Shown: positions 1-64,000 of the stretch, in pieces
Position numbering within the stretch: position 1 is the first letter of the stretch
Layout of the letters: every line of letters starts with the position of its first letter
Assembly: GCA_026397315.1 (NCBI GenBank)
Contig: JAPLVC010000001.1
Span: 149,111-213,110 of the forward strand
Reading direction: 5' to 3'
Source: Candidatus Aenigmatarchaeota archaeon
GTDB taxonomy: Archaea; Aenigmatarchaeota; Aenigmatarchaeia; QMZP01; QMZT01
Length of the DNA: 64,000 nucleotides
Notes under the pieces: generated by a model
Seen by the model: the letters and a program-made list of their open reading frames with translations, nothing else
Told to the model about the DNA's origin: nothing
Databases searched by the model: none
Translations under genes and position numbers: made by a program

Positions 1-1
1 C

Positions 2-403
2 GCTTTTCCTAAATGGATTCTTGAAAATAAAAATTATTTCAAAGAATTCACGAAAAGATTTTATAATTGCGAGGGCACTTGCTGGGGAGGTAAAAGCCCG
101 GGCATAGGCTTTGAGATGTGGAAAGAAACTGGTAAAATCGACAATTTAAAAGAATTTCTGGAAGTCATAAGATGTGGCCTGAAAAAATTTTTCGATATAA
201 AAACGACGGAAATTTTCACGACAAGTTCCGTGCATAACAGAAAGGATGGCTATGTGACAAGGCCTCTGAGGTTTTATATAAAAAGAAAAGAGTCTATATT
301 TAAATTCTATAGAGATATAGGATTTGAATACGAAAAACAAAATAAATTGAAAAACATAATAGAAAATTGGGGCAGAACCTCTGTGGGAACTGAAGTGCCA
401 TAA
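2..403 (+). CDS. hypothetical protein, 5'-truncated at the window edge; its K/F/Y-rich C-terminal region is compatible with a homing-endonuclease-like fold, but this is unproven
   Basis: The reading frame stays open from position 2 into the listed ORF 116..403, with no stop upstream. Composition is AT-rich, unlike the following GC-rich trm1. The ORF ends at TAA 401-403, immediately before the tRNA-like element. Confidence 0.4.
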   Translation, partial: AFPKWILENKNYFKEFTKRFYNCEGTCWGGKSPGIGFEMWKETGKIDNLKEFLEVIRCGLKKFFDIKTTEIFTTSSVHNRKDGYVTRPLRFYIKRKESIFKFYRDIGFEYEKQNKLKNIIENWGRTSVGTEVP

Positions 404-510
404 CAGTAGCTCAGCCCGGGAGAGCGCTCGTATGTAGCGGGAATAATGAATCCCGCTTCATGGCGAAGCTGAAGACCGATAGGTCGTGGGTTCAAATCCC
501 ACCTGTCCCA
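404..510 (+). pseudogene. degenerate tRNA-Tyr-like element (or tRNA remnant)
   Basis: A D-arm (TAGCTCAGCCCGGGAGAGC), an anticodon-loop-like ..ATGTAG.., a T-arm (GTGGG-TTCAAAT-CCCAC) and a 3' acceptor strand CTGTCCC plus A are all present. The 5' half is about 75% identical to the intron-containing tRNA-Tyr at 38996..39189, and the 3' half shares ACCGATAGGT(C/T)GTG(G/A)GTTCAAA. However, 4 of 7 acceptor pairs and 2 of 5 anticodon-stem pairs cannot form. Confidence 0.45.
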
Positions 511-546
511 TATTTTATTTTTATTCTTTCCATCGAATCATTCTCT

Positions 547-1620
547 ATGAAAAAGATCGCCGAAGGCAAAGCAAAACTTTACGTTCCAGACGAATCGCTG
601 ACGAAGGACTCGGAAACTTTCTACAACTCGGCCATGGAGCATCAGCGTAACGTGACGATCGCTTGCGTGCGGCTTGCTGGCTCGAAGGACGCGCTGGATC
701 CGCTAGCGGCGACCGGCGTGCGCGGCATCCGCCTGTTAAAGGAAGCAGGCGTCGCCAAAGTCGTGCTCAACGACGTCAGCCCCGCAGCCATAAAACTCGT
801 GCGCAGGAATCTCGTGCTCAACAAGATAAAAAAGTCATCTTATGAAATCTCCAGGAAGGACGCGAACGAGCTTTTCCTCGAAAAAAGGCGCTACAACTTC
901 GTCGACATAGACCCTTTCGGCTCGCCCATCAAGTTCCTGAGAAGCGTCTCTTATGCACTCAGGAAGGACTCGCTGCTGGGCGTGACCGCTACTGATTCCG
1001 GCGCGCTCGCAGGCAAGTTCGCCGACGCCTGCTTCAGGCGCTACGGCGTTTTCGTGTGCGCCACGGACTTCCCGAAAGAGCTGGGCGTGCGCGTGCTCAT
1101 CACTTCGATTCTCAAAAACCTCGCGACGCACGAGATGACTTTCGAGCCGCTGTATTCGCATGCGAACCACTATTTCCGCGTTATCGGACGCGTCTCGTAC
1201 GGGCCGGACAAGAACGTCTCCAAAATAAAAATGGTCTCGTACTGCCCGCAGTGCCATAACAGGAAAATCGGTGTCGAGAGCGTATGCGATAACTGCAAAG
1301 GCGAAATGAAACATATCGGTCCCATATGGACGGGAAAAATCCATGACAGCGAATTTTGTAAAAAGCTGCTGGAAAATTTCGAATTCTCCGGGAAAAGGGA
1401 GATAGAGCTTTCCGCGGCAGAGATAGACCATCCGTTCTATTACGACCTCCACATGCTGGCCCAGTCACTCAAGACCAGCCCTCCGCGCATGGAAAAGCTC
1501 ATCGAAAAGCTGAGAGCGAAAGGCTTCGAGGCGTCGAGAACGCACTTGGAACTCAGGGCCGTAAAAACTAATGCGGGCATAAAAGCAATATCAGTCTTGA
1601 TAGCGGCCGGTAAGAAGTGA
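547..1620 (+). CDS. trm1: tRNA (guanine26-N2)-dimethyltransferase Trm1
   Basis: A 358-aa product starts at MKKIAEGKAKLYVP. The TRM1-family layout is present: a SAM-binding Rossmann region (DALDPLAATGVRGIRL, VVLNDVS), DIDPFGSP and a C-terminal Cys-cluster domain. The start was moved from ORF 460 to ATG 547 so the gene clears the tRNA-like element. Confidence 0.85.
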   Translation: MKKIAEGKAKLYVPDESLTKDSETFYNSAMEHQRNVTIACVRLAGSKDALDPLAATGVRGIRLLKEAGVAKVVLNDVSPAAIKLVRRNLVLNKIKKSSYEISRKDANELFLEKRRYNFVDIDPFGSPIKFLRSVSYALRKDSLLGVTATDSGALAGKFADACFRRYGVFVCATDFPKELGVRVLITSILKNLATHEMTFEPLYSHANHYFRVIGRVSYGPDKNVSKIKMVSYCPQCHNRKIGVESVCDNCKGEMKHIGPIWTGKIHDSEFCKKLLENFEFSGKREIELSAAEIDHPFYYDLHMLAQSLKTSPPRMEKLIEKLRAKGFEASRTHLELRAVKTNAGIKAISVLIAAGKK

Positions 1621-2010
1621 TATTTTATCCTTTTGTTGTCTCGTGAATTCTCTTTCAAGTATCGCATTGAATCTCTGCGCGTCCCATATGTTTATGTTGC
1701 GGTAAACTCCCAGCACGCACACGTCGTGCGGTTTCAGTTCAGCTTCTTCTATCATATCAACTGGTATCTTTATCGAGCCGTCACAAATTTCCACGGACCT
1801 GTTGCTTTCAGAAAGTCTTTCCGGATTGGCCTGGACGTGTTTTTTGTCCCAACCACGTCTCACTAGCTGAAGGTATAGCTCTTTGATTCCATGATTCTGG
1901 AGCAAGTACTGAAGTTTTGGGGAAAGGGTGAGAGTGAGGCCGTCAAAATCGCTTCCCTCGGTGTAGTTTCCCCGGAAAATATAGTTACAGCATTTTAGCA
2001 TGAAAATCAC
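1591..2010 (-). CDS. hypothetical protein (weak minimal-nucleotidyltransferase-like GNYTEGSDFDG segment)
   Basis: A 139-aa ORF in an otherwise empty 430-nt gap. It overlaps the trm1 3' end by 30 nt in convergent orientation. No strong family match was recognised. Confidence 0.35.
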   Translation of the reverse strand: MIFMLKCCNYIFRGNYTEGSDFDGLTLTLSPKLQYLLQNHGIKELYLQLVRRGWDKKHVQANPERLSESNRSVEICDGSIKIPVDMIEEAELKPHDVCVLGVYRNINIWDAQRFNAILEREFTRQQKDKISLLTGRYQD

Positions 2011-2047
2011 GTTAAAAGGAAATCGCAGTAAATTTTAAAAAGCGAGT

Positions 2048-2998
2048 CTACTCCACGAGCTCTTCTTCTTCCTTGACCTTTTCCTCGACCTCGTCTTTTA
2101 TGCCAAGGCGCTCGACTATCTCCTTGTAACGATTTCGAATGGTCACTTCGGTCACGCCTATCGCGTCCGCGACTTCGCGCTGCGTCTTTTTCTTGCCTTC
2201 GAGAACAGCTGCAATGTAAAGTGCCGCAGCCGCGACGCCTATCGGTCCCTTTCCGCTGGTCACGTCGTAGCGCATCGCTTCGTCAAGGACCTTGACAGCC
2301 TTGACCTGGATTTTCTCGTCCAGACCAAGCAGCGAGCCGAATCTCGGGATGTAATCCTGCGGCTTTGCCGGCAGTATGCGGATGTCAAGCTTCCTGGAAA
2401 TATAACGGTAGGTCTTGCCTATGTCCCTCTTGGCGATGCCTGAAGCCTTCGAAATCTCGTCCAACGTCCTCGGCGCGCCCTCTTCACGGCAAGTCGTGTA
2501 TAGTAACGCCGCGATTATCGATTCGGTCGAGCGGCCGCGCACCAATCCCTTTTCGACGGCCTTTTCGTAAAGCTTGGCCACTTTCTCGTGGACGGCCTGG
2601 GACAAATTCAAGTATGAAATGAGCCTCTGCAACTCTGAGAATGCGAACGAGAGATTACGATCCTTCGACTTTATCAGTCTCTTGTGCCATTTGGAAAGCC
2701 TGTAATACTGCGCACGCTTTTTCGCAGCGACCTTGAACAACTCGCCTCGTCCCTTGCCTATCTCAGTCGTCAGCCCCTGATCGTGTTTCGTCACTGTAAG
2801 TGGCGCACCGGTTCTCACGCGTCGCGAGCGCTGGCTGTCGTCGAACGCTCTCCATTCCTGCGTCGTGTCGATCATTGAAGAATTAATAACAAGGCCGCAG
2901 CTGCCGCATGTCATCTCGCCGCGCGAAGAATCATAACGTAAATTAGTGGATTTGCACTCAGGACACTTTTGCTTTTTCTCATCAGTTTTTGGGCACAT
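2048..2998 (-). CDS. tfb: transcription initiation factor IIB (TFB)
   Basis: There is an N-terminal Zn ribbon (CPECKS...CGSCG). Two cyclin-like repeats carry the TFB signatures (RGRSTESIIAALLYTTCR, GVAAAALYIAA, HTH region). Confidence 0.9.
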   Translation of the reverse strand: MCPKTDEKKQKCPECKSTNLRYDSSRGEMTCGSCGLVINSSMIDTTQEWRAFDDSQRSRRVRTGAPLTVTKHDQGLTTEIGKGRGELFKVAAKKRAQYYRLSKWHKRLIKSKDRNLSFAFSELQRLISYLNLSQAVHEKVAKLYEKAVEKGLVRGRSTESIIAALLYTTCREEGAPRTLDEISKASGIAKRDIGKTYRYISRKLDIRILPAKPQDYIPRFGSLLGLDEKIQVKAVKVLDEAMRYDVTSGKGPIGVAAAALYIAAVLEGKKKTQREVADAIGVTEVTIRNRYKEIVERLGIKDEVEEKVKEEEELVE

Positions 2999-3213
2999 GT
3001 TACTCCCTTTAAGTGATTATAGCGAGATAAACGTTAATATATCTTATAGTTTACTCATTTATAAAGATTTGTATGGTTCAGTGTATACTACTCCATGGCT
3101 TTCTGTTTGCATGATATCGGTTTTGCGTGTTACGCCTCAGGAGTGTCTTATTATTAGTCAAAGTATTTATAAGCGCAGGTTAATATTACTAAATTAAGTT
3201 TTGAGGTCTCTTT
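2999..3213. promoter_or_regulatory. divergent promoter region between tfb and the aIF5A gene
   Basis: An AT-rich intergenic stretch with TATA-like runs (tttataaag, ttaatatatc) on both strands, lying between the divergent genes. Confidence 0.3.
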
Positions 3214-3603
3214 ATGAGCGAAAGGGTAGCAACAGTGAAAGACTTGAAGCCAGGTTCGTATGTCATGATAGATGACGAGCCCTGCAGAGTTCTTAAGATA
3301 TCCACATCAAAACCGGGCAAGCACGGCGCTACGAAGGCGCGAGTCGAGGCGGTCGGTGTGTTCGACGAGAAGAAGCGCACGCTGATGAAGCCCACGTCCG
3401 CTGGATGCAACGTGCCGATAATCCTCAAGAAGGGAGCGCAGGTCATTTCCATATCAGGCAACATGGCCCAGCTCATGAACCTCGAGGATTACTCGATGTT
3501 CGACTGCGAGATTCCTGCGGATCTTAAGGACAATGTCCAGCCAGGCAAAGAAGTGGAATACTGGGAAATAGGCGACAGAAAAGTTATAAAACAGGCCAGA
3601 TAA
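3214..3603 (+). CDS. eif5a: translation initiation factor 5A (aIF5A/eIF5A)
   Basis: A 129-aa product with the hypusine-loop motif STSKPGKHGATKARVE and a C-terminal OB-fold region. Confidence 0.9.
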   Translation: MSERVATVKDLKPGSYVMIDDEPCRVLKISTSKPGKHGATKARVEAVGVFDEKKRTLMKPTSAGCNVPIILKKGAQVISISGNMAQLMNLEDYSMFDCEIPADLKDNVQPGKEVEYWEIGDRKVIKQAR

Positions 3604-3803
3604 GGCGGAATGCCTGCAATTTTTCCCTTGTTTATTTGTAATATTATTGTTTTGCCCGTTCGTCAAGTTTAAACAAAAGTCTTATATACCCTTCGTTTTT
3701 TAATAATATCAGGTGATTTGTTTGCTGCTTGAAGATGAAGGCGATGAGCCGGGTGTTGGAGACGACGAAGAGACGGAAGAAGAGGAGGATCTCTAATACC
3801 TAA

Positions 3804-5549
3804 TTAATTTTTCTTATTTTTTATAATATTGCTAGTCTTGTAATCGCCCAGTTTTTCCCTGATTCTCACAATTTTACACACAATGCCATCTTCAGCCAGA
3901 AGCTTCGCTAGCGCTTTCTCGTCAGCCTTCTGGTCATGGCCCAGCGCTATGATATCCGGCATAGCCCACATTATCGTTTTTAAATAACTGCTTTCTTCTT
4001 TGCCCAAAAATGCACCGTCAACATAAGATATTTCTTCCATGACGGCCAATCGTTGCTTTTCCTCGTTAATAGGTAATCTTCCCTTAAAATTTTTTGCAGT
4101 TTGATCTCTGGCTATTATGACTATCAACAAATCTCCCAATAATTTGGCGGATTTAAGCAAATGTAAATGTCCTGGATGTACTATATCAAAAACTCCTCCA
4201 GTAAGAACAACCTTGAATTTCATCCTACCTTTCTCATTTAGTGAATATTTTCCTGGGAGAAAACCAATTAATGACGATCTTCCTCGACTGCCTAAAAAAA
4301 CTCTATCGCTCATCTTATTTACAAGACCTTCACGTAGGAGTTTGCTAACTATCCTTGCCGTTCTAGTATATGTTCTTTGACATTTTAAAGATAATTCGGG
4401 TATTGTGAAAAAACCATATCTGAGTTCTAAAAGGTATGCTTTTTTTAAAAATTCAACAGAAGCTTTACTGTTAGGAAATTGATATTGTTGATAGGAAGAT
4501 AAAGCAACTTTTAATTTTTCCTTTTTATATTTCAAATCAGAACCAATTTTGGTTTCAAATTTAATAAGCTCACTTCTGTTGTCTATGTTTATTTGCCAAA
4601 CGCTAGAATCTGATTTGATTCCTTTGAACTTGGGTCCCACATATTCTATTCCGACTTTATCCAAAAGTTTGCAATCGCCCAACAGCAGAGGGGGTGGGGT
4701 TTTTTTGTCCCTGTTTACCAATCTTAATACAATTGACCGATGTTTCTTTTTTTGATTAAAATAAACAGAACCATCATCGTCAAAACATCTTCTAATAAAA
4801 GTCGTCAAAAATTTTTCATCGTTACCGAAAACAAAATTCGGAATATTCTGTTTATGTTTTTTCAAGTCCCTTTTAAACAAGCAAAGTGTTACTAATGCAA
4901 TAATCGCAGGTAATTTTATTGTATGGTTTGTTAAACTTTTATTCCAACCACCTTTAGGTTCTTCGATTTGACCAAAAATATTAAAAGCAGCATCCAAGAA
5001 GCTTTTTCTCATTAGAAATGCCTCTTTTTCATCACTTGCTTTTTTCTTCGTGTAGGCTGTGAAATTTTCATTTAAAAAGCCATCATGCATGATTGAAGAG
5101 ATATATAGAGCGCCATTATTTGTATTGAAATTGAAAGGTAGTTTGGGATTCAAAATGCTTTTCCTATAAGTTCCTTTGGGTGTTGTTAATTCAAGAATAT
5201 CTTGGTTCTTGATCAATTTAAAATTGTTAATATAATAAAGTATTTTTATCAAAAGAGACAATTTAATAAACTTTCCTTTATCTAGATTGTATAAGGCAGG
5301 GCAGTATCTTTGTCTTATCTTCTCTCCCAAAAACCTGCCAAACTCTGTCAGATTTTTAAAACCTCCCGTTTTTAAGGATAGAAAAATTAGCTCACGCCCC
5401 TTTTTTTCTGTTAATCTTAAGCTGGTTGAAGGGTGCAAATTCCACAAAAATACAATTCCGGTATTTGGTGGTTTATTGAAAAAATCTTGAGATAACAATT
5501 TTTCATTGAAATTCTCAAACGCTTCTTTTAAAAAATCAATTTCAACCAT
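3804..5549 (-). CDS. fusion protein: N-terminal LAGLIDADG-type homing-endonuclease-like double domain plus C-terminal cytidylyl/adenylyltransferase domain (FAD synthase RibL / TagD-like, HxGH class)
   Basis: Residues ~1-440 contain two LAGLIDADG-like motifs about 100 aa apart: ALYISSIMHDGF and FIRRCFDDDGSVYF. Residues ~441-581 form a complete small nucleotidyltransferase (KFKVVLTGGVFDIVHPGHLHLL ... ISYVD). The whole gene is strongly AT-rich compared with both flanks. Confidence 0.6.
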   Translation of the reverse strand: MVEIDFLKEAFENFNEKLLSQDFFNKPPNTGIVFLWNLHPSTSLRLTEKKGRELIFLSLKTGGFKNLTEFGRFLGEKIRQRYCPALYNLDKGKFIKLSLLIKILYYINNFKLIKNQDILELTTPKGTYRKSILNPKLPFNFNTNNGALYISSIMHDGFLNENFTAYTKKKASDEKEAFLMRKSFLDAAFNIFGQIEEPKGGWNKSLTNHTIKLPAIIALVTLCLFKRDLKKHKQNIPNFVFGNDEKFLTTFIRRCFDDDGSVYFNQKKKHRSIVLRLVNRDKKTPPPLLLGDCKLLDKVGIEYVGPKFKGIKSDSSVWQINIDNRSELIKFETKIGSDLKYKKEKLKVALSSYQQYQFPNSKASVEFLKKAYLLELRYGFFTIPELSLKCQRTYTRTARIVSKLLREGLVNKMSDRVFLGSRGRSSLIGFLPGKYSLNEKGRMKFKVVLTGGVFDIVHPGHLHLLKSAKLLGDLLIVIIARDQTAKNFKGRLPINEEKQRLAVMEEISYVDGAFLGKEESSYLKTIMWAMPDIIALGHDQKADEKALAKLLAEDGIVCKIVRIREKLGDYKTSNIIKNKKN

Positions 5550-5632
5550 ATATAATATTATATTGAATTTAGATATTTAAAACTTGGCAAGCAAATATTA
5601 TCAAGTAATAATTTATAATGGTGGTAGATGAG

Positions 5633-5842
5633 TTACTTCTTAAGGCTCATCGCATCGACGGGGCAGAAGTTCACGCAGGCAGCGCAGTTCACGCATCTCT
5701 TCGCGTCGCATTCTATGCCGTGCTCAGTGAGGTCCAGCGCGAGCTTCGGGCAGACCGCCACGCATCCGCCGCATCGAAGGCACTTGTTCTTGTCCGTTAA
5801 CGCAACCATAAACATCACCCATTTAGACAGAAGCAGATGCAA
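5633..5842 (-). CDS. 4Fe-4S ferredoxin (2 x CxxCxxCxxxCP)
   Basis: CLRCGGCVAVCP and CVNCAACVNFCP motifs are present. The true start is probably an internal Met (MVALTDKNKC, ~58 aa). Confidence 0.7.
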   Translation of the reverse strand: MHLLLSKWVMFMVALTDKNKCLRCGGCVAVCPKLALDLTEHGIECDAKRCVNCAACVNFCPVDAMSLKK

Positions 5843-5921
5843 TCTGCTTCATTCGCTTAATAGGTTATTTTTTAAACTGCGAGCTTAAATATTTGAAATA
5901 ACCAGTGCAAAAGGTGACGTC

Positions 5922-6854
5922 ATGGCAGAGGGTTACGGTTTCGGCAAAATCATTTTGTTCGGCGAGCATTTCGTCGTCTACGGCCTGCCCGCGATAGCTT
6001 CGGCCATAGGGGATAAAACCATCGCCACAGTCGAGACGTCGAAAAAATTCGAACTGGTCGACAAGCGGCCAGCGACAGACGGATACAAGGTGACCAAGAA
6101 AGACGAGATGGACCGCTCGATGAAGCTCATACTCGACTTCATGAAAATCAATCCCGTCAAAACGCCGGTCAAAATCACGCTGTCAGGCAACCTCTTCTGC
6201 ACGAGCGGCATAGGGGCGAGCGCCGCGATGGCGACATCGATTGCCCGCGCCTTTTCAGAACATTTCAACCTCAGTCTCAATGACGAACAGGTGAACAGGA
6301 TTTCATACGAAGGAGAGAAAGGTTCGGCAGGCACGCCTTCGGGCATCGATAACACCTGCGCGACTTTCGGTGGCCTGTTATGGTTCGAGAAGAACCTGAA
6401 AGGCGGCGAGAACAGGATGGAGCTGATAAAGGCGAAGAAGCCGATAGAAATCGTGCTTGGCAACACCGGCATATCGCAGGAGACGAAGCTCGTCGTCGAG
6501 GACGTAAAAAAAGCGAGAGAAGCGGACCCGAAGCGATACGAACGCATATTCAGCGATTACATGAAGCTTGTGAAAGAGGCGAGAGGCGTTATCGAGCGAG
6601 GAGACATCAAAAGGCTCGGCGCGCTTATGGACGAGAACCACCGTCTGCTGAAGGAAATGGGTCTTTCGTGCGTCCAGGCTGAAGATATAATAAGCGTCGC
6701 CAAGGCGAACGGCGCGGCTGGCGCGAAGATAACAGGCACCGGCCGCGGCGGTTATGTGATACTGCTCACGCCGGGAAAAGCGGTTCAGGACAAAGTGGCG
6801 AAAGCGATAGAGACGAAGGGTTACAAGACGCTCAAGACGGAAATCGGCGTTTAA
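5922..6854 (+). CDS. mvk: mevalonate kinase (GHMP kinase family)
   Basis: GHMP ATP-binding motif TSGIGASAAMATS, N-terminal KIILFGEHFVVYG, 310 aa. It is the first gene of the isoprenoid operon. Confidence 0.9.
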   Translation: MAEGYGFGKIILFGEHFVVYGLPAIASAIGDKTIATVETSKKFELVDKRPATDGYKVTKKDEMDRSMKLILDFMKINPVKTPVKITLSGNLFCTSGIGASAAMATSIARAFSEHFNLSLNDEQVNRISYEGEKGSAGTPSGIDNTCATFGGLLWFEKNLKGGENRMELIKAKKPIEIVLGNTGISQETKLVVEDVKKAREADPKRYERIFSDYMKLVKEARGVIERGDIKRLGALMDENHRLLKEMGLSCVQAEDIISVAKANGAAGAKITGTGRGGYVILLTPGKAVQDKVAKAIETKGYKTLKTEIGV

Positions 6855-6955
6855 TATTCGACGATTGGCGTCTTTCAACAATTTAAAATAAGAACCCAAT
6901 TTTTCTATTAAGAATATTGAATATCAAACGGTTGAAAGAGTTCAGGGTGATTTTG

Positions 6956-8236
6956 ATGAACATGAGGGAATTCGTCGATTTGCTGGACAAGAAGGGATTG
7001 CTTGTAAAAGTCAGCAAGCCAGTCGATACCAAATACGAGATTTCGACCATAGTCAAGATGCTAGCGGGAAAGCCCGTGCTTTTCGAGCACGTCAAAGGTC
7101 ATGACATGCCGGTCGTATCGAATGTCTGCTCGACGCGCGACCTCGTCTGTCTCGGCCTCGATATCGACAAGAAGGACCTCATAGCGAAGCTCACGCATGC
7201 GATCGAGAACCCGGCGGAGCCGACGAAGAAAGTGTCGCACGAATATCACGAGCTGGAATGCGATTTGCACAAGCTTCCGATTCTGACTTACTATCCAAAG
7301 GACGGCGGGCCGTACATTGCGTCCGGCATCGCTATCGCCAGGGACGCAGAACACGGCACGAACGCTTCTTACCATAGGGCCATGATTCTCGGCAAGGACA
7401 GGATGGTGCTTCGCATTCTCGAACGCCACCTGAACGAGTACAAGAAGCGCGGGCTCAAGGAATTCGCCTTCTGCATAGGCAATCCCACGACCGTTCTGAT
7501 TGGGGCTGCGATTTCGGCTGAACTTGGAAAAAACGAGCTTGCGATAGCGAACGCGCTGCATGAGACGCATACCATCGAACTGAACGGGCATATTGTCCCT
7601 GAGAGCGAGATAGTGATGATATGCGAGTTCACTGGCGAGCTCGCCGAGGAGGGGCCGTTCCTCGACCTGACCGAGACTTTCGACATAGTCAGAAAACAGT
7701 CTGTGGTGCGCGTCAAGAAAATCTACGCGAAGAAAAACGCGCTCTTCCACGCGCTGCTTCCCGGTGATTTAGAACACAAGATTCTCATGGGTATGCCGAG
7801 AGAGCCGACGATATTCCGCGAGGTGAACAAGGTCTGCGACTGCCGCGACGTTTACATCACGCCCGGCGGATGCTCATGGCTGCACGGAGCGGTCAAGATT
7901 CACAAGAAGCACGACGATGACGGGCGCAAGGCGATAGAAGCCGCGTTCAAGGGTCACGCTTCGATGAAGCACGTTTTCGTCGTCGACGACGACATAAACA
8001 TTGAAGAGCCGAAGGAAATTGAGTGGGCGCTAGCGACGCGTTTCCAGGGTGACAAGGACATGATAGTCAGAACGAAAGAGAAAGGCTCGTCCCTCGATCC
8101 TTCGTCTGACATGGCGACGCGCGAGACGACTAAAGTCGGCTTCGACCTTACAAAGCCGCTCGTCTCGAAGGGCAAGGATTTCAGCAGACCCGAGCTGCCC
8201 ATGAAAATAAATCTTGAAGATTACTTGGTGGAGTAG
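6956..8236 (+). CDS. UbiD-family decarboxylase (probable trans-anhydromevalonate-5-phosphate decarboxylase of the archaeal mevalonate pathway)
   Basis: UbiD N-terminus MREFVDLLDKKGLL and conserved blocks through the length. The gene sits between mvk and the dehydratase/UbiX/IPK genes. The start is chosen at an ATG preceded by GGTGA. Confidence 0.8.
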   Translation: MNMREFVDLLDKKGLLVKVSKPVDTKYEISTIVKMLAGKPVLFEHVKGHDMPVVSNVCSTRDLVCLGLDIDKKDLIAKLTHAIENPAEPTKKVSHEYHELECDLHKLPILTYYPKDGGPYIASGIAIARDAEHGTNASYHRAMILGKDRMVLRILERHLNEYKKRGLKEFAFCIGNPTTVLIGAAISAELGKNELAIANALHETHTIELNGHIVPESEIVMICEFTGELAEEGPFLDLTETFDIVRKQSVVRVKKIYAKKNALFHALLPGDLEHKILMGMPREPTIFREVNKVCDCRDVYITPGGCSWLHGAVKIHKKHDDDGRKAIEAAFKGHASMKHVFVVDDDINIEEPKEIEWALATRFQGDKDMIVRTKEKGSSLDPSSDMATRETTKVGFDLTKPLVSKGKDFSRPELPMKINLEDYLVE

Positions 8237-8563
8237 ATGCGCATGCTAACTGCAGGAAAGGGCAAATACAAAGTATGGCTGAAAGAAGCGAGGCAGGGGA
8301 AGGACTTGGTGCTCTTTCTCGGCGGCGGCGAGAGGACACATATAGGATCAGTCGTCGTGTGCGCTCCAGGGAAACCAGCGAAAGTCATCAACAGGAAAGG
8401 CCATTACGATTGGATGGTCGCCATGCCCATAGCGGAGAAAAAGAGCAGAAAGACAAAGAAGGCGGTCGTGTGCATAGCCGGGATTCACGTTAACAATGCT
8501 AGCAAAAAAGAGATAGAGATTCTCAAAAAGAACTGTAAAAAAATAGAGGATTATATTAGATGA
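8237..8563 (+). CDS. hypothetical small protein embedded in the mevalonate operon
   Basis: 108 aa. Its start overlaps the UbiD stop (TAGATG) and its stop overlaps the next start (ATGA), so the gene is translationally coupled on both sides. No family was recognised. Confidence 0.5.
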   Translation: MRMLTAGKGKYKVWLKEARQGKDLVLFLGGGERTHIGSVVVCAPGKPAKVINRKGHYDWMVAMPIAEKKSRKTKKAVVCIAGIHVNNASKKEIEILKKNCKKIEDYIR

Positions 8564-9150
8564 GTCTTATGAAGCGGAACAAGTGGTATAAAATTTTACT
8601 CAAGGAAGCCGAAATGTATTTGAAAAAAGCACCAAAAGTTTCGCCAGTGCACAAATCCGATCACCTGAAAAGGGTCTGGAAGAGGTCGGAGATCCTGTGC
8701 AAGAGTCTGAACTGCGATCCTGATGTCATGGTTGCGGCATGCCTTCTTCATGATCTTGGAAGGCATCACGGGCTCGAAATACACGGAAGGAAATCAGCCG
8801 AACTCGCAAAGCCCATACTTGAAAGGCATAACTTTCCCAGGGACAAAATACCCAAAGTCCTGGATGCGATAGCTCAGCATGACTATAATTTTCCGCCTGC
8901 CGAAAGAAAATCAATAGAGTCCAAGATTCTTTACGATGCCGACAAAATGGACGCTTTCGGAACAGTGGGCATTTACAGGCACTTGCTATTCATTGAGGCG
9001 GGCAGGATAAGGATGAACGAGGTCATTCCACTGCTAGAAAAAAGATGGACTGGTTTAACGCTGATTGAAAGCAGAAAAATCGCAAAGGAGGATTACGAAT
9101 ACACAGTTAACTTTTTTAAAAGCTTGCAAAAAGAATTGAAGGAGGCATGA
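8560..9150 (+). CDS. HD-domain metal-dependent phosphohydrolase
   Basis: The HD motif LLHDLGR and a downstream D (YDADKMD) are present. 196 aa. Located inside the mevalonate operon. Confidence 0.75.
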   Translation: MSLMKRNKWYKILLKEAEMYLKKAPKVSPVHKSDHLKRVWKRSEILCKSLNCDPDVMVAACLLHDLGRHHGLEIHGRKSAELAKPILERHNFPRDKIPKVLDAIAQHDYNFPPAERKSIESKILYDADKMDAFGTVGIYRHLLFIEAGRIRMNEVIPLLEKRWTGLTLIESRKIAKEDYEYTVNFFKSLQKELKEA

Positions 9151-9153
9151 ATT

Positions 9154-10335
9154 ATGTATCTCACTAAAGAACAGGAGAATATGCTTAATGGCGGGCACGG
9201 CGAAGTCGTCGAAAGGCAAATGCGGCTGCTTGTGCGGCTCGGCGAAATATACAAGGCCGACAAGATGATAGACGTCGGCTCCGTGCAGGTCGCCGGCGTT
9301 TCATACAAGTCGATAGGCGACCCGGGTCTCGAGTTCCTCGAGGATATTGCTCACAAAGGAGCGAAGGTCAAGGTCCTGACTTTTTTGAATCCCGCGGGTA
9401 TGGACATGGAGAACTGGAGGGAAATAGGCTTCCCCGAAAGCTTCGCGACGATGCAGAAGAAGGTTATGGACGCGTTCGAGCAGATGGGCATCGTCATGTC
9501 AGCGACATGCACGCCATATCTCGCCGGCAACCTGCCTCGCTTCCGCGAGCACATCGCATGGTCCGAGAGCTCGGCTGTTTCATTTTCCAATTCAGTAATT
9601 GGTGCAAGGACGAACCGTGAAGGCGGACCGTCCGCACTGGCGGCTGCGATATGCGGCTTCACTCCGAACTACGGCCTGCACCTCGACGAGAACAGGAAGC
9701 CCCACATGCTCGTGAAAGTCGACGCGAAGCTGGAATACAACTCGGATTTCGGCGCGCTCGGCTACCACGTAGGCAAGATCGCCGGCAGCAAGATTCCTTA
9801 TTTCACCGGCATAAAGAACGCGAACACCGACAATCTCAAAGCGCTCGGCGCTGCGATGGCGGCCAGCGGGGCTGTCGCTCTCTATCATGCGGAAGGTCTT
9901 ACGCCAGAAGCGAGCACGATGGAAACGAAAGGCCTCGAGATCATAGAGGTCGGCGAGAAGGAGCTGAAAGAAGCGTATGCGAAACTCAACACGGGCAAGG
10001 ACCCGGACCTCGTCGTCGTGGGATGCCCGCACGCATCGCTCAGGGAGATAATAACAATCGCGAAAAAAATCGATGGCAAGCACCTGAAAAAGCCGTTCTG
10101 GATATGCACCTCGCGCGTCATGAAGGACGCTGCGACGCGCATGGGCCTGACGGCAACGATAGAGAAAGCAGGCGGAAAAATCGTGGCTGATACGTGCATG
10201 GTCGTCTCGCCCATCGAGGAAATGGGCTTCAAGACGACCGGAGTCGACTCTGGAAAAGCGGGAAACTATCTTCCCGGCTTCTGCAAGCAGAGCGTCGTGT
10301 TCAAGAACATAGACGATCTGATAAAATCCGGATGA
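9154..10335 (+). CDS. aconitase-X-type dehydratase, large subunit (putative phosphomevalonate dehydratase, DUF521)
   Basis: 393 aa with MYLTKEQENMLNGGHGE...VGSVQVAGVSYK, typical of the AcnX catalytic subunit. It is followed directly by the small swivel subunit. Confidence 0.8.
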   Translation: MYLTKEQENMLNGGHGEVVERQMRLLVRLGEIYKADKMIDVGSVQVAGVSYKSIGDPGLEFLEDIAHKGAKVKVLTFLNPAGMDMENWREIGFPESFATMQKKVMDAFEQMGIVMSATCTPYLAGNLPRFREHIAWSESSAVSFSNSVIGARTNREGGPSALAAAICGFTPNYGLHLDENRKPHMLVKVDAKLEYNSDFGALGYHVGKIAGSKIPYFTGIKNANTDNLKALGAAMAASGAVALYHAEGLTPEASTMETKGLEIIEVGEKELKEAYAKLNTGKDPDLVVVGCPHASLREIITIAKKIDGKHLKKPFWICTSRVMKDAATRMGLTATIEKAGGKIVADTCMVVSPIEEMGFKTTGVDSGKAGNYLPGFCKQSVVFKNIDDLIKSG

Positions 10336-10384
10336 CGACTTGAATTTATGTTCAAGGTCGTCTTTCGAAGGAAATGGTGATGTC

Positions 10385-10783
10385 ATGACGAAAGAAGTTA
10401 TGAAAGGAAGAAGCATTTCGCCTGGGAAAGCGGAAGGCGAAGCGATAGTTTCGAAGACGCCGCTCGGATTCTACGGCGGCATCGATGCAAAAACGGGCAT
10501 CGTCATCGAGAAGGGTCATGAGCTTGAGGGAAAGAACGTCAAAGATAAGATTCTCGTTTTCCCCACAGGCAAGGGCTCGACGGTCGGCTCTTACGTCATA
10601 TATGGACTGAAAAAGAACGGCGTCGCTCCCAAGGCGATAATCAACAAGGAGACGGAAACCATCGTCGCTACGGGCGTGATTCTCGCCGACATACCGTGCG
10701 TCGACCAGATAGACATAGAGAAGCTGAACACGGGCGACAGGCTGAAAGTCGACGCAACGAAGGGAACGGTAGAGCATGCGTGA
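10385..10783 (+). CDS. aconitase-X-type dehydratase, small subunit (DUF126)
   Basis: MTKEVMKGRSISPGKAEGEAIVSK...LVFPTGKGSTVGSYVIYGL. The start is chosen at the ATG after GGTGA. Confidence 0.75.
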   Translation: MTKEVMKGRSISPGKAEGEAIVSKTPLGFYGGIDAKTGIVIEKGHELEGKNVKDKILVFPTGKGSTVGSYVIYGLKKNGVAPKAIINKETETIVATGVILADIPCVDQIDIEKLNTGDRLKVDATKGTVEHA

Positions 10784-11348
10784 CGCTTCAGAAAAGGAAA
10801 GAATCATAGTCGGCATTTCAGGCAGTTCATGCGCCATCCTTGGCGTGCGCTTTCTCGAGGTCGCAAAAAAGCTCGGCTTGGAGACGCATCTCGTCATAAG
10901 CGAGACTGCTGAGAAAATCATAGAGCACGAAACCGGTCGCAAGGTCAGCGACGTCAGAAAGCTCGCGACTAAAGCTTATGGCTACCGCGACCTTTTCGCT
11001 GCGATAGCGTCCGGCTCTTTTCAGACGAAGGGCATGGTCATAATACCGTGCAGCATGAAAACGCTAGCAGGCGTTGCCAGCGGTTATTCCGACAACCTGA
11101 TGTTACGGGCGGCGGACGTTTGTCTTAAAGAACGGCGAAAGCTGGTGCTGGTCGCGCGCGAGACGCCTCTGAGCCTGATACACATCGAGAACATGAAACG
11201 CGTTACGCTCGCTGGAGGCGTAATCCTGCCACCTGTCATGACGCTCTATGCGAAACAGAAAAGCATAGAAGACCTTACGAATCACGTAATCGGCAAGACG
11301 CTCGACGTGCTCGGCATCGACAACAAGGTTTACAACAGGTGGAGCTAG
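10776..11348 (+). CDS. ubiX: flavin prenyltransferase UbiX
   Basis: IIVGISGSS...LVISETAEKII...MVIIPCSMKTLAG...SDNLMLRAADVCLKERRKLVLVARETP. Confidence 0.85.
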   Translation: MRDASEKERIIVGISGSSCAILGVRFLEVAKKLGLETHLVISETAEKIIEHETGRKVSDVRKLATKAYGYRDLFAAIASGSFQTKGMVIIPCSMKTLAGVASGYSDNLMLRAADVCLKERRKLVLVARETPLSLIHIENMKRVTLAGGVILPPVMTLYAKQKSIEDLTNHVIGKTLDVLGIDNKVYNRWS

Positions 11349-11383
11349 AGACGCTTTTTAAGCCAAAAACGGAATTGATATTC

Positions 11384-12163
11384 ATGAAAAACCTGATATT
11401 CGTCAAGCTTGGCGGCTCGCTGATAACCGACAAGTCGAGGCCATACACCGCAAGGCATGATGTAATCAGAAGGCTATGCAGAGAAATACATGAAGCACGC
11501 TCGGACAAGGATTTCCCGCTGCTCGTCGGCCACGGCGGCGGCAGCTTCCCGCACGTATCCGCGAAGAAATACGAGACGCACAAAGGCGCTATTCGCAGCG
11601 ACAGCTGGGAAGGCTTCGCGAAAGTCCAGGACGACGCCGCGCGCCTGAACAGGATAGTCGTCTCGTCGCTCATGGAAGCGGACGAATACGCGGTTTCGAT
11701 ACAGCCGTCAGCATCGTGCTCGGCAAGGAATGATCGTATTATCAAATGGCACATGACGCCCATAGAAGTCGCGCTCTCAAAGGGTCTCATACCCGTGCCG
11801 CACGGCGACGTGTGCGTCGACGATGTGAAAGGATGCTGCATCATATCCACGGAAGAGATACTGGGCTTCCTAGCGAGAAAGCTCAGGCCAGAGCGCATAA
11901 TCATGGCAGGCAAGACCGACGGAGTGCTGGGCCCGCTGGGAGAGACGATAAAGCGGATTGACAGGAAAAATTACGCGGAGATTATCGACTCGCTCTCCTC
12001 GTCGGACGGCGTCGCGGACGTGACCGGCGGCATGGCGCAGAAAGTGAAGATGTCGCTAGCGATGGGTTGCGAAGTCGAAATAATAAACGGCCTCAAACCA
12101 GGCGAGCTGAAAAGAGCGCTGCTCGGGGAGAGAGGATTGGGAACTATAATTAGCGGAAAATGA
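11384..12163 (+). CDS. ipk: isopentenyl phosphate kinase (amino-acid kinase fold)
   Basis: LIFVKLGGSLITDK...LLVGHGGGSFPH. The start was moved to MKNLIF. Confidence 0.85.
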   Translation: MKNLIFVKLGGSLITDKSRPYTARHDVIRRLCREIHEARSDKDFPLLVGHGGGSFPHVSAKKYETHKGAIRSDSWEGFAKVQDDAARLNRIVVSSLMEADEYAVSIQPSASCSARNDRIIKWHMTPIEVALSKGLIPVPHGDVCVDDVKGCCIISTEEILGFLARKLRPERIIMAGKTDGVLGPLGETIKRIDRKNYAEIIDSLSSSDGVADVTGGMAQKVKMSLAMGCEVEIINGLKPGELKRALLGERGLGTIISGK

Positions 12164-13182
12164 TTGTTATGTCTTCTGACAAAAAATCCGTCACCAAGTC
12201 GCGCAAGGACGATCACATACGCATATGTCTCGAGAAAAACGTCGAGTTCGCGAAGTCGAACGGCTTCGACCGCGTCGAGCTGGAGCACAGCGCGCTGCCG
12301 GAGATTGAGAGAAGCGACATCGATTTGTCCACCAGATTCATGGGAAAGAAGTTCCGCTACCCGCTTTTCATAGAGGCGATAACAGGAGGAACGGCACAGG
12401 GCGAGCGCATAAACAAGAATCTCGCTGCTGCGGCAGAAGCGCTTGGAATTGGAATGGGCGTCGGCTCGCAGCGCGCGATGTTGGAGGACGCGAAAGCTAC
12501 GAGAACGTATTCTGTTCGCGACGTCGCGCCCAGCATTTTTCTTCTCGGCAACATAGGCGCGGCGCAACTGAGGAAATACGATACGTCTCGTGTGCTGGCG
12601 CTGGTCGACGCGATAAAGGCCGACGGGCTAGCGATTCATCTCAACGTCGCGCAGGAACTCGCTCAGAAAGAAGGGGATAAATCATGGAAAGGCGTTTTCG
12701 ACGACATAAAGGCGCTGTGCGCCAAATCGAAAGTTCCGATAATCGCTAAAGAAACCGGCTGCGGCATTTCGGGAAAGCTGTCTGAAGCGCTCGTATCAGC
12801 GGGTGTGAAGGCGATAGACATCGCGGGCGCGGGCGGCACGTCGTGGGTCAAGGTCGACAGCCATCGGACTGACGATGATGTGAGTCACATCGAGGAATGG
12901 GGCATCCCGACGGCGCGGGCGCTGAAGGACGTGGCTGGTTCGGTCGAAGTTCCGATAATCGCTTCCGGCGGCATACGCAACGGCGTCGAGGTCGCTAAGG
13001 CGATAGCGATGGGAGCTTCGCTGGTCGGAATGGCGCTGCCGCTGCTGAAACCAGCGACCGAGTCGTCTGAAAGCGTGAGAAAGCACCTGGAAAAAATAAT
13101 TTCACAACTGGAAGACGCGATGTTCCTTGTCGGCGCGAGGAACGTGTCCGAGCTGAAGAAAGTGAAAGTACTTTACGCATGA
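12160..13182 (+). CDS. fni: isopentenyl-diphosphate delta-isomerase, type 2 (FMN-dependent)
   Basis: RKDDHIRICL, PLFIEAITGG, a TIM-barrel FMN-binding C-terminus (IIASGGIRNGVEVAKAIAMGA). Confidence 0.85.
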   Translation: MIVMSSDKKSVTKSRKDDHIRICLEKNVEFAKSNGFDRVELEHSALPEIERSDIDLSTRFMGKKFRYPLFIEAITGGTAQGERINKNLAAAAEALGIGMGVGSQRAMLEDAKATRTYSVRDVAPSIFLLGNIGAAQLRKYDTSRVLALVDAIKADGLAIHLNVAQELAQKEGDKSWKGVFDDIKALCAKSKVPIIAKETGCGISGKLSEALVSAGVKAIDIAGAGGTSWVKVDSHRTDDDVSHIEEWGIPTARALKDVAGSVEVPIIASGGIRNGVEVAKAIAMGASLVGMALPLLKPATESSESVRKHLEKIISQLEDAMFLVGARNVSELKKVKVLYA

Positions 13183-13208
13183 CTCTCTGGTTCTGAAGTA
13201 GATAATAT

Positions 13209-13595
13209 TCAGGCGCTTGTGAACCTGTATCTTCTGGGGGCGAACCTGCCGTTCACACCCGAAAATCCACATCTCTGACAGGTCATCTTGTAAAGGATTT
13301 TCCTGCCCTTGAGGTTCTTCGTGTAAATCTTTTTGAGCCCGCCGTAGCATGACGGGCACTTGTCCATCTTGCCGCCCATGCGCGTTTCAGTGATGATTTT
13401 AGTGCCGGGTATCTTGGAGAAAATGCTGCGCAGGCGGACGCTCGAAACAGAAAGCCTTGAGTCGACCATCTTCAGGCGCATGTTGACGAGGTCAGTGAAC
13501 TCGCGCAGGGAGGCGATTTCTTTATGTTTCTGCATGACCTCTTTTATGACGAAAAGTATGACGTCCTTGTTGGGGACTTTCGCGCCGTCTTTCAT
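13209..13595 (-). CDS. hypothetical protein with a C-terminal zinc ribbon (CPSC...CQRC)
   Basis: 128 aa. Four Cys lie in two CxxC pairs near the C-terminus. Confidence 0.5.
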   Translation of the reverse strand: MKDGAKVPNKDVILFVIKEVMQKHKEIASLREFTDLVNMRLKMVDSRLSVSSVRLRSIFSKIPGTKIITETRMGGKMDKCPSCYGGLKKIYTKNLKGRKILYKMTCQRCGFSGVNGRFAPRRYRFTSA

Positions 13596-13628
13596 GCTTA
13601 ACTTTTGAAGCCGGGATTTTTAAGACTT

Positions 13629-13928
13629 TCAGAAGCGGTGTAGTTGCCTTTTCAGGTCGATTTTGCCGTTCCTTAGCGTTATGCCGTCCTTCCTGAGAAG
13701 CTGCGCTTTCGTTTTCACGCCGCCGCGGCCTGAGTAGCCGCCGAGCGAGCCGTCGGAGCGCACGACCTTGTAGCACGGCGTTTTTACAGGATCGGGGTTG
13801 TGTTTCATGAACATCGCTATCGCTCTCGGGTGCGTTCCGGCCGCTTTAGCGAGCGCTCCGTATGTCGTTATTTTGCCTCGTGGCACCCGCCTCAGCAACG
13901 AGTATACAATCTCCATTTTCGAAGCCAT
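13629..13928 (-). CDS. MGMT-family DNA-binding protein (O6-alkylguanine-DNA alkyltransferase C-terminal domain-like)
   Basis: GKITTYGALA...PCYKVV...LL; a ~95-aa single-domain form. Confidence 0.7.
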   Translation of the reverse strand: MASKMEIVYSLLRRVPRGKITTYGALAKAAGTHPRAIAMFMKHNPDPVKTPCYKVVRSDGSLGGYSGRGGVKTKAQLLRKDGITLRNGKIDLKRQLHRF

Positions 13929-13990
13929 GTTTAAACTTCTTTAATTTAGAATATATATGCCCCAATCCAAATTATTTAAATTGAGGAATT

Positions 13991-14551
13991 ATGCTGAAAG
14001 CCCAGAGCACGAAGGACGGAATAGAGAAGGGCGACGCGGAAAAAGCCATAAAGGAAAACGAGATTATCCTGTTCCTGCTGCCCAACCAGAGCTACTCCGA
14101 CAAGATAAAAGTCGTCGCCGGCGCGGCCGCAAAGACCGGCCAAAGGATATGCTACGTGGCGGCTAACAAGCCTTCAGAAGTACTCTCAAAGGATTTCGAC
14201 AAGAACAAGATCGATATAGCCAAGTTCTATTTCGTGGACTGTGTCACCAAAAGCCTCAAGAATAGCGAGAAAGTCGTCTACGTCTCGTCGCCTAAAGCGC
14301 TCACAGAGATAAACATAGCGCTGAAAAAGATGATAGAGTCGTCTAAAGCGGATATGACGCTTTTCGACTCGCTTTCCACGCTTCTCATATACGAGGACTC
14401 GCACGTCGTCATACGCTTCGTCCACTCGATAATATCGGCTTTCAGGACCATGAAGTCGAAAGGTATTCTAATATCTCTCAAGGAAGAGACGCAGAGCGAG
14501 CTGATAAAAGATTTGAATATGTTCGTTGACAAGGTAGTAGAGTTGGGTTAG
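13991..14551 (+). CDS. KaiC/RecA-like domain protein lacking a Walker A motif (pseudo-ATPase)
   Basis: The RecA-fold layout (..ICYVAANKPSEV...FVDCVT...LFDSLSTLLIY...GILISL) is kept, but the P-loop is replaced by LPNQSYSDK. A paralog sits at 24008..24577. Confidence 0.55.
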   Translation: MLKAQSTKDGIEKGDAEKAIKENEIILFLLPNQSYSDKIKVVAGAAAKTGQRICYVAANKPSEVLSKDFDKNKIDIAKFYFVDCVTKSLKNSEKVVYVSSPKALTEINIALKKMIESSKADMTLFDSLSTLLIYEDSHVVIRFVHSIISAFRTMKSKGILISLKEETQSELIKDLNMFVDKVVELG

Positions 14552-14565
14552 CTGCTGGTGTGTTA

Positions 14566-17500
14566 ATGGCGGTCGGGGTAAAGGGTAAAAAACAAAAGTT
14601 TAGCTGCGGGGATGCATTGCTGGAAAAAATCAGGCAATGCGCTCCCATAGTTGACGTTTTCCCCGACATAGCTTATTTTAAGGACCTGGATCACAGGAAC
14701 GTTTTCATAAACAAGGCATTCGAGAAATTTGCCGGCCGCAAAAAGAGCGATATCGAAGGTAAGCGCGACGACGAGATTCTGCCGAAGGAGCTGGCACGCC
14801 AGTGCATGAAAAGCGACGACGCCGTCAGGAACGGGAAGCCCGTGCACACCGATGAGGCGCTCACGGACAAAGACGGCAAGACTGCATTCTTCGACACCAT
14901 GAAATTCCCCCTGAGGGACGGGGAAGGCCGGATAATAGGCCTCATGGGCATAAGCCGCGAAATCACCGAAAAGAAGCGCGATGAGCATGAGCTCAGGGAA
15001 AGCGAGGCTTCATACAGAGCCATAGCCGACAACATCCCGGGCATTGTTTACAGGATTCATCTCGAGGGTGAAAAAAGCTTCACGGAATTTTTCAACGAGA
15101 ACGTGCAGACGCTTGCAGGTTATCCGCCGGAGAAGCTCAGTGGCGGCAGGTGCCCGATGGATCCGCTAATAGTCAGCGAAGACAGAAAAAATGTGATAGA
15201 GACCATCGCAAATGCGATAAAGAAAGGGCAGCCGTTCAAGGTGGAATATCGCATAAAGAACAAGAAAGGCGATATCCGCTACTTCGCGGAAAGGGGCAGG
15301 CCCATATTTGACGAGAAAATGAAAGCCGAGCACATAGACGGCGTCATTTTTGACGTGACCCAGAGCAAAAAGGCCGACGACGCCTTCAGAAACGTCATGG
15401 ACCAATACAAGTATCTCTATGATGAAAGCCCCGCCGTCAACATAATAGTCGGCAACAACGGCAAAATAATGGACATAAACAGGAAATCTGCGCAGGCGAT
15501 AGGATACAAAAAAGAAGAACTCGTAGGCAAAAGTATTTTCGACCTGATGACTGCGTCCGATATAAAGAAAGCACTGACAGTCCTTAAAGACAGTATCATG
15601 AACAAGTACACACCAGAGATGGAGCTGGCTATAAAATCAAAAGACGGTTCTATAAGAAGGCTGCTTCTTTCCGAAGGCGGCACGCCAATTTACGATAAAG
15701 GGAAAGCTGTCGGAGTGCTGGTCACGGGCATGGACATAACGGAACGCAAGAAAGCGGAAGAGTTGACAAGGCAAAACGAGGAAAAATACAGGAGTATAAT
15801 CGAGCTGGCTCCGGATGGCATAATCTCCGTGAGCCTGAAAGGAACGGTGACAGCGTGCAATTCGGCCTTCGAAAAACTCACCGGATATTCAAAGGAGGAG
15901 ATTGTAGGCAAGCATTTCACCAGTCTCCCGACCATCAACAAGAAGGACATGCCGAGCTACATAAAATTGTTCACTTCCATCATCAGGGGTAAAATTCCGG
16001 AGTCATTCAAGTTCGAATGGAAACACAAAAACGGCTCCTTGCACATGGGCGAAATCCGCGTTGGCCTGATGAAAAGCGGTAACAAAATAACCGGAATGCA
16101 GGCATTCATAAGTGACATAACAGAAAGATTGATGGTAGAAAAAAGGGCTAAGGAGGACGAAGATAAATACAAGTTCCTGGTCGACAGTATGCAGGAGATA
16201 GCAATTATTCTCAGCAAAACCGGAACGATACTGTTCGCCAACAGGTCTGCCCTTGAAACGCTGGGCTATACTGAAGAGGAGGTTATAGGCAAATCCATCG
16301 TTTCTTTCCTCACGAAAGGCTCGCTCAAGAAAGCCTTATATGCGCTCGCGCAGGAATTCCTCGGCAAACATCAGGAGGAGATGGAAGTCGAGGTCAAAAA
16401 CAAAAAAAGCGAGATAAGGACTTTGCTGATTGCCGAGTCATCAAACCCCATTCACAAAGACGGGAAAATGATCGGGATTCTGGTGAACGCCCGCGACATC
16501 ACTGAGCAGAAAAAGACCAATGAATTGCGCAGGGAAAGCGGGGAACAATTCAGAAAGCTCTTCAACGAGATGCCAGACGCCGTCATCATCCTTGACAAGA
16601 AGGGGACGTTGCTTGAAATGAGCAAAGAAGCTGAAAAGATAAGCGGCTATCCGAGGAATGAATTGATAGGCAGAAACATCTTCGCCACACGTATCCTTGA
16701 CATGAAGACGAAGGCGCTCACTATCAGAAAACTGGCCCTGCATTTTTCCGGCGAAAGTGTTCTGCCATTCGAAGTCAAAATCTACAGGAAAGATGGTGGC
16801 ACCGTCCCGCTTGAAATAAAGCCGCAGATGATTGATTACATGGGAAAGGAGGCTGACCTCATAGCTCTCAGGGACCTCACCGAACGCAAGATAGCTGAGG
16901 CTGCAGTCAGCGAGAACGAGGAAAGGTATAGGATACAGTTCGAAGAGGCGCTGGACACTATTGTAATAGCCAACGCGAAAACAGGCATAATAGTTGACTG
17001 CAACCGCGCAGCAACACAGTTGGTCGGGAGAGACAAGTCGGAGCTTATCGGGCAGCATCAAAGAATACTCCATCCGCCAGAAGATACCAAAGGTCAGTTC
17101 AGCGAGACATTCAAAAAACACATAAGCGTTGCCAAAGGCCAACCATTGGAAGCGCGGATTATCACCAAAAGCGGGGAAATAAAGTTCGTTACCATAAAGG
17201 CCAACCTGATTGAAATGAGGGGTGAAAAATTAATTCAGGGAATATTCAGGGACATTACCGAATGGAAAAGAGTGGAAAACGAGTTGAGAAAGAGTGATGA
17301 ACGCTTCAGGCAGATCACCGAAAATGCTTACGAGTGGGTATGGGAAGTTGACACCAACGGTGTGTATACCTATTCGAACACCATAATTGAAAGGATACTT
17401 GGCTACACATCTGATGAGCTTGTTGGTAAGGTACATTTTTACGATTTATTTGCTCCCGATGTGAAAGAGCAGTTAAAGAAAGCGGCCCTTGAAACCTTCG

Positions 17501-18183
17501 CCAAAAAACAACCTATCAGGGGGTTTATAAACCAGAACCTGCACAAGAACGGCAATATGATCATACTTGAAACGAATTGTGCGCCGATCCTTGATGAAAA
17601 AGGCCGCCTCTTGGGCTACCGTGGCGCTGATACGGACATCACCGAACGCAAAAAGACGGAAGATATTATCAAAGAAAGCGAAAGCAGATACAAGCTGATG
17701 GCCGAGCAAACAGGGCAGGTAATTTATGATTATGAGATTGCATCCGGCGCCATTAAATGGTCCGGGGCGATAATGAATATCACCGGTTACACGCCAGAAG
17801 GGTTGCAAAAAATGGGTATAAAAGAATGGGGGGAATCAATCCATCCGGATGATTCCAAGAATGTCTCGGAACTCCTAGACAAAGCAATTAAGCAATGTAC
17901 GAAATTCGACAGTGAATACAGATTCATGCGTAAGGATGGCAGTTACGTGTACGTCGAGGATAGGGGCATCGTGCTAAAAGATGCGAAAGGTAAGCCATAC
18001 CGCATGCTCGGTACCATGAAAGACATTACTTACAGGAAAAAGGCGGATGATGAAATAAAAAATAGGACAGAGGAACTCGAGCGCTTCAACCGTCTCGCCG
18101 TCGGCAGGGAGTTGAAAATGATCGAGCTTAAAAACAGGATTGAGGATCTGGAAAAAAAGCTCAGGGAAAATAAGGATGCATGA
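14566..18183 (+). CDS. multi-PAS/PAC sensor protein without a recognisable output domain
   Basis: About 1200 aa of repeated PAS-PAC units (repeated DITERKKAEE / DITEQKK junctions). The C-terminus is a coiled coil ending ELERFNRLAVGRELKMIELKNRIEDLEKKL. No HisKA or HATPase domain is seen. Confidence 0.8.
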   Translation: MAVGVKGKKQKFSCGDALLEKIRQCAPIVDVFPDIAYFKDLDHRNVFINKAFEKFAGRKKSDIEGKRDDEILPKELARQCMKSDDAVRNGKPVHTDEALTDKDGKTAFFDTMKFPLRDGEGRIIGLMGISREITEKKRDEHELRESEASYRAIADNIPGIVYRIHLEGEKSFTEFFNENVQTLAGYPPEKLSGGRCPMDPLIVSEDRKNVIETIANAIKKGQPFKVEYRIKNKKGDIRYFAERGRPIFDEKMKAEHIDGVIFDVTQSKKADDAFRNVMDQYKYLYDESPAVNIIVGNNGKIMDINRKSAQAIGYKKEELVGKSIFDLMTASDIKKALTVLKDSIMNKYTPEMELAIKSKDGSIRRLLLSEGGTPIYDKGKAVGVLVTGMDITERKKAEELTRQNEEKYRSIIELAPDGIISVSLKGTVTACNSAFEKLTGYSKEEIVGKHFTSLPTINKKDMPSYIKLFTSIIRGKIPESFKFEWKHKNGSLHMGEIRVGLMKSGNKITGMQAFISDITERLMVEKRAKEDEDKYKFLVDSMQEIAIILSKTGTILFANRSALETLGYTEEEVIGKSIVSFLTKGSLKKALYALAQEFLGKHQEEMEVEVKNKKSEIRTLLIAESSNPIHKDGKMIGILVNARDITEQKKTNELRRESGEQFRKLFNEMPDAVIILDKKGTLLEMSKEAEKISGYPRNELIGRNIFATRILDMKTKALTIRKLALHFSGESVLPFEVKIYRKDGGTVPLEIKPQMIDYMGKEADLIALRDLTERKIAEAAVSENEERYRIQFEEALDTIVIANAKTGIIVDCNRAATQLVGRDKSELIGQHQRILHPPEDTKGQFSETFKKHISVAKGQPLEARIITKSGEIKFVTIKANLIEMRGEKLIQGIFRDITEWKRVENELRKSDERFRQITENAYEWVWEVDTNGVYTYSNTIIERILGYTSDELVGKVHFYDLFAPDVKEQLKKAALETFAKKQPIRGFINQNLHKNGNMIILETNCAPILDEKGRLLGYRGADTDITERKKTEDIIKESESRYKLMAEQTGQVIYDYEIASGAIKWSGAIMNITGYTPEGLQKMGIKEWGESIHPDDSKNVSELLDKAIKQCTKFDSEYRFMRKDGSYVYVEDRGIVLKDAKGKPYRMLGTMKDITYRKKADDEIKNRTEELERFNRLAVGRELKMIELKNRIEDLEKKLRENKDA

Positions 18184-18186
18184 ATA

Positions 18187-19944
18187 ATGTTAAACTTTTA
18201 CTCGCTGCTGCCGTTTTCGGCGTTGCTGACAAACCTGGTTTTCGGGATATTCATACTCTACATAGACCCGAAGAGCAGGCTCAACAGGCTATACAGCCTT
18301 TTCACGCTTTCCTTTGCCTTCTGGGCCTTGGGCGATTTCATGGTTTTCATGGCATACGACCAGGGAAGCTCGCTTTTCTGGGCAAAAGCCGCCTCGGTCG
18401 GCTCTACACTTTCTGCAGCTTTCGCCATAAACTTCTTCGTGCTTCTGACGAAGAACAGGCTGGCAAACAGCAAGCTCATGCTGCTTTTTTACGTGCCTGC
18501 GGCGGCGTTCTCTTTGCTATCGCTCGGCACCGACCTTATAACAAAGGGTACGAAGCCCGTTCCGTGGGGCCTGTTGCAGTTAAGGGGACCGCTTTACATC
18601 CCGATGACCCTTTTCATTGTGGCGTGCATGGTGGCGAGCATAATCCTTTGCTACATGTATTATCGCCGCACGGAAAAACAGGATGAAAGAAAACAGATGA
18701 GGATCATGATCATTGGCACGTCAATACCGCTTTTCGGCGGCATCGTGACGCAGATTGTCCCGATCATAATGGGCTTCGAAATGATTCCGCTGTCTTCGAC
18801 GCTCTCGATAATCATAGTGGTGGCCGCCGCGCTCGGCGTCATGCGCTACAGGCTCATGACACCCGTGTCTTTCAGCATCCGCAAGAAGATAATAGTTTCA
18901 ATCATGGTGGCGAGCATAATACCGCTCCTCATGCTGAGTCACGTTTCTATATCGAGCATCAGCTCTCTCGGTTTGATGCACACCGAGCACATGGACACCA
19001 TAAGCAACTTTTCCATAAACGAAACTGTTCATTCGCTGGAAGCGCTTGGCGCCGAAATGGTAAAGCAGAAGGCATTCGACGTCTCGAACCAGATAGGTAT
19101 TTTCATCAGTAAGTCGCCCCAGATGACCGAAGAACAGATGAAAAACAACGCTGAGCTTGCATCGATAGCTGTCCAGCGCGTCGACAAAACTGGTTACACT
19201 GCCGTGCATAACAACAAAGGCATCAACCTGTTCCATTCCAATCCAAATATCATAGGCTCAGATCTTACGAAGCTGAATTTGACGGGCTTCAGGGAGATAG
19301 TGCAAAAAAGCCTGAGTCAGGAGGCGTATGGCTATTACGACTGGAAGGAAAGCGACGGCAGCATAAGGCAAAAATACATGCACTGCGTTCCCGTAAAGAT
19401 GACAGGCTTGGTAGTGTGCGCAACAACATACATAGACGAGTTTTCCGAGCCTTCGGATGCTGCGATGAAAAGACTGAACAATGCCACAAAGCAACACATA
19501 CTTGATGAAAAAGATGTCCAGGCCGCGCTCCTCGTCACCATAGGCGCGATGCTAATCCCGATGGTGGCGATAATGATAATTATTACGTACCTGCTCACCG
19601 GAGCCCTTTCCAAACCCATACTAAAGCTCACAGATGCGATGAAAAAGATAAGCGGTGGCAACCTCGACGTGAAAATAGAAGTGAAAGAAGGCGACGAGAT
19701 AGGCCAGCTTGCTTCATCTTTCAAACAGATGCTTGAGGAACTGAAAACTTCAAAAATCAAAATAGAAGAGCATAGCAAGACGCTGGAGAAAGATGTCGAG
19801 GATAGGACTAGTCAGCTCGAGGATAAAGTGAGCGAGCTGGAGAGGTTCAGCAAGCTGGTCATAGGCAGGGAGCTTAAGATGGTGGATCTCAAGAAAAAAT
19901 TAAAGGAAGTTGAGGATAAGCTGAAGAGCAAGGAGAATAAATAA
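18187..19944 (+). CDS. membrane sensor: N-terminal multi-TM module, extracytoplasmic domain, HAMP, C-terminal coiled coil; no kinase domain
   Basis: Eight predicted TM helices, a ~190-aa extracytoplasmic domain, a further TM helix, a HAMP domain (ILKLTDAMKKISGGNLDVKIEVKEGDEIGQLASSF) and a coiled coil ending ELERFSKLVIGRELKMVDLKKKL. Confidence 0.7.
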   Translation: MLNFYSLLPFSALLTNLVFGIFILYIDPKSRLNRLYSLFTLSFAFWALGDFMVFMAYDQGSSLFWAKAASVGSTLSAAFAINFFVLLTKNRLANSKLMLLFYVPAAAFSLLSLGTDLITKGTKPVPWGLLQLRGPLYIPMTLFIVACMVASIILCYMYYRRTEKQDERKQMRIMIIGTSIPLFGGIVTQIVPIIMGFEMIPLSSTLSIIIVVAAALGVMRYRLMTPVSFSIRKKIIVSIMVASIIPLLMLSHVSISSISSLGLMHTEHMDTISNFSINETVHSLEALGAEMVKQKAFDVSNQIGIFISKSPQMTEEQMKNNAELASIAVQRVDKTGYTAVHNNKGINLFHSNPNIIGSDLTKLNLTGFREIVQKSLSQEAYGYYDWKESDGSIRQKYMHCVPVKMTGLVVCATTYIDEFSEPSDAAMKRLNNATKQHILDEKDVQAALLVTIGAMLIPMVAIMIIITYLLTGALSKPILKLTDAMKKISGGNLDVKIEVKEGDEIGQLASSFKQMLEELKTSKIKIEEHSKTLEKDVEDRTSQLEDKVSELERFSKLVIGRELKMVDLKKKLKEVEDKLKSKENK

Positions 19945-19966
19945 TAATTTTATGGAGGGTGATAAT

Positions 19967-20746
19967 ATGAATAAATTTTTGATTTCGGCGCTGTGCATTT
20001 TGCTTGTCATCGGATTTTCGGGATGCACGCAGACAAACTTGAATGGAAGCGGCTCATCTCTGTTAAAATTGAAAGAGCCGGGCAAACTTATAATAGGCAC
20101 GAATTTGCCGTACGAACCAATGGAGTTCTACGACGCTTCGGGAAATATAGTTGGCATTGACGCGGATGTTGCAAAAGAAATCGCTTCGCAACTTGGGCTG
20201 GAGCTGGAAATAAGAAATGTTGACTGGGACAAGCTGTTCGAACAAGTGAAATCAGGCGATCTGGATATTATAATTTCATCTATATCTATAACAAATGAAA
20301 GGCAAAAGGAATATCTTTTTAGTGCGCCATATTTCAACGCAGGCCAGGTGGTTATCACCAAAAAGGGCAATACCGACATCAAATTCCCGGAGGACCTCAA
20401 AAACAAGAAAGTGAGCGCCCAGAAAGATACAACAAGCGCTGAAGAGGCTGCAAAATACTCGAACAGCTCTATAGTGTACGAAAACTCAGATTACGAAAAA
20501 ACTGTCGCTGACCTTAAAAATGGAAATTTAGACGCAATTGTCATGGATTATGTTGCCGGCATCATGCTGGTGAAGAACGACCAGTCACTTAAAATAGCTG
20601 TGGAACCTTTCACCCAGGAGTTTTACGGCATAGCCACGCAGCTAGGCAACACGGCACTCATGAATGAAGTGAGCAGAGTGCTCAGAAATATGAAGGAGAC
20701 AGGGAAGCTGGAAGAAATAAAAAATAAGTGGCTTAGCGAGACGTGA
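19967..20746 (+). CDS. periplasmic solute-binding lipoprotein (family-3 SBP)
   Basis: Signal peptide with lipobox (LVIGFSGC), then SBP_bac_3-like blocks (GTNLPYEPMEF...GIDADVAKEIA...DIIISSISIT). The start follows a GGAGGGTGA Shine-Dalgarno. Confidence 0.75.
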   Translation: MNKFLISALCILLVIGFSGCTQTNLNGSGSSLLKLKEPGKLIIGTNLPYEPMEFYDASGNIVGIDADVAKEIASQLGLELEIRNVDWDKLFEQVKSGDLDIIISSISITNERQKEYLFSAPYFNAGQVVITKKGNTDIKFPEDLKNKKVSAQKDTTSAEEAAKYSNSSIVYENSDYEKTVADLKNGNLDAIVMDYVAGIMLVKNDQSLKIAVEPFTQEFYGIATQLGNTALMNEVSRVLRNMKETGKLEEIKNKWLSET

Positions 20747-20801
20747 AATGTTTGGATCTGGCAGTGCTTTGAAAAATAACAAAGATAAGTGGCTCGGGTA
20801 A

Positions 20802-22493
20802 ATGAAAATAAACATATCGCTGAAGATAATCGGGGTAGTTTTTTTGCTTTTTTTACTCGTTTTTATAATCATCGCTTACAACAACATCATAATCTATGAG
20901 AACGATGTGACAGGCTACTTCATAGAAAAAGCTAAAGCTATTGCATATTCCATCGAAGCTGGCATAAAGAACAGGGAAACCCTGAGCAAAAAGGATGAGA
21001 TGTTGTCCAGCATCCATAAAATCATGTGGCTTAATTCTGAAATTGTAGATATAACATACGTCACAAGTAGCGAAAGCGGGCTGGTAAATTACATATCAAA
21101 CGACCCCGAAAGAAACGGTGTCGAGCCCGAACCTGAAAATTATGAAGCGTTCGAAAAGGATATCGTGATAAGCAAGATTTACACTCGGGGATATTCAGCC
21201 ATGCTTAAAATCGTATCACCTCTTCACATCTCTGGGCAGGTTGTCGGCACCGTGCAGTTGGATTTTACCATGGAAAGCATTAATGGTAAAATAACAGCTG
21301 TCAGAAACTCCCTCATCGTGGGTTATCTTATGTTAATGATCACTTCCGCTGTTCTGTTGTTCTTTTTGCTGAGAATACTAGTCATAAAACCTATTCAAAA
21401 AATAAACAAAGGCGTTGAATCTGTATCGTCTGGCAAGCTGGACTACAGCGTCGATATAAAATCCAATGACGAGATAGGCAATTTATCAAAAGCTTTCAAT
21501 AGGATGGTAAACGATCTTAAGCAATCCAACGACCAGATAAAAAGGCACGAGCATGATCTCGAAGAAAAGGTAAGCGAAAGGACCAAGGATCTTGACTCCA
21601 AAGTGGGCGAGCTCACGGATACGAAGACGGCGATACTCAACATGATGGAGGACATGGACGATGCCAACAGGAACCTTATGACGATGCAGGACGAGCTCAG
21701 GAACAGCCTCAAGGAACTGAAGGAAAGCGACATCAAGAAGGACGAATTCATATCGATAGCGGCGCACGAGCTGAAGACGCCACTGACATCGATACACGGT
21801 TTCTCTCAGCTGATGCAGAACAAGGACGTCATAGAAAACAAGGAAAGGAGGGGAAAATATCTGGGTATAATGGAGCATGAGACCACGCGCCTGGCAAAGC
21901 TCGTGACCGACATCCTCGACCTTTCAAGAATTGATCTTGGAACGCTTAAAATGGCGATAGAAGAGGTCGATGTTTCGTCGCTTATAGACGACGTGAGCAA
22001 GGAACTCAACATACAGATGAAGTCCCATGGTCTCGAGTCTGAATACATCATAGAAAAGGACCTGAAAATGATGACGGACATGGAGAGGCTTACACAGATA
22101 GTGATAAATCTCATAAACAACTCCATCAAATACACGCCGAAAGGCAAGATAACCGTGAAGGCATGGAAAGACGGCGGCGACTTCCATTTCATGGTCAAGG
22201 ACACGGGTATAGGCATACCGAAGGACAAGCAGCACCACATCTTCCAGAGGTTCTATCAGGTCGATTCTTCATACACCAGGTCAGCTGGAGGCGTCGGCCT
22301 CGGCCTTTCTCTATGCAAGGAGTTCGTGAACGTCCTCGGGGGCAAGATATGGTTCGTGAGCCAGGAAGGCAAGGGAAGCGAGTTCCACGTCACTCTGCCC
22401 ATGAAGAAAACTGTCGCGCCCGGTATATTTGACGTGAAAGCAAAGGCGGCAGAAATCCTCAAGAAGTCTGAAAAAATCACGAAAGGAAAATAA
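20802..22493 (+). CDS. sensor histidine kinase (TM-periplasmic-TM-HAMP-HisKA-HATPase)
   Basis: H-box AAHELKTPLTSI and N, G1 and G2 boxes (DTGIGIPKDKQHHIFQRFYQ...GGVGLGLSLCKEFV). Confidence 0.85.
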   Translation: MKINISLKIIGVVFLLFLLVFIIIAYNNIIIYENDVTGYFIEKAKAIAYSIEAGIKNRETLSKKDEMLSSIHKIMWLNSEIVDITYVTSSESGLVNYISNDPERNGVEPEPENYEAFEKDIVISKIYTRGYSAMLKIVSPLHISGQVVGTVQLDFTMESINGKITAVRNSLIVGYLMLMITSAVLLFFLLRILVIKPIQKINKGVESVSSGKLDYSVDIKSNDEIGNLSKAFNRMVNDLKQSNDQIKRHEHDLEEKVSERTKDLDSKVGELTDTKTAILNMMEDMDDANRNLMTMQDELRNSLKELKESDIKKDEFISIAAHELKTPLTSIHGFSQLMQNKDVIENKERRGKYLGIMEHETTRLAKLVTDILDLSRIDLGTLKMAIEEVDVSSLIDDVSKELNIQMKSHGLESEYIIEKDLKMMTDMERLTQIVINLINNSIKYTPKGKITVKAWKDGGDFHFMVKDTGIGIPKDKQHHIFQRFYQVDSSYTRSAGGVGLGLSLCKEFVNVLGGKIWFVSQEGKGSEFHVTLPMKKTVAPGIFDVKAKAAEILKKSEKITKGK

Positions 22494-22506
22494 GGAAAAA
22501 GACCGG

Positions 22507-23325
22507 TTATTTCTTATCTTGTTTTTTACCCATCGCGCTTGCGCCAGCCTGTTGCGCGGCTTCAAAAAGCCTGGTAATGACCACTCTGTTATATATGAAA
22601 CCGGTAGCCATCAGGATGTAGTCCATGTTCCAAAGTATGTCTATAATGTTTCCGGTCTCATAACTGCCGAGAATATAAGAATATATTATATCAGCGCACG
22701 TGCTCAGCATCAACGCGAAGAATATTACAGACCATGGCTTGATGAATTTGCTGTCCCACAGGTAAGTCAGGCCGAAAGCCATTGAAATAAGCAGGAACAT
22801 GTCTTCTGCAATGTATCCGGCCGAAGCCGCTTTCTCCAACAAAGGAGTTTCAGTATCTGCTGCAAATGGTGCAATAAGAAATATTGAAACCACCGCTATC
22901 GCTATCACAACGGACAGCAATATCCACTTTTTTCTGCCGAGCTTCGATGACGAAAGCTTGCATATGAAAAACATGCCGGCGATGAAAAACGCGTAGCCCG
23001 CATACCAGAAAATATCGGCTATCGACACGACTGGCTTGAAGTCAGTAAATATCTCCAGAACTCCCCATGTTATTTCACCCAGAGTCCAGAATGCCGTCCC
23101 TACCGCGATGAATAACATCGCTTTTCCCTGCTCGCTCTTGAAGCCATGTATCTTGAAGGCGAAAAAGCCGGCCAGCGTGGCCATTATCGCCAGCGCGGCC
23201 ACCCACACGTCTGCGATGACGTAAAATGAGTCGCCCAACGGCCGGAAGGCGAAAAGCGCCAGATTTATTACCAACAGAGCAACGAGAATCGAAAGCCCGA
23301 GATATTTCATATTTTCTAATTTCAT
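22507..23325 (-). CDS. integral membrane protein (7-8 TM), unknown function
   Basis: Hydrophobic helices throughout. It is the last gene of the pseudo-KaiC / response-regulator operon. Confidence 0.6.
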   Translation of the reverse strand: MKLENMKYLGLSILVALLVINLALFAFRPLGDSFYVIADVWVAALAIMATLAGFFAFKIHGFKSEQGKAMLFIAVGTAFWTLGEITWGVLEIFTDFKPVVSIADIFWYAGYAFFIAGMFFICKLSSSKLGRKKWILLSVVIAIAVVSIFLIAPFAADTETPLLEKAASAGYIAEDMFLLISMAFGLTYLWDSKFIKPWSVIFFALMLSTCADIIYSYILGSYETGNIIDILWNMDYILMATGFIYNRVVITRLFEAAQQAGASAMGKKQDKK

Positions 23326-23343
23326 TTTAACAACATCATCATA

Positions 23344-23574
23344 TCATTTGATATATTTCCTGTAAAGCGGATCCATCTTTTTCTTGGCCGCGCACACGCC
23401 TATGAACTTCCCGAGAAAGTCGGTACACTCGTCCAGGAAGTCCTTCGGGTATTTTTCAGGATCATCAAAATTTTTCAGCTGTTCGGATACTACAGAACCT
23501 AGCAACTTGTCAAATACTGATTTAGCTTCTTCTTTCAGTGCCATGGTATCGGCCTGTAATATAAAATGGTTCAT
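23344..23574 (-). CDS. small hypothetical protein
   Basis: 76 aa. The start overlaps the response-regulator stop (ATGA). Confidence 0.4.
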   Translation of the reverse strand: MNHFILQADTMALKEEAKSVFDKLLGSVVSEQLKNFDDPEKYPKDFLDECTDFLGKFIGVCAAKKKMDPLYRKYIK

Positions 23575-23951
23575 CCTATCATTTTCTTGACCCTTTTGAC
23601 GAGGTCGTCGTTGTCAAAGGGCTTGTTTATGTAGTCAAGCACTTTCATTTCCTTGAGGATGTCCTTGCCAGCTTCGGAGAACTTGGCCACGGTTAGAAAA
23701 GCGATTTTCAGGCCCCTGGTCTTCGGGTCTTTCCTTATCTTGTCGCACACCTCGCGGCCGCTCATGCCAGGCATCATCATGTCCAGAAGTATGAGATCCG
23801 GTGACATTGTTTTGAGCTTATTCAGGCAATCCTCGCCATCCGATGCTGTGGCCACGTCGTATCCCTCATGCTCGAGCACGGCAGAGACAAGCTCCCTAAG
23901 GCTTTCCTCGTCGTCGACTACGAGAATCTTCTTTTTTGTCATATTTAACAT
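23571..23951 (-). CDS. response regulator receiver protein (CheY-like, single domain)
   Basis: KILVVDDEE...DLILLDMMMPGMSG...KIAFLTVAKF. Confidence 0.85.
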   Translation of the reverse strand: MLNMTKKKILVVDDEESLRELVSAVLEHEGYDVATASDGEDCLNKLKTMSPDLILLDMMMPGMSGREVCDKIRKDPKTRGLKIAFLTVAKFSEAGKDILKEMKVLDYINKPFDNDDLVKRVKKMIG

Positions 23952-24007
23952 ATTGCATCATCTCTTTATTAAAATTATTAAATCCTGAGATAGTCCTTAG
24001 ATGGCGT

Positions 24008-24577
24008 TCACCCGAAATTTATCGTCTTGTCCGCGAACATGCCCAGATCCTTCATGAGCTTATCGTTCTCCTCCTGCGGTATGGTGTCCTGCTTCAGGAG
24101 GATGAAGAGCTTTTTGACGTTCTCTTTCGTATCGTCCGACATGATGCTGTGGGTGAAGCTCACGACCGACGACGTCTGCTGGTAAATGAGGAGCGTGGAT
24201 ATCGTGTCGAAAAGTATGACGCTGCAGCTCTTTTTCTCGACCGCTTCCTTTATCGCCACCCGTATGGCGGCAAGGTCGCGTGGTGAACGCACGAAAAAGC
24301 AGTCCTTGCACGGCTCGGGGTCGTGGTAATGCGACGTGAGCACGTCTATGAAGAAGAAATCCGACAGATTGAACCCCTGCTTCGAAAGCTCCTCTTTGAC
24401 GTCTTTGACGGGCTTGCTGAGGCACACGTAGCATATTTTCGTCTTTGTCTTCTCCACGCCATTGATTATCTCTTCCATGCGAGCTGTGTATTCGCTCTCC
24501 TCCATCATGATGATGAGGAACCTGTTGCTAGTGATTTCCTTGATGAGGTCCAGTACCATTATTGTAATTAGCGGCAT
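24008..24577 (-). CDS. KaiC/RecA-like domain protein lacking Walker A (paralog of 13991..14551)
   Basis: LFDTISTLLIYQQ aligns with LFDSLSTLLIYED of the paralog, and the C-terminal KDLGMFADK matches KDLNMFVDK. There is no GxxGxGKT. Confidence 0.55.
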   Translation of the reverse strand: MPLITIMVLDLIKEITSNRFLIIMMEESEYTARMEEIINGVEKTKTKICYVCLSKPVKDVKEELSKQGFNLSDFFFIDVLTSHYHDPEPCKDCFFVRSPRDLAAIRVAIKEAVEKKSCSVILFDTISTLLIYQQTSSVVSFTHSIMSDDTKENVKKLFILLKQDTIPQEENDKLMKDLGMFADKTINFG

Positions 24578-24654
24578 AACTTATAAATTTAATTTTAAAA
24601 TGTTTAAACATAATAAATGTTTTATAAGCAAAAGCGATAATAATATATAAACGG

Positions 24655-25452
24655 ATGGAAAAAACACTGCTATCCGTTGCTAAAGAGGCGCTTTCATTCA
24701 TAAAACCTGAGATATGTTTCTTCTGCGCAGGCATAGCAGCGTCGGGGTATATCGTTTTCAACGGGATTGATGCAAAACTCCTGCAGCTTTTCATCGCTGC
24801 TTTCCTGGGAACAGGTGCAAGCTACGCCTACAATTACATGAAAGACGCGAAAGAGGACATGGCAAACGGGAAAAAACTGAACTTTTTCGTCATAAACAGC
24901 GGCCGTGGGCGAATTTTTGTCTCGCTTCTATATGTTGTCGGCTTCCTTTTTTCTCTATTGTCTCCGGTCTCTGCGGCTTTTTATGTCGTCATGGCTGTCA
25001 TGAGCGTGTTTTACTCAAGGAACAGGATAAAGGAGATTTTTCTCGTGAAGAACGTTTTCACCGGCATGACCATATCGCTTTCATTCCTGCTCGGCGCTGC
25101 AGCTGGCGGCTTTTCACCGGCCATGGTACCTTGCGTCGCCGCCATCTTTTTCCTCGGCTCTGCTGCCAACGCGCTGGGCGACATACGCGGCAGGAAAGGC
25201 GACGAGGCGATAGGCATGATCACGCTTCCCATAGCGATAGGCGTGGAAAGGACGAAACTTGTCATATATTCGCTCCTTTCGCTCTGCGGCGCCTCGATAT
25301 TATTGTCCGGCAGCAGGGCATTGTATCCCGTAATACCTTTTGTCGTGCTCACCATAATGTGTCTCTCTAGGAATAATATTGCCCTCAGCAGGGTGTCTAT
25401 GCTGTCGTCTTTTGCCCTGCTGCCCCTTTTCATTATCGCAGGAATCTGGTAG
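24655..25452 (+). CDS. UbiA-family prenyltransferase (integral membrane)
   Basis: 8-9 TM helices, an Asp-rich motif NYMKDAKEDMANG after TM2, and a second D-containing loop GDIRGRKGDEAIG. Confidence 0.65.
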   Translation: MEKTLLSVAKEALSFIKPEICFFCAGIAASGYIVFNGIDAKLLQLFIAAFLGTGASYAYNYMKDAKEDMANGKKLNFFVINSGRGRIFVSLLYVVGFLFSLLSPVSAAFYVVMAVMSVFYSRNRIKEIFLVKNVFTGMTISLSFLLGAAAGGFSPAMVPCVAAIFFLGSAANALGDIRGRKGDEAIGMITLPIAIGVERTKLVIYSLLSLCGASILLSGSRALYPVIPFVVLTIMCLSRNNIALSRVSMLSSFALLPLFIIAGIW

Positions 25453-25457
25453 GTGAT

Positions 25458-26513
25458 GTGATGTGCTGCATAACGTTCAACTGGAAGGAGAACGATGCCG
25501 TGGAAAAGGTGGAGCATTTCAGGCGAAAGCGCACGGTTTCTTGGGCGGTGGTCGAGGTGACCGAGGCGTGCAACCTGAACTGCAAGTGGTGCTACGCCTC
25601 TTCCAGCTACAAAAACAAAAATGCCGGGTTCATGCGGGAAGACGAAATAATCTTCATCCTCAACAGGCTTTCCGAAGCCGGAGCGAGGCAGGTCACGTAT
25701 TCGGGCGGCGAGCCGAGCATTTACCCGCACCTTGATTTTGCCATAAAGGAGGCGAAGGAGCGCGGCATGGTCGTGCACGTGAACACGAACGGCTACATGC
25801 TGACGAAAGGCCTCGCTGCGAAATGGGCCGGGCTCGGAGTTACACAGGTCCAGGTGAATATCGACAGCACGGACGCAGCGAAGCATGACGAAATCCGCGG
25901 CAGGGCTGGCTCCTTTTCCCGCGCATTGAAAGGAATAGGCAACACTGCCGCAGCCGGCATTACGCCGGTTTCGCAAACCGTGCTGACCAGTGAAAACGAA
26001 GGAGAGGTAATGCGCATCATATGCTTGGCCAGAAAAGCGGGCGTCGAGCGCGTCAGGTTGTGGGACATGATGCTTTCGGGCCATGCGCAGGACAGGAGAG
26101 ACATGCTCCCGGCCAGATATCTTGAAATACTCAAGGAGGTTTCAGAATACGCCCTGCAGACCGGCGCGAAAAGCATAGAAGCCGGCGAGCCGCTCTTCCC
26201 TCTCGGATACGAAACTGGCATGAAAGTGATGGATTCTTTCTGCGTATGCCTCGCCGGGCTTCTCGCCAATTTCTCGGTCAGCGGCGATGCTTACTTCTGC
26301 TGCATGCACAGGAAGCCGCTATACAATGTATTCAAAGACGCGGCGGAGGAGCGACTGGACGGGCTTCATGCAAGAAAAATAAGGGAATTCTCGGACCGCT
26401 TTAGCCTGCCAGAAAAATGCGTCAAATGCGACGTGCTTGGAAAATGCATGGGAGGCTGCATCGCCAGGAGAGGCTTCACGCCAGACGGCAGGGACTACTG
26501 GTGCACTGAATAG
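25458..26513 (+). CDS. radical SAM protein with a C-terminal SPASM/twitch Cys cluster
   Basis: CNLNCKWC (CxxxCxxC) and a C-terminal CVKCDVLGKCMGGC...C auxiliary-cluster motif. Confidence 0.8.
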   Translation: MMCCITFNWKENDAVEKVEHFRRKRTVSWAVVEVTEACNLNCKWCYASSSYKNKNAGFMREDEIIFILNRLSEAGARQVTYSGGEPSIYPHLDFAIKEAKERGMVVHVNTNGYMLTKGLAAKWAGLGVTQVQVNIDSTDAAKHDEIRGRAGSFSRALKGIGNTAAAGITPVSQTVLTSENEGEVMRIICLARKAGVERVRLWDMMLSGHAQDRRDMLPARYLEILKEVSEYALQTGAKSIEAGEPLFPLGYETGMKVMDSFCVCLAGLLANFSVSGDAYFCCMHRKPLYNVFKDAAEERLDGLHARKIREFSDRFSLPEKCVKCDVLGKCMGGCIARRGFTPDGRDYWCTE

Positions 26514-27508
26514 ACGAGCTTCAGCCGCCTGCCTGCGTAGTCATAACCGGAAAGGAAAAGGCCGGGCTCGAAAATGCGCAGATAGCCGAGTATGGTCTGC
26601 GACAAGAAATCCCAGTTATCCTTCTCCAACTGCAGGCCGCATGCGGGATTTTTTATCAGGACAATGATTTCCTTCGCTTTCATTTCAATGCTGACGATGC
26701 CCCAGCCCATGACCTGCAGCAGTGTTTTCAGCAGCTGCGCTTTTTTGATGTCGTCTGCGTTGCTTTCCACGATGCCGTTGAAAAAGGATTTGGATACGTC
26801 CGCCACGCAGCCGGACATTATGCCCTTGTTTCCTATTAAATGGAATAGCGTACTTTCTATTGGTGAGATGGATTTGCCGCGGAAACTTATGGCATTGCCC
26901 TTCATCTCGAAAACTTTTGTTTTAAGCGCGTCCCTCAGCGTGAAATCGTCTGACGCATCTGTCCTGTTGAGCTTATCGTAAAGCTGCCTGCTCTTGCCCG
27001 TGATGGACATGCGCTCGCCCGTCCTCCTGAAGACGTACCTGCATTCGCCAGTGCTCTGTTCGGCCTCGACCATGGCGAAGCGGAAGCCGTACAGCGAACC
27101 GAGTATGCCCCTGTAAAACCCTTTCATCAGGCTGTTGCTGCCCACAATCCTTGTCAGACCCTCGTTTCTGGTAGTTATCTCGAACAGGCCGGCATCCTCG
27201 CGCATGTGAAAATAATCCATCAGATACACGCTTACCCATATCTTCTTTATTATGACGTTGAGGAAAAATTTCGGCGGCAGCTTCCTGAAGCTGGATGGCA
27301 GGAGCGAGCCGAAATAAAGAGCCATCCATCTTTCGCCAATTTCCTCCATCTCGGCGGCGTAACCGGCGTCTTCGCAGGCCTTGACATAGCCGGCGCCTAT
27401 CTCCTCGAAGAACAACGTAATCCGTCTCGGGCGCAGCTTTACCCTGTTAACAATGTCGCCGGCGTGCGTCTTGATGCCGCCTTTCCTCAGAAAATCGGCT
27501 ATTCTCAT
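26495..27508 (-). CDS. hypothetical protein with a V4R-like (4-vinyl reductase-type) segment
   Basis: SNSLMKGFYRGILGSLYGF...EAEQSTGECRYVF and a C-terminal NPACG resemble V4R. The fit is weak. Confidence 0.45.
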   Translation of the reverse strand: MRIADFLRKGGIKTHAGDIVNRVKLRPRRITLFFEEIGAGYVKACEDAGYAAEMEEIGERWMALYFGSLLPSSFRKLPPKFFLNVIIKKIWVSVYLMDYFHMREDAGLFEITTRNEGLTRIVGSNSLMKGFYRGILGSLYGFRFAMVEAEQSTGECRYVFRRTGERMSITGKSRQLYDKLNRTDASDDFTLRDALKTKVFEMKGNAISFRGKSISPIESTLFHLIGNKGIMSGCVADVSKSFFNGIVESNADDIKKAQLLKTLLQVMGWGIVSIEMKAKEIIVLIKNPACGLQLEKDNWDFLSQTILGYLRIFEPGLFLSGYDYAGRRLKLVYSVHQ

Positions 27509-27519
27509 GGTCGGTTCTT

Positions 27520-28188
27520 CTATATTATTTTTGTGTCTGTCATCCTGATTTCTTTGGGGTCTATGACAATCTCATGGGGCACTTTCGGGTCGAAGCGCGC
27601 GTATCTCATCTTGTGGATGGTCATGATTCTCTGGGGCTTTTCCTCAAGCTCCAGGAACGAGAGCGAAAGCACGCCGTCGCACTCGAATGATTCTCCGTTG
27701 CCCGTGTCTATGTGCTCGCCTCTCGTCTCGCAGATAAGGAGCGTGCACCCCATCTGCTTGAGGCTTTTCACGAGCTCGTACAGGTGTATCCTGTAGGAGC
27801 GCTCGTTCTCAGCGAAGATGAGCAGCTTGTTGACGTTATCGATAACGAGACGGTCCAGCTTTGGATAGGAAGCGATTATGTCTATGAACTTCTTCATGGT
27901 GATGTTCTCGCCGAGCGGTATGTGCTCTATGGCGAAATTCTTGCCGACGTATTTCTCCATGGTGCTGAGCGTTTCGATGCCTTTGCTAGCGCGGAGAAGT
28001 TCTTCTTTCGTCTCGTTAAGCGAGACGTAGCAGCACCTTTCCTTTTTGAGGATGCCTTCCATGAGGAAATTCATGGCGAAGAGCGTCTTGCCGGAGCCAG
28101 GCCCGCCTGAAACAAGGACCGTCGTTTTCCCCGGGAAGCCGCCGCCAAGCAGCTTGTCCAGCTTCTTAATGCCAGTGCTCATCGTCAT
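27520..28188 (-). CDS. KaiC-like / RecA-superfamily ATPase (single domain)
   Basis: Walker A GGPGSGKT, Walker B LVIDNV, KLDKLLGGGFPGKTTVLVSG. Confidence 0.8.
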   Translation of the reverse strand: MTMSTGIKKLDKLLGGGFPGKTTVLVSGGPGSGKTLFAMNFLMEGILKKERCCYVSLNETKEELLRASKGIETLSTMEKYVGKNFAIEHIPLGENITMKKFIDIIASYPKLDRLVIDNVNKLLIFAENERSYRIHLYELVKSLKQMGCTLLICETRGEHIDTGNGESFECDGVLSLSFLELEEKPQRIMTIHKMRYARFDPKVPHEIVIDPKEIRMTDTKII

Positions 28189-28192
28189 AGTC

Positions 28193-28534
28193 TCACTCCT
28201 TAGCCTCCATGTCCTTGAAAACAGGTATGCCGAAAGCCGACTTCTTGATCTTTATGAGAAGGTACGTGTTGTCGTTGATGCTGAACATCCTGGCCGGGAC
28301 CTTTTTCTCGAGGATCCTTATATCGAATTTCTCGAGTATCTTTTTGGGCAGCATGACCCTGTTGCTGTTGCCCAGCTTCCCCGTGGTCAGCAAATAGCTC
28401 ATGAAAGTGTGGCTGGTGGGCACTAAAATCAGGTCGGAAGTGTTGTTGCTGAGCGTTTCGTATTCGGCCTTGGATATCTTGAGGTTTACCAGAACCTTGT
28501 CTCTCTTGACGTCTATTGTTTGTATCTCGGCCAT
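28193..28534 (-). CDS. small putative DNA-binding protein (AbrB/SpoVT-like swapped-hairpin candidate)
   Basis: NRVMLPKKILEKFDIRI is reminiscent of AbrB. It is the first gene of the operon with the KaiC-like ATPase and the V4R-like protein. Confidence 0.4.
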   Translation of the reverse strand: MAEIQTIDVKRDKVLVNLKISKAEYETLSNNTSDLILVPTSHTFMSYLLTTGKLGNSNRVMLPKKILEKFDIRILEKKVPARMFSINDNTYLLIKIKKSAFGIPVFKDMEAKE

Positions 28535-28631
28535 AAGTTATATATTTAGGCGTAATATTTAAACTTTTCCTGCTTTTTTGCTTACCCTGGACGGCTGTGA
28601 AATTTATTAGCAGCGGATTCAATACGTTTAT

Positions 28632-29483
28632 ATGATTTTGCGCAAGAAGAAAAAACCGGCTTCTTCTGAAAAAATCAAGAAAGCCGAACCGGAAAAGGCG
28701 AAGCCCGTCGCTAGCGAGAAGCCGCTGTCTGCTAAGGCTAAGGAAAGCGAGAATTTCATAAAGACCGGCATAGAAGGCTTCGACGGCCTCATCGAGAAAG
28801 GCATACCTAAGGGGTCAGCGATACTCATAGCGGGCGGCGCAGGCTCGGGCAAGACCATCATGTGCCTCCAGATACTGGCGCACGCCGCCAAGAACGGCAA
28901 AAAGGGCTTTTACATGTCCTTCGAGGAGTCAGAATCGCGTCTTCGAAAACACATGGAGGATTTCGGGTGGAATGCGACTGAATACGAGAAGAAAGGCAAT
29001 CTCGTGATAAAGAGGATGAGCTCATACGAGATAGCGCGCGCGGTCGAGGGATTGCTAGCGAAGGAACGAGGCGAACTCCTTATCGACCTCGAGCCCATAC
29101 TCCTGCCGGACAACTATAAACCAGACCTTGTGGTCATTGACTCGCTGAGCGCGATTGCTTCGTATTTCATGGGCAAGACCGGCCAATACAGGAGTTACGT
29201 CGAACAGTTATTCAGGTATTTCGAGCGCATGGGGACGACTTCATTCATGATAGCGGAAACGAAACAAATCCCTGAGGTATTCAGCCCGACGGGTGTGGAA
29301 GAGTTCCTGGCTGATGGAGTCGTCGTGTTATACAACATCCGCAAGGGCGACATACGCGAGAACGCGATAGAAATACTCAAGCTCCGTGGCACGAAGCACG
29401 TAAAAAAGATAGTCGCCATGCAGATAGTCGACAATCAGGGCATAGCTGTCTACCCTGACCAGGAAGTCTTCGGCGGACTCTGA
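28632..29483 (+). CDS. KaiC-like / RecA-superfamily ATPase with a Lys-rich N-terminal extension
   Basis: GIEGFDGLIEKGIPKGSAILIAGGAGSGKT plus Walker B LVVIDSL. The first ~50 aa are a K/E/A/P-rich low-complexity region. Confidence 0.8.
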   Translation: MILRKKKKPASSEKIKKAEPEKAKPVASEKPLSAKAKESENFIKTGIEGFDGLIEKGIPKGSAILIAGGAGSGKTIMCLQILAHAAKNGKKGFYMSFEESESRLRKHMEDFGWNATEYEKKGNLVIKRMSSYEIARAVEGLLAKERGELLIDLEPILLPDNYKPDLVVIDSLSAIASYFMGKTGQYRSYVEQLFRYFERMGTTSFMIAETKQIPEVFSPTGVEEFLADGVVVLYNIRKGDIRENAIEILKLRGTKHVKKIVAMQIVDNQGIAVYPDQEVFGGL

Positions 29484-29510
29484 ATAATTTTTACAGTTTC
29501 TTTTCAAGTC

Positions 29511-29663
29511 TCAGTTCCAGACGACGCTGTCTTCCTGCTCGTTCTCGAGAACCAGGCCGAACGGCGTGAAGAAAGTCGAACATTTAGGACAGACGAACGC
29601 TTCCGGCGTTTTGTTCCATATCCTGCCGTGCGCCCCGCATACGGGACATTTCTCATCGAACAT
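29511..29663 (-). CDS. small zinc-ribbon protein (50 aa)
   Basis: MFDEKCPVCGAHGRIWNKTPEAFVCPKCSTFF... It lies immediately downstream of rpl32e on the same strand. It is below the ORF-track size cutoff and was translated by hand. Confidence 0.4.
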   Translation of the reverse strand: MFDEKCPVCGAHGRIWNKTPEAFVCPKCSTFFTPFGLVLENEQEDSVVWN

Positions 29664-29714
29664 ACTACAGACCATACCCTCAAACAGCCGTGTTACGAAA
29701 AATACGCTGTCAAT

Positions 29715-30113
29715 TTACTTTTTGTTGGCAACTTTTATATTGTTTTTAACAGCGAACTCCATGATTGCAAAGCGCTTTCTCTTGCCGACAGTGCCGGCTA
29801 TGACCGCCATGTCGTCCTTGCGGTTCAGTTTTTCCATGTCTTTCGTGTTCCTTACAAGGACTTCCCTGTAGCCCATCCTGTTAAGGCCGCGGACTGCGGC
29901 TGGCGAGCCGTATCCCACACGGGGAAGCGCTCCCCTGGCGACCTCGTGCTCGCGCTGCTTGGAATGTATGCCCCTCGGCTTGCGCCAATTGCGATCTAGC
30001 GTTTTCTTGCACCACCACTCCTGACGGAGGAATGACGGTTTTCTCTTTTTCATCTTCCTGCGAATCGCTAGAAGTTCCTCTTTGGTTTTACCCGTCGCTT
30101 TTTCGTTGCTCAT
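29715..30113 (-). CDS. rpl32e: 50S ribosomal protein L32e
   Basis: KRKPSFLRQEWWCKKTLDRNWRKPRGIHSKQR. Confidence 0.85.
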   Translation of the reverse strand: MSNEKATGKTKEELLAIRRKMKKRKPSFLRQEWWCKKTLDRNWRKPRGIHSKQREHEVARGALPRVGYGSPAAVRGLNRMGYREVLVRNTKDMEKLNRKDDMAVIAGTVGKRKRFAIMEFAVKNNIKVANKK

Positions 30114-30658
30114 TCCTCTCCCTCCAGGTATGGCTTCCTTGTTATGTAAAGGCCGTCTTGGAAAACACGCTTATCATAACCGCGTATCCTTGTCGTTTGC
30201 TCTATCCTGCCGCAAAGCTGGCCCACGCGCTCCTTGTCGTGGCCGGAGACTTTTATCAGGCTCTGGTCAAGTTCGACTTTTATGTCTGACGGTATCGGAA
30301 CGCTCCTCGGGCTTTTCTCGCCCAGGAAGTTGTCGATGAGAAGTCGTCCCTTGTCGACCTTGAGCTTTATCGGGAAGTGCGAGTAGACGAGCTTCAGCTC
30401 GGCTTTCCAACTCTTCTCGGTTCCCTTGAACATGTTCCTGACGAGCGTCTCCCAGGTGGTGACTATCGCTCGCACCTTCTTCCTCTCGTTCGGGGACGTT
30501 ATGACTATTTTGCTCCCTTCGAGGCTCATGCCGAGCATGGGGTTGACGAAGACCTTGCTCGCTTCGCCTTTCTTGCCCTTGACAGTCAGCCTTCCGTCCG
30601 CTAACGACACGTTCACTCCTGCCGGGATTTCTATCTCGTTCTTAAGCATAGGTTGCAC
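30110..30658 (-). CDS. rpl6: 50S ribosomal protein L6
   Basis: Two L6 alpha/beta repeats (IEIPAGVNVSLADGRLTVKGKKGE...). Confidence 0.85.
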   Translation of the reverse strand: MQPMLKNEIEIPAGVNVSLADGRLTVKGKKGEASKVFVNPMLGMSLEGSKIVITSPNERKKVRAIVTTWETLVRNMFKGTEKSWKAELKLVYSHFPIKLKVDKGRLLIDNFLGEKSPRSVPIPSDIKVELDQSLIKVSGHDKERVGQLCGRIEQTTRIRGYDKRVFQDGLYITRKPYLEGEE

Positions 30659-30698
30659 CTGAAATATGAATATCTTTAGAAGGTAATATATTTAAGCG

Positions 30699-31964
30699 TT
30701 ATTTCTTTTTCTTGGCAGCGGCTTTCTTCTTTTCCTTCGCTTTCGCCGGCTTTTCCTCTTTCTCTGCCTTCTTTTTTACGGGTTTCTCGGCTTTCTCTTC
30801 CTTCTTCTCGGCCTTCGTCTCCTCCGCCTCGTCTTCGGGCTGCTCCACCTTGACCTCAGGCATGCGCCCGACGAGCGTGAACGCTCCGGTGCCCATGGGT
30901 ATGACCTGGTTCATGATGATGTTTTCCACATGCCCCTTGAGCGGGTCGCGCATTCCTTCGATAGCCGCGGAGATGATGTGCTTCTTCGTCTCCTCGAAAG
31001 CCATTCTCGCAAGAACTGAGTCCTTGTTGCCTGCGATCCCGTATCGCCCGATGCCCATTATTTTGCCGCCGGATGTCATGAGATCGGCAAGCATTGAAAC
31101 ATAACGTATGTCGACACCGAGGCCCTGCTCCTCTATCGTGCCGACGGCTTCCTTGATTATCGAATTTCTCGCCGCTTCTACGCCAAAAACGTCGTATATC
31201 TCGAACGGGTTGTTACATGTCGTTCTTGTCGTGTCGACGCCCTCGATGGCGAGAACCTTGTGCAGGTTCGAGCCAAGCGTCGATATCACCCATTCGTCGC
31301 CCTCTTCTTTGCTGACGATGACGTGTGAAATGTTTTTCACGCCCTTTATGTGGGTTTCCAGCAGCTTGTATTTCAGCTTGTGCAGGTTGACGTTGTCCGC
31401 CTTCTTTGGCATGATTATGAGTTCCTTGCCCTTCGCCTCGACGTCGATGTTCTTCAGCTTGACGTGTTTCGGAAGGTCCTTCATGTCGACGTCGAACTTC
31501 TTCAGCTTCTCGACATCCATATGGCATGTAATGGTGAGGTTTATCAGGTCTATGACGTTGCTGAGGACGAAGTCCTTGAGCTTGACTTCCTTGATTTTCT
31601 TGGCTATCTCTATCGCTTTGGTCTCGCTGCCGTGCTCCGGATCGAGATATATGGTCATGCTCGGGGTCTCGGGCTCTTTCTTCGCATCGAAAATCTCGGC
31701 CAGACGCGGCAGGCCCAGCGTGACTTGTATGCCTGCGGTTCCTGCGAAGTGGTATGTTCGCATCGTCATCTGCGTCGCGGGCTCGGAAAGAGACTGGGCG
31801 CTCACGACTCCGACCGCTTCCTCAGGGTCATACATGGACATGCGGTAGAAATGCTTTACTTTTTCGACTATCTCGTGCTTCTTCTCGCTCTCGATGCCCT
31901 TCTTCTTGCAGTATTCATCGATTTCTTCCCTGATTTTCAGCGGCAGATCTGTCATCATAATCAC
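30699..31964 (-). CDS. rpoA2: DNA-directed RNA polymerase subunit A''
   Basis: SEPATQMTMRTYHFAG...; carries an unusual ~55-aa K/E/A-rich C-terminal tail. Confidence 0.9.
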   Translation of the reverse strand: MIMMTDLPLKIREEIDEYCKKKGIESEKKHEIVEKVKHFYRMSMYDPEEAVGVVSAQSLSEPATQMTMRTYHFAGTAGIQVTLGLPRLAEIFDAKKEPETPSMTIYLDPEHGSETKAIEIAKKIKEVKLKDFVLSNVIDLINLTITCHMDVEKLKKFDVDMKDLPKHVKLKNIDVEAKGKELIIMPKKADNVNLHKLKYKLLETHIKGVKNISHVIVSKEEGDEWVISTLGSNLHKVLAIEGVDTTRTTCNNPFEIYDVFGVEAARNSIIKEAVGTIEEQGLGVDIRYVSMLADLMTSGGKIMGIGRYGIAGNKDSVLARMAFEETKKHIISAAIEGMRDPLKGHVENIIMNQVIPMGTGAFTLVGRMPEVKVEQPEDEAEETKAEKKEEKAEKPVKKKAEKEEKPAKAKEKKKAAAKKKK

Positions 31965-34459
31965 CCGTGCTCCACGAAGTCAATCCAGTTCAGCTTGCCC
32001 CAGTCCGATTTGGACGGGTCGATGCCGTCGTCGCCCACGAAGAACTGTATTATGTTGCCGTTCGAGTCGCGCACGCTCATGTCTCCGCAGACCTTGAGGT
32101 CCTGCAGCGAATTCATCAGTCGTCGCTGCATGTAACCCGACTTTCTCGTACGCAGTGACTTGTCCATCAGGCCTTCTCGTCCGTTCATGACGTTCCAGAA
32201 GAACTCGAAAGGCGTCAGCCCCTGCTTGAATCCTCTCGCTACGAAGCCCCTGGTAGCGGCTGAAAGGTCACCCACTTTGAAGTGCGTCGTCGTGCGTCCG
32301 AGATAGCCGCGCTGTATGCGTTTTCCGAGGATGGTCTCGGAGCCTACGCACGCGGACATCTGGGTCGTGTTGATGTTCGAACCCTTCGCGCCGGACTGCG
32401 ACATCACGAGGATGTCGCTCGGCCTGATGTTTTTTATCATGATCTCGCTGACCGTGTTGAGACCCTCGGCCAGCGTGGAAAGTATCTGTGTCTCTAACGA
32501 ATCTTCGGGCGTCATGCCCGGAAGAACCTTGAGCTTGTCCTCGTTGAACTTGATTACAAGCTTGTCGGCGTCTTTCATGGACGTCTGTATCTCTTCGCTT
32601 ATGATGTTCTCGATCCTTGTCGGGACGTCGAGATCCGAGATGCCTATGGAGAAGCCCCTCATCATGAGATACGATACGCCAAGCCTGCCGAGCCTGTCGA
32701 TGAAGTTCTTCAGTTCATCGTCAGCGACGAGCCGCCTGATCTTGTTGAGCATCTTGCCCTTGAACGCGCCTGCAGCTCTCGTGTCTAGCACGCCCGTCTT
32801 CAGCACGCCGTCTTTGATAGAAACCCACATGTCGTGCTTGCATTCATCTTTAAGGCACTTGTCGCATTCCTTGCACGCATTGGCCTTGAAGTACATGTTG
32901 AGCTTCTTGGGCAGAAGCAGACTGACTATGTCCTTGCCCGTGAACGTATCCTTGTCGGGCAGCTCGATGTCTATCGCCGCCCTTGAGAAAAGCTCCGCAG
33001 TCTCTTTCCTGCCGAGAACTGTTTCCTTGCTTGTGAGAAGGAACAGGCCGGATATGTGGTCCAGGTCGAGACCGACAAGCGGGCCGCCGAACCTCGGTGA
33101 GATGATGTTGTTCTTGACTTCCATGAGCATTGACGCTTCGACCTGCGCTTCCTCCGACTGCAGCGCGTGTATGTTCATCTCGTCGCCGTCGAAGTCTGCG
33201 TTGTACGGAGCGCATACGCTCGGGTTCATGCGGAACGTCCTGTACGGCATGACCTTTACCCTGTGAACCATTATAGAAACCCTGTGCAGCGAGGGCTGCC
33301 TGTTGAAAAGCACGACATCGCCATCTTTCAGCTGCCTGTCCACGCTCCAGCCAATCGCGAGGTTGGTTATTATGTCTTTCCTGTTTTCATCCGTAACTTT
33401 TATCTTGCGGCCGTCAGGCCTTGTGATGTAGTTGACCCTGCCGTCCTTTATCAGCTCTTTTATGTTCTTGGCATTGAGCGTGGTGATGGTCTCGGGAATC
33501 GTGAGCTCTCTGGCGACTTCGACCGCGGGTATGCCGACCTCGTTTATCGAGAGTGTCGGATCGGGTGATATGACCGTGCGCGAGGAATAGTTTACCCTCT
33601 TTCCCAAGAGGTTGCCGCGTATGCGCCCTTCCTTAGCTTTCAGCCTCTGTATTATGCCTTTCAGCGGTCGGCCTGAACGATGTCTCGCCTGCGGGATGCC
33701 TGTAAGCTCGTTGTCGAAATACGTCGCGACATGATACTGCAGCAGTTCCCAGAGGTCGTTGAGAATGAATTCCGGCGCGCCGATGTCTATGTTCTCCTTC
33801 AGCGACTGGTTTATGCGGACGATGTCGACAAGCTTGTGCGTTAGATCGTCTTCGGAGCGCTCTCCAGTCTCGAGGGTAATGCTCGGTCTCATCGTGACCG
33901 GAGGGATGGGGAATAACGTAAGCGTGAGCCATTCAGGACGTCCGCCGCGGAAGCCGATTTTCTGTAGATCCTCGCCTTTTACGCGCTCGAACCATTCCCT
34001 TATCTGCATGGGGTTGAGCTCTTCCTTGCCGAGATAATAAGTGTAAGGCTTGGCGAACGTGACTTTGCCCTGCTGTTTGTCGCAGTGGGTGCATTTCCTC
34101 ATCGGCGCCTTTGCAACCTGGTCCAGCGAGATGGGATTCCTGTGAAGGATGTGCCCGCATTTGGAGCACGAGGCCTTAAGCAACTGGTAAATCTGCTTGG
34201 TGTACATGACATGTATGACCGGCCTTGCCAGCTCCACGTAACCGAAGTGGCCAACGCAGTCGCCTATCGTGCTGCCGCATGTCCTGCAACGGAGACCTGG
34301 ATCGACGACGCCCATTCTCGGGTCCATCGCTCCTCCGTCGACCGGGTAGCCGTCCGCATCGTATAAATCGGACGTCACTATTCGCACAGTCGCTAGCGAC
34401 TTGACCATGCTCGGTGAGAGCAGGCCGAAATCAATCGAATTGATTTTTGACAAAGTCAT
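31961..34459 (-). CDS. rpoA1: DNA-directed RNA polymerase subunit A'
   Basis: 832 aa with Zn-binding CRTCGS...C and the NADFDGDEMN active-site motif. Confidence 0.9.
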   Translation of the reverse strand: MTLSKINSIDFGLLSPSMVKSLATVRIVTSDLYDADGYPVDGGAMDPRMGVVDPGLRCRTCGSTIGDCVGHFGYVELARPVIHVMYTKQIYQLLKASCSKCGHILHRNPISLDQVAKAPMRKCTHCDKQQGKVTFAKPYTYYLGKEELNPMQIREWFERVKGEDLQKIGFRGGRPEWLTLTLFPIPPVTMRPSITLETGERSEDDLTHKLVDIVRINQSLKENIDIGAPEFILNDLWELLQYHVATYFDNELTGIPQARHRSGRPLKGIIQRLKAKEGRIRGNLLGKRVNYSSRTVISPDPTLSINEVGIPAVEVARELTIPETITTLNAKNIKELIKDGRVNYITRPDGRKIKVTDENRKDIITNLAIGWSVDRQLKDGDVVLFNRQPSLHRVSIMVHRVKVMPYRTFRMNPSVCAPYNADFDGDEMNIHALQSEEAQVEASMLMEVKNNIISPRFGGPLVGLDLDHISGLFLLTSKETVLGRKETAELFSRAAIDIELPDKDTFTGKDIVSLLLPKKLNMYFKANACKECDKCLKDECKHDMWVSIKDGVLKTGVLDTRAAGAFKGKMLNKIRRLVADDELKNFIDRLGRLGVSYLMMRGFSIGISDLDVPTRIENIISEEIQTSMKDADKLVIKFNEDKLKVLPGMTPEDSLETQILSTLAEGLNTVSEIMIKNIRPSDILVMSQSGAKGSNINTTQMSACVGSETILGKRIQRGYLGRTTTHFKVGDLSAATRGFVARGFKQGLTPFEFFWNVMNGREGLMDKSLRTRKSGYMQRRLMNSLQDLKVCGDMSVRDSNGNIIQFFVGDDGIDPSKSDWGKLNWIDFVEHG

Positions 34460-34468
34460 AATGACACC

Positions 34469-36271
34469 TCAAACTTCCACGACGTTCAGCTTCGGGTAGA
34501 CACCGAGCGATTTCAGCTCGTCCATCGTCAGCTTGAACGCGTACGAAGTGCTGACCCACAGGATTTTCGAATCCTTGCACACGGGACAGTAAGTCTTGTT
34601 CTTCGCCTTGTCGTTTATCGCTATAAGGCCGCACGACTGGCAGATGGGAAGCGACGTTTCGTCGGAGTTGAAGCGTTCCTTGAGTGTAAGCGCTGCGCCG
34701 TGCCCTACCAGGCACTGCTGCTCCATCTCGCCGAGACGAAGCCCGCCGCGCTTCGAGCGGCCCTCGGTCGGCTGTCTCGTAAGAAGCGTTACCGGTCCTT
34801 TCGAGCGTGCGTGTATCTTGTCCGCGACCATGTGGTCCAGCTTCATGTAGTATGCTATTCCCGTGAAAATCATAACCTCGAATTTCTTGCCCGTGCGTCC
34901 GTCGTATAACGTTTCTTTCCCGTCGTCGCGGAAGCCGAGCTTCTTCAGCTCTTTCCTTATGTTCTCTTCCCTGGTTCCGGAGAAAGCGGACGAGTCGATT
35001 TTTTCACCAGCGATTGAGCCGTATTTGCCCGAAAGCAGCTCAAGCAGCTGGCTGACGGTCATACGAGATGGAATGCCGTGCGGGTTGAACAATAAGTCAG
35101 GCACGATGCCTTCCTTAGTGAATGGCATGTCCTCCTGCGGCACGAGCAACGCCGTTACGCCTTTCTGCCCGTGCCTCGTGGCGAACTTGTCTCCAAGCTC
35201 CGGTATGCGCTCGTCCCTTGTCCTTATCTTGAAAAGCTGCTCACCGCTCACCGTCTCGCTTATCAGCACGCGATCGATTATGCCGCGCTCGCCGTAGCGT
35301 ATCGTGACCGACGATTCTCGCTTGTTTTCAATATCAGTCGTGAAATCGCCACCCGTCAGGAAACGGAGCGGTGAAGTCTTGCTTACAAGGACCGAATCCG
35401 ATTCGACGTTGGTCTCCGGGTTGATTACGCCGTCTTCAGGGATGTCCTTGTAGGCTTCCTCGCCCCTGTATCCCTTTATGCCCGGCTCGGGGATCGCTAT
35501 AACGTCTTCCTGGCCGCCCCAGTAGCGTTTTCGAATGGTTTCATAAGTCCTGAAGTAGAATGAGCGGAACATGCCGCGATCGACGGAACCTTTGTTGAGC
35601 ACGACTGCGTCGTTCATGTTGAAGCCGTCCCAGCACATGACCGCGACCACGATATTCTGGCCGTATGGATGCTGCTTGAGAATCTTGTCCGTCGCCGTAT
35701 CTACGAGCGGCATTTGCGCGTAAGTGAGGACGTTGAACTTCGTGTCCGTCCTGACCTGGAAGTTGTCTATGGGCGCGCCTATCGCCTGTCCGACCATCTT
35801 CGCTCCGTAGTTGACGCGGTCGCCACGGTTGTATTCAGGGAATGGCGTAAGGCTTGCTGAAATGCCAAGTATGAGAAGCGGGTTTATCTCCGCGTGCGTG
35901 TGCTCTTTGTTGACTTTTTCTATGTCGATTGCTATGTAACTGTTTTCTTCCTCTTCAGCGTCTACGTATTCGATTATGCCGTGCTTGACCAGGAAGCTCC
36001 AGTTTATCTTGCCGGCCTTGAGCTTTTCGATGTGTTCCTTCGTAAGCTTCGGCTTGCCATCCTCCACGACGACGAGCGGCCTTCTGGCGCGTCCCGAATC
36101 GGTGTTTATCCTTATCTCGCCGAACTCGGTGTGATAAGAAACATTCATCTGGTCGGGCAGTATGCCGTGCCTTCTCTTCTTCCTCAAATCTTCGACTACA
36201 TCCTCCGGCTTGTCCGTCGTGCCGACGAAATCGCCGTTGAAATATATGTCAGCTTCTGATTTGCCTTTCAT
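34469..36271 (-). CDS. rpoB1: DNA-directed RNA polymerase subunit B' (C-terminal part of split B)
   Basis: 600 aa with a C-terminal Zn motif CQSCG...CPVC and conserved subunit-2 blocks. Confidence 0.9.
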   Translation of the reverse strand: MKGKSEADIYFNGDFVGTTDKPEDVVEDLRKKRRHGILPDQMNVSYHTEFGEIRINTDSGRARRPLVVVEDGKPKLTKEHIEKLKAGKINWSFLVKHGIIEYVDAEEEENSYIAIDIEKVNKEHTHAEINPLLILGISASLTPFPEYNRGDRVNYGAKMVGQAIGAPIDNFQVRTDTKFNVLTYAQMPLVDTATDKILKQHPYGQNIVVAVMCWDGFNMNDAVVLNKGSVDRGMFRSFYFRTYETIRKRYWGGQEDVIAIPEPGIKGYRGEEAYKDIPEDGVINPETNVESDSVLVSKTSPLRFLTGGDFTTDIENKRESSVTIRYGERGIIDRVLISETVSGEQLFKIRTRDERIPELGDKFATRHGQKGVTALLVPQEDMPFTKEGIVPDLLFNPHGIPSRMTVSQLLELLSGKYGSIAGEKIDSSAFSGTREENIRKELKKLGFRDDGKETLYDGRTGKKFEVMIFTGIAYYMKLDHMVADKIHARSKGPVTLLTRQPTEGRSKRGGLRLGEMEQQCLVGHGAALTLKERFNSDETSLPICQSCGLIAINDKAKNKTYCPVCKDSKILWVSTSYAFKLTMDELKSLGVYPKLNVVEV

Positions 36272-37755
36272 TTCTTTCCACCCTGCTTTTCTCCATGCAA
36301 AAGATTAAGTATGTTGTCGTCTTCCTCTTTCGATACGCCTGGCGTTATTTCCGTCAGCAGCGCCAAATGCTTTCGAAGCCCGATTGAGCTGCCTTCTGGC
36401 GTTTCGGCCGGGCACAAGCGACCCCATTCGGTCGGATGAATCTGCCTCGCCTTGAAATGCTCCTGCGTTGGCGTCAGGGGCGAGAGAACCGAACGCAAGT
36501 GAGAAACCGTCTTTATGTAAGAACTTCTGTCCAGGCGCTGCGATACGCCAGTGCGCCCGCCTATCCACGTTCCGGTCGCCAGCGACGAAAGAATCTGCTT
36601 CGTCACGGTGTTTGCCTCTATTATTGACTGGACTGACGGGAACTTGCCTCTCTTGACAAGTTTCTGGTAGTTGTAAGTCATCTTCGCTATAAGGCCCCAT
36701 CGTCCCAGAAGTATGGAGCGGAACAACTGCCCGAACAGTTCGCCAGACATTAGTAACCGCTTGTTCGAGTAGTGGTCTATGTCATCCTCTGGTGAGAGAT
36801 CGAGTCTTATGTATATGCACTTCCTGATTATCCTCGCCAGGTATTTGCTCTTCCTTATCCTGTCGCCTACCTCCTGGCCCAGATGGGGCAGCAGGTAGCG
36901 GTCAAGGATCTGGTTTACCCTTTCATCTATGTAATCTTTGGTAACCTTGAGTTTCTTGCCTATGTAATCGACCGCTTCCTCCGTCGTTATGACGTCGGTC
37001 TCGTAAAGGTTCGTGTAGAACTCGTTAAGAATCTTGTCTTCCCTCGAGACGAGGTCGCAAAGTTCCTTGTCGTTCTCCAGGCCCAGCGCCTTCATGAGGA
37101 CGACTATCGGCAGCTTCTTGATGTTGGCAAACGAGATGGTTATTTCTCCGTCGGGCTTCATTTCGACCAGGTGACGCTGCTTGAATCCCGACTTCTCGGA
37201 GTTTATCCTCACGGACACGCCGCTGTTTTCGGTTTTCTCGAAAATCGGCTTGTTCGAAGTGATTTCCTCGATTAAAACCAGCACGCGTTCGGTACCATTG
37301 ACGACGAAGTATCCCCCAGGGTCGGTCGGGTCTTCGCCCGCGGCGATCAGCTCTTCGTCAGAGATGCCGGTAAGGTTGCATATCTTGGATTTGACCATGA
37401 CGGGCAGGTCGCCTACGTGGACCGTTTCCGACTTCTCCTGCACGCCGTTGAAAATGGGAGTGAGTTTGACGTAAATGGGCGCCATGTAGTTCAGGTTGCG
37501 TATTCTCGCCTCGTTCGGGTATATCGCTCTGCTCGAGCCGTCCGCTTCGTGGACGACGGGCTTGCCCAAAGCGACCTCGCCGAACTTTATCTTCAGGTCT
37601 TCCTTGTCCTGCACGACGCGAATGGTGCCGACCTCATTTATGATTTTCTGCAGGCCGAAGTCAATGAAGTTATTGAAAGACTCGACCTGATATCGCACCC
37701 ATTCCTTTTCCTTCCCGAAACCGCCAACTATAGTGACAACCGACATACAAATCAC
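36268..37755 (-). CDS. rpoB2: DNA-directed RNA polymerase subunit B'' (N-terminal part of split B)
   Basis: 495 aa; the stop overlaps the rpoB1 start. Confidence 0.9.
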   Translation of the reverse strand: MICMSVVTIVGGFGKEKEWVRYQVESFNNFIDFGLQKIINEVGTIRVVQDKEDLKIKFGEVALGKPVVHEADGSSRAIYPNEARIRNLNYMAPIYVKLTPIFNGVQEKSETVHVGDLPVMVKSKICNLTGISDEELIAAGEDPTDPGGYFVVNGTERVLVLIEEITSNKPIFEKTENSGVSVRINSEKSGFKQRHLVEMKPDGEITISFANIKKLPIVVLMKALGLENDKELCDLVSREDKILNEFYTNLYETDVITTEEAVDYIGKKLKVTKDYIDERVNQILDRYLLPHLGQEVGDRIRKSKYLARIIRKCIYIRLDLSPEDDIDHYSNKRLLMSGELFGQLFRSILLGRWGLIAKMTYNYQKLVKRGKFPSVQSIIEANTVTKQILSSLATGTWIGGRTGVSQRLDRSSYIKTVSHLRSVLSPLTPTQEHFKARQIHPTEWGRLCPAETPEGSSIGLRKHLALLTEITPGVSKEEDDNILNLLHGEKQGGKK

Positions 37756-37997
37756 ACAACTAGCCTGTAATAAACGTATTCTCCGGCGACTTCGGATTTT
37801 CTCTTTATCTCGAGGATGTCGCCCTTCTTGGCCTCGATATTCGTGACTATGGGATCAACCTGAAGAATTTTAGGTAATTTTTCTTTCGTGGTTTTGAGTT
37901 TTTCGAGAAGCCTCGCCTTCTCCTCGTCTGAAAGGACCCTGAATTTAGGAACTAGGACATGTTCTAAAATGTTAATGCAATCACCCTTTAAACTCAC
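37752..37997 (-). CDS. rpoH: DNA-directed RNA polymerase subunit H
   Basis: 81 aa; HVLVPKFRVLSDEE...KGDILEI. Confidence 0.8.
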   Translation of the reverse strand: MSLKGDCINILEHVLVPKFRVLSDEEKARLLEKLKTTKEKLPKILQVDPIVTNIEAKKGDILEIKRKSEVAGEYVYYRLVV

Positions 37998-38159
37998 AAG
38001 GCTTAGCAGCCGTAGAGGAGTTTTAAGTTTTTAATGGGTATAGTATGGTGTAGGCGTGGTTCGATAACTAAAATAGATAAACTTGTTATTTAAATACTTT
38101 TCGGCTTTTGTCGTCTTTTTCCGGCCAAAAAGGCAAAAAACCGGATTTTCAGGGGTTTT

Positions 38160-38177
38160 GGAGAAAAAAAGAGGGAG
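38160..38177 (-). terminator. T-rich tract immediately 3' of tRNA-Lys
   Basis: The minus strand reads CTCCCTCTTTTTTTCTCC directly after the tRNA discriminator base, an archaeal oligo-T terminator. Confidence 0.35.
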
Positions 38178-38323
38178 TGAGCCCGGCGGGAATCGAACCC
38201 GCGACCCCCAGATGTCTTTCCGCACCTTGTTCTGTCATTGGCTTTCGCCAGAAAGCGATAACCTCAGCATACTTTTATCGAACAGATAAAAGTCTGGTGC
38301 TCTACCGATTGAGCTACAGGCCC
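38178..38323 (-). tRNA. tRNA-Lys (anticodon UUU) with a ~73-nt intron at the canonical 37/38 position
   Basis: Acceptor GGGCCUG/CGGGCUC (two G-U pairs), D-arm GCUC-AAUCGGUA-GAGC, anticodon stem CCAGA/UCUGG, loop CUUUUA+A, T-arm GCGGG-UUCGAUU-CCCGC, discriminator A. Confidence 0.75.
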
Positions 38324-38412
38324 ACGCAGCGACAGACGCAGTTTGCGACTGCGTCATACGCTTGCAGCGACAGACGACCTGAAATATAAATTCAAGTCGT
38401 CAATTGCTGCGA

Positions 38413-38523
38413 CGCCCTGGCCGGGAGTTTCAGACGGACGCAGATAAAATCTGCGTCATGCGCCTTTGAACCCGGGTCCTCGAAGTGACAGTCCGAGATG
38501 ATAGGCCACTACACTACCAGGGC
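38413..38523 (-). tRNA. tRNA-Asp (anticodon GUC) with a 38-nt intron at the non-canonical 59/60 position in the T-loop
   Basis: Acceptor GCCCUGG/CCAGGGC, anticodon stem UCGGA/UUCGA, loop CUGUCAC, T-stem CCGGG / CCCGG with the loop UUCAAA|intron|U, discriminator G. Confidence 0.75.
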
Positions 38524-38630
38524 AGAGTTTTCTGGTTGATAATATTTCTAATCACGTCCAATATTTATAAATCTGAAAAAAGGCAGGAAAAACACTAAAC
38601 GGAAAAACGAAGCAAAAAAGATTAACAAGA

Positions 38631-38746
38631 GGTGAGCAGCTATCTGAGGTTCCCCCTTGTTCAGGAGTACTTTCCAGACCGTCGGAAAGTTTAACTTCCG
38701 TGTTCGAAATGGGAACGGGTGAACCTTTCCACTTTGGCCGCTCAAT
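38631..38746 (-). rRNA. rrf: 5S ribosomal RNA
   Basis: The minus strand has ..CACCCGUUCCCAUUUCGAACACGGAAGUUAAAC.., matching the universally conserved 5S loop and helix region. Helix I pairs 5' UGAGCGGC with 3' GCUGCUCA. Length is about 116 nt. Confidence 0.7.
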
Positions 38747-38995
38747 ACTTCTATTGCCGGCTACTATTTAAAAGCTTTGCGTCCTGAAAAAAATAGGCCC
38801 AGCCTAGAATTTAATCAATATGAGCATTATAGCCATAACTATGCCAGCCAGATAAATCCTGCGCTCGAGTCTTGCAAAGTTAATGCTCATGTAAAATCAC
38901 AAATGTGAAGTATACTATGAAGAGATAAGTTTTTAAACGTGTTTACCGCCCGGATCGTCCAAAAAACATGGTTTCAGTATTAAAAAAAAGAAGTA

Positions 38996-39189
38996 TCCCC
39001 CGGGTGAGATTTCCATACGCGAAAGCTGCTGGTTTTCGCTTAAGCCTTTTCAACAAAAGGCTTATTTTGAACTCACAACCTATCGGTTTCTGAAGCGACT
39101 GCGAATGACCAACACACTCGTAAAACCGAGTTTAAGTCACCGTGCGAGAGTCTACAGCCGATCGCTCCACCAGATTGAGCTACCGAGGG
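38996..39189 (-). tRNA. tRNA-Tyr (anticodon GUA, C1-G72) with two introns (~64 nt at 37/38 and ~57 nt at 59/60)
   Basis: Acceptor CCCUCGG/CCGGGGG, D-arm GCUC..GAGC, anticodon stem AUCGG/CCGAU, loop CUGUAG|intron|A, T-stem GUGAG/CUCAC perfect, T-loop UUCAAA|intron|U, discriminator A. C1-G72 is the archaeal/eukaryal Tyr identity pair. Confidence 0.7.
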
Positions 39190-39208
39190 ATGCACGCAAT
39201 ACGCGTAA

Positions 39209-39218
39209 TATTATATAA
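39209..39218 (-). promoter_or_regulatory. TATA-box-like element upstream of tRNA-Tyr
   Basis: The minus strand reads TTTATATAAT, centred about 25 nt upstream of the tRNA 5' end. Confidence 0.4.
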
Positions 39219-39405
39219 ACGTCTCCAGAATTTAAATATTGGCCAGACCACGGTCATTATCAGTCGGAGTATAAGAACGGTGGAATCCTTTATCTAAAAA
39301 TGTTCTTTTTTAGTTTTTTGTTGTCTTTTTGAATAGCACTTGAACCATTAATTGCATTTTGTGTTTCGTGCGCCCATCTATCAGGTTATCAGATGCTTTA
39401 TGATA

Positions 39406-42360
39406 TCAACATCCGGGTTTGCTGCCTTTTCCGAAGTCCTTGCCTATCGTGACCAGATCGAAAATGTTGACTCCCGAGTCATGGTTTATGTCAGCAGCCA
39501 CGTTGAAGCCGGAAGTCAAACCGAAGTTTGTGGCGACAAGAACCGCATCGGAAATATCCACGCAGTGGTCCCCGGTCGTATCGCCGGAGCACAACGGGTC
39601 AGTGCCGTCGCAATTCTCGTCTGCGCTATTGTCGCATATTTCTGTTGTTGGGTTTATTGATCCTGTGCAGTTGCTCCATTGTCCTGCTACGCAGGTTTGG
39701 TTTCCTAGTTTGCAGATTCCTATGTTGTTTGTTCCGCATGTTTTTTTCTGCCCTGCTGTGCAGTTGCATGTAGAGCATAATGAAAGATTAACTCCATATG
39801 AATTTCCTTCAGGCAATACTATTGACAAATTGCCATAACTATTCGTAATGGCAGTTGTATTCAGAATTGAATTGATAAATAGATTATAAGTCCTGTCTGG
39901 AATAAGACCTGTTTTATTCATGATTGTTGGTTTATCCATCCTTTCTACGTAAAATGTCGTTTTAATATTAGACAGATTCTTTATTACAAACCAATTAGCA
40001 GATGCGTTAGAATAACAGTTTTGAGTTGGTGAGATAAATGTGTAGTTTGCAATTGTAATTTTTTGGTTGCAATAATGATATATGTTAAAATTTGATTTAT
40101 TCATCACGTAGTATTTTGTGTTATTAATTGTTTTTACTAATTCTCGCATATACAATTCATTGCCCGAATAATTTAGATGCACAACATCATAAAGAAGCGA
40201 AGTATTCCCTCCCATCAAATACTGAATTTCCATAAAGGGAATCTGATTGTCAATTGCGATTTGCCTTAAGCCAGCATCATATAATGATTGAATTGTGCGA
40301 TTGTCATAATTTGTTATATATAATGTAGTTGTAGAAGTTATTAGAGTTGTGTTTAAAGCATTGTTTTTTATTCCCTCAAGTAATATCCTGGCATCTCTTG
40401 TGTACTCTGAAGCTGATACTCCCTTCGGAATATCATTTATGTTTGGGAGAACATACGCGAAGCGAGGATTGTACGAAACAACGTCATTCATATATCTATT
40501 TACAGCACTTGTAGCAGGATTTGGGCACGTGCTAGCTAAGCAAGACCCGTCTATCCCTTTATTCACGGAGGTTAGATTCCAAAATGAGTAATTTGTAGCT
40601 AATTCTAAAGCCGCAGGTGCGATGAAACTTCCACGAGGAAACCCCCTCATTACAGAATCACCAAGGCCAAGAAGAGTATTATTCCAAGAATTGACTGCGG
40701 GTGTCGTGCCGTTCACTGTTATATTAATGTTTGGAGTGAAGTCCCCGAACCATTCCACTCCCTCTTTAAGCATCCTCCATCTTAGTACATATGTTCCGAG
40801 CTTGGATGGAGCGATGATGGTGAACCTGAACTCCTTGCTCGACCCGGGATTCACTATCTCACCCTGATTAAGAAATGCTCCGGAAATAACCCAAACGCTG
40901 TCATTCCCTGATTGAATCCCCAGACGATGAGAACTCGCCTTAGTCCATGCCGTCGTACCAGTATTATTCATGGTGACAGAGATATTATAATTTTTTCCAG
41001 CAGCCATCCTTGTTGGAATAGACTGTGAGACGAACCGAGCATTATTCACAGGAGGCTGAGTCGTATTTTGATACTTGCAGCTTTGATTGCACAGCCCGGT
41101 TCCTGGTGCCTTGCCATTGCAGGATTGTGATGCGTTGCAGGCGGAATCACAGAGGTTATTTCCAGAACCGCCAGGCCTTACTGTTAATGTACCATTGCAT
41201 TTTGCTTGTTCCGCGTTTCTATAGCTGACTCCGTTCACCCCGCAGAATGGATTCGGGTCCTGGATGCTGCACATGACTTCTTTCCCCCAGGCTTTATGCT
41301 GGGCCAGCATATCAGGGACATGCAAGCCAATTCCCAAGCACTTCATTGTGGTGGCTGAAAGATATGCATTATAAGCCGCGGCAGTAGAATATGTGAATCC
41401 TATCACTCCTACCACATCAGAATCAGATTTAGCCCAATCATAATACCATTGCTGCTGGCAAATGCTCGGTATCTGACTTATGCCCCAGCCTCCGCCATAT
41501 TGATTGCACTTAAAATTCTGCGGTATCAAAAGTATTTTTTTGGAGGAATCAGAATGAACAACCCTATCAATCTCGGCCAATTGTTCCGCTGTACATCCAT
41601 CGGGATAAGGCTCATCACAAGGGGCATATTGGATTATAGTGCCGCCGGATTTAACCCAATAAAAAACATCGTTCATTTGATCAAGGAAAGATTGTTTATT
41701 AGCGGCATTGCATGCGAAAGGGTTTGTATGCGAAGCTTCATAATCAGTGGTGAAAAAGTATGGGTCAAGGGCTATAAAGTCTAATTTTGGATTATTGAGA
41801 ACTGATCTGCCGCCATCGCCGCCCCAAGCCACATTAAAAACAATAAATGTCTCTATATTTGGAAAGTATTCTTTTGATAGATTGATAATCAAATCAACTC
41901 TTTCTGGATGATGTATAAACTCAAAATAATTATACGTGTTTGGCTCATCCATCAAATAAAATGACCAGACTTTATCAGCATTAGCGCCAAGATTAGTCTT
42001 TATCTTATCGAGGCAGCTTCGCCACACACTTTCTGATTCCCAAAAATTATGTGCATAATAAGATGTAAGCGAAAGAATTATCTTATGACCATTATTATAT
42101 GCAAAATTTATATTCGTGTCATAAGTCTTATTGCTGGTATCACAGGAAGCACCAATAAAAACGATGTTCGTGAAGAGGGAGAGATTCGCCTCTTCTGCGG
42201 TGCCGGTCCTCACAGGGGCGCCATAAAATCCATAATATTTTAAGTTGGTCGAAGAAGCTTGCGCGATTCCGATAGTATTTTCAAATAGACATGAAATGAT
42301 TAAGACGACGGTAGTAATTACTAATAAGAGAATGGGCCTCTTCATAAAAACAATAATCAT
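39406..42360 (-). CDS. large secreted Cys-rich protein with a putative glycoside-hydrolase-like N-terminal region and a C-terminal dockerin-like Ca-binding repeat
   Basis: A signal peptide is followed by ~950 aa with many Cys, many N-x-S/T sequons and a LMDEPN segment. The C-terminus ADINHDSGVNIFDLV matches the dockerin/EF-hand loop DxNxDxxVNxxD. The gene is AT-rich relative to its neighbours. Confidence 0.6.
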   Translation of the reverse strand: MIIVFMKRPILLLVITTVVLIISCLFENTIGIAQASSTNLKYYGFYGAPVRTGTAEEANLSLFTNIVFIGASCDTSNKTYDTNINFAYNNGHKIILSLTSYYAHNFWESESVWRSCLDKIKTNLGANADKVWSFYLMDEPNTYNYFEFIHHPERVDLIINLSKEYFPNIETFIVFNVAWGGDGGRSVLNNPKLDFIALDPYFFTTDYEASHTNPFACNAANKQSFLDQMNDVFYWVKSGGTIIQYAPCDEPYPDGCTAEQLAEIDRVVHSDSSKKILLIPQNFKCNQYGGGWGISQIPSICQQQWYYDWAKSDSDVVGVIGFTYSTAAAYNAYLSATTMKCLGIGLHVPDMLAQHKAWGKEVMCSIQDPNPFCGVNGVSYRNAEQAKCNGTLTVRPGGSGNNLCDSACNASQSCNGKAPGTGLCNQSCKYQNTTQPPVNNARFVSQSIPTRMAAGKNYNISVTMNNTGTTAWTKASSHRLGIQSGNDSVWVISGAFLNQGEIVNPGSSKEFRFTIIAPSKLGTYVLRWRMLKEGVEWFGDFTPNINITVNGTTPAVNSWNNTLLGLGDSVMRGFPRGSFIAPAALELATNYSFWNLTSVNKGIDGSCLASTCPNPATSAVNRYMNDVVSYNPRFAYVLPNINDIPKGVSASEYTRDARILLEGIKNNALNTTLITSTTTLYITNYDNRTIQSLYDAGLRQIAIDNQIPFMEIQYLMGGNTSLLYDVVHLNYSGNELYMRELVKTINNTKYYVMNKSNFNIYHYCNQKITIANYTFISPTQNCYSNASANWFVIKNLSNIKTTFYVERMDKPTIMNKTGLIPDRTYNLFINSILNTTAITNSYGNLSIVLPEGNSYGVNLSLCSTCNCTAGQKKTCGTNNIGICKLGNQTCVAGQWSNCTGSINPTTEICDNSADENCDGTDPLCSGDTTGDHCVDISDAVLVATNFGLTSGFNVAADINHDSGVNIFDLVTIGKDFGKGSKPGC

Positions 42361-42504
42361 AAATATTATATATAAAACAATAAATTTGCGTTAAGTCTAT
42401 ACAAGGTTGCCAAAAAATAATCGATTCTGGGAATTTAAAATAAAAGTATTGAAACAAAGTCCTGATTTATCCGTATTCGATTCTTAAAAAATTATTCGGC
42501 CGCT

Positions 42505-43866
42505 TTACTCCAGGATGACTTCACGAGAGAAGACTTTTGTCTTCCCTTCGCTTTCTTCCATGCCCGTCCTGTAGGAAATGTATGCCCTCGGCATCTTGAG
42601 CTGCGCCTCGACGAGCGGCTGAATCTTGTATGAAAGGTAAATCTGGCTTCTCGGCTTCATGTCGCCGAGATTCCAAAAGAGCTCGGTCCCGTATTCCGTT
42701 TCCCTTATGACCGGCTTGGGCCCGCCAAACTCGGGAAGGACTTTGCCGAGCGCCGTTACCCTGTCCTTGACTATGACGTTCTTCAGGTCGCTCATGACAG
42801 GGCCCTTTATCTCGAGAACTATGATGTGTTCGTTCCTCTTTTTCACGTGGCTCTTCTTTATCGACGGCGCCCTGACCTTGACCGCGCCCATTCCCAGAAG
42901 AGCGACAAGGCAGAATATCATGATGAAGGAGCCGATGACGAAGGGTAGCCTGCTTATGTTGTATACGAATGAGACGCTCTTGCCAACTGCAAGACCCTCG
43001 ACCCTCCAGTTGTAGCTGACGGCGCTGCCATCTATGAGCGTGCTGGACGGTGTGTCGACAAAGCCAACATACTGGTTCGCCTGCACGCTGTCAGAAGCGA
43101 CGTAGTCTTCAGGTGTGTTGCCTTCATTCGTGACTGTTATTATGACATCCTGTCCAAAAGGCGTGGAAACGACTTCCTTCTTGGTCACGACCTCGTGTAT
43201 GGCAGTGACTGCGAACGAACTCTGCGCCTTCACGCCGAATTCCGGCATGTCGACCTTGACTATGTAATTGCCGGCGAGAAGTTCGCCGAGTTCGAATGCC
43301 TGGGTGATGACCCCTATACCACTGACCTGCTTATTCATTTCAAAATGCTTTACAAGGTTGCCGCCGGCATCGAAAACATCGAAAGGTATTTTCACGGTCC
43401 TGCTGCTCTTGGACGTGACTTTCGCCTCCACCAGAAGCTGGGTTCCAGTGATTTCGCTTTTCAGTTCCTTGACGTCGAACTCCTTTTCCGGAATAACTGT
43501 AAGCTCTATGGCTTTGGAGTCAATCCTTTCAGTGTGGTCTTTCGCATAAACAATGACGCTGTAGTCGTATTTCCCCTCGAGAGTCGGGTAGAAGAAAAGG
43601 CCTATGTCCTGGCTTTCGCCGCCGGCAATGGTCGTGAAATAGCCGCCCAGGTTAAGCCATTCGAGATGCGGGCCGGTGACCGTTATCACGAACTCCTCGG
43701 ACATCGGGTAGTCATTATTTATCTGTATATTATACCACCCGTTCTGTCCAGTCTCCACTTCGACTGAAGAAGGCGAGACGCTTATCTCGACGGCGCGCGC
43801 GGGACTTGCAAAAAATGCGAGCGAAAAAATTGACAAAACACAGACTAATAGGACTAGCTTTTTCAT
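42505..43866 (-). CDS. cell-surface protein (signal peptide, beta-rich ectodomain, single TM anchor, cytoplasmic tail)
   Basis: N-terminal MKKLVLLVCVLSIFSLAFFASPARA, an internal TM helix LPFVIGSFIMIFCLVALLGMGAV, and a ~120-aa C-terminal tail. Confidence 0.55.
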   Translation of the reverse strand: MKKLVLLVCVLSIFSLAFFASPARAVEISVSPSSVEVETGQNGWYNIQINNDYPMSEEFVITVTGPHLEWLNLGGYFTTIAGGESQDIGLFFYPTLEGKYDYSVIVYAKDHTERIDSKAIELTVIPEKEFDVKELKSEITGTQLLVEAKVTSKSSRTVKIPFDVFDAGGNLVKHFEMNKQVSGIGVITQAFELGELLAGNYIVKVDMPEFGVKAQSSFAVTAIHEVVTKKEVVSTPFGQDVIITVTNEGNTPEDYVASDSVQANQYVGFVDTPSSTLIDGSAVSYNWRVEGLAVGKSVSFVYNISRLPFVIGSFIMIFCLVALLGMGAVKVRAPSIKKSHVKKRNEHIIVLEIKGPVMSDLKNVIVKDRVTALGKVLPEFGGPKPVIRETEYGTELFWNLGDMKPRSQIYLSYKIQPLVEAQLKMPRAYISYRTGMEESEGKTKVFSREVILE

Positions 43867-43985
43867 ACTTCTTTATATCGCGTGCAGATTTAAATTATTT
43901 CATTGAGCCTGCCGCGACGGCGAATGCGGTTTTTTGGATTTTTTCATGAAAAAAATTATAAAAACAGCACTGACAATTAAGGATT

Positions 43986-44654
43986 ATGAAAGATGCGCTA
44001 GTCCTGCTGATAAATCTCAAGACGTATGACGAAGGCACGGGAGCGAACGCGCTGAAACTTGCGAAAGCCGCTTTCTCACTAGGGAAAGAAAAGGTAGAGA
44101 TAATATTCGCAGCGCAGGCAACCGACATAAGAATGCTTTCGAAAGAAACGCACATTCCAATTTTCGCGCAGCACGTCGACTCGGTGAAGTTCGGCTCGAG
44201 CACGGGATGGATTCTGCCGGAAGCCGTAAAATCCGCTGGAGCTAGCGGCACGCTGCTCAACCATTCCGAAAGGCGCATCGATTTCGAAACCGCGAAGCGC
44301 TCGCTAGCAAGATGCCGCGAACTGGGCCTGCGCGTGGTCATGTGCGCCGAGTCGCCTGAAAAAGCGCAAGAGCTCGCGTCGCTAAGGCCGGATTATATTG
44401 CAATAGAGCCGCCCGAACTCATAGGCGGCGACATCTCGGTATCGAAGGCGAAACCAGAAGTTATAACTGAATCCGTGCAGAAAGTCCACGCGGTCGCGCA
44501 CGTCCCTGTCCTCTGCGGCGCTGGCGTCAAGGATGGCGAAGACGTGCGCAAAGCGCTAGCGCTAGGCGCGAAGGGCATACTCGTCGCTTCCGGCGTCGTC
44601 AAAGCGAAAAACCCTGTGGAAGCGATAAAAAATCTTCTGGTCGGGTTCGAATAA
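43986..44654 (+). CDS. tpiA: triosephosphate isomerase (archaeal type)
   Basis: LINLKTY...LLNHSERR...IAIEPPELIGG...GAGV. Confidence 0.9.
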   Translation: MKDALVLLINLKTYDEGTGANALKLAKAAFSLGKEKVEIIFAAQATDIRMLSKETHIPIFAQHVDSVKFGSSTGWILPEAVKSAGASGTLLNHSERRIDFETAKRSLARCRELGLRVVMCAESPEKAQELASLRPDYIAIEPPELIGGDISVSKAKPEVITESVQKVHAVAHVPVLCGAGVKDGEDVRKALALGAKGILVASGVVKAKNPVEAIKNLLVGFE

Positions 44655-44668
44655 GGAAATGAAGAAAT

Positions 44669-45172
44669 ATGTACAAGCATCATGTTTATTCTACATCCAG
44701 GATGAACTGGATAAAAAAGAGCAAGGCAAAAACGTCAGGATGCCTTTTCTGCCGCGTCGCTAGAGACGACCCGCACGTCGAGAAGGAAATTATTTACAAG
44801 ACAAAAGATATCATGGTCGCGATGAACATCTATCCTTACAACACGGGACATCTGCAAGTCGTGCCATTAAGACACGTGGAAAAGTTCGAGGAGCTGAGCG
44901 AGAGCGAGATAGCGTCGCTTTTCGTCATGACGCAGAAATGCGTGAAGCTTTTGAAAAAAGTCCTGAATCCCGACGGCTTCAACATCGGCATGAACATCGG
45001 AGGCGACGTCGCGGGCGCGTCTGTCATGCATCTCCACGTCCACGTGGTCCCGCGCTTCGTCAGGGACAGTGGCTTCATGGAAGCCGCATGCGAAACTAAA
45101 GTCCTGCCGCAGACCGTCAGCCAAGTCGCAGAAAAACTAAAGAAGGAAGTTAAGATGCTAAAAAGTGAGTGA
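44669..45172 (+). CDS. HIT-family hydrolase
   Basis: Histidine triad HLHVHVVPR. A CLFC motif is upstream. The start may be an internal Met (MNWIKK). Confidence 0.75.
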   Translation: MYKHHVYSTSRMNWIKKSKAKTSGCLFCRVARDDPHVEKEIIYKTKDIMVAMNIYPYNTGHLQVVPLRHVEKFEELSESEIASLFVMTQKCVKLLKKVLNPDGFNIGMNIGGDVAGASVMHLHVHVVPRFVRDSGFMEAACETKVLPQTVSQVAEKLKKEVKMLKSE

Positions 45173-45173
45173 T

Positions 45174-45734
45174 TCATTCAAAGAAGCCGAGCTTGTTCAT
45201 AATTTGTCTGACTTCCGGTGAAAATGAATCCAGATTGATGAAATTTTTGATTTTTATATGGCCACGGTTTCTCTCGGCAAAATCCATTAAACTTTCCATG
45301 AAATATGATGCTCCTTTTGCGAAATCTTTTCTGGCAACATCTGACGCAATTTCCTTCTCACGCCCCATGAAACTTTTCTCAAACAGCCTGTAAAGTCTGA
45401 AATTAGACAGCTTACCACCAACAGTCAGATAGCCTTTGTATTTGTCGTTTGTAATGTCTGGGTTGAGGAGATTTATGCGCAGTAATTTTTCTTCACCGTG
45501 TCTTATATCACTGCTTCTAACTAAATGCGCAGGTAAAAACGTACCTCTTTGAGTAAGCATACCATCTTCTATAGCGACATGAATACCTGACTCGCTGAAA
45601 TCTATTCCTGTATTACTGGCTTCTCCGAAAGGTCTATATGCAATGGACGGAAATCCGTTTCGGTATGTTGTTTCTATTACAGAAACAGGAGCGAATTTAG
45701 CATCCTGAACGTAATTCTGGCTTGGCATAAACAA
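45174..45734 (-). CDS. conserved hypothetical protein
   Basis: 186 aa with typical codon usage and no recognised domain. Confidence 0.5.
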   Translation of the reverse strand: MFMPSQNYVQDAKFAPVSVIETTYRNGFPSIAYRPFGEASNTGIDFSESGIHVAIEDGMLTQRGTFLPAHLVRSSDIRHGEEKLLRINLLNPDITNDKYKGYLTVGGKLSNFRLYRLFEKSFMGREKEIASDVARKDFAKGASYFMESLMDFAERNRGHIKIKNFINLDSFSPEVRQIMNKLGFFE

Positions 45735-45838
45735 TCGCTGGAACCAAGCTTTTTAAAAGTATCGTTTTCACTACTTTTTGGTTCTCTATATATGTATATA
45801 ATATATCCAACGCTCTTGGTGCTGAGGCGTTCAGGGTG

Positions 45839-46966
45839 CTATTTTCTGGTTTTCTTTGCTTTCTTTTCTCCCCTGACCACGAACTTCTTGTCCAGCTCAT
45901 TCATTATCTCGACTATGCCGCCGTATTCCAGCTCGCTGTATGACAGCATCGCCGGGCCTGAGAACCCTTGCCTGCGGATTTCCAGCGCTTTCTTCGACAC
46001 GCGCTTTCTCACGAAGTCCCAGAACGGATGGTCGAACGCGTCCGCCGCCTCGGTAAGCTTGCCGTTATGGACGCAGAAAGCCGCGCAGCTCACGATGGGC
46101 GGGCCGTCGAAGAACGAGATGGGTGAATTAAGCTTGACCGGCATGAGCGGGCCCGTGTGGGAACCGCGCATGAATCCCGCTACATAATGGCCTATTGCGA
46201 ATGGCGACAGCACCTCGCCAGTCGCCGGGAAATCTTTCTGCACGCGCACCAGCATGACGGGATCGTCCTTGCCCACGTATTTTCCCGCGATGTTGTGCAG
46301 GCGCGTCGTGCTCACGGAGGCGGCCTGATCCCTCGTCGCTCTCGAATGGATTGATTCGACGACGAACCTGCCGTTGTCGCGCAGCAGGGCCGCTATCTTA
46401 TACATGTCTTCGGGCGTGTTGAGCTCGATGACGCGGTCGCCTTTCGTGTTCTCGACGTCCATTATCGTGTACTTGAATCCCTTTCCAAGGCTGCTGCTCA
46501 AAAGAAGGCCTGCGCAGTGCATGGGATCCGTGAACGCTAGGTAAAGAGGCAGGTTGTACGCGCCGGGCTCAGTCTTGTCCGCGGCGAAGAAGAGGAACGC
46601 CTCGTTCGGCCTCTCTTCAATTTCGAGCTCCGCGACAGCCGGGCCCATGCCTTTCACGTTCCCTGAAAACGAGTCTTTAAGCAAATCCTGGCCGGCGCCG
46701 TAAAGGCCCTGATCTTTCGCGGTCTGAGTTCCCGCCTTGAAAGCGTCCCAGGCCAGCTTGTGTATTTTTTCGCTCTCGCACCCCAGCGCATGGGTCATGA
46801 GAATCGCTATGTCGTCTCCTGTGTAGCTTATATAATAATCCTTGAGCAGGTCCTTGCCATACTCTGCTATGAACTCGCGCACCGTATCGAGGACCCTGGC
46901 GCTCGGTTTTATGTGGCCCCCTATGCTGCCTATGTCCGCCTTTATCACAGAAATCGTAACCTTCAT
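45839..46966 (-). CDS. fbp: fructose-1,6-bisphosphate aldolase/phosphatase (class V FBPase)
   Basis: MKVTISVIKADIGSIGGH...YTGDDIAILMTH. The start was moved to MKVTI (the ORF-track start is 32 codons upstream). Confidence 0.9.
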   Translation of the reverse strand: MKVTISVIKADIGSIGGHIKPSARVLDTVREFIAEYGKDLLKDYYISYTGDDIAILMTHALGCESEKIHKLAWDAFKAGTQTAKDQGLYGAGQDLLKDSFSGNVKGMGPAVAELEIEERPNEAFLFFAADKTEPGAYNLPLYLAFTDPMHCAGLLLSSSLGKGFKYTIMDVENTKGDRVIELNTPEDMYKIAALLRDNGRFVVESIHSRATRDQAASVSTTRLHNIAGKYVGKDDPVMLVRVQKDFPATGEVLSPFAIGHYVAGFMRGSHTGPLMPVKLNSPISFFDGPPIVSCAAFCVHNGKLTEAADAFDHPFWDFVRKRVSKKALEIRRQGFSGPAMLSYSELEYGGIVEIMNELDKKFVVRGEKKAKKTRK

Positions 46967-47058
46967 GCCAACACCTCTCTTAGATGAAACTGATACATGT
47001 AAAATACATTGATAATTTATTCTGAAAACAGAACAATAAAAAGTTTTGGATTCGCTGT

Positions 47059-47313
47059 TCACTGGGTTTTTGCTTCCTGCTTCGCTTCCATGGCCTTGGC
47101 CGAGCTTATGCTAGTGTAGCCGCACTTGCCGCAGTAAAGCCTGTTCTTGTGCTTCGAGAGAAACACGCCTCCGCCGCATCTGGGGCAGAAGTTGTTCTTG
47201 CGCGTGAACGTGTCGCCCTTGAGCTCGTATTTCTTCCAGATTTTTATCGTCTCGTGCTTGCGCCCTTTGCGCACGCGCTTGCCTTTCGTCCTTACTTTCT
47301 TTTCCTTTCCCAT
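47059..47313 (-). CDS. rps27ae: 30S ribosomal protein S27ae
   Basis: CPRCGGGVFLSKHKNRLYCGKCGYT Zn ribbon and a Lys-rich N-terminus. Confidence 0.8.
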   Translation of the reverse strand: MGKEKKVRTKGKRVRKGRKHETIKIWKKYELKGDTFTRKNNFCPRCGGGVFLSKHKNRLYCGKCGYTSISSAKAMEAKQEAKTQ

Positions 47314-47351
47314 TTATCCACCTATGAATATTATACTAATACTTTATACTG

Positions 47352-47642
47352 CTACTCGGCCGTGAGCTCGAATTTCCCGGCGCGGAATCCCTTTTTCGTG
47401 TGCATCTTGTTGCATTGCTTGCATAACAGGCGGAGATCGACTTTTTTGGTCGGTTTGCCTTCTCCGGTCGGCTTCGGTCTGGGGAAAGAGCCGTAGCCGT
47501 CCATCTTCCGCTTGAAGCGCCTCTGCGACTGCGACAGCGGGTGCGCGCTGGAGCGGCCTTTTCTCTTCGCCTGCTTTACCAGATGTTCCGTGTGCTTCTT
47601 GCACTTGGGACAATATGTATTGACAGTTTTAGGGAATTTCAT
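47352..47642 (-). CDS. rpl44e: 50S ribosomal protein L44e
   Basis: MKFPKTVNTYCPKCKKHTEH...LLCKQCNK. The start was moved to MKFP. Confidence 0.8.
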   Translation of the reverse strand: MKFPKTVNTYCPKCKKHTEHLVKQAKRKGRSSAHPLSQSQRRFKRKMDGYGSFPRPKPTGEGKPTKKVDLRLLCKQCNKMHTKKGFRAGKFELTAE

Positions 47643-47760
47643 GCTCGCACCTATATAACAACTTATAATACTCATGTCAATTTATAAACTTATTCGCTTC
47701 CAAGCCCGGCTTTTATGCGCACAGACAGGTTTTAAATTTCTTATCTTTTAACAGATAACC

Positions 47761-48192
47761 ATGCCTTCGATGCACTGGTTCAGACACTGGGACAAGATAT
47801 TCTGGCTGTTTTTCATACTCATGTGTCTCGCTATCGCTATCGGTGGCGTGACTGGGCTGGTATCCGCCGAATTTTTCGTCGTGCTGGGCATATTCATGGT
47901 TATAATGGGCGCGGGCAAGCTAGCGTCTGAAATAACGCACAGGAAGGTCATGAACTACCAGGACGACATCTACAAGAAGCTGCACCAGATGTCCCAGCAT
48001 ATCGAGAAGACATTCGAGCTGGCGAGCATGAACAAGGAGAAAACCGAGTTCCGCATAGGCAAGCTGCACCAGAGCAGAAAGGACATGGACAAGAAGATAG
48101 ACAAGAACTACCGCGACCTCGCCAGAAAAATAATCGACGTCGAAAACAAGCTCAACAAGATGAACAGAACGTTGGGCAACAAGAGATTTTGA
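47761..48192 (+). CDS. membrane protein with a C-terminal coiled coil, unknown function
   Basis: Two TM helices, then a K/E-rich helical region. Confidence 0.5.
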   Translation: MPSMHWFRHWDKIFWLFFILMCLAIAIGGVTGLVSAEFFVVLGIFMVIMGAGKLASEITHRKVMNYQDDIYKKLHQMSQHIEKTFELASMNKEKTEFRIGKLHQSRKDMDKKIDKNYRDLARKIIDVENKLNKMNRTLGNKRF

Positions 48193-48193
48193 T

Positions 48194-49141
48194 TCACTCG
48201 AATTCTATGGTTCCCGGCGGCTTGTTGGTGATATCGTATACGACGCGATTGACTTTCTTGCCTAAGACGTTCGTTATTTTGACCGAGATTTTATCAAGCA
48301 CATCATGAGGGATTTTAGAGTAGGAAGCGCTCATGCCGTCGATGCTCTCGACCGCCCGCAGGGCAATCATGTAGCCGTAGTTGCGCAGGTCGCCGTGCAC
48401 TCCGACGCTTTTCACCGGCAAGAGAGCGGCGAAATACTGCCATGGCTTCGACACTTTTTTTTCGGCGAACGCTTTTTCCATCTCCCCGTCCATTATCGCG
48501 TTCGCTTCTCTCGCGATCTCGACGTTTTCTCGAGTCAGCTCGCCTATGACGCGGACTGCGAGGCCGGGACCGGGAAACGGCTGGCGCTCATGAACCTCGA
48601 TGTTCAGGTGCTTCGCGACTTTCCTGACTTCGTCCTTGTAAAGGTCGCGCAGCGGCTCGACTATCTTAAGGCCCATCACTTCCGGGAGGCCGCCGACGTT
48701 GTGGTGCGATTTTATCTTGTCGCGCACGCCGCCGCCGGATTCTATCCAGTCCGGAGCTATCGTTCCTTGTATGAGATATTCCGCCTTCTCTTCGCTGGCG
48801 ATGCGCTCGAACACGCGGATGAATCTCTCGCCGATTATTTTTCTCTTTTGTTCCGGCTCTGTCACGCCTTTGAGCGCTGTGAAAAACTCGTCTTCCGCTT
48901 TCACGACGCGCAGGTTGAGGCCTATGCGCTCGAGCATGCATTTGACTTCGTCGGGCTCGCCCTTGCGCATGAAGCCCGTGTCGACGAAAACCGCTATCAG
49001 GTTCTTGCCTACAGCTTCCTTAGCCAGCGCGGCCGCGACCGTCGAATCGACGCCGCCGGAGCACGCGATTATGGCTTTGCCTTTTATGCGCTCTCTCAAA
49101 CGTTCGGTTTCTTCTTTGACAAATTTATCGACGTTGAACAT
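48194..49141 (-). CDS. guaAB: GMP synthase subunit B (ATP pyrophosphatase)
   Basis: P-loop SGGVDSTV and a GMP synthase C-terminal dimerisation domain. Confidence 0.9.
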   Translation of the reverse strand: MFNVDKFVKEETERLRERIKGKAIIACSGGVDSTVAAALAKEAVGKNLIAVFVDTGFMRKGEPDEVKCMLERIGLNLRVVKAEDEFFTALKGVTEPEQKRKIIGERFIRVFERIASEEKAEYLIQGTIAPDWIESGGGVRDKIKSHHNVGGLPEVMGLKIVEPLRDLYKDEVRKVAKHLNIEVHERQPFPGPGLAVRVIGELTRENVEIAREANAIMDGEMEKAFAEKKVSKPWQYFAALLPVKSVGVHGDLRNYGYMIALRAVESIDGMSASYSKIPHDVLDKISVKITNVLGKKVNRVVYDITNKPPGTIEFE

Positions 49142-49150
49142 GATATCACC

Positions 49151-49744
49151 TTATTCATGCTTATGTTTCTTCTCGCTGTGCTGCCTGCATATCTCGATGA
49201 AATTCCTGAATATGTCGTCGCCGAATTCGCAGTCCTCCACTTCAGGGTGGAACTGCAGGCCAAATAAAGGTTTGGTGCGATGGTGTATGGCCTGTATCCT
49301 GCAGTTGACTGAAGAAGCGAGAATCTCGAATTCTTTCGGCAGGTCCTTTATCTCGTCGTTGTGCGATTCCCAAGCCGTGAACTTTTGCGGCAGGTTTCTG
49401 AAGATGGGCGAGGCCTTGTGTATCTCGACTTCCATCCTGCCGAATTCCGGGATATCAGATGGCCCTGCGGAGCCGCCGTAATGCAAAGCCATGAACTGGT
49501 GGCCTACGCAGATGCCGAGTATGGGAAAATCGCCCTTGTCTATGTATTCGCCTATGTTGCCGAGCTTCGCCGATTCCCAGCCTATGCGCGCGGCGCCGCC
49601 CGAAAGAACGAGGCCGTCGACATCCTTTATTTCGTCCAGCGACGTGTCATTGACTATTATTTTTGTATCCACGCCCAAGTCGCGGAGAACGCGCCATTCC
49701 CTGTGCGTCCACTGGCTGCCGTTGTCGACGACAAATATCTTCAT
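49151..49744 (-). CDS. guaAA: GMP synthase subunit A (glutamine amidotransferase)
   Basis: Class-I GATase GICVGHQ, HPE triad. Confidence 0.9.
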   Translation of the reverse strand: MKIFVVDNGSQWTHREWRVLRDLGVDTKIIVNDTSLDEIKDVDGLVLSGGAARIGWESAKLGNIGEYIDKGDFPILGICVGHQFMALHYGGSAGPSDIPEFGRMEVEIHKASPIFRNLPQKFTAWESHNDEIKDLPKEFEILASSVNCRIQAIHHRTKPLFGLQFHPEVEDCEFGDDIFRNFIEICRQHSEKKHKHE

Positions 49745-49859
49745 GTTTCAAATACGCTTTTGGTAAATAAAGCTTTTATGCAACAGACAACATTAATGAA
49801 AACGTACCCGCAAAAACAAAAAGGTAAAGGTTTTTAAACTACGTTCTTGATAAAATATT

Positions 49860-51467
49860 ATGCAGAAGAAAACGAAGTTTATTGTCGTAACCGGAGGGGT
49901 TATTTCCGGTCTCGGCAAGGGGATATTCACTGCTTCTCTGGGAAAGCTGCTCCAGTCCAAGGGGTTCAACGTCGTGCCGATAAAGATTGACCCCTACATG
50001 AACGTCGATGCGGGAACCATGAACCCGATAGAGCATGGCGAAGTCTTCGTTCTTGATGACGGCGGCGAGGTGGACATGGACCTCGGGAATTATGAGCGCT
50101 TCCTTGACATTACTCTGCGCAGCGAGAACAACATAACCACTGGAAAAATATATCACAAGGTCATAGACAAGGAACGCGAGGGCAAATACCTCGGCAAGAC
50201 CGTGCAGATAATACCGCACATCACTGACGAGGTCCAGAGCTGGTTCAAGAAAGTCGCTGCTAGCTACGATGCGGACATCGTGCTCATAGAGATAGGCGGG
50301 ACCGTGGGCGACATAGAGAACCTCGTTTTTCTGGAGGCATGCAGGCAACTCTCGATGAAAGACGACGTGATTTTCGTGCACTGCACCCTGGTGCCCGTGA
50401 TGAACGTCGTCGGCGAGCAGAAGACGAAGCCGACGCAGCAGAGCGTGCAGAAGCTCAGGGAAATAGGCATAATGCCGGATTTCCTTTACTGCAGGTCCGC
50501 CGAGCCGCTGAAGCAGAAGATAAAGGAGAAGATATCGCTCTTCTGCGGCATACCGGAGGGGAATGTCATATCGGGCCCGGACGTTGACAACATATACAGG
50601 GTGCCGCTCCTGCTGGAGGACGAAGGCGTAACGAGAAAGGTCCTGGATAAACTCGGCCTGCAGGCCACCAAGAAGGACATGAAGGACTGGGAAGAGCTTG
50701 TACGTAACATCAGCTGTGCGAAGAGGACTGTGAACATAGCCATAACGGGCAAATACACTGAATTGCACGATTCTTATGTTTCAATAATGGAGTCGCTGAA
50801 ATCCTCATGCGGCAACGTAGGCGTGAAAATGAACGTCAGATGGATAGAGACAACCGATATAGAAAACAAAAAAGTGAGTGCTAAAGAAGCGTTAGAAGGC
50901 ATAGACGGCATCATCGTCCCTGGCGGCTTCGGCCCGCGTGGCACGGAGGGAAAGATAGAGTGCATACGCTACGCCAGGGAAAACAACATTCCCTTCCTCG
51001 GCCTTTGCTACGGCTTCCAGCTGGCGACCATTGAATTCGCCAGGAATGTGTGCGGCATGAAAGATGCGAATTCAACCGAGATAAACGAGAAGACGCAGCA
51101 TCCTGTCATAGACCTGCTACCTGAACAGAGGAAGATTTACAAGAAAGGCGGCACCATGCGTCTGGGCGGCCACGACGTCATAATCAAGAGCGGAACTAAA
51201 GCGCATAAAATCTACGGGGCGCTCAAGGTAAGGGAGCGCTTCCGCCATCGATGGGAGTTCGTTCCGAACTACAAGGAAAAGATAGAATGCAAAGGCATCG
51301 TTTTCTCCGGCCACGACTCATCCGGCGAGATAATGCAGATACTGGAACTGCCTGGCCACCGCTTCTTCATGGCTTCCCAGTTCCACCCGGAATTCACCAC
51401 GCGCGTGCTGAAGCCGAACCCGCTGTTTCTCAACTTCATAAAGGCTTCAGCGGGCAAAGAACAATGA
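49860..51467 (+). CDS. pyrG: CTP synthase
   Basis: [17 protein letters not shown]-terminus and a C-terminal GATase with GLCYGFQ. Confidence 0.95.
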
Positions 51468-51515
51468 AAGTTTAAATTTACACAATCCAAAGTTCTGTAT
51501 TGTCCCGGTGGGAAT

Positions 51516-52967
51516 TTGAAATCTGACCTGACAAAAAAAGAAGCTTGCGGAGTTTTTGGCGTACGTTCCTTTGACGAACAGAATGTTTCCAGGATTATTT
51601 ACAACGGGCTCATTTCTCTCCAGCACAGAGGTCAGGAAGCATGCGGCATCGCTACTTTAAACGAAAATCAAATACATGTGCAAAAGTCGCTGGGCCTCGT
51701 ATCCACTTCATATTCGGACAGGGCTCTTTCCGAACTCGAGGGCAGAATAGGCATAGGCCACGTGCGCTATTCGACTGTAGGTACGTCGACCGTTACGGAC
51801 GCGCAGCCATTCAAGATAGGATATCCCAGGAATGGCATTGTCCTCGCTCACAACGGCAACCTTGTCAATTACGTAGAAATGAGGAACGAGTTGCTGAAGA
51901 ATGGCAGAAACCTCGAATCGACGTGCGACGCGGAGATAATCGCGCACAAGGTCGCTGACGAGCTGATAAGAACGAAGGACATCGAGAAGGCTGTTTATAA
52001 TTATATGGAAGCTGCTGAAGGCTCGTATTCGACCGGCATGTTCACAGGCGAGCGCGAGCTCATCGCCTTCCGCGACCCGAACGGCATAAGGCCGTTCAGC
52101 TTCGGCGTGAACGATAAGGCGGCGATGCTTTCTTCGGAGAGCGTTGCGATAAACGTCAACGGAATCGAGAATGTTCAGGACGTAAAGCCCGGCGAAATGA
52201 TAATTTTTCACGAAGACGGCAAGACCGAGAGAAAATGCATCATGAAGGGTGAGGGCAAACACTGCATGTTCGAATATGTTTATTTTTCCAGGCCCGACAG
52301 CACGATAGAGGGCAGGAGCGTTTACGACGTGAGGATAGAGCTGGGCAAGAACCTGGCCAAAGAGTACGCTTCAAACGCGGACATAATAGTTCCGGTTCCG
52401 GACACGTCGCGTTCTGCTGCAGAAGGGATTGCCAGGCAAACTGGCATACACGTTGCCGAGGGTCTTATGAAGAACCGCTACGTGCACCGCACTTTCATCA
52501 TGCCTGAGCAGAAGACGCGCTCGCTCATGGTGGAAATGAAACTGAACCCCATAAGGTCGATACTCAAGGACAAGCACATCATACTCGTCGACGATTCAAT
52601 CGTGCGCGGGACCACCATGGAGAAGATAGTGAGCATGGTCCGCAAGGCAGGCGCGAAGAAAATAGACCTTTTCATCACGTGCCCGCCGGTGATTTCTCCG
52701 TGTTTTTACGGTGTTGATATAGCGACGCACAATGAACTGATTGCAGCGAATCATTCGATTGCGGAAATACAGAAGAAGCTCAACGTCGACAAGCTGTGCT
52801 ACCAGAGCATGGATGGCCTCGTAAAATCGATAGGCCTTGGTAACAACATATGCAAAGCCTGCCTGACGGGCGAATACCCGACGTGCAAGGCCCAGAAAAT
52901 TGCGGACAAGATGAAGACGCAGAAGTCGCTCACACACAAGAGATACTACGAGATGGATCACTGCTAA
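51516..52967 (+). CDS. purF: amidophosphoribosyltransferase
   Basis: An Ntn Cys after a short propeptide (ACGVFGV), a PRTase motif (ILVDDSIVRGTT) and a C-terminal Fe-S Cys cluster. Confidence 0.9.
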   Translation: MKSDLTKKEACGVFGVRSFDEQNVSRIIYNGLISLQHRGQEACGIATLNENQIHVQKSLGLVSTSYSDRALSELEGRIGIGHVRYSTVGTSTVTDAQPFKIGYPRNGIVLAHNGNLVNYVEMRNELLKNGRNLESTCDAEIIAHKVADELIRTKDIEKAVYNYMEAAEGSYSTGMFTGERELIAFRDPNGIRPFSFGVNDKAAMLSSESVAINVNGIENVQDVKPGEMIIFHEDGKTERKCIMKGEGKHCMFEYVYFSRPDSTIEGRSVYDVRIELGKNLAKEYASNADIIVPVPDTSRSAAEGIARQTGIHVAEGLMKNRYVHRTFIMPEQKTRSLMVEMKLNPIRSILKDKHIILVDDSIVRGTTMEKIVSMVRKAGAKKIDLFITCPPVISPCFYGVDIATHNELIAANHSIAEIQKKLNVDKLCYQSMDGLVKSIGLGNNICKACLTGEYPTCKAQKIADKMKTQKSLTHKRYYEMDHC

Positions 52968-52973
52968 TGATGT

Positions 52974-53648
52974 TTACTCTTTCTCTTCGGCGTATTCGCT
53001 GTTGAGCAACTCCCAGATTTTGTTCGCTTTTACCTCTCCGATGCCCTCGACTTTCATGAGTTTTTTCCGGTCGGCCGAGAAAACGCGCCTGGGCGTCTTG
53101 AATTTCTTTAGCAGGTTCCTGCCCAGTTTTGTGTTTATGTCGGGCAGGCCGGCAACGAGAAATTCCTGGTGGTCGCTTGTTGTTTTTTTCTTCTCCGGGC
53201 AGCGAACCGCGACAGAACGCTTTTCGTCAGACTGCTCCCTGCGGGCTATCCAGTATATCTGCTCCGCCGTCTCTCTAGCGTCGCTGGTCCAGATTATGGG
53301 AATATGATGGTCTATCGCTATCGAAGCGAGTGCGCCTCTTATGGCGTTGGGATGGACGTCGCGGTCCGAGAACAGCCTCGAGACGTCACCCTCGACAATG
53401 AGCACGGGCTTTTCAAAACATTCTTTCATCTCCGCGACCTGCCTGAAAATCCTGCGGTCTATCATCGACTGGACGAAATCGCTCACAGTCTTCCTCTCGA
53501 CAACGACCCTGTCCGAGCAGATGAAGTCGCCCGTCTTCAGCTGTTCGCATGTGAGCTCCGCGTCGGTGTCCTTGAGATGCAAGAAAACGTGGTTCTTCGT
53601 CTCCCTGTGATCAACAAATATTTTTATTTTCGGTTGTGCCTCTGCCAT
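52974..53648 (-). CDS. XPF/Hef-type ERCC4 nuclease (short form with HhH2)
   Basis: ERKTVSDF nuclease motif and a C-terminal helix-hairpin-helix pair (LVAGLPDIN...EGIGEVKANKI). Confidence 0.75.
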   Translation of the reverse strand: MAEAQPKIKIFVDHRETKNHVFLHLKDTDAELTCEQLKTGDFICSDRVVVERKTVSDFVQSMIDRRIFRQVAEMKECFEKPVLIVEGDVSRLFSDRDVHPNAIRGALASIAIDHHIPIIWTSDARETAEQIYWIARREQSDEKRSVAVRCPEKKKTTSDHQEFLVAGLPDINTKLGRNLLKKFKTPRRVFSADRKKLMKVEGIGEVKANKIWELLNSEYAEEKE

Positions 53649-53741
53649 AAAGAATAATTGCAGTCAAATAATATATTTGACTCGCTTCCCTGCAGCAGCA
53701 TTTTGATAAGTTTTTATACGGGCGGGCCGGAATTATATAAT

Positions 53742-54335
53742 ATGAGTATCAAAAACACAATAGGCAAAAGGAAGGGAGCCATAGAGTTGAGCTTGGGGTT
53801 CATCGTGACTGTCGTCTTCGCAGTCGTTCTTCTGAGCCTTGCAATAGTATGGTTAAGAGGCATGTTCGCCAACATCGACGTCGTTGCAGTGGACTTGACG
53901 ACACAAGCACAGGAAGAAATAGGCAAGACCTTCAGTGAAACGACTTCGAATTTCGCGGTAAGGCCCGCGAGACCGGACGTCACGAGAGGGACGTCACTGA
54001 AAGTCCAGGCTGGTATCAAAAACAACGACCCGAGCGGAAAAACGCTTAGATACGTGGTAAACATAAAGGCTGGTAACACAAACACACAAGTCACCAAAGA
54101 AGAGATGACAAAGTGGATCACACAGACCACGGAAACCGCGGCTGGCCCGAATCAAATCGCTTACAGGGACGTCGTAATAACGATACCACAGAGCGCAGAA
54201 ACAGGCGCGTACATGTTCGACGTTTTCGCATGCGCTTCGGAAACATCGGGCTTGGACCCGGCAACCTGTGACACGACCAGCAACAACCTATGGGGAGTGC
54301 CTCAGACTCTCACGGTTAATGTGAAGTCCAGCTAA
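53742..54335 (+). CDS. archaeal type-IV-pilin-like protein (class III signal peptide)
   Basis: MSIKNTIGKRKG|AIELSLGFIVTVVFAVVLL is a basic pre-sequence followed by a hydrophobic segment, typical of a prepilin-peptidase site. The rest is a Thr/Ser/Asn-rich domain. Confidence 0.6.
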   Translation: MSIKNTIGKRKGAIELSLGFIVTVVFAVVLLSLAIVWLRGMFANIDVVAVDLTTQAQEEIGKTFSETTSNFAVRPARPDVTRGTSLKVQAGIKNNDPSGKTLRYVVNIKAGNTNTQVTKEEMTKWITQTTETAAGPNQIAYRDVVITIPQSAETGAYMFDVFACASETSGLDPATCDTTSNNLWGVPQTLTVNVKSS

Positions 54336-54368
54336 ACCATTTATTCTCCCCCTTTACATTATTTAATA

Positions 54369-54842
54369 ATGGACGTGTCCCTGGTTTTCGGCATAATATT
54401 CGCATCTATAGTCATGGGTCTGATTGTTTTTTTCGGCTACAACTACATAAATCAGATGATGATGCTGAGCTGCCAGTCGCAACTGGGCCAGCAGATTGAA
54501 AAGATGGATAGCACGATAAAGTCGACTCTTACGCTCTCGAAGGGCTCTGCCCAGGAATTCGACATACTGCTGCAGAGCAATTGCGTCACTAAGATATGTT
54601 TCGTGGACCCTGAGCAGGCTTCGATAGAGAACGAGGCCGGCGGCTGGATGCCCGACGAGTTCACCGCATATTTCGCCTCGCGCAACAAGTTTAACGTCAT
54701 CATATTCAAGCCGGACAATGGGATGGACGGCTATGAAATAGCTAAGCTGAAGCCCTCCGCCAACTTCTGCCTGACATCTTCGAAAAAGGTGATTTTCAGG
54801 AACACGGGCGTGCTGGTCGACGTCGGCCCGCCAAATGCTTAG
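54369..54842 (+). CDS. N-terminally anchored pilin-like or membrane protein
   Basis: A hydrophobic N-terminus and a ~130-aa extracellular domain. It lies in the pilin cluster. Confidence 0.35.
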   Translation: MDVSLVFGIIFASIVMGLIVFFGYNYINQMMMLSCQSQLGQQIEKMDSTIKSTLTLSKGSAQEFDILLQSNCVTKICFVDPEQASIENEAGGWMPDEFTAYFASRNKFNVIIFKPDNGMDGYEIAKLKPSANFCLTSSKKVIFRNTGVLVDVGPPNA

Positions 54843-54860
54843 CGGATCCGTGGTGCGCAA

Positions 54861-55916
54861 ATGTTAAGCGTCTTCGATATTTTCAAAATAATTCTCGGGA
54901 TAATAATATCGGTATTTATCATATTCGTCGTCATGAAATTCGTCGGCTCATACATGGAAATCGGCGAGTCGGGCAGACAGGTCTCTTTGATGGTCAACTT
55001 CAAGAAAACGGTCGAGAACGTCTACACCACGGGTATATCAACCGACTTCGAACTCAAGGAGAGCGAAATTCTCGATTACAGGCCGCCGTTAATCGAGACC
55101 GAGAGCACGGTCATTGACACCAGTCCCACGCCAACGTTGCTGCTGCCAGGCAAAAAGCTCTCGGTTGGTAGGGTTGATTACGAAATTGGGTGGTGGAAGT
55201 TCTATGTCATAGAGGCGCTGCCTGACACGAAAATAATATTTGTCGTTCCGGAGGCGGACGAGACGACGTGGGCCCTGGTGGGCAACATCACTAAGGCGCT
55301 TCCGTCGACTGAGAACACTGAAACCAAGGTCTGGTTCGGCGTTGGATGCACCAACAAGACTGCCCCGAATTTCGGATGGGAAGGAAAAAAATTCACGGAC
55401 AGCATTATTCCGGGCATAATATCCATCAAAAAGGAATTCGAGCTCTGCGAAAATGCGGCATACTGGAAAGAAAAAGACTATAAGCTGGTCACCATAACGC
55501 AGACGCCGGGTGAAGAAGATTTCGTTGTAAAGCCCGGCGATAACGGCATAGGCCACGTTTACATAAAGACAGACGATGGCTACAGCGATTACATTTACAG
55601 GAACAACATCGACATCGCGGCTTTGCTGCTGGGCGGGCAGATATTTTACAGGTACATGAGCGGGAAATTCCTGAGCGAGCTTGACGTCGCCGCCAGCGTC
55701 GCGCAGAAGGAGTATGGCCTTCTGATGACTAACACGGAAATAGCCAGGCGATGCAGCAAAGACGTCAGCGACTTCCTGGCGATTCTGGACGCGATAAGAG
55801 AAACGATACCTAAGGTCAAGGACGGCCAGAACGAGGAGTTAATCGCGGAATTTGCCGGGTATCTGGGGGATTCGCGGGCGAAGTTCAGGCAACTCGAGAG
55901 TGAGGGATGCGCATGA
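54861..55916 (+). CDS. N-terminally anchored pilin-like or membrane protein (large)
   Basis: A hydrophobic N-terminal helix and a 320-aa extracytoplasmic domain. It lies in the pilin cluster. Confidence 0.35.
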   Translation: MLSVFDIFKIILGIIISVFIIFVVMKFVGSYMEIGESGRQVSLMVNFKKTVENVYTTGISTDFELKESEILDYRPPLIETESTVIDTSPTPTLLLPGKKLSVGRVDYEIGWWKFYVIEALPDTKIIFVVPEADETTWALVGNITKALPSTENTETKVWFGVGCTNKTAPNFGWEGKKFTDSIIPGIISIKKEFELCENAAYWKEKDYKLVTITQTPGEEDFVVKPGDNGIGHVYIKTDDGYSDYIYRNNIDIAALLLGGQIFYRYMSGKFLSELDVAASVAQKEYGLLMTNTEIARRCSKDVSDFLAILDAIRETIPKVKDGQNEELIAEFAGYLGDSRAKFRQLESEGCA

Positions 55917-56395
55917 AAACGAAGGGACAGATGCACATGATGGAATACGTGCTGCTCAGCTTTTTCGTCCTGCTCATAATAGTCGTCGTCACTTTTTTCC
56001 TCACTGGATGGCAGATAAGCTCGACGCGCTCGGAGCGCAGGGAAGTCGAATACCAGAAAGCGGAATTCCTGCTGCGCACGATAGCCAACTCGCCGTACAT
56101 AAACAGGAATACGTACAAGGAAGGCTCGATGCTTGAGGACTCTAAGCTCACGTCGATAACGTGCGAAGAGTTCCAAACGCTTTACGGCACCGGCTGGTAT
56201 GCCGAAATCGAAATTCCCGGTTTCAACGATGCCTGCCTGCCTGACGTCTATCCGTTGTGTGGCAGCTGGAGCTACTGCAAAGACGAAAGTAAAGAAGCGA
56301 TGATATTCGACATACCAGTGAACATATACAGGAAGATGACTGGCGCAGTCGACGCAGGATTCCTGAGGGTAGGAGTGTATATAAATGCGAATTAA
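55907..56395 (+). CDS. pilin-like protein (class III signal peptide candidate)
   Basis: MRMKTKGQ|MHMMEYVLLSFFVLLIIVVVTF. Confidence 0.5.
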   Translation: MRMKTKGQMHMMEYVLLSFFVLLIIVVVTFFLTGWQISSTRSERREVEYQKAEFLLRTIANSPYINRNTYKEGSMLEDSKLTSITCEEFQTLYGTGWYAEIEIPGFNDACLPDVYPLCGSWSYCKDESKEAMIFDIPVNIYRKMTGAVDAGFLRVGVYINAN

Positions 56396-56888
56396 TGAGT
56401 ATCAGAACTGCACCAGGAAAGGCCAGACGAGCATAATGCTCATAGTCCTCGTAGTCGTAATATTCTTCGTCATAGGTATATTCCTCCTTGTCTCGTCCAT
56501 AAAGCCCGTTAACAACGAATATTACAACCTCTATGCACACAATCTGCTGCTTTCGGTTCTCAGGAGCAACACCGGATACGGAGGATACTGCGACACGTAT
56601 TCGGCAACGATTTCATGCGCCTACATGACTTCTTACAGGAAGTGCGGCGGCGTTGAATGCAGCAACCTTTCGGCGGAAATAGTACCTCAACTCATAGAGC
56701 GCCTGATAAAGCCCAGCATGGATTACTGTATGATAATCGAGCCTGAAAACGGCACCTTTGGCAGCCAGATTGTTTACGGGCCGCGGTGCGACGTGGTCAT
56801 GGGAAAGAAGTCCGTGTGGACGGCCAACGAGAAGATTCTGCAGTACGGGGCGAACCTCAACATCCGCATGACGATAGCCGAGACGTAG
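56385..56888 (+). CDS. pilin-like protein (class III signal peptide candidate)
   Basis: ...NCTRKGQ|TSIMLIVLVVVIFFVIGIFLL. Confidence 0.55.
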   Translation: MRINEYQNCTRKGQTSIMLIVLVVVIFFVIGIFLLVSSIKPVNNEYYNLYAHNLLLSVLRSNTGYGGYCDTYSATISCAYMTSYRKCGGVECSNLSAEIVPQLIERLIKPSMDYCMIIEPENGTFGSQIVYGPRCDVVMGKKSVWTANEKILQYGANLNIRMTIAET

Positions 56889-56928
56889 ACAGCAAAACTC
56901 TTAGGACAATAGCCCAATAAAAATCTTT

Positions 56929-57846
56929 TTGTCAATTTTTTATAATATTATGAAAGATGTACCCGACGGTATGGCCACGACATCCGATGTGGCAAACTAT
57001 CTTGGCATTTCCCCAACAACTGTCAGAAGATACTTGACTCCAGCAGATAAACTTGGTAATAGTAATGTGTACAAATGGAGCGACGTCAAAAAGCTAGAAA
57101 TTGAGATGGGCCACACATCGGATGCTACAGAAGCTCTTTCGCCTGAAAATATTGGAATTGATACAGGGTCTTTTGACGCAAGCGCCGTTTTATACGATGC
57201 ATTGAACCGGCTATCAAAAAACATCAGAAGAGTCACTCGGGAGAGAAACGGGCTAAAAGTCGAAGCCGCCCTTGGCCCTAATGGCAAGTACACTGGAGAT
57301 AACGTGGTAGAAGGCGTGACCCATGTCACCAGATATAGAAGAAGTGTTGAATCTGCAGAACTTTTTAAATACATCCCGTTGGAAGATTTGGTCAAAAAGA
57401 GAGTGTTCACTCCTTCTTATGACATGAAAAAACTGCGCAAAATAGGACCAAACCTTGTTTCTAGAGTTGTCATAGCAACGCTGAAAGACATTGAAAAATA
57501 TTGCAAAGAAAATGGTATAGAAATTGAAAAAATTGGCAGGAAAAAACTGGCAACCTTGACCAGCGACTTTAGAAAGAAAACAAAGACAAAAATACCGCCA
57601 GTAATACTCAAAGAAATGATAGAAGACCGTCACTATGGAAAGATCAGTGCCGGTGCTGTAAGGGACTATGCTACTGATATTCTGAAAAGTTGCATCAAAA
57701 AGACACCATACACGAGAGAACTTAAAGTAAGACTCACGGCTGAATACAGAAACTCTGTGCAAAAAATCATAGAAGAAGTTGAAAATAATGCTACGAAACA
57801 AACTGAAAGCGAGATAAACAGACTTTTCGGCATAGATGATATTTAA
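56929..57846 (+). CDS. HTH-domain protein (MerR/excisionase-like N-terminus), rest unknown
   Basis: ATTSDVANYLGISPTTVRRYL is a helix-turn-helix. The gene is AT-rich, unlike its flanks. Confidence 0.5.
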   Translation: MSIFYNIMKDVPDGMATTSDVANYLGISPTTVRRYLTPADKLGNSNVYKWSDVKKLEIEMGHTSDATEALSPENIGIDTGSFDASAVLYDALNRLSKNIRRVTRERNGLKVEAALGPNGKYTGDNVVEGVTHVTRYRRSVESAELFKYIPLEDLVKKRVFTPSYDMKKLRKIGPNLVSRVVIATLKDIEKYCKENGIEIEKIGRKKLATLTSDFRKKTKTKIPPVILKEMIEDRHYGKISAGAVRDYATDILKSCIKKTPYTRELKVRLTAEYRNSVQKIIEEVENNATKQTESEINRLFGIDDI

Positions 57847-57869
57847 AACGCGGCCCGACTATTTCTCAT

Positions 57870-59120
57870 ATGAAACCGCGCATGTCCGTATACATCGAGA
57901 CTTACGGCTGCACTGCCAGCCAGGCGCGCTCTGAAATAATGGAAGGTGCACTGGCGGCGAATCAGATGGCTATGGTCAAGCATCCTGCCAGAGCGGATGT
58001 TATTCTCCTAAACACGTGCATAGTCAAAACGCCCACGGAAAACAGGATACGTGACAGGATAAAATCATTGGTCAAGAAATATCCGCACAAAACCCTTGTC
58101 ATTGCTGGTTGCGCAACCGATGTCGGGTTTTTCAGAAACATCGCACCCAACGCGCTTTTCCTGTCCTCGCATAAGCCGGAAGAAGTGACTAAACTACTTC
58201 TGAAAAAGACTAATGAAAAAACTGGTAAAATGAGAAAGAACCCGCTGGTCGGGATAACAGAGATATCAAGCGGGTGCCTGGGAAAATGCTCGTATTGCAT
58301 CGTCAGGCTGGCCAGGGGCGAGCTAAAGTCGAAAAGCCCGGACGAAATAATCGCTGAAGTTGAGCGCGCCCTGGCGGATGGCTGCATGGAGATATGGCTC
58401 ACTAGCCAGGACAACTCATGTTACGGCTTCGATATCGAAAGCAATCTTGCCGGGTTGCTCGAGAAAATAGCGAAACTGGACGGCAAATTCAGAATCCGCG
58501 TGGGCATGATGAACCCGTCGCACGCAAAACCGATTCTCAAGCGGCTACTGAAAGCTTACGCCAGCAAAAAGGTCTACAAATTTGTCCATATTCCGGTCCA
58601 GTCGGGCTCGGATAAAATCCTGAAGTCCATGGGTAGGGGTTACAGCGCTGGCGAATTCGAGAAGCTGGTGGACGCTTTCAGGCATGCTTTCCCGCTAGTC
58701 ACGCTCTCCACAGACGTCATAGTCGGTTTCCCCGGAGAGACGGGCGGGAATTTTGAGAAGACATTGAAACTCATAGAGAGGATAAAGCCCGACATCGTCA
58801 ACGTATCTAAATTCGGCGCGCGACCAGGGACGATTGCTGCCCGCATGCGACAGCTAGACAACAGGATTATCAAGGAGCGTTCAGCAGCGATGGCGTCGCT
58901 CGTCAGGAGAATCGGCGCGGAGGCGAATAAAAAATGGCTGGGCAGGACGTGCGAGATATTCGTGACGGAGAAAGGCCGCGACAAAAAACAGTTCACCGGC
59001 AGAAACGAATCATACAAGCCCGTCATAGTCGAAGGAAAGCGACTGCTTGGAAAAGTGTTAAAAGTAAAAATTACAAAATGCGGTCAGACTTTCCTGGCCG
59101 CAAAGATCAACCAAAGCTAG
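57870..59120 (+). CDS. MiaB-like tRNA methylthiotransferase (archaeal MtaB-type): MTTase N-domain, radical SAM, TRAM
   Basis: An N-terminal Cys triad (YGCTASQ..NTCIVK..AGCA), radical SAM CLGKCSYC and a C-terminal TRAM domain. Confidence 0.85.
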   Translation: MKPRMSVYIETYGCTASQARSEIMEGALAANQMAMVKHPARADVILLNTCIVKTPTENRIRDRIKSLVKKYPHKTLVIAGCATDVGFFRNIAPNALFLSSHKPEEVTKLLLKKTNEKTGKMRKNPLVGITEISSGCLGKCSYCIVRLARGELKSKSPDEIIAEVERALADGCMEIWLTSQDNSCYGFDIESNLAGLLEKIAKLDGKFRIRVGMMNPSHAKPILKRLLKAYASKKVYKFVHIPVQSGSDKILKSMGRGYSAGEFEKLVDAFRHAFPLVTLSTDVIVGFPGETGGNFEKTLKLIERIKPDIVNVSKFGARPGTIAARMRQLDNRIIKERSAAMASLVRRIGAEANKKWLGRTCEIFVTEKGRDKKQFTGRNESYKPVIVEGKRLLGKVLKVKITKCGQTFLAAKINQS

Positions 59121-59535
59121 GCACGAAACCGCTGGCTATGCCCACGAGATACGGCACCACGAATATGCTTATGAAGTAGCCCGCTATGCCGACGATCAGC
59201 ACGTGCGTGAACTTCATTTCTCTGAAGAACAATTTTATTACCAGCACCCATATCAGCGCAGGCAGTATGATGCCAAGGAACGGTATGAACGAGATGTAAG
59301 GCATTATCAGCGCCGTGACGCCGAGCAGGTTCACCAGGTTTATTATAAGCACCACGATGAACGCGTTTACAAGCTTCACCTTCTCCTTGAACTTCATCTC
59401 CAGCATTTGCACCAGCAGGAGGAGCACTATCCCGCCTATCAGCGTGGACAGTATCAGGTTTATGGCCAGTGTTATGGGATTTGCGAAATTTATGCCTAGG
59501 CTGCCTACCAGATTCGTAAGAACGTCTGCTGCCAT
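59107..59535 (-). CDS. integral membrane protein, unknown function
   Basis: 142 aa with four TM helices. Confidence 0.5.
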   Translation of the reverse strand: MAADVLTNLVGSLGINFANPITLAINLILSTLIGGIVLLLLVQMLEMKFKEKVKLVNAFIVVLIINLVNLLGVTALIMPYISFIPFLGIILPALIWVLVIKLFFREMKFTHVLIVGIAGYFISIFVVPYLVGIASGFVPSFG

Positions 59536-59578
59536 AATAATATTTTGGCCGCGGCCTCTTTTAAAGATGTTCTGAAAA

Positions 59579-61336
59579 TTACTTGACTGTAACCGATTTG
59601 GCCAGATTTCTGGGTGTGTCTATATCGCAGCCTCTCAGGTCGCCGAGGTGGTATGCCAGAAGCTGCACTGGTATTATGTTGACCATGGGCGATGCGAGGC
59701 CTACGTCTGGCGTCTTGAGCCAGAAATCGAATACTTCGTATTTCTTCGGACCCACGCCTATTATGTATCCGCCTCGTGCCTTTATCTCCATCGCGTTGTT
59801 TACGGTGTCCTGGTCCGAGCCGTCGCCTGTGAGGACGATGCAGGGCGTGTTTTTCTCTATGAGGGCAATGGGGCCATGCTTCATTTCGCCCCCTGCGAAG
59901 CCGTGGGCATGTATGTAGCTGACTTCCATTATTTTTATCGCTGACTCCATCGCCATTGGATAATTGAGCGAGCGGCCGATTATGTATATGTTTTTTTTGC
60001 GCTGCATGGAACACGCCAGCGCCCTTATCCTTTCGTCGTATCTTGGATTTAGCATGTCGTTTATTTTTGACGCAACCTCGAGAAGCAGCCGCTTGCCCTC
60101 TTCAATCCTGCCCGCACAGGCGTACGCCAGAAGATAGAGTATGGCCAGCTGGGCAGTCGTGGCTTTCGTCGAAGCGACCGCTTTCTCAGGGCCCGCGTTT
60201 ATGTGGAACGTGAAATCCGACATGCGATGGAGAGTCGAGCCGCGCACGTTGACAAGCGATATGACCTTTGCGCCTTTTTCTCTGGCTACTCTTACTGCCT
60301 CGAGCACGTCCGCAGTCTCGCCACTCTGCGAGACCATTATGAGAAGCGTTTTCTTGGTCAGGAAATCTCTGTAACCGGGGAATTCGGAAGCGACGACGTG
60401 GTTGACGTGCTTTTTCGCTATGGAGGAAAATATGTATTCGCCAGTGTGGCAAACGTTGCCGGCGGTGCCGCATCCGATGAGGAAAACGCCGTAAGCTTTG
60501 TTTATAGCGGCCGCGACCTTTTTTATCTCGCCGTCGTTCTGGTTTATGGCGCGGATTATGGTCTCCTTCTGTTCCATTATTTCCTTTATCATGAAGTGGC
60601 GGTAATTGCCTTTTTCAGCGTGTTTCGCATCCCAGTCTATCTTTATAATGCGCTTTTCGATCCTGGTGCCAGTGCCTATGTTCCTGAATACCGGCTTCCG
60701 GTCACGCTCCAGGACTACCATTTCACCATCGTCGAGATACATGACATCTTTCGTCCTGTTCAAAAACGCAGGCACGTCCGACGCTATAAAATACTCGTCT
60801 CGACCCACACCGAGAATCAATGGCGAACCGTTCCTCGCCGCCACGATGCCGTCGAAATCGTTCTTTATAACAAGGACGGCCGACCGGCCTTTCAGTATTT
60901 TCATAGTCCTCATGACGGCCTCAGGAAGGCCAAGCTCGATGCTATCCTCTATGAGATGCGCTATTATCTCGCTGTCCGTATCGGACCTGAAAACATGGCC
61001 CTTCTTCACAAGGTCGCTTTTCAGCTTCTCGAAATTCTCTATTATGCCGTTGTGTATGACCGCTATGCGCTTGGTGCAATCGAGATGGGGATGCGCGTTC
61101 GCTTTCGTCACCTTGCCATGGGTCGCCCATCGTGTGTGCGCTATGCCGACAGAACCGGGGAGTTTCTCGAATCCGGCCTCGCTGACCTTGCCTTTGCTTT
61201 TCCTTACCCAGATTTTTTCCCCGTCAAGCGTGGCGAAGCCGTAAGAATCATAGCCTCTGTATTCCAGGCGTTTTAGCGAATCAAAAAGTATTGGAGTCGC
61301 ATTCTTCGCTCCCACATAACCTATTATGCCGCACAT
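59579..61336 (-). CDS. glmS: glutamine--fructose-6-phosphate aminotransferase
   Basis: MCGIIGY Ntn start and two SIS domains. The start was moved so Cys is residue 2. Confidence 0.9.
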   Translation of the reverse strand: MCGIIGYVGAKNATPILFDSLKRLEYRGYDSYGFATLDGEKIWVRKSKGKVSEAGFEKLPGSVGIAHTRWATHGKVTKANAHPHLDCTKRIAVIHNGIIENFEKLKSDLVKKGHVFRSDTDSEIIAHLIEDSIELGLPEAVMRTMKILKGRSAVLVIKNDFDGIVAARNGSPLILGVGRDEYFIASDVPAFLNRTKDVMYLDDGEMVVLERDRKPVFRNIGTGTRIEKRIIKIDWDAKHAEKGNYRHFMIKEIMEQKETIIRAINQNDGEIKKVAAAINKAYGVFLIGCGTAGNVCHTGEYIFSSIAKKHVNHVVASEFPGYRDFLTKKTLLIMVSQSGETADVLEAVRVAREKGAKVISLVNVRGSTLHRMSDFTFHINAGPEKAVASTKATTAQLAILYLLAYACAGRIEEGKRLLLEVASKINDMLNPRYDERIRALACSMQRKKNIYIIGRSLNYPMAMESAIKIMEVSYIHAHGFAGGEMKHGPIALIEKNTPCIVLTGDGSDQDTVNNAMEIKARGGYIIGVGPKKYEVFDFWLKTPDVGLASPMVNIIPVQLLAYHLGDLRGCDIDTPRNLAKSVTVK

Positions 61337-61486
61337 TGAAAGTGATTTCCCGCGAACCATATATATGGATTATTAAAGAAAATTTCATAGAACCAGCGAG
61401 CGACCGCAAAGTATTTAAATACTTATATTAAAATAAAAACAATAATATTATAAAAAAATTCATGGTATCATTCCAGGAGGCGCATT

Positions 61487-62413
61487 ATGAAGGAAAAACA
61501 CTATCTCATGAAGAGCGGCAACGAGGATGCTATAACGCCGGCCAGATTTTTTGAGAAGCCTGACATCCTTAGAGCGATGGCCAGCCCGCTGGGGTTTCGC
61601 ATACTCCAGATGCTCGCAACGCCGCGCTGTCCCATGGACATAGCCAGGAAGCTGGGCGAGCACGAGCAGAAAGTCTATTATCACATAAACAAGTTCAGGA
61701 AGCACGGCCTCGTGGAGGAAGTGAAGAGCGAGAAACGCAAAGGCACGCTTGCCAAGTTTTACCAGACAAGGGAAAACGCCTTTGCATTCAAGCTTGGCGA
61801 GGCGAAATGGCAGACGCTATCGTCGCTGGTTCACGAACGTAAGAGGTCGTTAGAGCCGTTCGTGTCGAATGGCAAGGCCGATTTCATAATCATCGTGGGA
61901 TCGCCTGACCCGCACGGCCCGTGGAACGAGCGCGCGCTCGATTCACCAACAGCGATAGACCTGGCGCTCTTCATCGGATCTTTCATAAGCGAGAAAGTCA
62001 CGCCAGTCTACAAGCTAGACGTGGAAACGAGGGAGAAAGACCTGAAAAACAACCTCATTCTCGTCGGAGGACCGATAGTCAACATGGTGACGAAAAGGGT
62101 GAACAAAATCCTGCCCGTCAACTTCGAGCCGAACAAGAGGGACATAATATCGAGGATATCTAAAAACGTCTACAGGGACGACCAGTTCGGCGCCATAAAC
62201 CTGATAGAGAACCCGTGGAACCGGTCGAAAAAGATTCTCGTCTTCGCCGGCAAGCGCTTCCCCGGAACGCGCGCTGCCATCCTGGCCTTCATGAACGATC
62301 ACCAGCGGCTACTGAAGGGAAACCGCTTCGATAGGACAAAAATCTCGCGCGTCGTGAGAGGGTATGACATGGACGGCGATGGCGTGATAGACAGCGCAGA
62401 AATAATGGAGTAA
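61487..62413 (+). CDS. ArsR-like winged-HTH regulator with an unknown C-terminal domain ending in an EF-hand-like loop
   Basis: ILRAMASPLGFRILQML...IARKLGEHEQKVYYHINKFRKHGLV is a winged HTH. The C-terminal DMDGDGVIDSAE fits the canonical DxDxDGxIxxxE EF-hand loop. Confidence 0.6.
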   Translation: MKEKHYLMKSGNEDAITPARFFEKPDILRAMASPLGFRILQMLATPRCPMDIARKLGEHEQKVYYHINKFRKHGLVEEVKSEKRKGTLAKFYQTRENAFAFKLGEAKWQTLSSLVHERKRSLEPFVSNGKADFIIIVGSPDPHGPWNERALDSPTAIDLALFIGSFISEKVTPVYKLDVETREKDLKNNLILVGGPIVNMVTKRVNKILPVNFEPNKRDIISRISKNVYRDDQFGAINLIENPWNRSKKILVFAGKRFPGTRAAILAFMNDHQRLLKGNRFDRTKISRVVRGYDMDGDGVIDSAEIME

Positions 62414-62422
62414 AAAGTCGTT

Positions 62423-63535
62423 TTATTTTAATTTAACAGCCCAATATGACGGATCTGACTTGGCTCCCATTTTCCTTTTCATGTCGTCTAGCCCCCTAAG
62501 CTCGGATCCTCCGAGAAGAACTTCGTCGAAATTTCTTGCCTCCAAGTCTTCAAAGATAGTGAGATAAGTTGCTGCCGGCATTGCAGTAAAACCTCTTTTC
62601 CGTTCCTTTTTGTCTGCAATTGTTTCATTAGGATTCATTCCAAGTTCATTGAATACAAACATCGTATCTCTTAGTGTAAACGGCGTATATAAAGCGACTC
62701 TCTTGTCAGAAAGTTTCTCACCAACAAACAATGAGACAGGCAGATTGTCCAAAAAACCTAAATGCGCAATTGTAGAATCCAATCTTGCTATTTTTGCATC
62801 TATAGAATTGTAGTGATCTTCGGGAACAGAGCCAACTTGCTTGCCTGCTTTTCTGAGCATATCAAAATGCTTTTCAACAATAATCTTTGCAATCTCATAA
62901 TCTTCTTCTCCTCGATATTGTCTTAGGTGATATCTCAGTCCATTTCTTTTTAAAAAGTTATCAAATCTGTTGGACGCCAGTCTTAATTTTTCATTGCTTT
63001 TGATTGCATTATCCAAATTTATCAAAGAATGTGAAAAGGTTTCATCCTCTCTAGAGGCAGATGCATGCCAAGGATTATGAGATTCATCCACAGACAGAAA
63101 GCCTTTATTTAATAGTTCATCGTATTGTTCTCTGATCAAAAAACGTGCATAAACTCCTTTGCAAGGTATTTTGCAATCACTTATTGCAGCATCAGTAAAT
63201 TCCATGATTTTCTTTGTTGCATTTCTACCTCTGGGTGAAACCACAAAAATATAGCCAGTAGAATCTTTTGGGTCCGATTCTTTCCTGTAGTATCCGATGG
63301 AAAATAAGGTTTCTCCGTCTTCAAAAACCAGCCCGAACGGATGATTTGAACTCCTACCTCTCGAGTTATTACCGTTTGAGTAGAGGGCAAAACCTATATT
63401 GCTTACGCCATAACTGCCATCTTTGTATCTGTCGATTGTTCCTTTTCGGGCTTCTTCTGCCGTAAAGGACCTGACACTGTCAAAATTTTCCAGTAAATAT
63501 TTTTCCAGGATGTCTCTATTATTTTCGCTACTCAT
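62423..63535 (-). CDS. hypothetical protein
   Basis: 370 aa, AT-rich, no recognised domain. Confidence 0.5.
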   Translation of the reverse strand: MSSENNRDILEKYLLENFDSVRSFTAEEARKGTIDRYKDGSYGVSNIGFALYSNGNNSRGRSSNHPFGLVFEDGETLFSIGYYRKESDPKDSTGYIFVVSPRGRNATKKIMEFTDAAISDCKIPCKGVYARFLIREQYDELLNKGFLSVDESHNPWHASASREDETFSHSLINLDNAIKSNEKLRLASNRFDNFLKRNGLRYHLRQYRGEEDYEIAKIIVEKHFDMLRKAGKQVGSVPEDHYNSIDAKIARLDSTIAHLGFLDNLPVSLFVGEKLSDKRVALYTPFTLRDTMFVFNELGMNPNETIADKKERKRGFTAMPAATYLTIFEDLEARNFDEVLLGGSELRGLDDMKRKMGAKSDPSYWAVKLK

Positions 63536-63622
63536 AAATAGTTAGTAATGACATATTTTATAAAATGTTGTAGTAAAAACTTTTACTAAAATATTTAAAA
63601 GGATAGGAATCCATTTTATATA

Positions 63623-64000
63623 ATGAAAGAAGTTCTCAAGGAACTTGGATTGACGAACAACGAAACCGAGGTATATCTTACGCTTTTGAGAAAGGGCTCG
63701 ATATCGGTTAACGAGATTGCCCAACGTTCTGGATTGCATCGGCAAGCGGTGTATGACGCGCTGGACAGGCTTCTCGAAAAGGGATTTGTAAGCTTCGTCA
63801 TTAAAAACGGCAAGAAATATTTCCAGGGCATAAAACCGGAGAAGATATCGGAATATCTCAAGGAAAAGGAGGAGAAGTTCAATTCCATTTTACCTGGGCT
63901 GATTGACCTTACAAAACTTCCGAGAGAAGACACGTTCGTCGAAGTGTTCAAAAGCAAAGGAATCGTCAAGACAGTTTACAGCGATATAATAAATGAATTT
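63623..64000 (+). CDS. TrmB-family HTH transcriptional regulator (3'-truncated at the window edge)
   Basis: MKEVLKELGLTNNETEVYLTLLRKGSISVNEIAQRSGLHRQAVYDALDRLLEKGFV. The frame is open to the end of the window. Confidence 0.6.
   Translation, partial: MKEVLKELGLTNNETEVYLTLLRKGSISVNEIAQRSGLHRQAVYDALDRLLEKGFVSFVIKNGKKYFQGIKPEKISEYLKEKEEKFNSILPGLIDLTKLPREDTFVEVFKSKGIVKTVYSDIINEF

Follow-up and report, generated by a model that had tools for sequence, protein, structure and literature searches.

The first 546 positions of the window, by which we mean the whole 64,000-nucleotide stretch analyzed here, raise a question that bears on how archaeal tRNA genes are recognized and how they come to be interrupted: is the tRNA-like element that lies just upstream of trm1 a decayed remnant, or is it a working gene in disguise? 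A preliminary description of this DNA had favored a nonfunctional duplicate of tRNA-Tyr left behind by an integrative element. We put a probability of roughly 85% on a different reading, in which positions 385 to 510 constitute a functional tRNA-Phe(GAA) gene of a Candidatus Aenigmarchaeota (DPANN) genome that is interrupted, at noncanonical positions, by two bulge-helix-bulge (BHB) introns and neighbors a selfish LAGLIDADG homing-endonuclease gene (HEG), with collaborative homing as the process that the arrangement suggests. The features on which this reading rests are collected in Table 1. The window was extended upstream as locus L001, whose coordinates equal the window coordinates plus 951 and whose overlap with the window holds 0 mismatches over 11,620 nt; other L-numbers denote homologous loci compared with the window.

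Table 1. Layout of the HEG/tRNA-Phe locus (window coordinates unless L001 is named)
Feature	Position	Strand	Remarks
3' part of HEG ORF	2..403	+	133 codons plus TAA at 401-403; frame 2; open to window edge
Full HEG ORF, 260 aa	L001 572-1354	+	LAGLIDADG homing endonuclease (predicted)
ATAATAGA box	356-363		Candidate internal promoter; start ~25 nt downstream
Copy 1, GGGGCAG	369..375	+	Second complete 5'-acceptor-like strand, inside the ORF
tRNA-Phe exon 1, GGGA	385..388	+	tRNA positions 1-4; inside the last HEG codons
Intron 1, 15 nt	389..403	+	Position 4/5; relaxed BHB (bulge-helix-loop)
tRNA-Phe exon 2	404..430	+	Positions 5-30: remaining acceptor strand, D-arm, 5' anticodon-stem strand to G30
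Intron 2, 37 nt	431..467	+	Position 30/31; canonical BHB
tRNA-Phe exon 3	468..510	+	G31, anticodon loop CTGAAGA, 3' anticodon-stem strand, variable loop, T-arm, 3' acceptor strand, discriminator A73
T-rich spacer (TATTTTATTTTTATTC...)	511..546	+	Window and L005 100% identical; probably tRNA terminator and trm1 promoter
trm1, tRNA m2,2G26 methyltransferase	547..1620	+	Syntenic neighbor, outside the element

Identity of the tRNA gene

The preliminary description was right that the core of a tRNA is present. A D-arm (GCTC at 409-412, GAGC at 422-425) and a T-arm (GTGGG TTCAAAT CCCAC) can be read directly from the sequence, the latter followed by the 3' acceptor strand CTGTCCC and an A (503-510), with no CCA encoded at the end of exon 3. 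The Rfam tRNA model (RF00005) matched positions 403-506 of the raw locus at 29.7 bits against a gathering score of 29, covering model positions 4-67, and a tRNA-Phe covariance model matched 400-510 at 43.5 bits (E 5.5e-9). ARAGORN, by comparison, reported 0 tRNAs in the raw window and, with intron search enabled, only a tRNA-Lys, which is why the locus looks broken. An E-value scan of positions 1-700 against Rfam returned no further RNA family and no group I intron.

The claim that the acceptor and anticodon stems cannot pair does not survive the removal of two introns (389-403 and 431-467), after which both stems pair. Joining GGGA to CAG yields GGGACAG, the same strand as in the related locus L008, and it pairs perfectly with CTGTCCC; removal of 431-467 places the anticodon GAA in a 7-nt loop, and U33, the G1-C72 pair, and A73 are all in place. 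A single nonstandard pair, C27.U43, is left in the cloverleaf and is found in relatives too. The spliced exons are identical at 74 of 74 positions to L008 2883-2956, an intron-less tRNA-Phe that likewise precedes trm1 in a related Aenigmarchaeota genome, and this shared sequence matches the Rfam tRNA model over its full length (model positions 1-71) at 68 bits. ARAGORN calls the L008 gene tRNA-Phe(gaa) and the spliced window construct tRNA-Phe. These comparisons establish the exon/intron boundaries and the identity of the predicted spliced product.

Two other identities were considered for this element. A tRNA-Met(cat) with a 26-nt intron, reported by ARAGORN -i on a construct lacking intron 1, is an artefact with an implausible 20-nt variable arm. 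A tRNA-Tyr with the loop ATGTAGA does fold in ARAGORN, but we rejected it because the U31.C39 and C27.U43 mismatches remain, the C1-G72 pair is missing, and the anticodon would sit in a stretch for which L002, L011, and L095 have other sequence.

How strong, then, is the case for an att remnant of a tRNA-targeting element? The 5' half of the locus is ~70% identical to the window's tRNA-Tyr (38996-39189), a 3' motif is common to both, GTA stands at 434-436, an AT-rich, foreign-looking ORF adjoins, and the raw window is without an ARAGORN tRNA at this position. The resemblance to tRNA-Tyr is real, reaching 73% over the mature sequences with ACCGATAGGTYGTGRGTTCAAA in common, but it is generic rather than specific: mature tRNA-Phe and tRNA-Asn are 66% identical, tRNA-Tyr and tRNA-Asn 69%, and a relative's tRNA-Asn also carries CCGATAGGTCG. 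No att-type direct repeat is present. Set against decay are exons wholly identical to those of an intact orthologue at a syntenic position, a G1-C72 pair where the window's own tRNA-Tyr has C1-G72, and the placement of GTA within an intron whose sequence is different in L002, L011, and L095, with the exons unchanged. The adjoining ORF encodes a LAGLIDADG endonuclease rather than an integrase; the suspicion that it is mobile DNA was thus sound, though not as part of an integrating element. No integrase and no element boundary appear in the 951 nt upstream, which hold the rest of the HEG, a gene for a 92-aa host protein, and a tRNA-Asn. We judge the chance of a degenerate att remnant to be vanishingly small.

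Introns and the processing of the precursor

The central helix of intron 2 (CGCT at 425-428, GGCG at 462-465), with its bulges CG|T and AA|G, forms a BHB motif, and an 11-bp hairpin (432-442/451-461) fills the intron. The ATGTAG at 432-437, part of which had been taken for an anticodon loop, lies inside this intron; the identity is Phe and not Tyr. The 30/31 junction was fixed by the intron-less sequences of L003 and L008. Of 12 tRNA-Phe introns at this position, 11 have a central helix that pairs 4/4, built from six different sequence pairs, against a background of false parses at random CTGAAG sites that gave mostly 0-2 pairs and twice 3. The hairpin differs in sequence yet still pairs in L002, L011, and L095, and the last of these illustrates that an intron at 30/31 does not depend on the HEG.

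Intron 1 is less conventional. Its central helix (GTGG at 383-386, CCAT at 398-401) pairs 4/4 with one G.U and is bordered by bulges GA|A (387-389) and AA|C (402-404), and the ORF stop codon is contained within it. It is essentially without an intron helix, so the 5' splice site falls in a loop, here of 11 nt, as in the relaxed BHL type. Such an intron would need a splicing endonuclease of broad specificity; tblastn found no match to the splicing endonuclease EndA in the 64-kb window. Elsewhere, L014 encodes a 185-aa EndA adjoining its HEG unit. Longer homologues of intron 1, 30-33 nt in length, form strict BHB motifs. An intron at 4/5 (3/4) with an ATGG/CCAT-type central helix occurs in 37 other HEG-linked tRNA-Phe genes, and compensatory variants of this helix include CTGG/CCAG, GCGG/CCGT, and, read by hand in L014, GCGG/CCGC.

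Both introns can be drawn with the 3-4-3 geometry of BHB cleavage, intron 1 in relaxed form, and their central helices covary across loci; the minimum-free-energy fold of the precursor from RNAfold displayed neither canonical BHB conformer exactly. The tRNA-splicing endonuclease would cut the precursor in the 3-nt bulges, and ligation of the exons would create the junctions GGGA|CAGTAGC and GCGCTCG|GCTGAAGA. Trimming of the 5' leader and addition of CCA would then give a 74-nt tRNA the same as the intron-less one of its relatives. The preliminary description had allowed for unusual processing with the 5' acceptor strand encoded elsewhere, and it was correct insofar as the ORF contains the first four bases, 15 nt upstream. 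The three exons, however, lie in colinear order on a single strand within 126 nt, which is not the layout of a split or permuted tRNA, and processing is accordingly predicted to be cis-splicing rather than the assembly of a split or trans-spliced gene.

The ORF overlaps exon 1 and intron 1 so closely that they make up its stop codon and the seven codons before it, and it contains the second acceptor strand that we call copy 1. An ORF overlapping a tRNA exon and intron, and a covarying second acceptor strand, are unusual features of gene organization in themselves. Copy 1 can pair with the 3' acceptor strand at 503-509, with a G.U at position 4. It is present in 17 of 30 co-directional HEG loci, in 2 of 15 divergent loci, and in 6.4% of mismatched controls; all 10 co-directional loci with a 9/10 intron have it, and it always matches the 3' acceptor strand of its own locus. 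Might copy 1 be the real 5' acceptor strand, the 31 nt at 376-406 being removed as a single insertion at 7/8? Its covariation with the 3' strand and the minimum-free-energy fold of 360-515, in which it forms the acceptor helix, would suit such a role. No BHB can be drawn at the junctions, however (GGGC and TAAC do not pair), U8 does not follow copy 1 in the loci of the 9/10 type, and the product would carry G4 where the orthologous tRNA has A4. Moreover, copy 1 is missing from 13 of the 30 co-directional loci and from nearly all divergent ones while the 4/5 intron is still there. Its service as an exon has, in our estimation, a very slim chance of being correct.

The endonuclease gene and its distribution

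The frame upstream of the tRNA is indeed open to the window edge, as first described, and L001 supplies its beginning. Searched alone, the window protein gave no Pfam hit above thresholds, and family-level scans were therefore needed: 24 of 31 family members match LAGLIDADG_3 (PF14528) at E<=0.01, and the family profile matches intein homing-endonuclease domains in the PDB. The protein has two LAGLIDADG motifs, LAGVVADLICDG (D49, G50) and FYNCEG (E151, G152). In an alignment of 31 sequences, D49, G50, and E151 never vary, and the conservation of G152 is 90% or more. An AlphaFold model of P0121, a protein 94% identical to that of the window (pLDDT 93.4, pTM 0.90), has a pseudo-dimeric alpha-beta-beta-alpha-beta-beta-alpha fold with 32 PDB matches at E<=1e-3, all of them LAGLIDADG proteins. 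The nonnuclease LAGLIDADG proteins WhiA and bI3 maturase are among these matches. Judged by the modeled fold, the ORF is a two-motif LAGLIDADG HEG with conserved catalytic residues that appears to have lodged between an old tRNA promoter and the tRNA. The promoter box of HEG-less loci, TTTTTAAATAACA, is kept upstream of the HEG ATG, and a TATA box stands at a fixed -29/-28 from that ATG, with none consistently before exon 1; this search used a simple TATA regular expression, the organism being archaeal. Internal stop codons are present in several family members, which appear pseudogenized, and viral contigs yielded no member of the family.

An intron-encoded HEG would require a different geometry, with the true exon 1 upstream, at a GGG that overlaps the ATG (L001 574-576), and all ~780 nt of the ORF serving as a BHB intron at 3/4-4/5. 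There is something to recommend it: the ATGG with which the HEG begins could form a perfect helix with CCAT of the intron, the leader that precedes the ATG is similar to the one in front of G1 in HEG-less loci, the ORF stop codon falls at the intron's 3' end, and the distal site of L011 would give GGGG+CAG, a valid acceptor strand. Elsewhere that site fails, reading GGGC in the window and L005 (a C4.U69 mismatch) and GGAT, which is unable to pair, in L002, whereas the proximal GGGA is invariant and yields the exact orthologous tRNA. Exon 1 lies within or downstream of the ORF, beyond its stop codon in ~15 co-directional loci, and in 19 loci HEG and tRNA lie on opposite strands; the HEG family is therefore free-standing, and the intron-encoded geometry has a slim chance at best.

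A wealth of related loci shows how far the association extends. Metagenomes supplied 79 homologous HEG loci, and in 64 of these the HEG borders, on the 5' side, a tRNA whose anticodon loop reads CTGAAG(A/C), in 45 cases co-directionally and in 19 divergently. The divergent loci have conserved tandem repeats between the HEG and tRNA promoters. An intron at 3/4, 4/5, or 9/10 is present in 47 of ~58 HEG-linked tRNA-Phe genes; ~11 are without a 5' intron, and a HEG can therefore coexist with a tRNA-Phe gene that has none. HEG-linked tRNA introns are 13-60 nt long and ORF-less. The position of the 5'-proximal intron tracks HEG clades, and the type of arrangement tracks HEG phylogeny, an observation that would also fit long vertical residence.

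Closer to the window, tRNA-Phe lies upstream of trm1 in L002, L003, L004, L005, L008, L011, L095-L098, and L100, a position syntenic in 12 related lineages. The proximity of Trm1, a possible coincidence in the preliminary description, is thus conserved synteny, although within this clade only: HEG and tRNA-Phe units outside it have other neighbors. In the trm1-syntenic clade, HEG and 4/5 intron are both present in 4 lineages and both absent in 8, with none discordant, and several of the 8 HEG-less lineages carry other introns. On the Trm1 tree, HEG-bearing L005 and L011 each have a HEG-less sister, and the pair formed by the window and L002 groups with HEG-less L003. Over a shared tract of 1.35 kb, the window locus and L005 are 92-100% identical; the tract stops at about L001 1506 (window 555), 9 nt into trm1. 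Their trm1 genes are 79% identical, and that of L005 is closer to HEG-less L008. The compared loci demonstrate patchy presence, a recombined module, and linkage, across the family, to the 5' side of tRNA-Phe.

These same data bear on whether the protein has been domesticated as a host factor, either maturase-like or a DNA-binding regulator of tRNA-Phe expression, such that the linkage is functional and vertically inherited. An ancient, family-wide bond to one tRNA gene, an arrangement that follows protein phylogeny, an ORF intact and conserved in most loci, the structural neighbors WhiA and bI3 maturase, and the repeats of the divergent loci would all accord with domestication. The gene is patchy among close relatives, however: 8 lineages do well without it, lineages with and without it are sisters, and a near-identical module is common to hosts that differ by 20%. 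Pseudogenized copies exist, and both catalytic acidic residues are invariant. Domestication strikes us as unlikely, and a selfish HEG remains our preferred reading.

A possible route for intron spread, and known systems compared

The HEG adjoins the intron-bearing gene, and the two are distributed together (4 lineages against 8), as collaborative homing would lead one to anticipate. We infer homing cleavage, joint travel of HEG and intron, and cotranscription of HEG and tRNA from the sequence patterns above. In such a scheme, the enzyme would cut HEG-less, intron-less tRNA-Phe genes near positions 1-10, and the HEG would be copied in by repair; the 4/5 (or 9/10) intron would travel with it and break the recognition site in the carrier. 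At co-directional loci, the window included, a single transcript beginning at the HEG ATG would give both HEG and tRNA. A bolder generalization, which we offer tentatively and at odds short of even, is that a free-standing LAGLIDADG family drives the gain and spread of noncanonical BHB introns in an archaeal tRNA gene. Its enzyme would target the 5' end of intron-less tRNA-Phe, the 4/5 or 9/10 intron would be both immunity determinant and fellow traveler, a co-directional HEG would be translated from the 5' leader of the pre-tRNA, and copy 1 would organize the release of the tRNA from the mRNA.

The literature that we searched (LAGLIDADG or homing endonuclease with archaeal or DPANN tRNA, or with tRNA-Phe) held no earlier description of such a locus and no report of collaborative homing for archaeal tRNA introns. 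A 2014 review describes the mechanism of tRNA intron transposition as still unknown, and homing is absent from its text (PMC4090602). The locus and its 60-odd relatives tie one class of 5'-proximal tRNA introns to a HEG, and the presence/absence polymorphism together with the recently exchanged module brings the question within reach of a test that needs one enzyme and two DNA substrates. Joint spread of intron and HEG, if true, would be a first concrete mechanism, at the level of DNA, for the mobility of archaeal tRNA introns. There is a lesson for annotation as well. DPANN lineages are reported to have more heavily disrupted tRNA genes and gaps in their predicted tRNA sets (PMC5829648; PMC4090602); standard tRNA finders miss this gene, and DPANN genomes therefore appear to be without tRNA-Phe. 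An essential tRNA gene can be taken for a pseudogene, and the Rfam match here is borderline and partial.

Several known systems share parts of this arrangement. The multiply interrupted tRNA genes of Thermoproteales, of Ca. Micrarchaeum ARMAN-2, and of other DPANN members likewise have short introns outside 37/38, of strict or relaxed BHB type and several per gene, and are likewise missed by standard tRNA finders; here, by contrast, one intron (at 4/5, or 9/10 in relatives) is linked to a putatively selfish protein gene, and exon 1 lies inside the reading frame of that gene. Archaeal rRNA BHB introns with LAGLIDADG enzymes (I-DmoI, I-Tsp061I) resemble our locus in enzyme fold (matches to 2dch, 1b24, and 2vs7), in BHB splicing chemistry, and in having a conserved structural RNA gene as host, but the HEG ORF described here is outside the intron and occupies the flank or leader 5' of the tRNA, in co-directional or divergent orientation. 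Phage T4 SegB is, like the tRNA-Phe HEG, free-standing among tRNA genes, and it promotes inheritance of the flanking tRNA region by cutting a HEG-less relative (PMC2330249), a mode of inheritance that matches the co-conversion tract shared by the window locus and L005; unlike the tRNA-Phe HEG, SegB is a GIY-YIG enzyme of a phage, with no intron and no overlap of ORF and tRNA. Phage collaborative homing offers a further parallel to the proposed mechanism: there too a free-standing HEG adjoins a gene whose ORF-less intron would split the enzyme target, and HEG and intron are present or absent together. The phage case, however, involves a self-splicing group I intron, a protein-coding gene, and an Endo VII-type enzyme, whereas the locus described here combines a protein-spliced BHB intron, a tRNA gene on a cellular archaeal chromosome, and a LAGLIDADG enzyme that would cleave at the site of intron insertion.

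Structure of the tRNA-Phe gene upstream of trm1

All of the tRNA-like features named in the preliminary description of the DNA upstream of trm1, namely a D-arm, an ATGTAG motif, a T-arm, and a 3' acceptor strand, are present in the sequence (see the table). The Rfam tRNA model matches positions 403-506 at 29.7 bits, barely over the gathering score, and the alignment is restricted to model positions 4-67 and needs a 46-nt insertion within the anticodon arm; ARAGORN returned no tRNAs in the whole window. The element is therefore real and tRNA-like, yet looks broken as written. In relatives, here designated by L-numbered contigs, the corresponding interval between a 92-aa gene and trm1 likewise contains a tRNA gene; those of L003, L008, L096, and L097 are tRNA-Phe(GAA) genes with no interruption. 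The L008 gene (GGGACAGTAGCTCAGCCCGGGAGAGCGCTCGGCTGAAGACCGATAGGTCGTGGGTTCAAATCCCACCTGTCCCA) scores 68 bits over the full Rfam model. When joined, window positions 385-388, 404-430, and 468-510 are identical to the L008 gene (74/74), and ARAGORN calls the spliced construct tRNA-Phe(gaa). Because the joined exons equal this intron-less gene, the window gene contains two introns. Its true anticodon loop is CTGAAGA at 469-475, so that the TGTAG previously taken for a Tyr anticodon belongs to intron 2, and its sole nonstandard pair, C27.U43, is shared with intron-less relatives. On this comparative evidence, positions 385-510 are very probably a working, twice-interrupted tRNA-Phe gene rather than a decaying copy of tRNA-Tyr. 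Similarity to the tRNA-Tyr of the window does exist (73% over the mature sequences) but is not above that of other tRNA pairs in the clade (66-69% in Phe/Asn and Tyr/Asn comparisons), and CCGATAGGTCG is found in tRNA-Asn too.

Coordinates of features in the window
Feature	Sequence	Position	Strand	Remark
Copy 1 (second 5'-acceptor-like strand)	GGGGCAG	369-375	+	
Intron 1		389-403	+	15 nt, between tRNA positions 4 and 5
D-arm	GCTC/GAGC	409-412/422-425	+	sequence reading
Intron 2 central helix	CGCT/GGCG	425-428/462-465	+	bulges CG↓T and AA↓G
Intron 2		431-467	+	37 nt, between tRNA positions 30 and 31
ATGTAG motif	ATGTAG	432-437	+	sequence reading
Intron 2 hairpin		432-442/451-461	+	11 bp
T-arm (perfect), then 3' acceptor strand	GTGGG TTCAAAT CCCAC, then CTGTCCC-A	ends 510	+	sequence reading
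581-aa ORF		3804-5549	-	
tRNA-Lys(TTT)		38178-38323	-	73-nt canonical intron
5S rRNA gene		38631-38745	-	
tRNA-Tyr(GTA)		38996-39189	-	exons about 39189-39152, 39087-39066, 39009-38996

We applied the archaeal bulge-helix-bulge (BHB) rule, under which a 4-bp helix lies between two 3-nt bulges and each bulge is cut after its second base, and intron 2 fits it exactly. Its hairpin differs in sequence in L002, L011, and L095, with pairing kept and exons unchanged. The central helix of 30/31 introns is fully paired (4/4) in 11 of 12 tRNA-Phe genes through six sequence pairs (CGCT/GGCG, CACA/TGTG, CGCA/TGCG, CAAT/GTTG, CAAC/GTTG, and CACT/GGTG), against mostly 0-2 pairs in random parses by the same script. 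Intron 1 has a minimal relaxed form, with the helix GTGG 383-386/CCAT 398-401 and the 3' bulge AA↓C; it has no intron helix, so its 5' site, GA↓A, lies within a loop. At other loci, the homologous 4/5 introns that are 30-33 nt long have strict motifs (ATGG/CCAT), with compensatory helices CTGG/CCAG and GCGG/CCGT, and GCGG/CCGC in L014 (read by hand). Splicing endonucleases of DPANN archaea that bear an extra loop have been tied to such disrupted tRNA genes (PMC5829648); no splicing endonuclease gene lies within the window.

Interrupted tRNA genes are found elsewhere in these genomes. The window tRNA-Tyr, clustered with the tRNA-Lys and 5S rRNA genes, has two introns, one of 64 nt at 37/38 and the other, of 56 nt, in the T-loop, and was missed by ARAGORN, by Rfam at the gathering threshold, and by the tRNA model used. 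Neighboring tRNA-Asn is also intron-polymorphic (L001 1-87, L003 2364-2438, L008 2388-2498, L014 105-275): the gene lacks introns in L003 and L097, is interrupted in the T-stem in the window's genome and in the anticodon loop in L008, and contains several introns in L014. Across the clade, tRNA-Phe is interrupted at many differing positions; among more distant relatives lacking the endonuclease gene described below, it has a D-loop intron and a 10-nt T-loop insert in L098 (1335-1442) and a 60-nt T-loop intron in L100 (1337-1470). In L004, tRNA-Asn (1-115) and tRNA-Phe (445-556) contain an identical 36-nt stretch, GGTTCAAAGAGCGTTTGACGTTCGCTAGCGAGCGTC, and hence one T-loop intron in two genes, which suggests intron copying between genes.

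An endonuclease reading frame that ends inside the tRNA

The upstream ORF is indeed open to the window edge, in frame 2, up to a TAA at 401-403. The proposed upstream extension was made through L001, a public contig found via the Trm1 encoded at 547-1620, which matches the window with 0 mismatches along 11,620 nt and extends it upstream by 951 nt. Homologues of this Trm1 assign the window to Candidatus Aenigmarchaeota, a DPANN lineage. There the ORF is complete (260 aa, 572-1354), and a 92-aa gene and a tRNA-Asn gene lie further upstream. The protein has two LAGLIDADG motifs and acidic residues, D49 and E151, that are invariant among 31 homologues, 24 of which match Pfam LAGLIDADG_3; against the PDB, the family profile matches intein endonuclease domains and PI-PfuI. 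The predicted structure of P0121, a family member 94% identical to the window protein, has a pLDDT of 93.4, and all of its significant structural matches (32/32) are LAGLIDADG proteins, with I-Tsp061I and I-DmoI, both encoded by archaeal introns, among them. Structure model and alignment show an endonuclease fold with intact catalytic residues, and we refer to the gene as a homing endonuclease gene (HEG). Confidence is low only over the last six residues of the model, whose codons come from tRNA exon 1 and intron 1. The ORF ends ...TCT GTG GGA ACT GAA GTG CCA TAA↓CAG, such that exon 1 (GGGA) and all of intron 1 lie inside it and the stop codon is the final three bases of the intron.

In 17 of 30 co-directional loci, exon 1 is preceded, at a distance of 10-36 nt, by a second complete 7-nt version of the 5' acceptor strand. 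Such copies (copy 1 in the window; GGGACGG, GGGATGG, GGGAAGG, and GGGAGTG elsewhere) occur in all ten loci with a 9/10 intron, in practically no divergent loci, and in 6.4% of mismatched controls. They match the 3' acceptor strand of their own locus, at times via G.U, and copy 1 forms the acceptor helix in the predicted fold of 360-515. The copy is no protein feature, because its reading frames differ from that of exon 1. Such a copy could keep the 3' strand paired for as long as the BHB occupies exon 1; alternatively, it may supply a first RNase P site, or may be a relic. When parsed as an exon, copy 1 failed the BHB rule. Window positions 379-393 (leader, exon 1, and intron start; CUCUGUGGGAACUGA) are complementary to the D-arm at 411-422 (UCAGCCCGGGAG) in the predicted precursor fold, and at other loci TAGCTCAG is paired by a leader of sequence CTGAGCTC. 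Before splicing, the D-arm may be masked by the pre-tRNA leader in such folds.

Another ORF of the window, of 581 aa, ends in 139 aa of cytidylyltransferase, an enzyme that is free-standing at 139 aa in L005 and L008. Its N-terminal extension, 440 aa long and AT-rich, matches LAGLIDADG_3 weakly, and the arrangement resembles a second endonuclease-like ORF that runs into a host gene at its 5' end.

Family-wide linkage to tRNA-Phe and patchy distribution

Scanning metagenome contigs with the HEG-family alignment gave 79 loci at 40-97% identity. A tRNA-Phe covariance model placed a tRNA beside the HEG in 67 of them, the remainder lying mostly at contig edges. The tRNA is directly downstream on the same strand in 45 loci and upstream on the opposite strand in 19; the HEG therefore faces the tRNA 5' side both ways. 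Every HEG-linked tRNA read has the anticodon loop CTGAAG(A/C), and neighbor genes vary (e.g., S17e or a splicing endonuclease gene in L013 and L014); judged from gene order, the HEG is linked to tRNA-Phe and not to trm1. By automatic parse, the tRNA 5' end is uninterrupted in about 11 loci, where the stop codon abuts G1 or is U8-A9-G10; a 4/5 (or 3/4) intron is present in 37 loci beyond the window, and a 9/10 intron in 10, whose stop TAA consists of U8-A9 and the first base of the intron. Orientation and intron position track the HEG phylogeny.

Many co-directional loci have a TTTAAAAA box that starts 29 or 28 nt ahead of the HEG ATG, a distance typical of leaderless archaeal mRNAs; exon 1 has no box consistently placed before it. 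The promoter box of HEG-less loci (TTTTTAAATAACA in L008) is retained upstream of the HEG ATG in the window. Divergent loci L045, L047, L056, L057, L075, L082, L088, and L090 have tandem 8-9-nt direct repeats between the HEG start and the tRNA-Phe promoter (TGTCCAGTG, TGTCGGATG, GGCAAATG, and TGTCGTTTA, each twice), which may be a protein-binding operator.

In twelve lineages, trm1 is preceded by tRNA-Phe. Four of them (window, L002, L005-7, L011-12) have both the HEG and the 4/5 intron, and eight (L003, L004, L008-10, L095, L096, L097, L098, L100) have neither; several of the eight have other introns (30/31, D-loop, T-loop). In the Trm1 tree, HEG-bearing L005 and L011 are sisters of HEG-less L008 and L097, respectively, and the window/L002 pair clusters with HEG-less L003. 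A 1.35-kb tract comprising the 92-aa gene, HEG, tRNA-Phe, and spacer is 92-100% identical between L001 and L005, with 273 identical bases included; identity is down to 79% at nine bases into trm1, and in trm1 and TFB, L005 is equally close or closer to HEG-less L008. Recent gene conversion of the module between diverged hosts would be expected to leave such a pattern. Several HEG-family members have internal stop codons, as would be expected of a homing cycle. No HEG relatives were found in the viral contigs searched. Within the exchanged tract, L001 268-546 and its orthologues encode a conserved 90-93-aa Cys/His-rich protein, always between tRNA-Asn and tRNA-Phe, with no Pfam match.

A candidate homing cycle and its precedents

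We infer that a tRNA-Phe gene lacking both intron and HEG would be recognized by the enzyme in its conserved 5' part and that repair would copy the HEG into it; in the carrier, the target site would be split by the 4/5 or 9/10 intron, which would travel with the HEG. In the window, the HEG would be translated from a transcript running on into the tRNA, which would then be freed by splicing endonuclease, ligase, and RNase P. The locus is of interest for a HEG fused onto the 5' end of tRNA-Phe, as is the family-wide association of the HEG with tRNA-Phe and 5'-proximal BHB introns. No prior report of this linkage was found in the literature searched, whose coverage is incomplete. A role of tRNA introns in protecting genes against DNA-level attack has been proposed for virus integration, in a review that also calls the mechanism of archaeal tRNA intron transposition unknown (PMC4090602). 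The nearest described analogue is the collaborative homing of F-CphI and the psbA group I intron in cyanophage (PMC6083498), and the spread of a tRNA region by a free-standing HEG has a precedent in T4 SegB (PMC2330249).

What the first reader, a model, noticed from the sequence alone, without database searches (positions are those of the whole stretch)
3804..5549. Homing-endonuclease-like double LAGLIDADG domain fused in frame to a complete small cytidylyltransferase, in an AT-rich island
The 581-aa product has two LAGLIDADG-like motifs (..ALYISSIMHDGF.. and ..FIRRCFDDDGSVYF..) about 100 residues apart, the spacing of single-chain homing endonucleases. It then runs without a stop into a full ~140-aa HxGH nucleotidyltransferase (GGVFDIVHPGHLHLL...ISYVD), which could be expressed alone from the internal Met. 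There is no N-extein, so this is not a classical intein. Composition is sharply AT-rich against GC-rich flanks (the aIF5A gene on one side, ferredoxin and mvk on the other), so the endonuclease part looks horizontally acquired. Options are a free-standing endonuclease gene that inserted upstream of, and fused to, a RibL/FAD-synthase-like gene; a domesticated DNA-binding or nuclease module now regulating or targeting the transferase; or a decayed mini-intein whose N-extein was lost.
Basis: partly seen in the sequence, partly recalled or inferred. Interest (0 to 1): 0.7.

Follow-up and report, generated by a model that had tools for sequence, protein, structure and literature searches.

The report
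Endonuclease cassette that overwrote ribL's start
A 1.7-kb piece of foreign DNA, encoding a homing-endonuclease-like protein already joined to the front part of a vitamin-B2 cofactor enzyme, has overwritten the start of this archaeon's own copy of that enzyme gene and made an in-frame hybrid; a close relative still has the untouched gene, which gives a clean before-and-after view of a selfish gene spreading by rewriting the end of a host gene.

Summary

The main new result comes from a syntenic Aenigmatarchaeota contig (86-91% nt identity) that carries a stand-alone 137-aa ribL at the same site. Window 3960-5632 (1,673 nt, GC 0.32, GC3 0.19-0.31 against a host value of about 0.70) replaces that contig's 24-nt spacer and its first 86 ribL codons. 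The breakpoints lie right after the ferredoxin stop codon and inside the conserved PDIIALGHDQ motif. The first 88 RibL residues are therefore foreign (40-42% identical to native-type RibL) and the last 51 are native (84-94%).

The endonuclease did not fuse to the resident gene here. It arrived already fused, and the same three-part architecture occurs in two distant relatives. It belongs to an undescribed family of mostly free-standing genes found mainly in DPANN archaea.

Best reading: a homing element that replaces a gene end, like yeast WHO elements and fungal mitochondrial mORFs, but at the 5' end, in frame, in an archaeal chromosome. Endonuclease activity and its target are inferred, not shown. 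It is not an intein.

The parts
3804..5549 (-). Complete 581-aa ORF: HTH region, double LAGLIDADG core, winged helix, RibL-type nucleotidyltransferase (hybrid gene)
   Evidence: Full-length AF2 model pLDDT 94.5, pTM 0.85. Identical in an independent assembly.
3960..5632 (-). Foreign cassette, 1,673 nt, GC 0.317. It replaces 282 nt of the syntenic relative (24-nt spacer plus ribL codons 1-86).
   Evidence: BLASTN of window against L005: 86-91% identity on both sides and no alignment across 3960-5632. Junction alignments. Composition.
5550..5632 (-). Foreign AT-rich spacer (GC 0.205) upstream of the start codon. It holds a TATA-like TTTTAAATAT at 5573-5582, centred about 28 nt upstream of the ATG, so the transcript may be leaderless (inferred).
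   Evidence: Sequence read directly. No counterpart in L005. GC. The promoter role is inference only, since AT-rich DNA gives TATA-like strings by chance.
5160..5549 (-). N-terminal helical region, residues 1-130, with a probable Cro/HipB-type helix-turn-helix
   Evidence: Family profile hits HipB and lambda-repressor-like HTHs weakly, E 0.02-0.06. A few members hit Pfam HTH_26 or HTH_31. The model is helical with pLDDT above 90.
4494..5159 (-). Single-chain double LAGLIDADG endonuclease core, residues 131-352
5076..5111 (-). LAGLIDADG motif 1, ALYISSIMHDGF; catalytic position D156
   Evidence: D156 is D or E in 137 of 137 aligned family members and invariant in alignment A1.
4758..4799 (-). 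LAGLIDADG motif 2, FIRRCFDDDGSVYF; catalytic position D259, just before G260
   Evidence: Position 259 is E or D in 144 of 144 members; D258 is D in 138 of 144.
4224..4493 (-). Linker helix and MarR/DtxR-like winged helix with a long wing, residues 353-442
3960..4223 (-). Foreign 5' part of the transferase domain, residues 443-530, including HPGH at 4167-4178
   Evidence: GC3 0.307. 40-42% identical to native-type RibL (P0151-P0153) and 40-48% to the RibL domains of other fused proteins.
3807..3959 (-). Native 3' part of ribL, residues 531-581 (stop codon at 3804-3806). Homology with the relative resumes at CCGGATATCATAGCGCTGGG, which encodes PDIIALG.
   Evidence: 84-94% aa identity to P0151-P0153. 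84.6% nt identity to L005. The BLAST block starts at 3959. Alignment.
5633..5842 (-). Native ferredoxin gene; its TAA stop (5633-5635) marks the left breakpoint

Best explanation
This is a homing-type selfish cassette that spreads by replacing the 5' end of the host's ribL gene. The cassette (window 3960-5632) carries its own upstream spacer and one reading frame. That frame encodes an HTH region, a single-chain LAGLIDADG endonuclease with both catalytic acids, a winged helix, and the first 88 or so residues of a RibL-type FMN adenylyltransferase. SHOWN: the cassette is foreign, it sits exactly where a close relative has a 24-nt spacer plus ribL codons 1-86, the downstream crossover lies in the conserved PDIIALGHDQ-coding stretch, the join is in frame, and the result is a hybrid RibL domain that is predicted to fold normally. 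The same three-part architecture exists in two distant relatives, so the fusion was made before it reached this genome. INFERRED: the endonuclease cuts ribL alleles that lack the cassette, at or near their 5' region. Repair then copies the cassette, together with its own divergent and therefore uncuttable ribL 5' part, from an incoming donor. The ribL segment serves both as the homology arm and as the immunity determinant. Because the frame stays open, the host keeps RibL activity as the C-terminal domain of the fusion, so the invasion costs little and the cassette cannot be lost by simple deletion. The HTH and winged-helix modules probably lengthen the DNA target or repress the element's own expression.
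Against: No cleavage activity, target site or donor has been identified, and the closest N-domain relative is only about 40% identical. The left junction, right after the ferredoxin stop, shows no visible homology that would explain the upstream crossover. Ordinary horizontal transfer plus homologous recombination would give the same mosaic without any endonuclease action. At another site (between L24e and S28e) two family members are 41% identical while the flanking ribosomal proteins are 44-57% identical. That looks like stable vertical inheritance and hints at a host function. The fusion has lasted down to 30-38% identity, and two-domain winged-helix-RibL proteins exist, one next to riboflavin kinase. 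That fits a regulatory role. The query alone is below Pfam's LAGLIDADG threshold.
Confidence: 0.58

Rival explanations
1. Domesticated DNA-binding module. The HTH-LAGLIDADG-winged-helix part is a host regulator or targeting module, comparable to WhiA or RbkR, that makes RibL a bifunctional enzyme and regulator of flavin metabolism. The whole functional gene reached this genome by ordinary horizontal transfer and homologous recombination, and the endonuclease played no part.
Against: Both catalytic acidic positions are conserved in essentially all members, whereas WhiA has lost them and cannot cut DNA (PMC3384342). No WhiA Pfam model matches. The gene is polymorphic between genomes about 88% identical, has strongly foreign composition, and every family member is AT-richer than its flanks. 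The host's relatives manage with a plain 137-aa RibL.
Confidence: 0.25
2. Passenger or decaying endonuclease. The cassette once homed, but the nuclease in this copy is now inactive. It survives only because deleting it would destroy the 5' part of the ribL copy at this locus.
For: Homing endonuclease genes usually decay after they become fixed (abstract of PMC13619312, listed). The query is the weakest LAGLIDADG_3 match in its family (E 0.055). It has unusual residues next to conserved positions: H155, and R227 where 134 of 143 members have G. No second ribL or relic lies in the window.
Against: The ORF is intact over 581 codons. Both catalytic Asp residues and the other nearly invariant residues are kept. 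The model is very confident. The strongly foreign composition points to a recent arrival, with little time for decay.
Confidence: 0.12
3. Decayed intein that lost its N-extein.
For: The closest structures are intein-embedded endonuclease domains: TliVMA, PI-PfuI, PI-SceI. NCBIfam gives weak hits to the intein-bearing DnaB and RpoA'' models.
Against: The structural matches cover only the endonuclease domain, about 180-210 residues. Residues 1-130 are a helical HTH-like region, not a beta-rich Hint domain. There is no N-terminal Cys/Ser and no His-Asn plus Cys/Ser/Thr at the junction (..EKGR|MKFKV..). About 180 relatives are free-standing genes of 350-440 aa with no exteins.
Confidence: 0.01
4. 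Metagenome assembly or binning chimera that joins an AT-rich organism's gene into a GC-rich contig.
For: The window comes from a MAG, the composition changes abruptly, and the right junction lies in a motif conserved between organisms.
Against: The contig returns to perfect synteny on both sides and the join is in frame. An independent Logan assembly of SRR20698647 is 100% identical over 7,746 nt across both junctions. The same architecture occurs in unrelated samples.
Confidence: 0.02

Closest known systems
WHO elements of Torulaspora and Lachancea yeasts, relatives of HO (Coughlan et al. 2020, PMC7282813)
   Same: A LAGLIDADG endonuclease gene related to intein endonucleases lies beside an essential metabolic gene. 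It homes without protein splicing by cutting sensitive alleles, and repair replaces the end of the host gene with the version carried by the element. Here too the closest structures are intein endonuclease domains, and one end of a housekeeping gene has been replaced by a divergent copy carried with the endonuclease gene.
   Different: WHO elements replace the 3' end of FBA1. From my own knowledge of that paper, not re-read here, they are separate downstream genes, carry zinc fingers and leave relic fragments. In this window the 5' end is replaced, the endonuclease is translated in frame with the host enzyme, no relic is left, the extra DNA-binding modules are an HTH and a winged helix, and the host is an archaeon. 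Cleavage is shown for WHO and only inferred here.
Mobile ORF elements (mORFs) that create hybrid genes in fungal mitochondria: Allomyces atp6; Glomus atp6, atp9, cox2, nad3 (PMC3630166)
   Same: An endonuclease ORF (LAGLIDADG or GIY-YIG) travels with a foreign terminal piece of a host gene, can lie in phase with it, and produces a hybrid gene. The event is recognised by comparison with a close relative that lacks the ORF: the native part is over 90% identical and the inserted part about 64-81%. The logic and evidence are the same here.
   Different: mORFs sit at the 3' end and usually leave the displaced native C-terminus downstream as a duplicate. Here the element is at the 5' end, the replacement is clean, and the setting is an archaeal chromosome rather than an organelle.
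Single-chain LAGLIDADG homing endonucleases of archaeal introns and inteins (I-DmoI, I-Tsp061I, PI-PfuI, TliVMA intein)
   Same: [quoted passage not shown]
   Different: It is neither in an intron nor in an intein. It carries extra N-terminal HTH and C-terminal winged-helix modules, and sequence identity is only 13-19%.
WhiA/DUF199 (bacterial domesticated LAGLIDADG plus HTH regulator)
   Same: [quoted passage not shown]
   Different: [quoted passage not shown] No WhiA Pfam model matches. The hosts are archaea rather than Gram-positive bacteria.
RbkR (archaeal winged-helix plus CTP-dependent riboflavin kinase regulator, PMC5397151) and RibL (archaeal FAD synthetase)
   Same: A winged helix fused to the N-terminus of an enzyme of the archaeal flavin cofactor pathway. 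The C-terminal domain is a RibL-type HxGH nucleotidyltransferase.
   Different: The enzyme is RibL, not RibK. No operator sites have been sought or shown. The winged helix here also occurs as part of a free-standing endonuclease family.

Membership tests
LAGLIDADG homing endonuclease (single-chain) | Two LAGLIDADG helices about 100 residues apart that form the domain interface, each followed by a beta-sheet half-domain | tested here: met
LAGLIDADG homing endonuclease (single-chain) | Metal-binding acidic residue at the C-terminal end of each motif | tested here: met
   D156 is D or E in 137/137 members; position 259 is E or D in 144/144.
LAGLIDADG homing endonuclease (single-chain) | Curated sequence model (Pfam PF14528) above its gathering score | tested here: not met
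   The query scores 14.2 bits against a cut-off of 22.5, E 0.055. At family level, 46 of 73 members match at E<=0.01 with a best of 3e-10, and the profile reaches PDB endonucleases at E 2e-7.
LAGLIDADG homing endonuclease (single-chain) | Site-specific double-strand cleavage of the allele lacking the element | not testable with these tools
   Needs biochemistry. The candidate substrate is the L005-type locus, L005 6950-7300.
LAGLIDADG homing endonuclease (single-chain) | Presence/absence polymorphism at a homologous site in close relatives | tested here: met
   Window against L005, 86-91% nt identity, with the cassette present only in the window. P0152 and P0153 are further stand-alone ribL genes, P0152 beside mevalonate kinase as in the window.
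Intein | Hint splicing domain with blocks A, B, F, G; N-terminal Cys/Ser; C-terminal His-Asn followed by Cys/Ser/Thr; flanking exteins | tested here: not met
   The protein starts MVEIDF and the junction reads EKGR|MKFKV. Residues 1-130 are helical and HTH-like. Matches to inteins cover only their endonuclease domains. There is no N-extein.
WhiA/DUF199 | LAGLIDADG scaffold without catalytic residues, plus WhiA-type N-terminal and HTH domains | tested here: not met
RibL / cytidylyltransferase-like (PF01467) | HxGH motif and Rossmann-like nucleotidyltransferase domain above the Pfam cut-off | tested here: met
   HPGH at residues 458-461. PF01467 68.6 bits against a cut-off of 21. TIGR00125 59 bits against 27.7. 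3glv E 2.5e-30. Model pLDDT 89-98 per 10-residue block across residues 443-560, including the junction.
RibL / cytidylyltransferase-like (PF01467) | Specifically FMN adenylyltransferase (FAD synthetase) activity | not testable with these tools
   No equivalog-level model matched. The assignment rests on source annotations of close homologues as 'FAD synthetase' and on one two-domain homologue lying next to riboflavin kinase.
Gene-end-replacing homing elements (WHO / mORF type) | The endonuclease gene travels with a divergent copy of one end of the adjacent host gene, and this copy replaces the resident end | tested here: met
   The cassette holds ribL codons 1-88 at 40-42% identity to the native type, while the native 3' end is kept at 84-94%.
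Gene-end-replacing homing elements (WHO / mORF type) | Allele-specific cleavage of the host gene by the element's endonuclease | not testable with these tools
   Inferred only.
RbkR-like bifunctional enzyme/regulator | Winged helix fused N-terminally to a flavin-pathway enzyme, with operator sites upstream of flavin genes | tested here: inconclusive
   The fusion itself is present. Operators were not searched for, because too few related loci are available.

The most novel reading that the evidence does not exclude
The HTH-LAGLIDADG-winged-helix module may not be merely selfish. It could be a catalytically competent DNA-binding, nicking or cutting factor, widespread in DPANN archaea, that hosts retain; it sits stably inside the L7Ae-S28e-L24e ribosomal operon in some lineages. 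In the RibL fusions it would couple flavin-cofactor synthesis or sensing to site-specific DNA recognition. That would make it an archaeal counterpart of WhiA or RbkR that, unlike WhiA, has kept its nuclease active site.
Probability: 0.15. Interest if true: 0.8.

Novelty: new variant of a known kind. Interest (0 to 1): 0.62.

Why it matters
Homing that rewrites the end of a host gene has been shown in yeast nuclei (WHO elements and HO) and in fungal mitochondria (mORFs). This locus gives a natural before-and-after pair showing the same strategy in an archaeal chromosome, but at the 5' end and with the endonuclease translated as part of the host enzyme. It shows how a selfish gene can make itself hard to delete, how it can move pieces of housekeeping genes between distant lineages, and how multi-domain enzyme-plus-DNA-binding proteins can arise. 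It also exposes a large, uncharacterised family of endonuclease-like genes, at least 188 clusters at 50% identity, found mostly in DPANN and other archaeal MAGs, with conserved active sites and long predicted DNA-binding surfaces. These could be a source of new rare-cutting enzymes. For annotation, the NCBI name 'adenylyltransferase/cytidyltransferase family protein' describes only a quarter of this protein.

Tried and rejected
1. Intein reading: rejected, because there is no Hint domain and there are no splicing residues.
2. Assembly chimera: rejected by an identical independent assembly.
3. Donor search: a degenerate motif-2 pattern against metagenome contigs found only the P0006 contig again and some free-standing members, with no close donor.
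4. Viral vector: the family pattern in IMG/VR gave one chance match (GC 0.59, no family hit). PHROGs gave nothing relevant.
5. Defence system: PADLOC hit only its generic 'HEase' models, on a relative, plus a weak winged-helix-like match.
6. The search for related loci with alignments A1 and A5 failed because no stretch was conserved enough; a hand-made DNA pattern replaced it.
7. The third word-indexed protein search did not return the fused relatives, but direct look-ups worked.
8. The afdb50 fold library was unavailable.
9. Endonuclease remnant upstream of the two-domain gene P0136: only a faint, unconvincing similarity, not claimed.
10. Internal ribosome-binding site or promoter for M443: the DNA (GAGAAAGGTAGGATG) is at best weakly Shine-Dalgarno-like, and relatives lack the Met, so separate expression is not supported.
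11. Relic of the displaced native 5' end, or a second ribL in the window: none found.
Full report
**1. The observation**

Residues 449-577 match Pfam CTP_transf_like (E 8e-19). Residues 448-579 match the Thermoplasma volcanium RibL-type structure 3glv (E 2.5e-30). The two LAGLIDADG-like motifs are at residues 147-158 and 251-264.

On its own the query reaches only E 0.055 against Pfam LAGLIDADG_3, below the curated cut-off. It also gives weak hits to the intein-bearing DnaB and RpoA'' NCBIfam models. At this stage the fold claim was therefore a lead, not a result. GC is about 0.30-0.33 across most of the gene, against about 0.53 in the flanks.

**2. The N-terminal module is a true double-LAGLIDADG protein with two extra DNA-binding modules**

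An exhaustive HMMER search with residues 1-441 found 188 cluster representatives at E<=1e-3. Most are 350-440 aa, so they are free-standing. An alignment of 73 of them (A1) has D156, Y166 and D258 invariant.

- The family profile reaches the endonuclease domains of the TliVMA intein (7qsu, 2.2e-7), PI-PfuI (1dq3, 2.4e-7) and PI-PkoII (1.8e-4).
- Its C-terminal 60 or so positions hit DtxR/ScaR/MarR-type and eS25 winged helices.
- Its N-terminal part hits HipB/Cro-type HTHs weakly.
- 46 of 73 members match Pfam LAGLIDADG_3.

Across 150 representatives, the residue just before the final Gly of each motif is acidic in 137/137 (position 156) and 144/144 (position 259). WhiA, the known domesticated LAGLIDADG regulator, has lost these residues and cannot cut DNA (PMC3384342).

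There is no Hint domain, no splicing residue and no extein, so it is not an intein or an intein remnant.

**3. The decisive comparison: a syntenic relative without the cassette**

The closest relatives of the transferase part are stand-alone 137-139-aa proteins at 57-60% identity (P0151-P0153). P0151 lies on an Aenigmatarchaeota MAG contig (L005) with the same gene order as the window: Trm1, a hypothetical gene, TFB, aIF5A, ribL, ferredoxin, mvk, UbiD, LpdD, AcnX.

BLASTN shows 86-91% identity across the whole block, with one interruption. Window 8538-5633 aligns to L005 4076-6976, and window 3959-2049 aligns to L005 7259-9204. So window 3960-5632 (1,673 nt) stands in place of L005 6977-7258 (282 nt).

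- **Left breakpoint:** immediately after the ferredoxin TAA.
- **Right breakpoint:** identity resumes at CCGGATATCATAGCGCTGGG, which encodes the conserved PDIIALG motif, exactly at the codon for P531.

At the protein level, RibL-domain residues 1-88 are 40-42% identical to P0151-P0153 and residues 89-139 are 84-94% identical.

Composition agrees:

| Segment | GC3 (or GC) |
|---|---|
| Cassette segments | GC3 0.19-0.31 (overall GC 0.317) |
| Upstream spacer | GC 0.205 |
| Host genes | GC3 about 0.69 |
| L005 native ribL, codons 1-86 | GC3 0.71 |
| Retained native 3' end | GC3 0.49 (0.53 in L005) |

No relic of the displaced 5' end and no second ribL occurs in the 64-kb window.

An independent Logan assembly of SRR20698647 is 100% identical over 7,746 nt spanning both junctions. 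I do not know whether the NCBI MAG was built from the same reads, so the independence is that of the assembler.

**4. The fusion predates its arrival**

P0006 (558 aa) and P0007 (586 aa) have the same architecture: HTH, LAGLIDADG core, winged helix, RibL. They align end to end with the query at 34-39% identity. They were recovered from three contigs in different samples and from two contigs, respectively. P0006's gene is again an AT-rich island, 0.31 against 0.40-0.44.

None of these, nor the two-domain winged-helix-RibL proteins (P0136, P0140, P0149, P0154-P0157), has a Met where the query has M443. In those proteins RibL is made only as a fusion, so the query's internal Met is probably incidental.

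The full-length model is confident throughout (pLDDT 94.5, pTM 0.85), with block means of 89-96 around the chimeric junction. The hybrid enzyme is therefore expected to fold.

**5. The wider family**

A degenerate DNA pattern spanning the conserved P-F-N-F stretch and motif 1 found 29 loci in GTDB species representatives. 28 are true members, with 175-436 bits against the family HMM. They occur in Woesearchaeota, Nanoarchaeota, Aenigmatarchaeota and Micrarchaeota MAGs, with a few in MAGs labelled Thaumarchaeota/Nitrososphaerota, Brockarchaeota and Methanosarcinales.

- Every copy is AT-richer than its flanks, for example 0.34 against 0.52, 0.40 against 0.55 and 0.44 against 0.59.
- Two genomes carry two copies each.
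- One copy is split into two ORFs.
- Neighbourhoods are varied: the largest shared-neighbour group covers 5 of 31 loci.
- Some members lack the winged helix.

All of this fits mobile DNA. One observation points the other way. In two contigs the gene lies inside the L7Ae-S28e-L24e cluster on the opposite strand. The two copies are 41% identical, about as diverged as the flanking ribosomal proteins at 44-57%. That looks like stable inheritance and keeps a host-function reading alive.

I found no description of this family in the searchable literature.

**6. Mechanism**

*Shown:* a pre-assembled foreign cassette replaced the resident spacer and the first 86 ribL codons. The 3' crossover lies in a conserved coding motif, and the result is an in-frame hybrid.

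*Inferred:* the LAGLIDADG enzyme cuts ribL alleles that lack the cassette. Repair from an incoming cassette-bearing DNA copies the endonuclease gene together with its own divergent, and hence uncuttable, ribL 5' part.

[quoted passage not shown] It is also the strategy inferred for mitochondrial mORFs, which create hybrid atp6, atp9, cox2 and nad3 genes (PMC3630166).

The differences here are:
- the 5' end is replaced rather than the 3' end;
- the endonuclease is translated in frame with the enzyme;
- the replacement is clean, with no relic;
- the protein has HTH and winged-helix accessory modules;
- the host is an archaeon.

A TATA-like TTTTAAATAT centred about 28 nt upstream of the ATG lies inside the cassette. 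This suggests the cassette brings its own promoter and a leaderless mRNA. That is inference only, because the DNA there is AT-rich.

**7. Rivals**

- **Domesticated regulator (0.25).** A WhiA-like or RbkR-like regulator transferred by ordinary HGT. Supported by the WhiA structural match, by RbkR as an established winged-helix-plus-flavin-enzyme regulator (PMC5397151), by two-domain winged-helix-RibL proteins, one beside riboflavin kinase, and by the stable ribosomal-operon copies. Opposed by the conserved catalytic acids and by the presence/absence polymorphism with foreign composition.
- **Decaying passenger endonuclease (0.12).**
- **Decayed intein (0.01).**
- **Assembly chimera (0.02).**

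**8. Verdict**

The finding is a new variant of a known kind: a homing element that replaces a gene end, in an archaeal chromosome, fused in frame to the 5' end of ribL. It also exposes a large uncharacterised family of endonuclease-like genes, found mainly in DPANN archaea. Enzyme activity, target site and donor remain untested.

Noticed in passing
window 1-403 (+), with L005 10826-11608: The truncated AT-rich ORF at the start of the window (116-403, GC3 0.33) is the 3' end of a second, more distant LAGLIDADG-core gene. Its complete 260-aa orthologue in L005 scores E 4e-17 against the family HMM (core positions 115-323 only, with no HTH or winged helix) and has no Pfam hit. Unlike the ribL cassette, it is present in both genomes, 3.4 kb from the fused gene.
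   Followed up: partly
window 403-506 (+): Rfam reports a borderline tRNA (29.7 bits, 104 nt, so probably intron-bearing or atypical) directly abutting the end of that second LAGLIDADG-like ORF. ARAGORN found no tRNA anywhere in the window.
   Followed up: no
window 38178-38323 (-) and 38631-38745 (-): A 146-nt tRNA hit (59 bits), long enough to hold an intron, lies next to a 5S rRNA gene. ARAGORN missed this one too.
   Followed up: no
window 39406-42360 (-), 45174-45734 (-), 56929-57846 (+), 62423-63535 (-): Four more ORFs have foreign-looking composition (GC3 0.33-0.39 against a host value of about 0.69): a 984-aa protein with GDSL-lipase and Ig-like domains, two ORFs with no Pfam hit, and a 305-aa protein with an HTH_17-type N-terminus. 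This stretch of genome appears to hold several acquired islands.
   Followed up: partly
L001 4492-5718 and L002 6001-7167: Free-standing family members sit inside the conserved L7Ae-S28e-L24e ribosomal-protein cluster, on the opposite strand, in two divergent DPANN-like contigs. The two copies are 41% identical, about as diverged as the flanking ribosomal proteins (44-57%). L001 also carries a second, more distant member (7936-9396) next to a class I aminoacyl-tRNA synthetase gene (Glu/Gln type).
   Followed up: partly
L007 7001-7711, L050 4001-4705, L052 2264-3019: Two-domain winged-helix-RibL proteins (224-251 aa) without an endonuclease exist in several lineages, one annotated as Hodarchaeales. 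In L007 the gene is next to a CTP-dependent riboflavin kinase. In L050 it lies downstream of an IS605 OrfB/TnpB gene and upstream of CoaBC. A possible remnant of the endonuclease's last helix just upstream of the L050 gene was too weak to call.
   Followed up: partly
L045 180-1238, L047 5035-6045, L032 1390-2653: The family is modular and shows decay. Two metagenomic members end right after the LAGLIDADG core, with no winged helix. One Aenigmatarchaeota copy (L032) is split into two overlapping ORFs, which is either a frameshift or a sequencing error.
   Followed up: no
window 1591-2010 (-): The small conserved ORF between the Trm1 and TFB genes gives a sub-threshold MraZ/AbrB-like hit (E 2.5e-4, 21.4 bits against a cut-off of 23). 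Its counterpart in L005 has no Pfam hit on record.
   Followed up: no

Follow-up and report, generated by a model that had tools for sequence, protein, structure and literature searches.

The window, a stretch of 64,000 nucleotides, probably encodes the lower archaeal mevalonate (trans-anhydromevalonate phosphate) pathway, a route to lipid precursors, in a single operon at positions 5922–13182, together with two additional genes that would assist its decarboxylase; this probability applies to the explanation as a whole, including the roles of the accessory genes. The most likely reading is that these two genes, which encode an LpdD-like protein and an HD-domain phosphohydrolase, form a cofactor-supply module for the decarboxylase, and the chaperone part of this reading is well supported. 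The two genes recur in such operons across many uncultured archaea.

The operon contains nine tightly packed genes, all on the plus strand, in the order mevalonate kinase (MVK), UbiD-family decarboxylase, a 108-aa protein, HD hydrolase, AcnX large subunit, AcnX small subunit, UbiX, isopentenyl phosphate kinase (IPK), and type-2 isopentenyl-diphosphate isomerase (IDI2). All open reading frames, with the order and coordinates given in a preliminary description of this DNA, were confirmed. Direct reading of the sequence revealed an AGGTGA ribosome-binding site immediately before the mvk ATG, and a TATA-like A/T-rich element, TTAAATATTT (5885–5894, plus strand), approximately 30 nt upstream of the mvk start, which may be the operon promoter. 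The MVK (5922–6854, 310 aa) matched TIGR00549 with 231.5 bits (cutoff, 163) and contained both the N and C domains of GHMP kinases. The UbiD-family protein (6956–8236, 426 aa) matched TIGR00148 with 316.6 bits and had all three UbiD domains, its homologues of 423–426 aa covered 100% from the ATG at 6956, and the nearest solved structure was a UbiD-family decarboxylase (6h6v/6h6x); it is presumed to be the anhydromevalonate phosphate decarboxylase (AMPD). In more than 60 loci, ubiD lies between mvk and the AcnX genes. The phosphomevalonate dehydratase consists of an AcnX type II large subunit (9154–10335, 393 aa; PF04412, E = 1.1e-162), which also matched the 386-aa DUF521 protein of PDB 7cnr (E = 6.7e-115), and a small subunit with the AcnX swivel domain (10385–10783, 132 aa; PF01989, E = 4.9e-35; NF003046, 186 bits with a cutoff of 163), whose homologue genes encode 128–134 aa. 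The last three genes encode the UbiX flavin prenyltransferase, or prFMN synthase (10776–11348, 190 aa; TIGR00421, 243 bits; NF004685), IPK (11384–12163, 259 aa; NF040647 IPPK_Arch, 201.6 bits with a cutoff of 120), and IDI2 (12160–13182, 340 aa; TIGR02151, 404.9 bits with a cutoff of 281).

The junctions quoted in the preliminary description, TAG ATG at 8234–8239 and ATGA at 8560–8563, are present. The UbiX start overlaps the stop of the AcnX small subunit gene, and IPK and IDI2 are joined by an ATGA overlap. The mechanically called frames begin at TTG 6917 for UbiD, TTG 10340 for the AcnX small subunit, and GTG 11339 for IPK. Guided by the lengths of homologues and by NCBI protein P0037 (193 aa), which is identical to the HD protein read from ATG 8569, we favored later starts for UbiD (ATG 6956), the small protein (ATG 8243), the HD protein (ATG 8569), the AcnX small subunit (ATG 10385), and IPK (ATG 11384). 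With these revised starts, most junctions are still only 3–6 nt. The wider gaps are those of MVK/UbiD (101 nt, AT-rich), the AcnX large/small subunits (approximately 49 nt), and UbiX/IPK (approximately 35 nt).

The archaeal mevalonate pathway is composed of MVK, PMDh, AMPD, prFMN synthase, and IPK (PMC12547664, PMC10040528). In the operon, MVK would phosphorylate mevalonate, the two-subunit AcnX dehydratase would form trans-anhydromevalonate phosphate, and the UbiD-family enzyme, with prenylated FMN from UbiX as its cofactor, would convert this to isopentenyl phosphate; IPK would then produce IPP, which IDI2 would equilibrate with DMAPP. The enzyme set thus spans every step from mevalonate to IPP/DMAPP. 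The pathway had been called complete, which holds for this lower part but not for the upper pathway: tblastn with queries from related loci matched no HMG-CoA reductase, thiolase, or (with a partial query) HMG-CoA synthase in the 64-kb window.

The small protein after ubiD (8243–8563; 106 aa from ATG 8243, or 108 aa from ATG 8237), previously regarded as unassigned, is a member of the LpdD family. PF21758 was its sole Pfam match (85 bits with a cutoff of 27; E = 3.8e-24), and comparison with the LpdD sequence in PDB gave E = 0.004 for the single sequence and 2.8e-7 with a profile built from 37 archaeal homologues. In a Foldseek search with the AF2 model (pLDDT 94.4), the top matches were LpdD 8pzh/8po5 (TM 0.85, rmsd 2.1), and the six best matches were all LpdD chains (TM 0.83–0.86), followed by the proteasome chaperones PAC3/Pba3-4 at TM ~0.5. 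Residues H35, H56, and D58 align with the LpdD metal ligands H35, H61, and D63 (PMC10865409); both histidines are invariant among the 37 homologues, and the conservation of D58 is at least 90%. LpdD has been experimentally characterized as a prFMNH2-binding chaperone. It binds prFMN in the reduced form only and helps to activate apo-UbiD and apo-Fdc; how it acts is unclear, bound metal is not a requirement, and its gene is rarely found adjoining UbiD genes (PMC10865409).

Of the 68 archaeal genome loci that carry a homologue, 67 have the LpdD-like gene directly after ubiD within an MVK-UbiD-LpdD-AcnX cluster. This count combines 57 of the 58 loci with adequate upstream sequence, in which ubiD ends directly upstream, and 10 loci with shortened upstream sequence, in which the UbiD C-terminus was found there. 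In the archaeal exception (L064) and the sole bacterial locus (L069), ubiX rather than ubiD lies upstream, so that the gene has ubiD or ubiX as a neighbor at every one of the 69 loci. By homology, there is a good chance that the archaeal protein binds prFMNH2 and hands it over to the decarboxylase. It would take the oxygen-sensitive prFMNH2 released by UbiX and pass it to the apo-decarboxylase, and we propose that more of the decarboxylase would therefore be active when the cofactor is scarce. The position right behind ubiD, often with an overlap, may also allow co-translation with the client. That this accessory function was undescribed, as first suggested, is correct only for the archaeal mevalonate pathway, since LpdD-type chaperones are known from bacteria; in the literature, we found no paper tying the LpdD-like or HD gene to this pathway.

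The cluster can do without either gene, as one or both are missing from close relatives. In three loci (L155, L156, and L157), ubiD is followed directly by acnX with no gene between, and in the first of these UbiD is 86% identical and the locus is syntenic on both sides. The HD gene is absent from L001, whose proteins are 93–95% identical, and the LpdD gene from L075–L078 (UbiD 77–78% identical). In the UbiD tree, one clade holds all four states, that is, one gene, the other, both, or neither. A further limit on linking the HD gene to the pathway is that clearly unrelated genes have also been inserted between ubiD and acnX, namely TruD, a peptidase-like gene, and a methyltransferase.

The HD protein (8569–9150; 193 aa from ATG 8569, or 196 aa from ATG 8560) is a YpgQ/YedJ-type metal-dependent phosphohydrolase. 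It matched PF01966 with 53.7 bits, as well as PDB 2pq7, YedJ (3gw7), and YpgQ (5dqv) by both sequence and fold (TM 0.66–0.76). Its orthologues form 22 distinct groups, and in 19 of the 21 informative lineages they sit within mevalonate clusters; two groups fall outside such clusters. Three arrangements were observed, UbiD-HD-AcnXL, LpdD-HD-AcnXL, and AcnXL-HD-AcnXS, in the last of which the HD gene separates the genes for both subunits of a single enzyme. All nine HD-containing clusters with full flanks carry ubiX and ipk, against ubiX in 7 of 30 clusters lacking HD, although this HD–UbiX co-occurrence is confounded by phylogeny. The co-occurrence of the inserted genes with UbiD/UbiX mevalonate clusters is thus borne out, for the small gene in 67 of 68 archaeal loci and for HD in 19 of 21 lineages. 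Profile searches assigned neither to a clearly unrelated family (LpdD family PF21758 and PF01966 phosphohydrolase, respectively), and families and synteny together support the suggestion that they are accessory to the UbiD step, as a prFMN-handling partner or a phosphatase.

For the substrate of the HD enzyme, three readings were weighed, each of them tentative. Within the cofactor-supply reading, our guess, a doubtful one, is that it strips the terminal phosphate from an isoprenyl diphosphate, converting DMAPP to DMAP and perhaps IPP to IP. This would give UbiX its monophosphate prenyl donor, which is DMAP (PMC7662398). It is possible, if unlikely, that the enzyme instead edits or regulates pathway intermediates, the second idea of the preliminary description, for example by hydrolyzing a phosphorylated dead-end compound that the dehydratase or the kinases form as a by-product, or by countering IPK and setting the IP/IPP ratio. 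The HD gene almost always adjoins the AcnX genes and even separates their two subunits, ipk is present in all nine fully flanked clusters, and phosphatases of the HAD type also turn up repeatedly in these operons (L065, L073/L089, L088, and L093). However, close relatives lose the HD gene without visible compensation in the cluster, and HAD and HD occur together in L088 and L093, indicating that they are not simple substitutes. Action on nucleotides or flavin nucleotides, as an NTP pyrophosphohydrolase, 5'-nucleotidase, or FAD-to-FMN hydrolase, has a similarly small chance; the link to the operon would then be indirect, through FMN supply for UbiX, or absent. The closest characterized proteins, YpgQ, a nucleotide pyrophosphohydrolase or diphosphatase (PMC11592144), and PenF, a nucleoside 5'-monophosphatase, agree with this, as do the two orthologue groups outside mevalonate clusters and the more distant homologues (≤48% identity), which have no conserved neighborhood. 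But a housekeeping nucleotide hydrolase would not be expected in mevalonate operons in 19 of 21 informative groups and three independent arrangements.

Rather than acting as a transient cofactor chaperone, the small protein could be built permanently into the decarboxylase as a structural subunit, like VdcD with VdcC, but this is improbable. The strict and often overlapping adjacency to ubiD in 67 of 68 loci suggests stoichiometric co-production; however, the protein falls into the LpdD family rather than a VdcD type, with PF21758 as its only Pfam match, L064 and L069 place the gene after ubiX, and an obligatory subunit is hard to reconcile with the clusters of very close UbiD relatives that do without it. 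A proteasome-assembly chaperone homologue with no tie to the pathway, as the Pfam name 'bacterial proteasome assembling chaperone-like' and the next-best fold matches PAC3/Pba3-4 might imply, is extremely unlikely and effectively refuted by context, since at none of the 69 loci does the gene lie beside proteasome genes and at each it lies beside ubiD or ubiX, while the TM of 0.85 to LpdD against ~0.5 and the conserved LpdD metal ligands also argue against it.

The transient cofactor chaperone, our preferred reading of the small protein, has its closest known counterpart in LpdD of Lactobacillus plantarum (lp_0272; PDB 8po5, 8pzh, 8pzo, and 8p4w), which serves the system of the gallate decarboxylase LpdC and the UbiX homologue LpdB (PMC10865409). 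The two proteins share PF21758, the fold, the His-His-Asp metal site, and an AGIHV motif, and both genes adjoin a UbiD/UbiX pair. However, they are only ~22% identical, the archaeal protein is shorter (105–108 aa against ~130), its gene follows ubiD rather than ubiX, and its presumed client decarboxylates an intermediate on an essential route to lipid precursors instead of aromatic acids. The prFMN maturases PhdC and YclD, as well as VdcD, are likewise small, encoded beside UbiD/UbiX genes, and promote active holo-enzyme (PMC13040415, PMC10865409), but PhdC, an oxidative maturase, resembles flavin reductases, VdcD is an integral subunit, and their folds are unrelated to that of the archaeal protein, which matches the LpdD family only.

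The HD protein shares the HD domain, the conserved H...HD...H...D residues, and the all-helical fold (TM 0.68–0.76) with YpgQ of Bacillus subtilis (5dqv/5dqw) and YedJ of E. coli (3gw7). Nevertheless, it is only 20–25% identical to them, its score of 57.5 bits falls well short of the 286 bits required by the YedJ equivalog cutoff, and its gene, unlike theirs, is embedded in mevalonate operons. For the pathway itself, the enzyme set is shared with that of Aeropyrum pernix and Methanosarcina mazei (Hayakawa 2018, Yoshida 2020, as cited in PMC10040528 and PMC12547664), a likeness based on family models and the 7cnr AcnX structure. Compared with that pathway, as outlined in the citing articles, the lower-pathway genes here all form one operon, and the LpdD-like and HD genes are additions to the archaeal pathway as those outlines describe it or report its reconstruction in E. 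coli.

Nine co-directional ORFs filled positions 5922-13182 on the + strand of the window. Profile searches assigned them, in order, to mevalonate kinase (MVK; TIGR00549, above the curated cutoff), a UbiD-family decarboxylase (TIGR00148, with all three UbiD domains), a 108-aa protein (Pfam PF21758, E = 3.8e-24), an HD-domain protein (PF01966, 53.7 bits), the large (AcnXL; PF04412, E = 1e-162) and small (AcnXS; PF01989 and NF003046, above cutoff) subunits of aconitase-X, UbiX (TIGR00421, 243 bits), archaeal isopentenyl phosphate kinase (IPK; NF040647, above the curated cutoff), and type-2 IPP isomerase (IDI2; TIGR02151, above the curated cutoff). The family profiles placed a two-subunit AcnX type-II phosphomevalonate dehydratase in the operon, and its large subunit matched PDB 7cnr (E = 6.7e-115), which we take to be the archaeal type-IIb enzyme of Watanabe et al. 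2021. The profile searches also made UbiD and UbiX family membership clear, and the ubiD slot between mvk and acnX was kept in more than 60 loci. The window UbiD is the presumed anhydromevalonate phosphate decarboxylase.

The operon spans the route from mevalonate to IPP/DMAPP as described for the pathway (PMC10040528, PMC12547664). When upper-pathway proteins of related loci, namely HMG-CoA reductase, thiolase, HMG-CoA synthase (partial sequence), and a DUF35 protein, were used as tblastn queries, none matched in the whole 64 kb window. The preliminary description had announced a complete mevalonate pathway in one operon; this holds for the lower part, from mevalonate to IPP/DMAPP, and the word "complete" requires qualification because the upper pathway is absent from the window. 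A single-locus pathway more complete than that of the window was seen in a MAG labelled Diapherotrites (locus L074, 1-11023), where HMG-CoA synthase, thiolase, and the DUF35 partner lay directly upstream of MVK-UbiX-UbiD-HD-AcnXL-AcnXS-IPK-IDI2, with a LAGLIDADG-like ORF among the upper-pathway genes.

Based on homologue lengths and the NCBI annotation, somewhat later starts are probable for five genes: UbiD (6956), the small protein (8243), HD (8569), AcnXS (10385), and IPK (11384). Gene packing was still tight with these starts. The junction strings quoted earlier for translational coupling (TAGATG at 8236/8237 and ATGA at 8560) were indeed found in the window sequence, and further stop/start overlaps occurred at the AcnXS/UbiX and IPK/IDI2 junctions. 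Ahead of mvk, an AT-rich TATA-like element is a candidate promoter element, together with a putative AGGTGA ribosome-binding site. A scan for bacterial-type promoters and terminators, with models not applicable to archaea, stayed at background level.

Divergent from mvk, on the - strand, were a small 2x[4Fe-4S] ferredoxin (5633-5842) and a 581-aa protein (3804-5549). In the 581-aa protein, a cytidylyl/adenylyltransferase domain (PF01467) took up no more than the C-terminal ~135 residues; the N-terminal ~440 aa had no family match except faint ones to intein-containing proteins and were encoded in a low-GC stretch (35% vs ~50%). The same site in L155, a related locus, carried the same ferredoxin and a plain 137-aa transferase. 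Given this plain transferase, the lack of a family match, and the low GC, the extension resembles an insertion and may be what is left of a homing endonuclease or an intein. Downstream of the operon (13209-18183) were genes for a 128-aa protein, an MGMT-type DNA-binding-domain protein, a KaiC-like DUF7504 ATPase, and a 1,207-aa protein that, by the look of its translation, may be a multi-PAS sensor. The first three were in the same order in L155, where a sensor kinase of another domain make-up came next.

The 108-aa protein had been described as unassigned, a view that can no longer be held: it matched PF21758 with 85 bits (cutoff 27) over residues 8-103, and this domain was present in all 36 of its homologues. 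With the single sequence, phmmer found Lactobacillus plantarum LpdD in the PDB (E = 0.004), and with a profile of 37 archaeal homologues the E-value reached 2.8e-7. An AlphaFold (AF2) monomer model built on the 37-homologue alignment had a pLDDT of 94.4 and is predicted to adopt the LpdD fold, a six-stranded sheet packed by two helices and resembling PAC3/Pba3-4. LpdD itself assembles as a homodimer, with a beta-sandwich at the interface. In a Foldseek search of the PDB, the best six matches were all LpdD chains (TM 0.83-0.86, rmsd 2.1-2.6), followed by PAC3/Pba3-4 proteasome chaperones (TM ~0.5), the same ranking that the authors of the LpdD crystal structure obtained (PMC10865409). The Mn-binding residues of LpdD, H35, H61, and D63 (PMC10865409), aligned to H35, H56, and D58 of the small protein, which form its predicted metal site. 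Among the 37 archaeal sequences, H35 and H56 were invariant and D58 was at least 90% conserved, as was an AGIH motif among the archaeal homologues. The small protein is therefore a member of the LpdD family. A role as a proteasome chaperone was discarded in view of the fold scores and the genomic context.

An exhaustive profile search showed that the whole LpdD family comprises 1,312 representative clusters, a modest size. No UbiX or UbiD fusion was seen among the six longer members scanned. The only multi-domain protein of these six, P0171 (298 aa), carried PF21758 at its C-terminus, fused to a class-II aldolase/adducin domain, which hints that some LpdD-family members work outside UbiD systems. 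Automatic annotation named some homologues of the small protein "gallate decarboxylase subunit D" and others "hypothetical protein".

To survey the distribution of the small gene, patterns built from this archaeal subfamily were run against a single genome for each GTDB species, so that the resulting 69 loci represent that subfamily and not divergent LpdD genes. Sixty-eight loci were archaeal and one came from a Clostridiaceae bacterium. Most archaeal loci were in MAGs labelled Thermoplasmata or Thermoplasmatota, and a few in those labelled Aenigmatarchaeota, Diapherotrites/Iainarchaeum, Thermococci, Methanomicrobia, or Conexivisphaerales. The tblastn comparison of the nine window proteins with the 69 loci revealed MVK-UbiD-LpdD-AcnXL-AcnXS as the conserved core. 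In keeping with the accessory role proposed in the preliminary description, the small gene co-occurs with ubiD mevalonate clusters: ubiD was immediately upstream in 67 of the 68 archaeal loci. Upstream sequence exceeded 1.3 kb in 58 archaeal loci, and in 57 of these the end of ubiD abutted the small-gene start, usually with an overlap; the UbiD C-terminus was visible in all 10 with short upstream sequence.

L. plantarum LpdD binds only reduced prFMN; its complex with prFMNH2 activates apo-Fdc and, together with a cell component, E. coli apo-UbiD, and LpdD raises LpdC activity when UbiX is limiting, although its exact mode of action was left unresolved (PMC10865409). Considering family membership, the conserved ligands, and the near-invariant synteny, we infer that the best-supported role for the archaeal small protein is that of a prFMNH2 carrier, which would take the cofactor from UbiX and pass it to the apo-decarboxylase. 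It could alternatively be a fixed subunit of the decarboxylase. This is less likely because the clusters of very similar decarboxylases lack the small gene. In UbiD-seeded loci, whose UbiD proteins were 86%, 67%, and 66% identical to that of the window, ubiD was followed directly by acnX. L155, which was syntenic with the window on both flanks, had neither the LpdD-like nor the HD gene. A single clade of the UbiD tree united the window, which has both genes, with L001, which has only LpdD, L075-78, which have only HD, and L155, which lacks both. Thus, both genes are optional in these clusters. A search of six-frame translations with the family HMM disclosed, apart from L081, L084, and L086, no overlooked divergent LpdD gene in clusters that had only HD or only UbiD.

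The HD protein was identical to the NCBI protein P0037 over all 193 residues of the latter and belonged by sequence to the YpgQ/YedJ branch (2pq7, 3gw7, 5dqv). Its model (pLDDT 95.3) matched the folds of 2pq7, 5dqw, 3djb, and 3gw7 (TM 0.66-0.76). Across 44 orthologues, H31, H64, H107, D108, D126, and D128 were invariant and D65 was at least 90% conserved, in agreement with the H...HD...D pattern of metal ligands in HD domains. Metal-dependent hydrolysis of phosphoesters or phosphoanhydrides is supported as its general chemistry. It is only a relative of E. coli YedJ and not its orthologue (NCBIfam PRK10119, 57.5 bits vs a cutoff of 286).

Orthologues of HD, defined by at least 50% identity, formed 22 distinct groups. 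Nineteen were inside mevalonate clusters, two were outside (L070/71 and L085), and one was on a contig too short to judge, so that co-occurrence of HD with such clusters, a test set by the preliminary description, held in 19 of the 21 informative groups. Three arrangements were found: UbiD-HD-AcnXL without LpdD; UbiD-LpdD-HD-AcnXL, as in the window; and AcnXL-HD-AcnXS, in which HD splits the two subunit genes of one enzyme. HD takes three operon positions and occurs in only two of the 68 archaeal LpdD-seeded loci (L003 and L005), so an invariable partnership with either UbiD or LpdD can be dismissed. No HD fusion proteins were seen. Homologues of 48% identity or less were never in mevalonate clusters and no common neighbour was found for them; therefore, the wider HD family gives no functional clue.

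All nine HD-containing clusters with complete flanks carried ubiX and ipk, whereas ubiX was present in only 7 of the 30 clusters without HD, a contrast confounded by phylogeny. UbiX requires DMAP (PMC7662398), and YpgQ-type enzymes, described as nucleotide pyrophosphohydrolases, split phosphoanhydrides (PMC11592144). Because of these two properties and because HD travels with ubiX and ipk, we favour the reading that HD would convert DMAPP to DMAP, and perhaps IPP to IP as well. About equally likely are that HD edits pathway intermediates, or that it hydrolyses nucleotides or flavin nucleotides.

Joining the favoured DMAP reading with the carrier reading, the two proteins may constitute a dedicated prFMN supply module, in which HD would provide DMAP for UbiX and the LpdD-like protein would carry prFMNH2. 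We consider such a module rather improbable. In it, the product of the pathway would prime the pathway's own decarboxylase, closing a loop, and the LpdD-like protein would carry the oxygen-labile prFMNH2 where O2-dependent maturation is unlikely. If true, it would answer where these archaea obtain the monophosphate prenyl donor, and in hosts engineered with the ATP-saving archaeal pathway, adding the two genes could ease its bottleneck at decarboxylation.

The ubiD-acnX junction also takes unrelated inserts, including opposite-strand TruD, peptidase-like genes, and HAD phosphatases. TruD (tRNA pseudouridine synthase D) was between the LpdD-like gene and acnX in one Thermoplasmata clade (L007-L009, L011, L013, L030, L031, L033, and L040) and seemed split or frameshifted in L030 and L033. 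The HAD-superfamily phosphatases, on the operon strand, followed ubiD or LpdD or sat beside HD (L065, 1771-2424; L073, 2356-3171; L089, 940-1755; L088, 977-1657; L093, 457-1122). They were of two types, beta-phosphoglucomutase-like (~220 aa) and a 271-aa HAD, and are a second kind of phosphohydrolase recruited to mevalonate operons.

L001, the closest relative of the window operon (proteins 93-95% identical), lacked HD; between its ubiX and ipk lay a gene for a SAM-dependent methyltransferase of 195 aa (12501-13088). In L082 (1166-2158), UbiX, UbiD, and HD were accompanied by a type-1 IDI and a GHMP protein resembling diphosphomevalonate decarboxylase, both families judged by eye, so the ATP-dependent and UbiD-type decarboxylation routes seem to stand side by side. 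L072 had a PemK/MazE toxin-antitoxin pair between two GHMP-kinase genes of its mevalonate cluster (2181-2799 and 4546-5751). No ubiD gene was called there, yet tblastn detected UbiD similarity and the near-identical L073 was intact; the L072 ubiD may be disrupted or mis-assembled.

The UbiD proteins of LpdD-containing clusters formed deeply separated groups (window 6917-8236 vs L003-L062). Window-type UbiD was 63-96% identical to thousands of database proteins, and the large Thermoplasmata group was only 42-47% identical to the window. As the AcnX subunits of those loci were 70-80% identical to those of the window, either the decarboxylase diverges far more quickly than the dehydratase or it was exchanged.

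UbiD enzymes are often inactive in heterologous expression because prFMN loading and maturation fail. LpdD was the first known chaperone for this step and was called rare by its discoverers (PMC10865409). In at least 67 species-level genomes, LpdD homologues regularly partner the presumed decarboxylase of the archaeal mevalonate pathway. The family thus reaches into archaea and into a pathway that is essential and non-aromatic, and nature provides matched pairs that differ in having or lacking the putative chaperone, on which its action can be tested. Bacteria are being engineered to use the archaeal pathway, which saves ATP (PMC12547664, PMC13198327), and both genes are cheap co-expression candidates for it. 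The HD orthologue group may be a pathway-associated enzyme, and the substrate proposed for it can be tested directly. In principle the result is no surprise; its value lies in the concrete and inexpensive experiments that it opens up on UbiD maturation and on a biotechnologically interesting pathway.

The archaeal pathway and the LpdD family are both already known. We found no paper in the open-access literature that ties LpdD or the HD hydrolase to the archaeal mevalonate pathway, and the LpdD, PhdC, and archaeal-pathway engineering papers draw no such link. What is new here is a putative LpdD-type chaperone with a new client in archaea and a recurrent pathway-associated hydrolase. The gene order of the known system also recurs: in L. 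plantarum, lpdD follows lpdB, just as the small gene comes after ubiX in the archaeal locus L064 and the bacterial locus L069.
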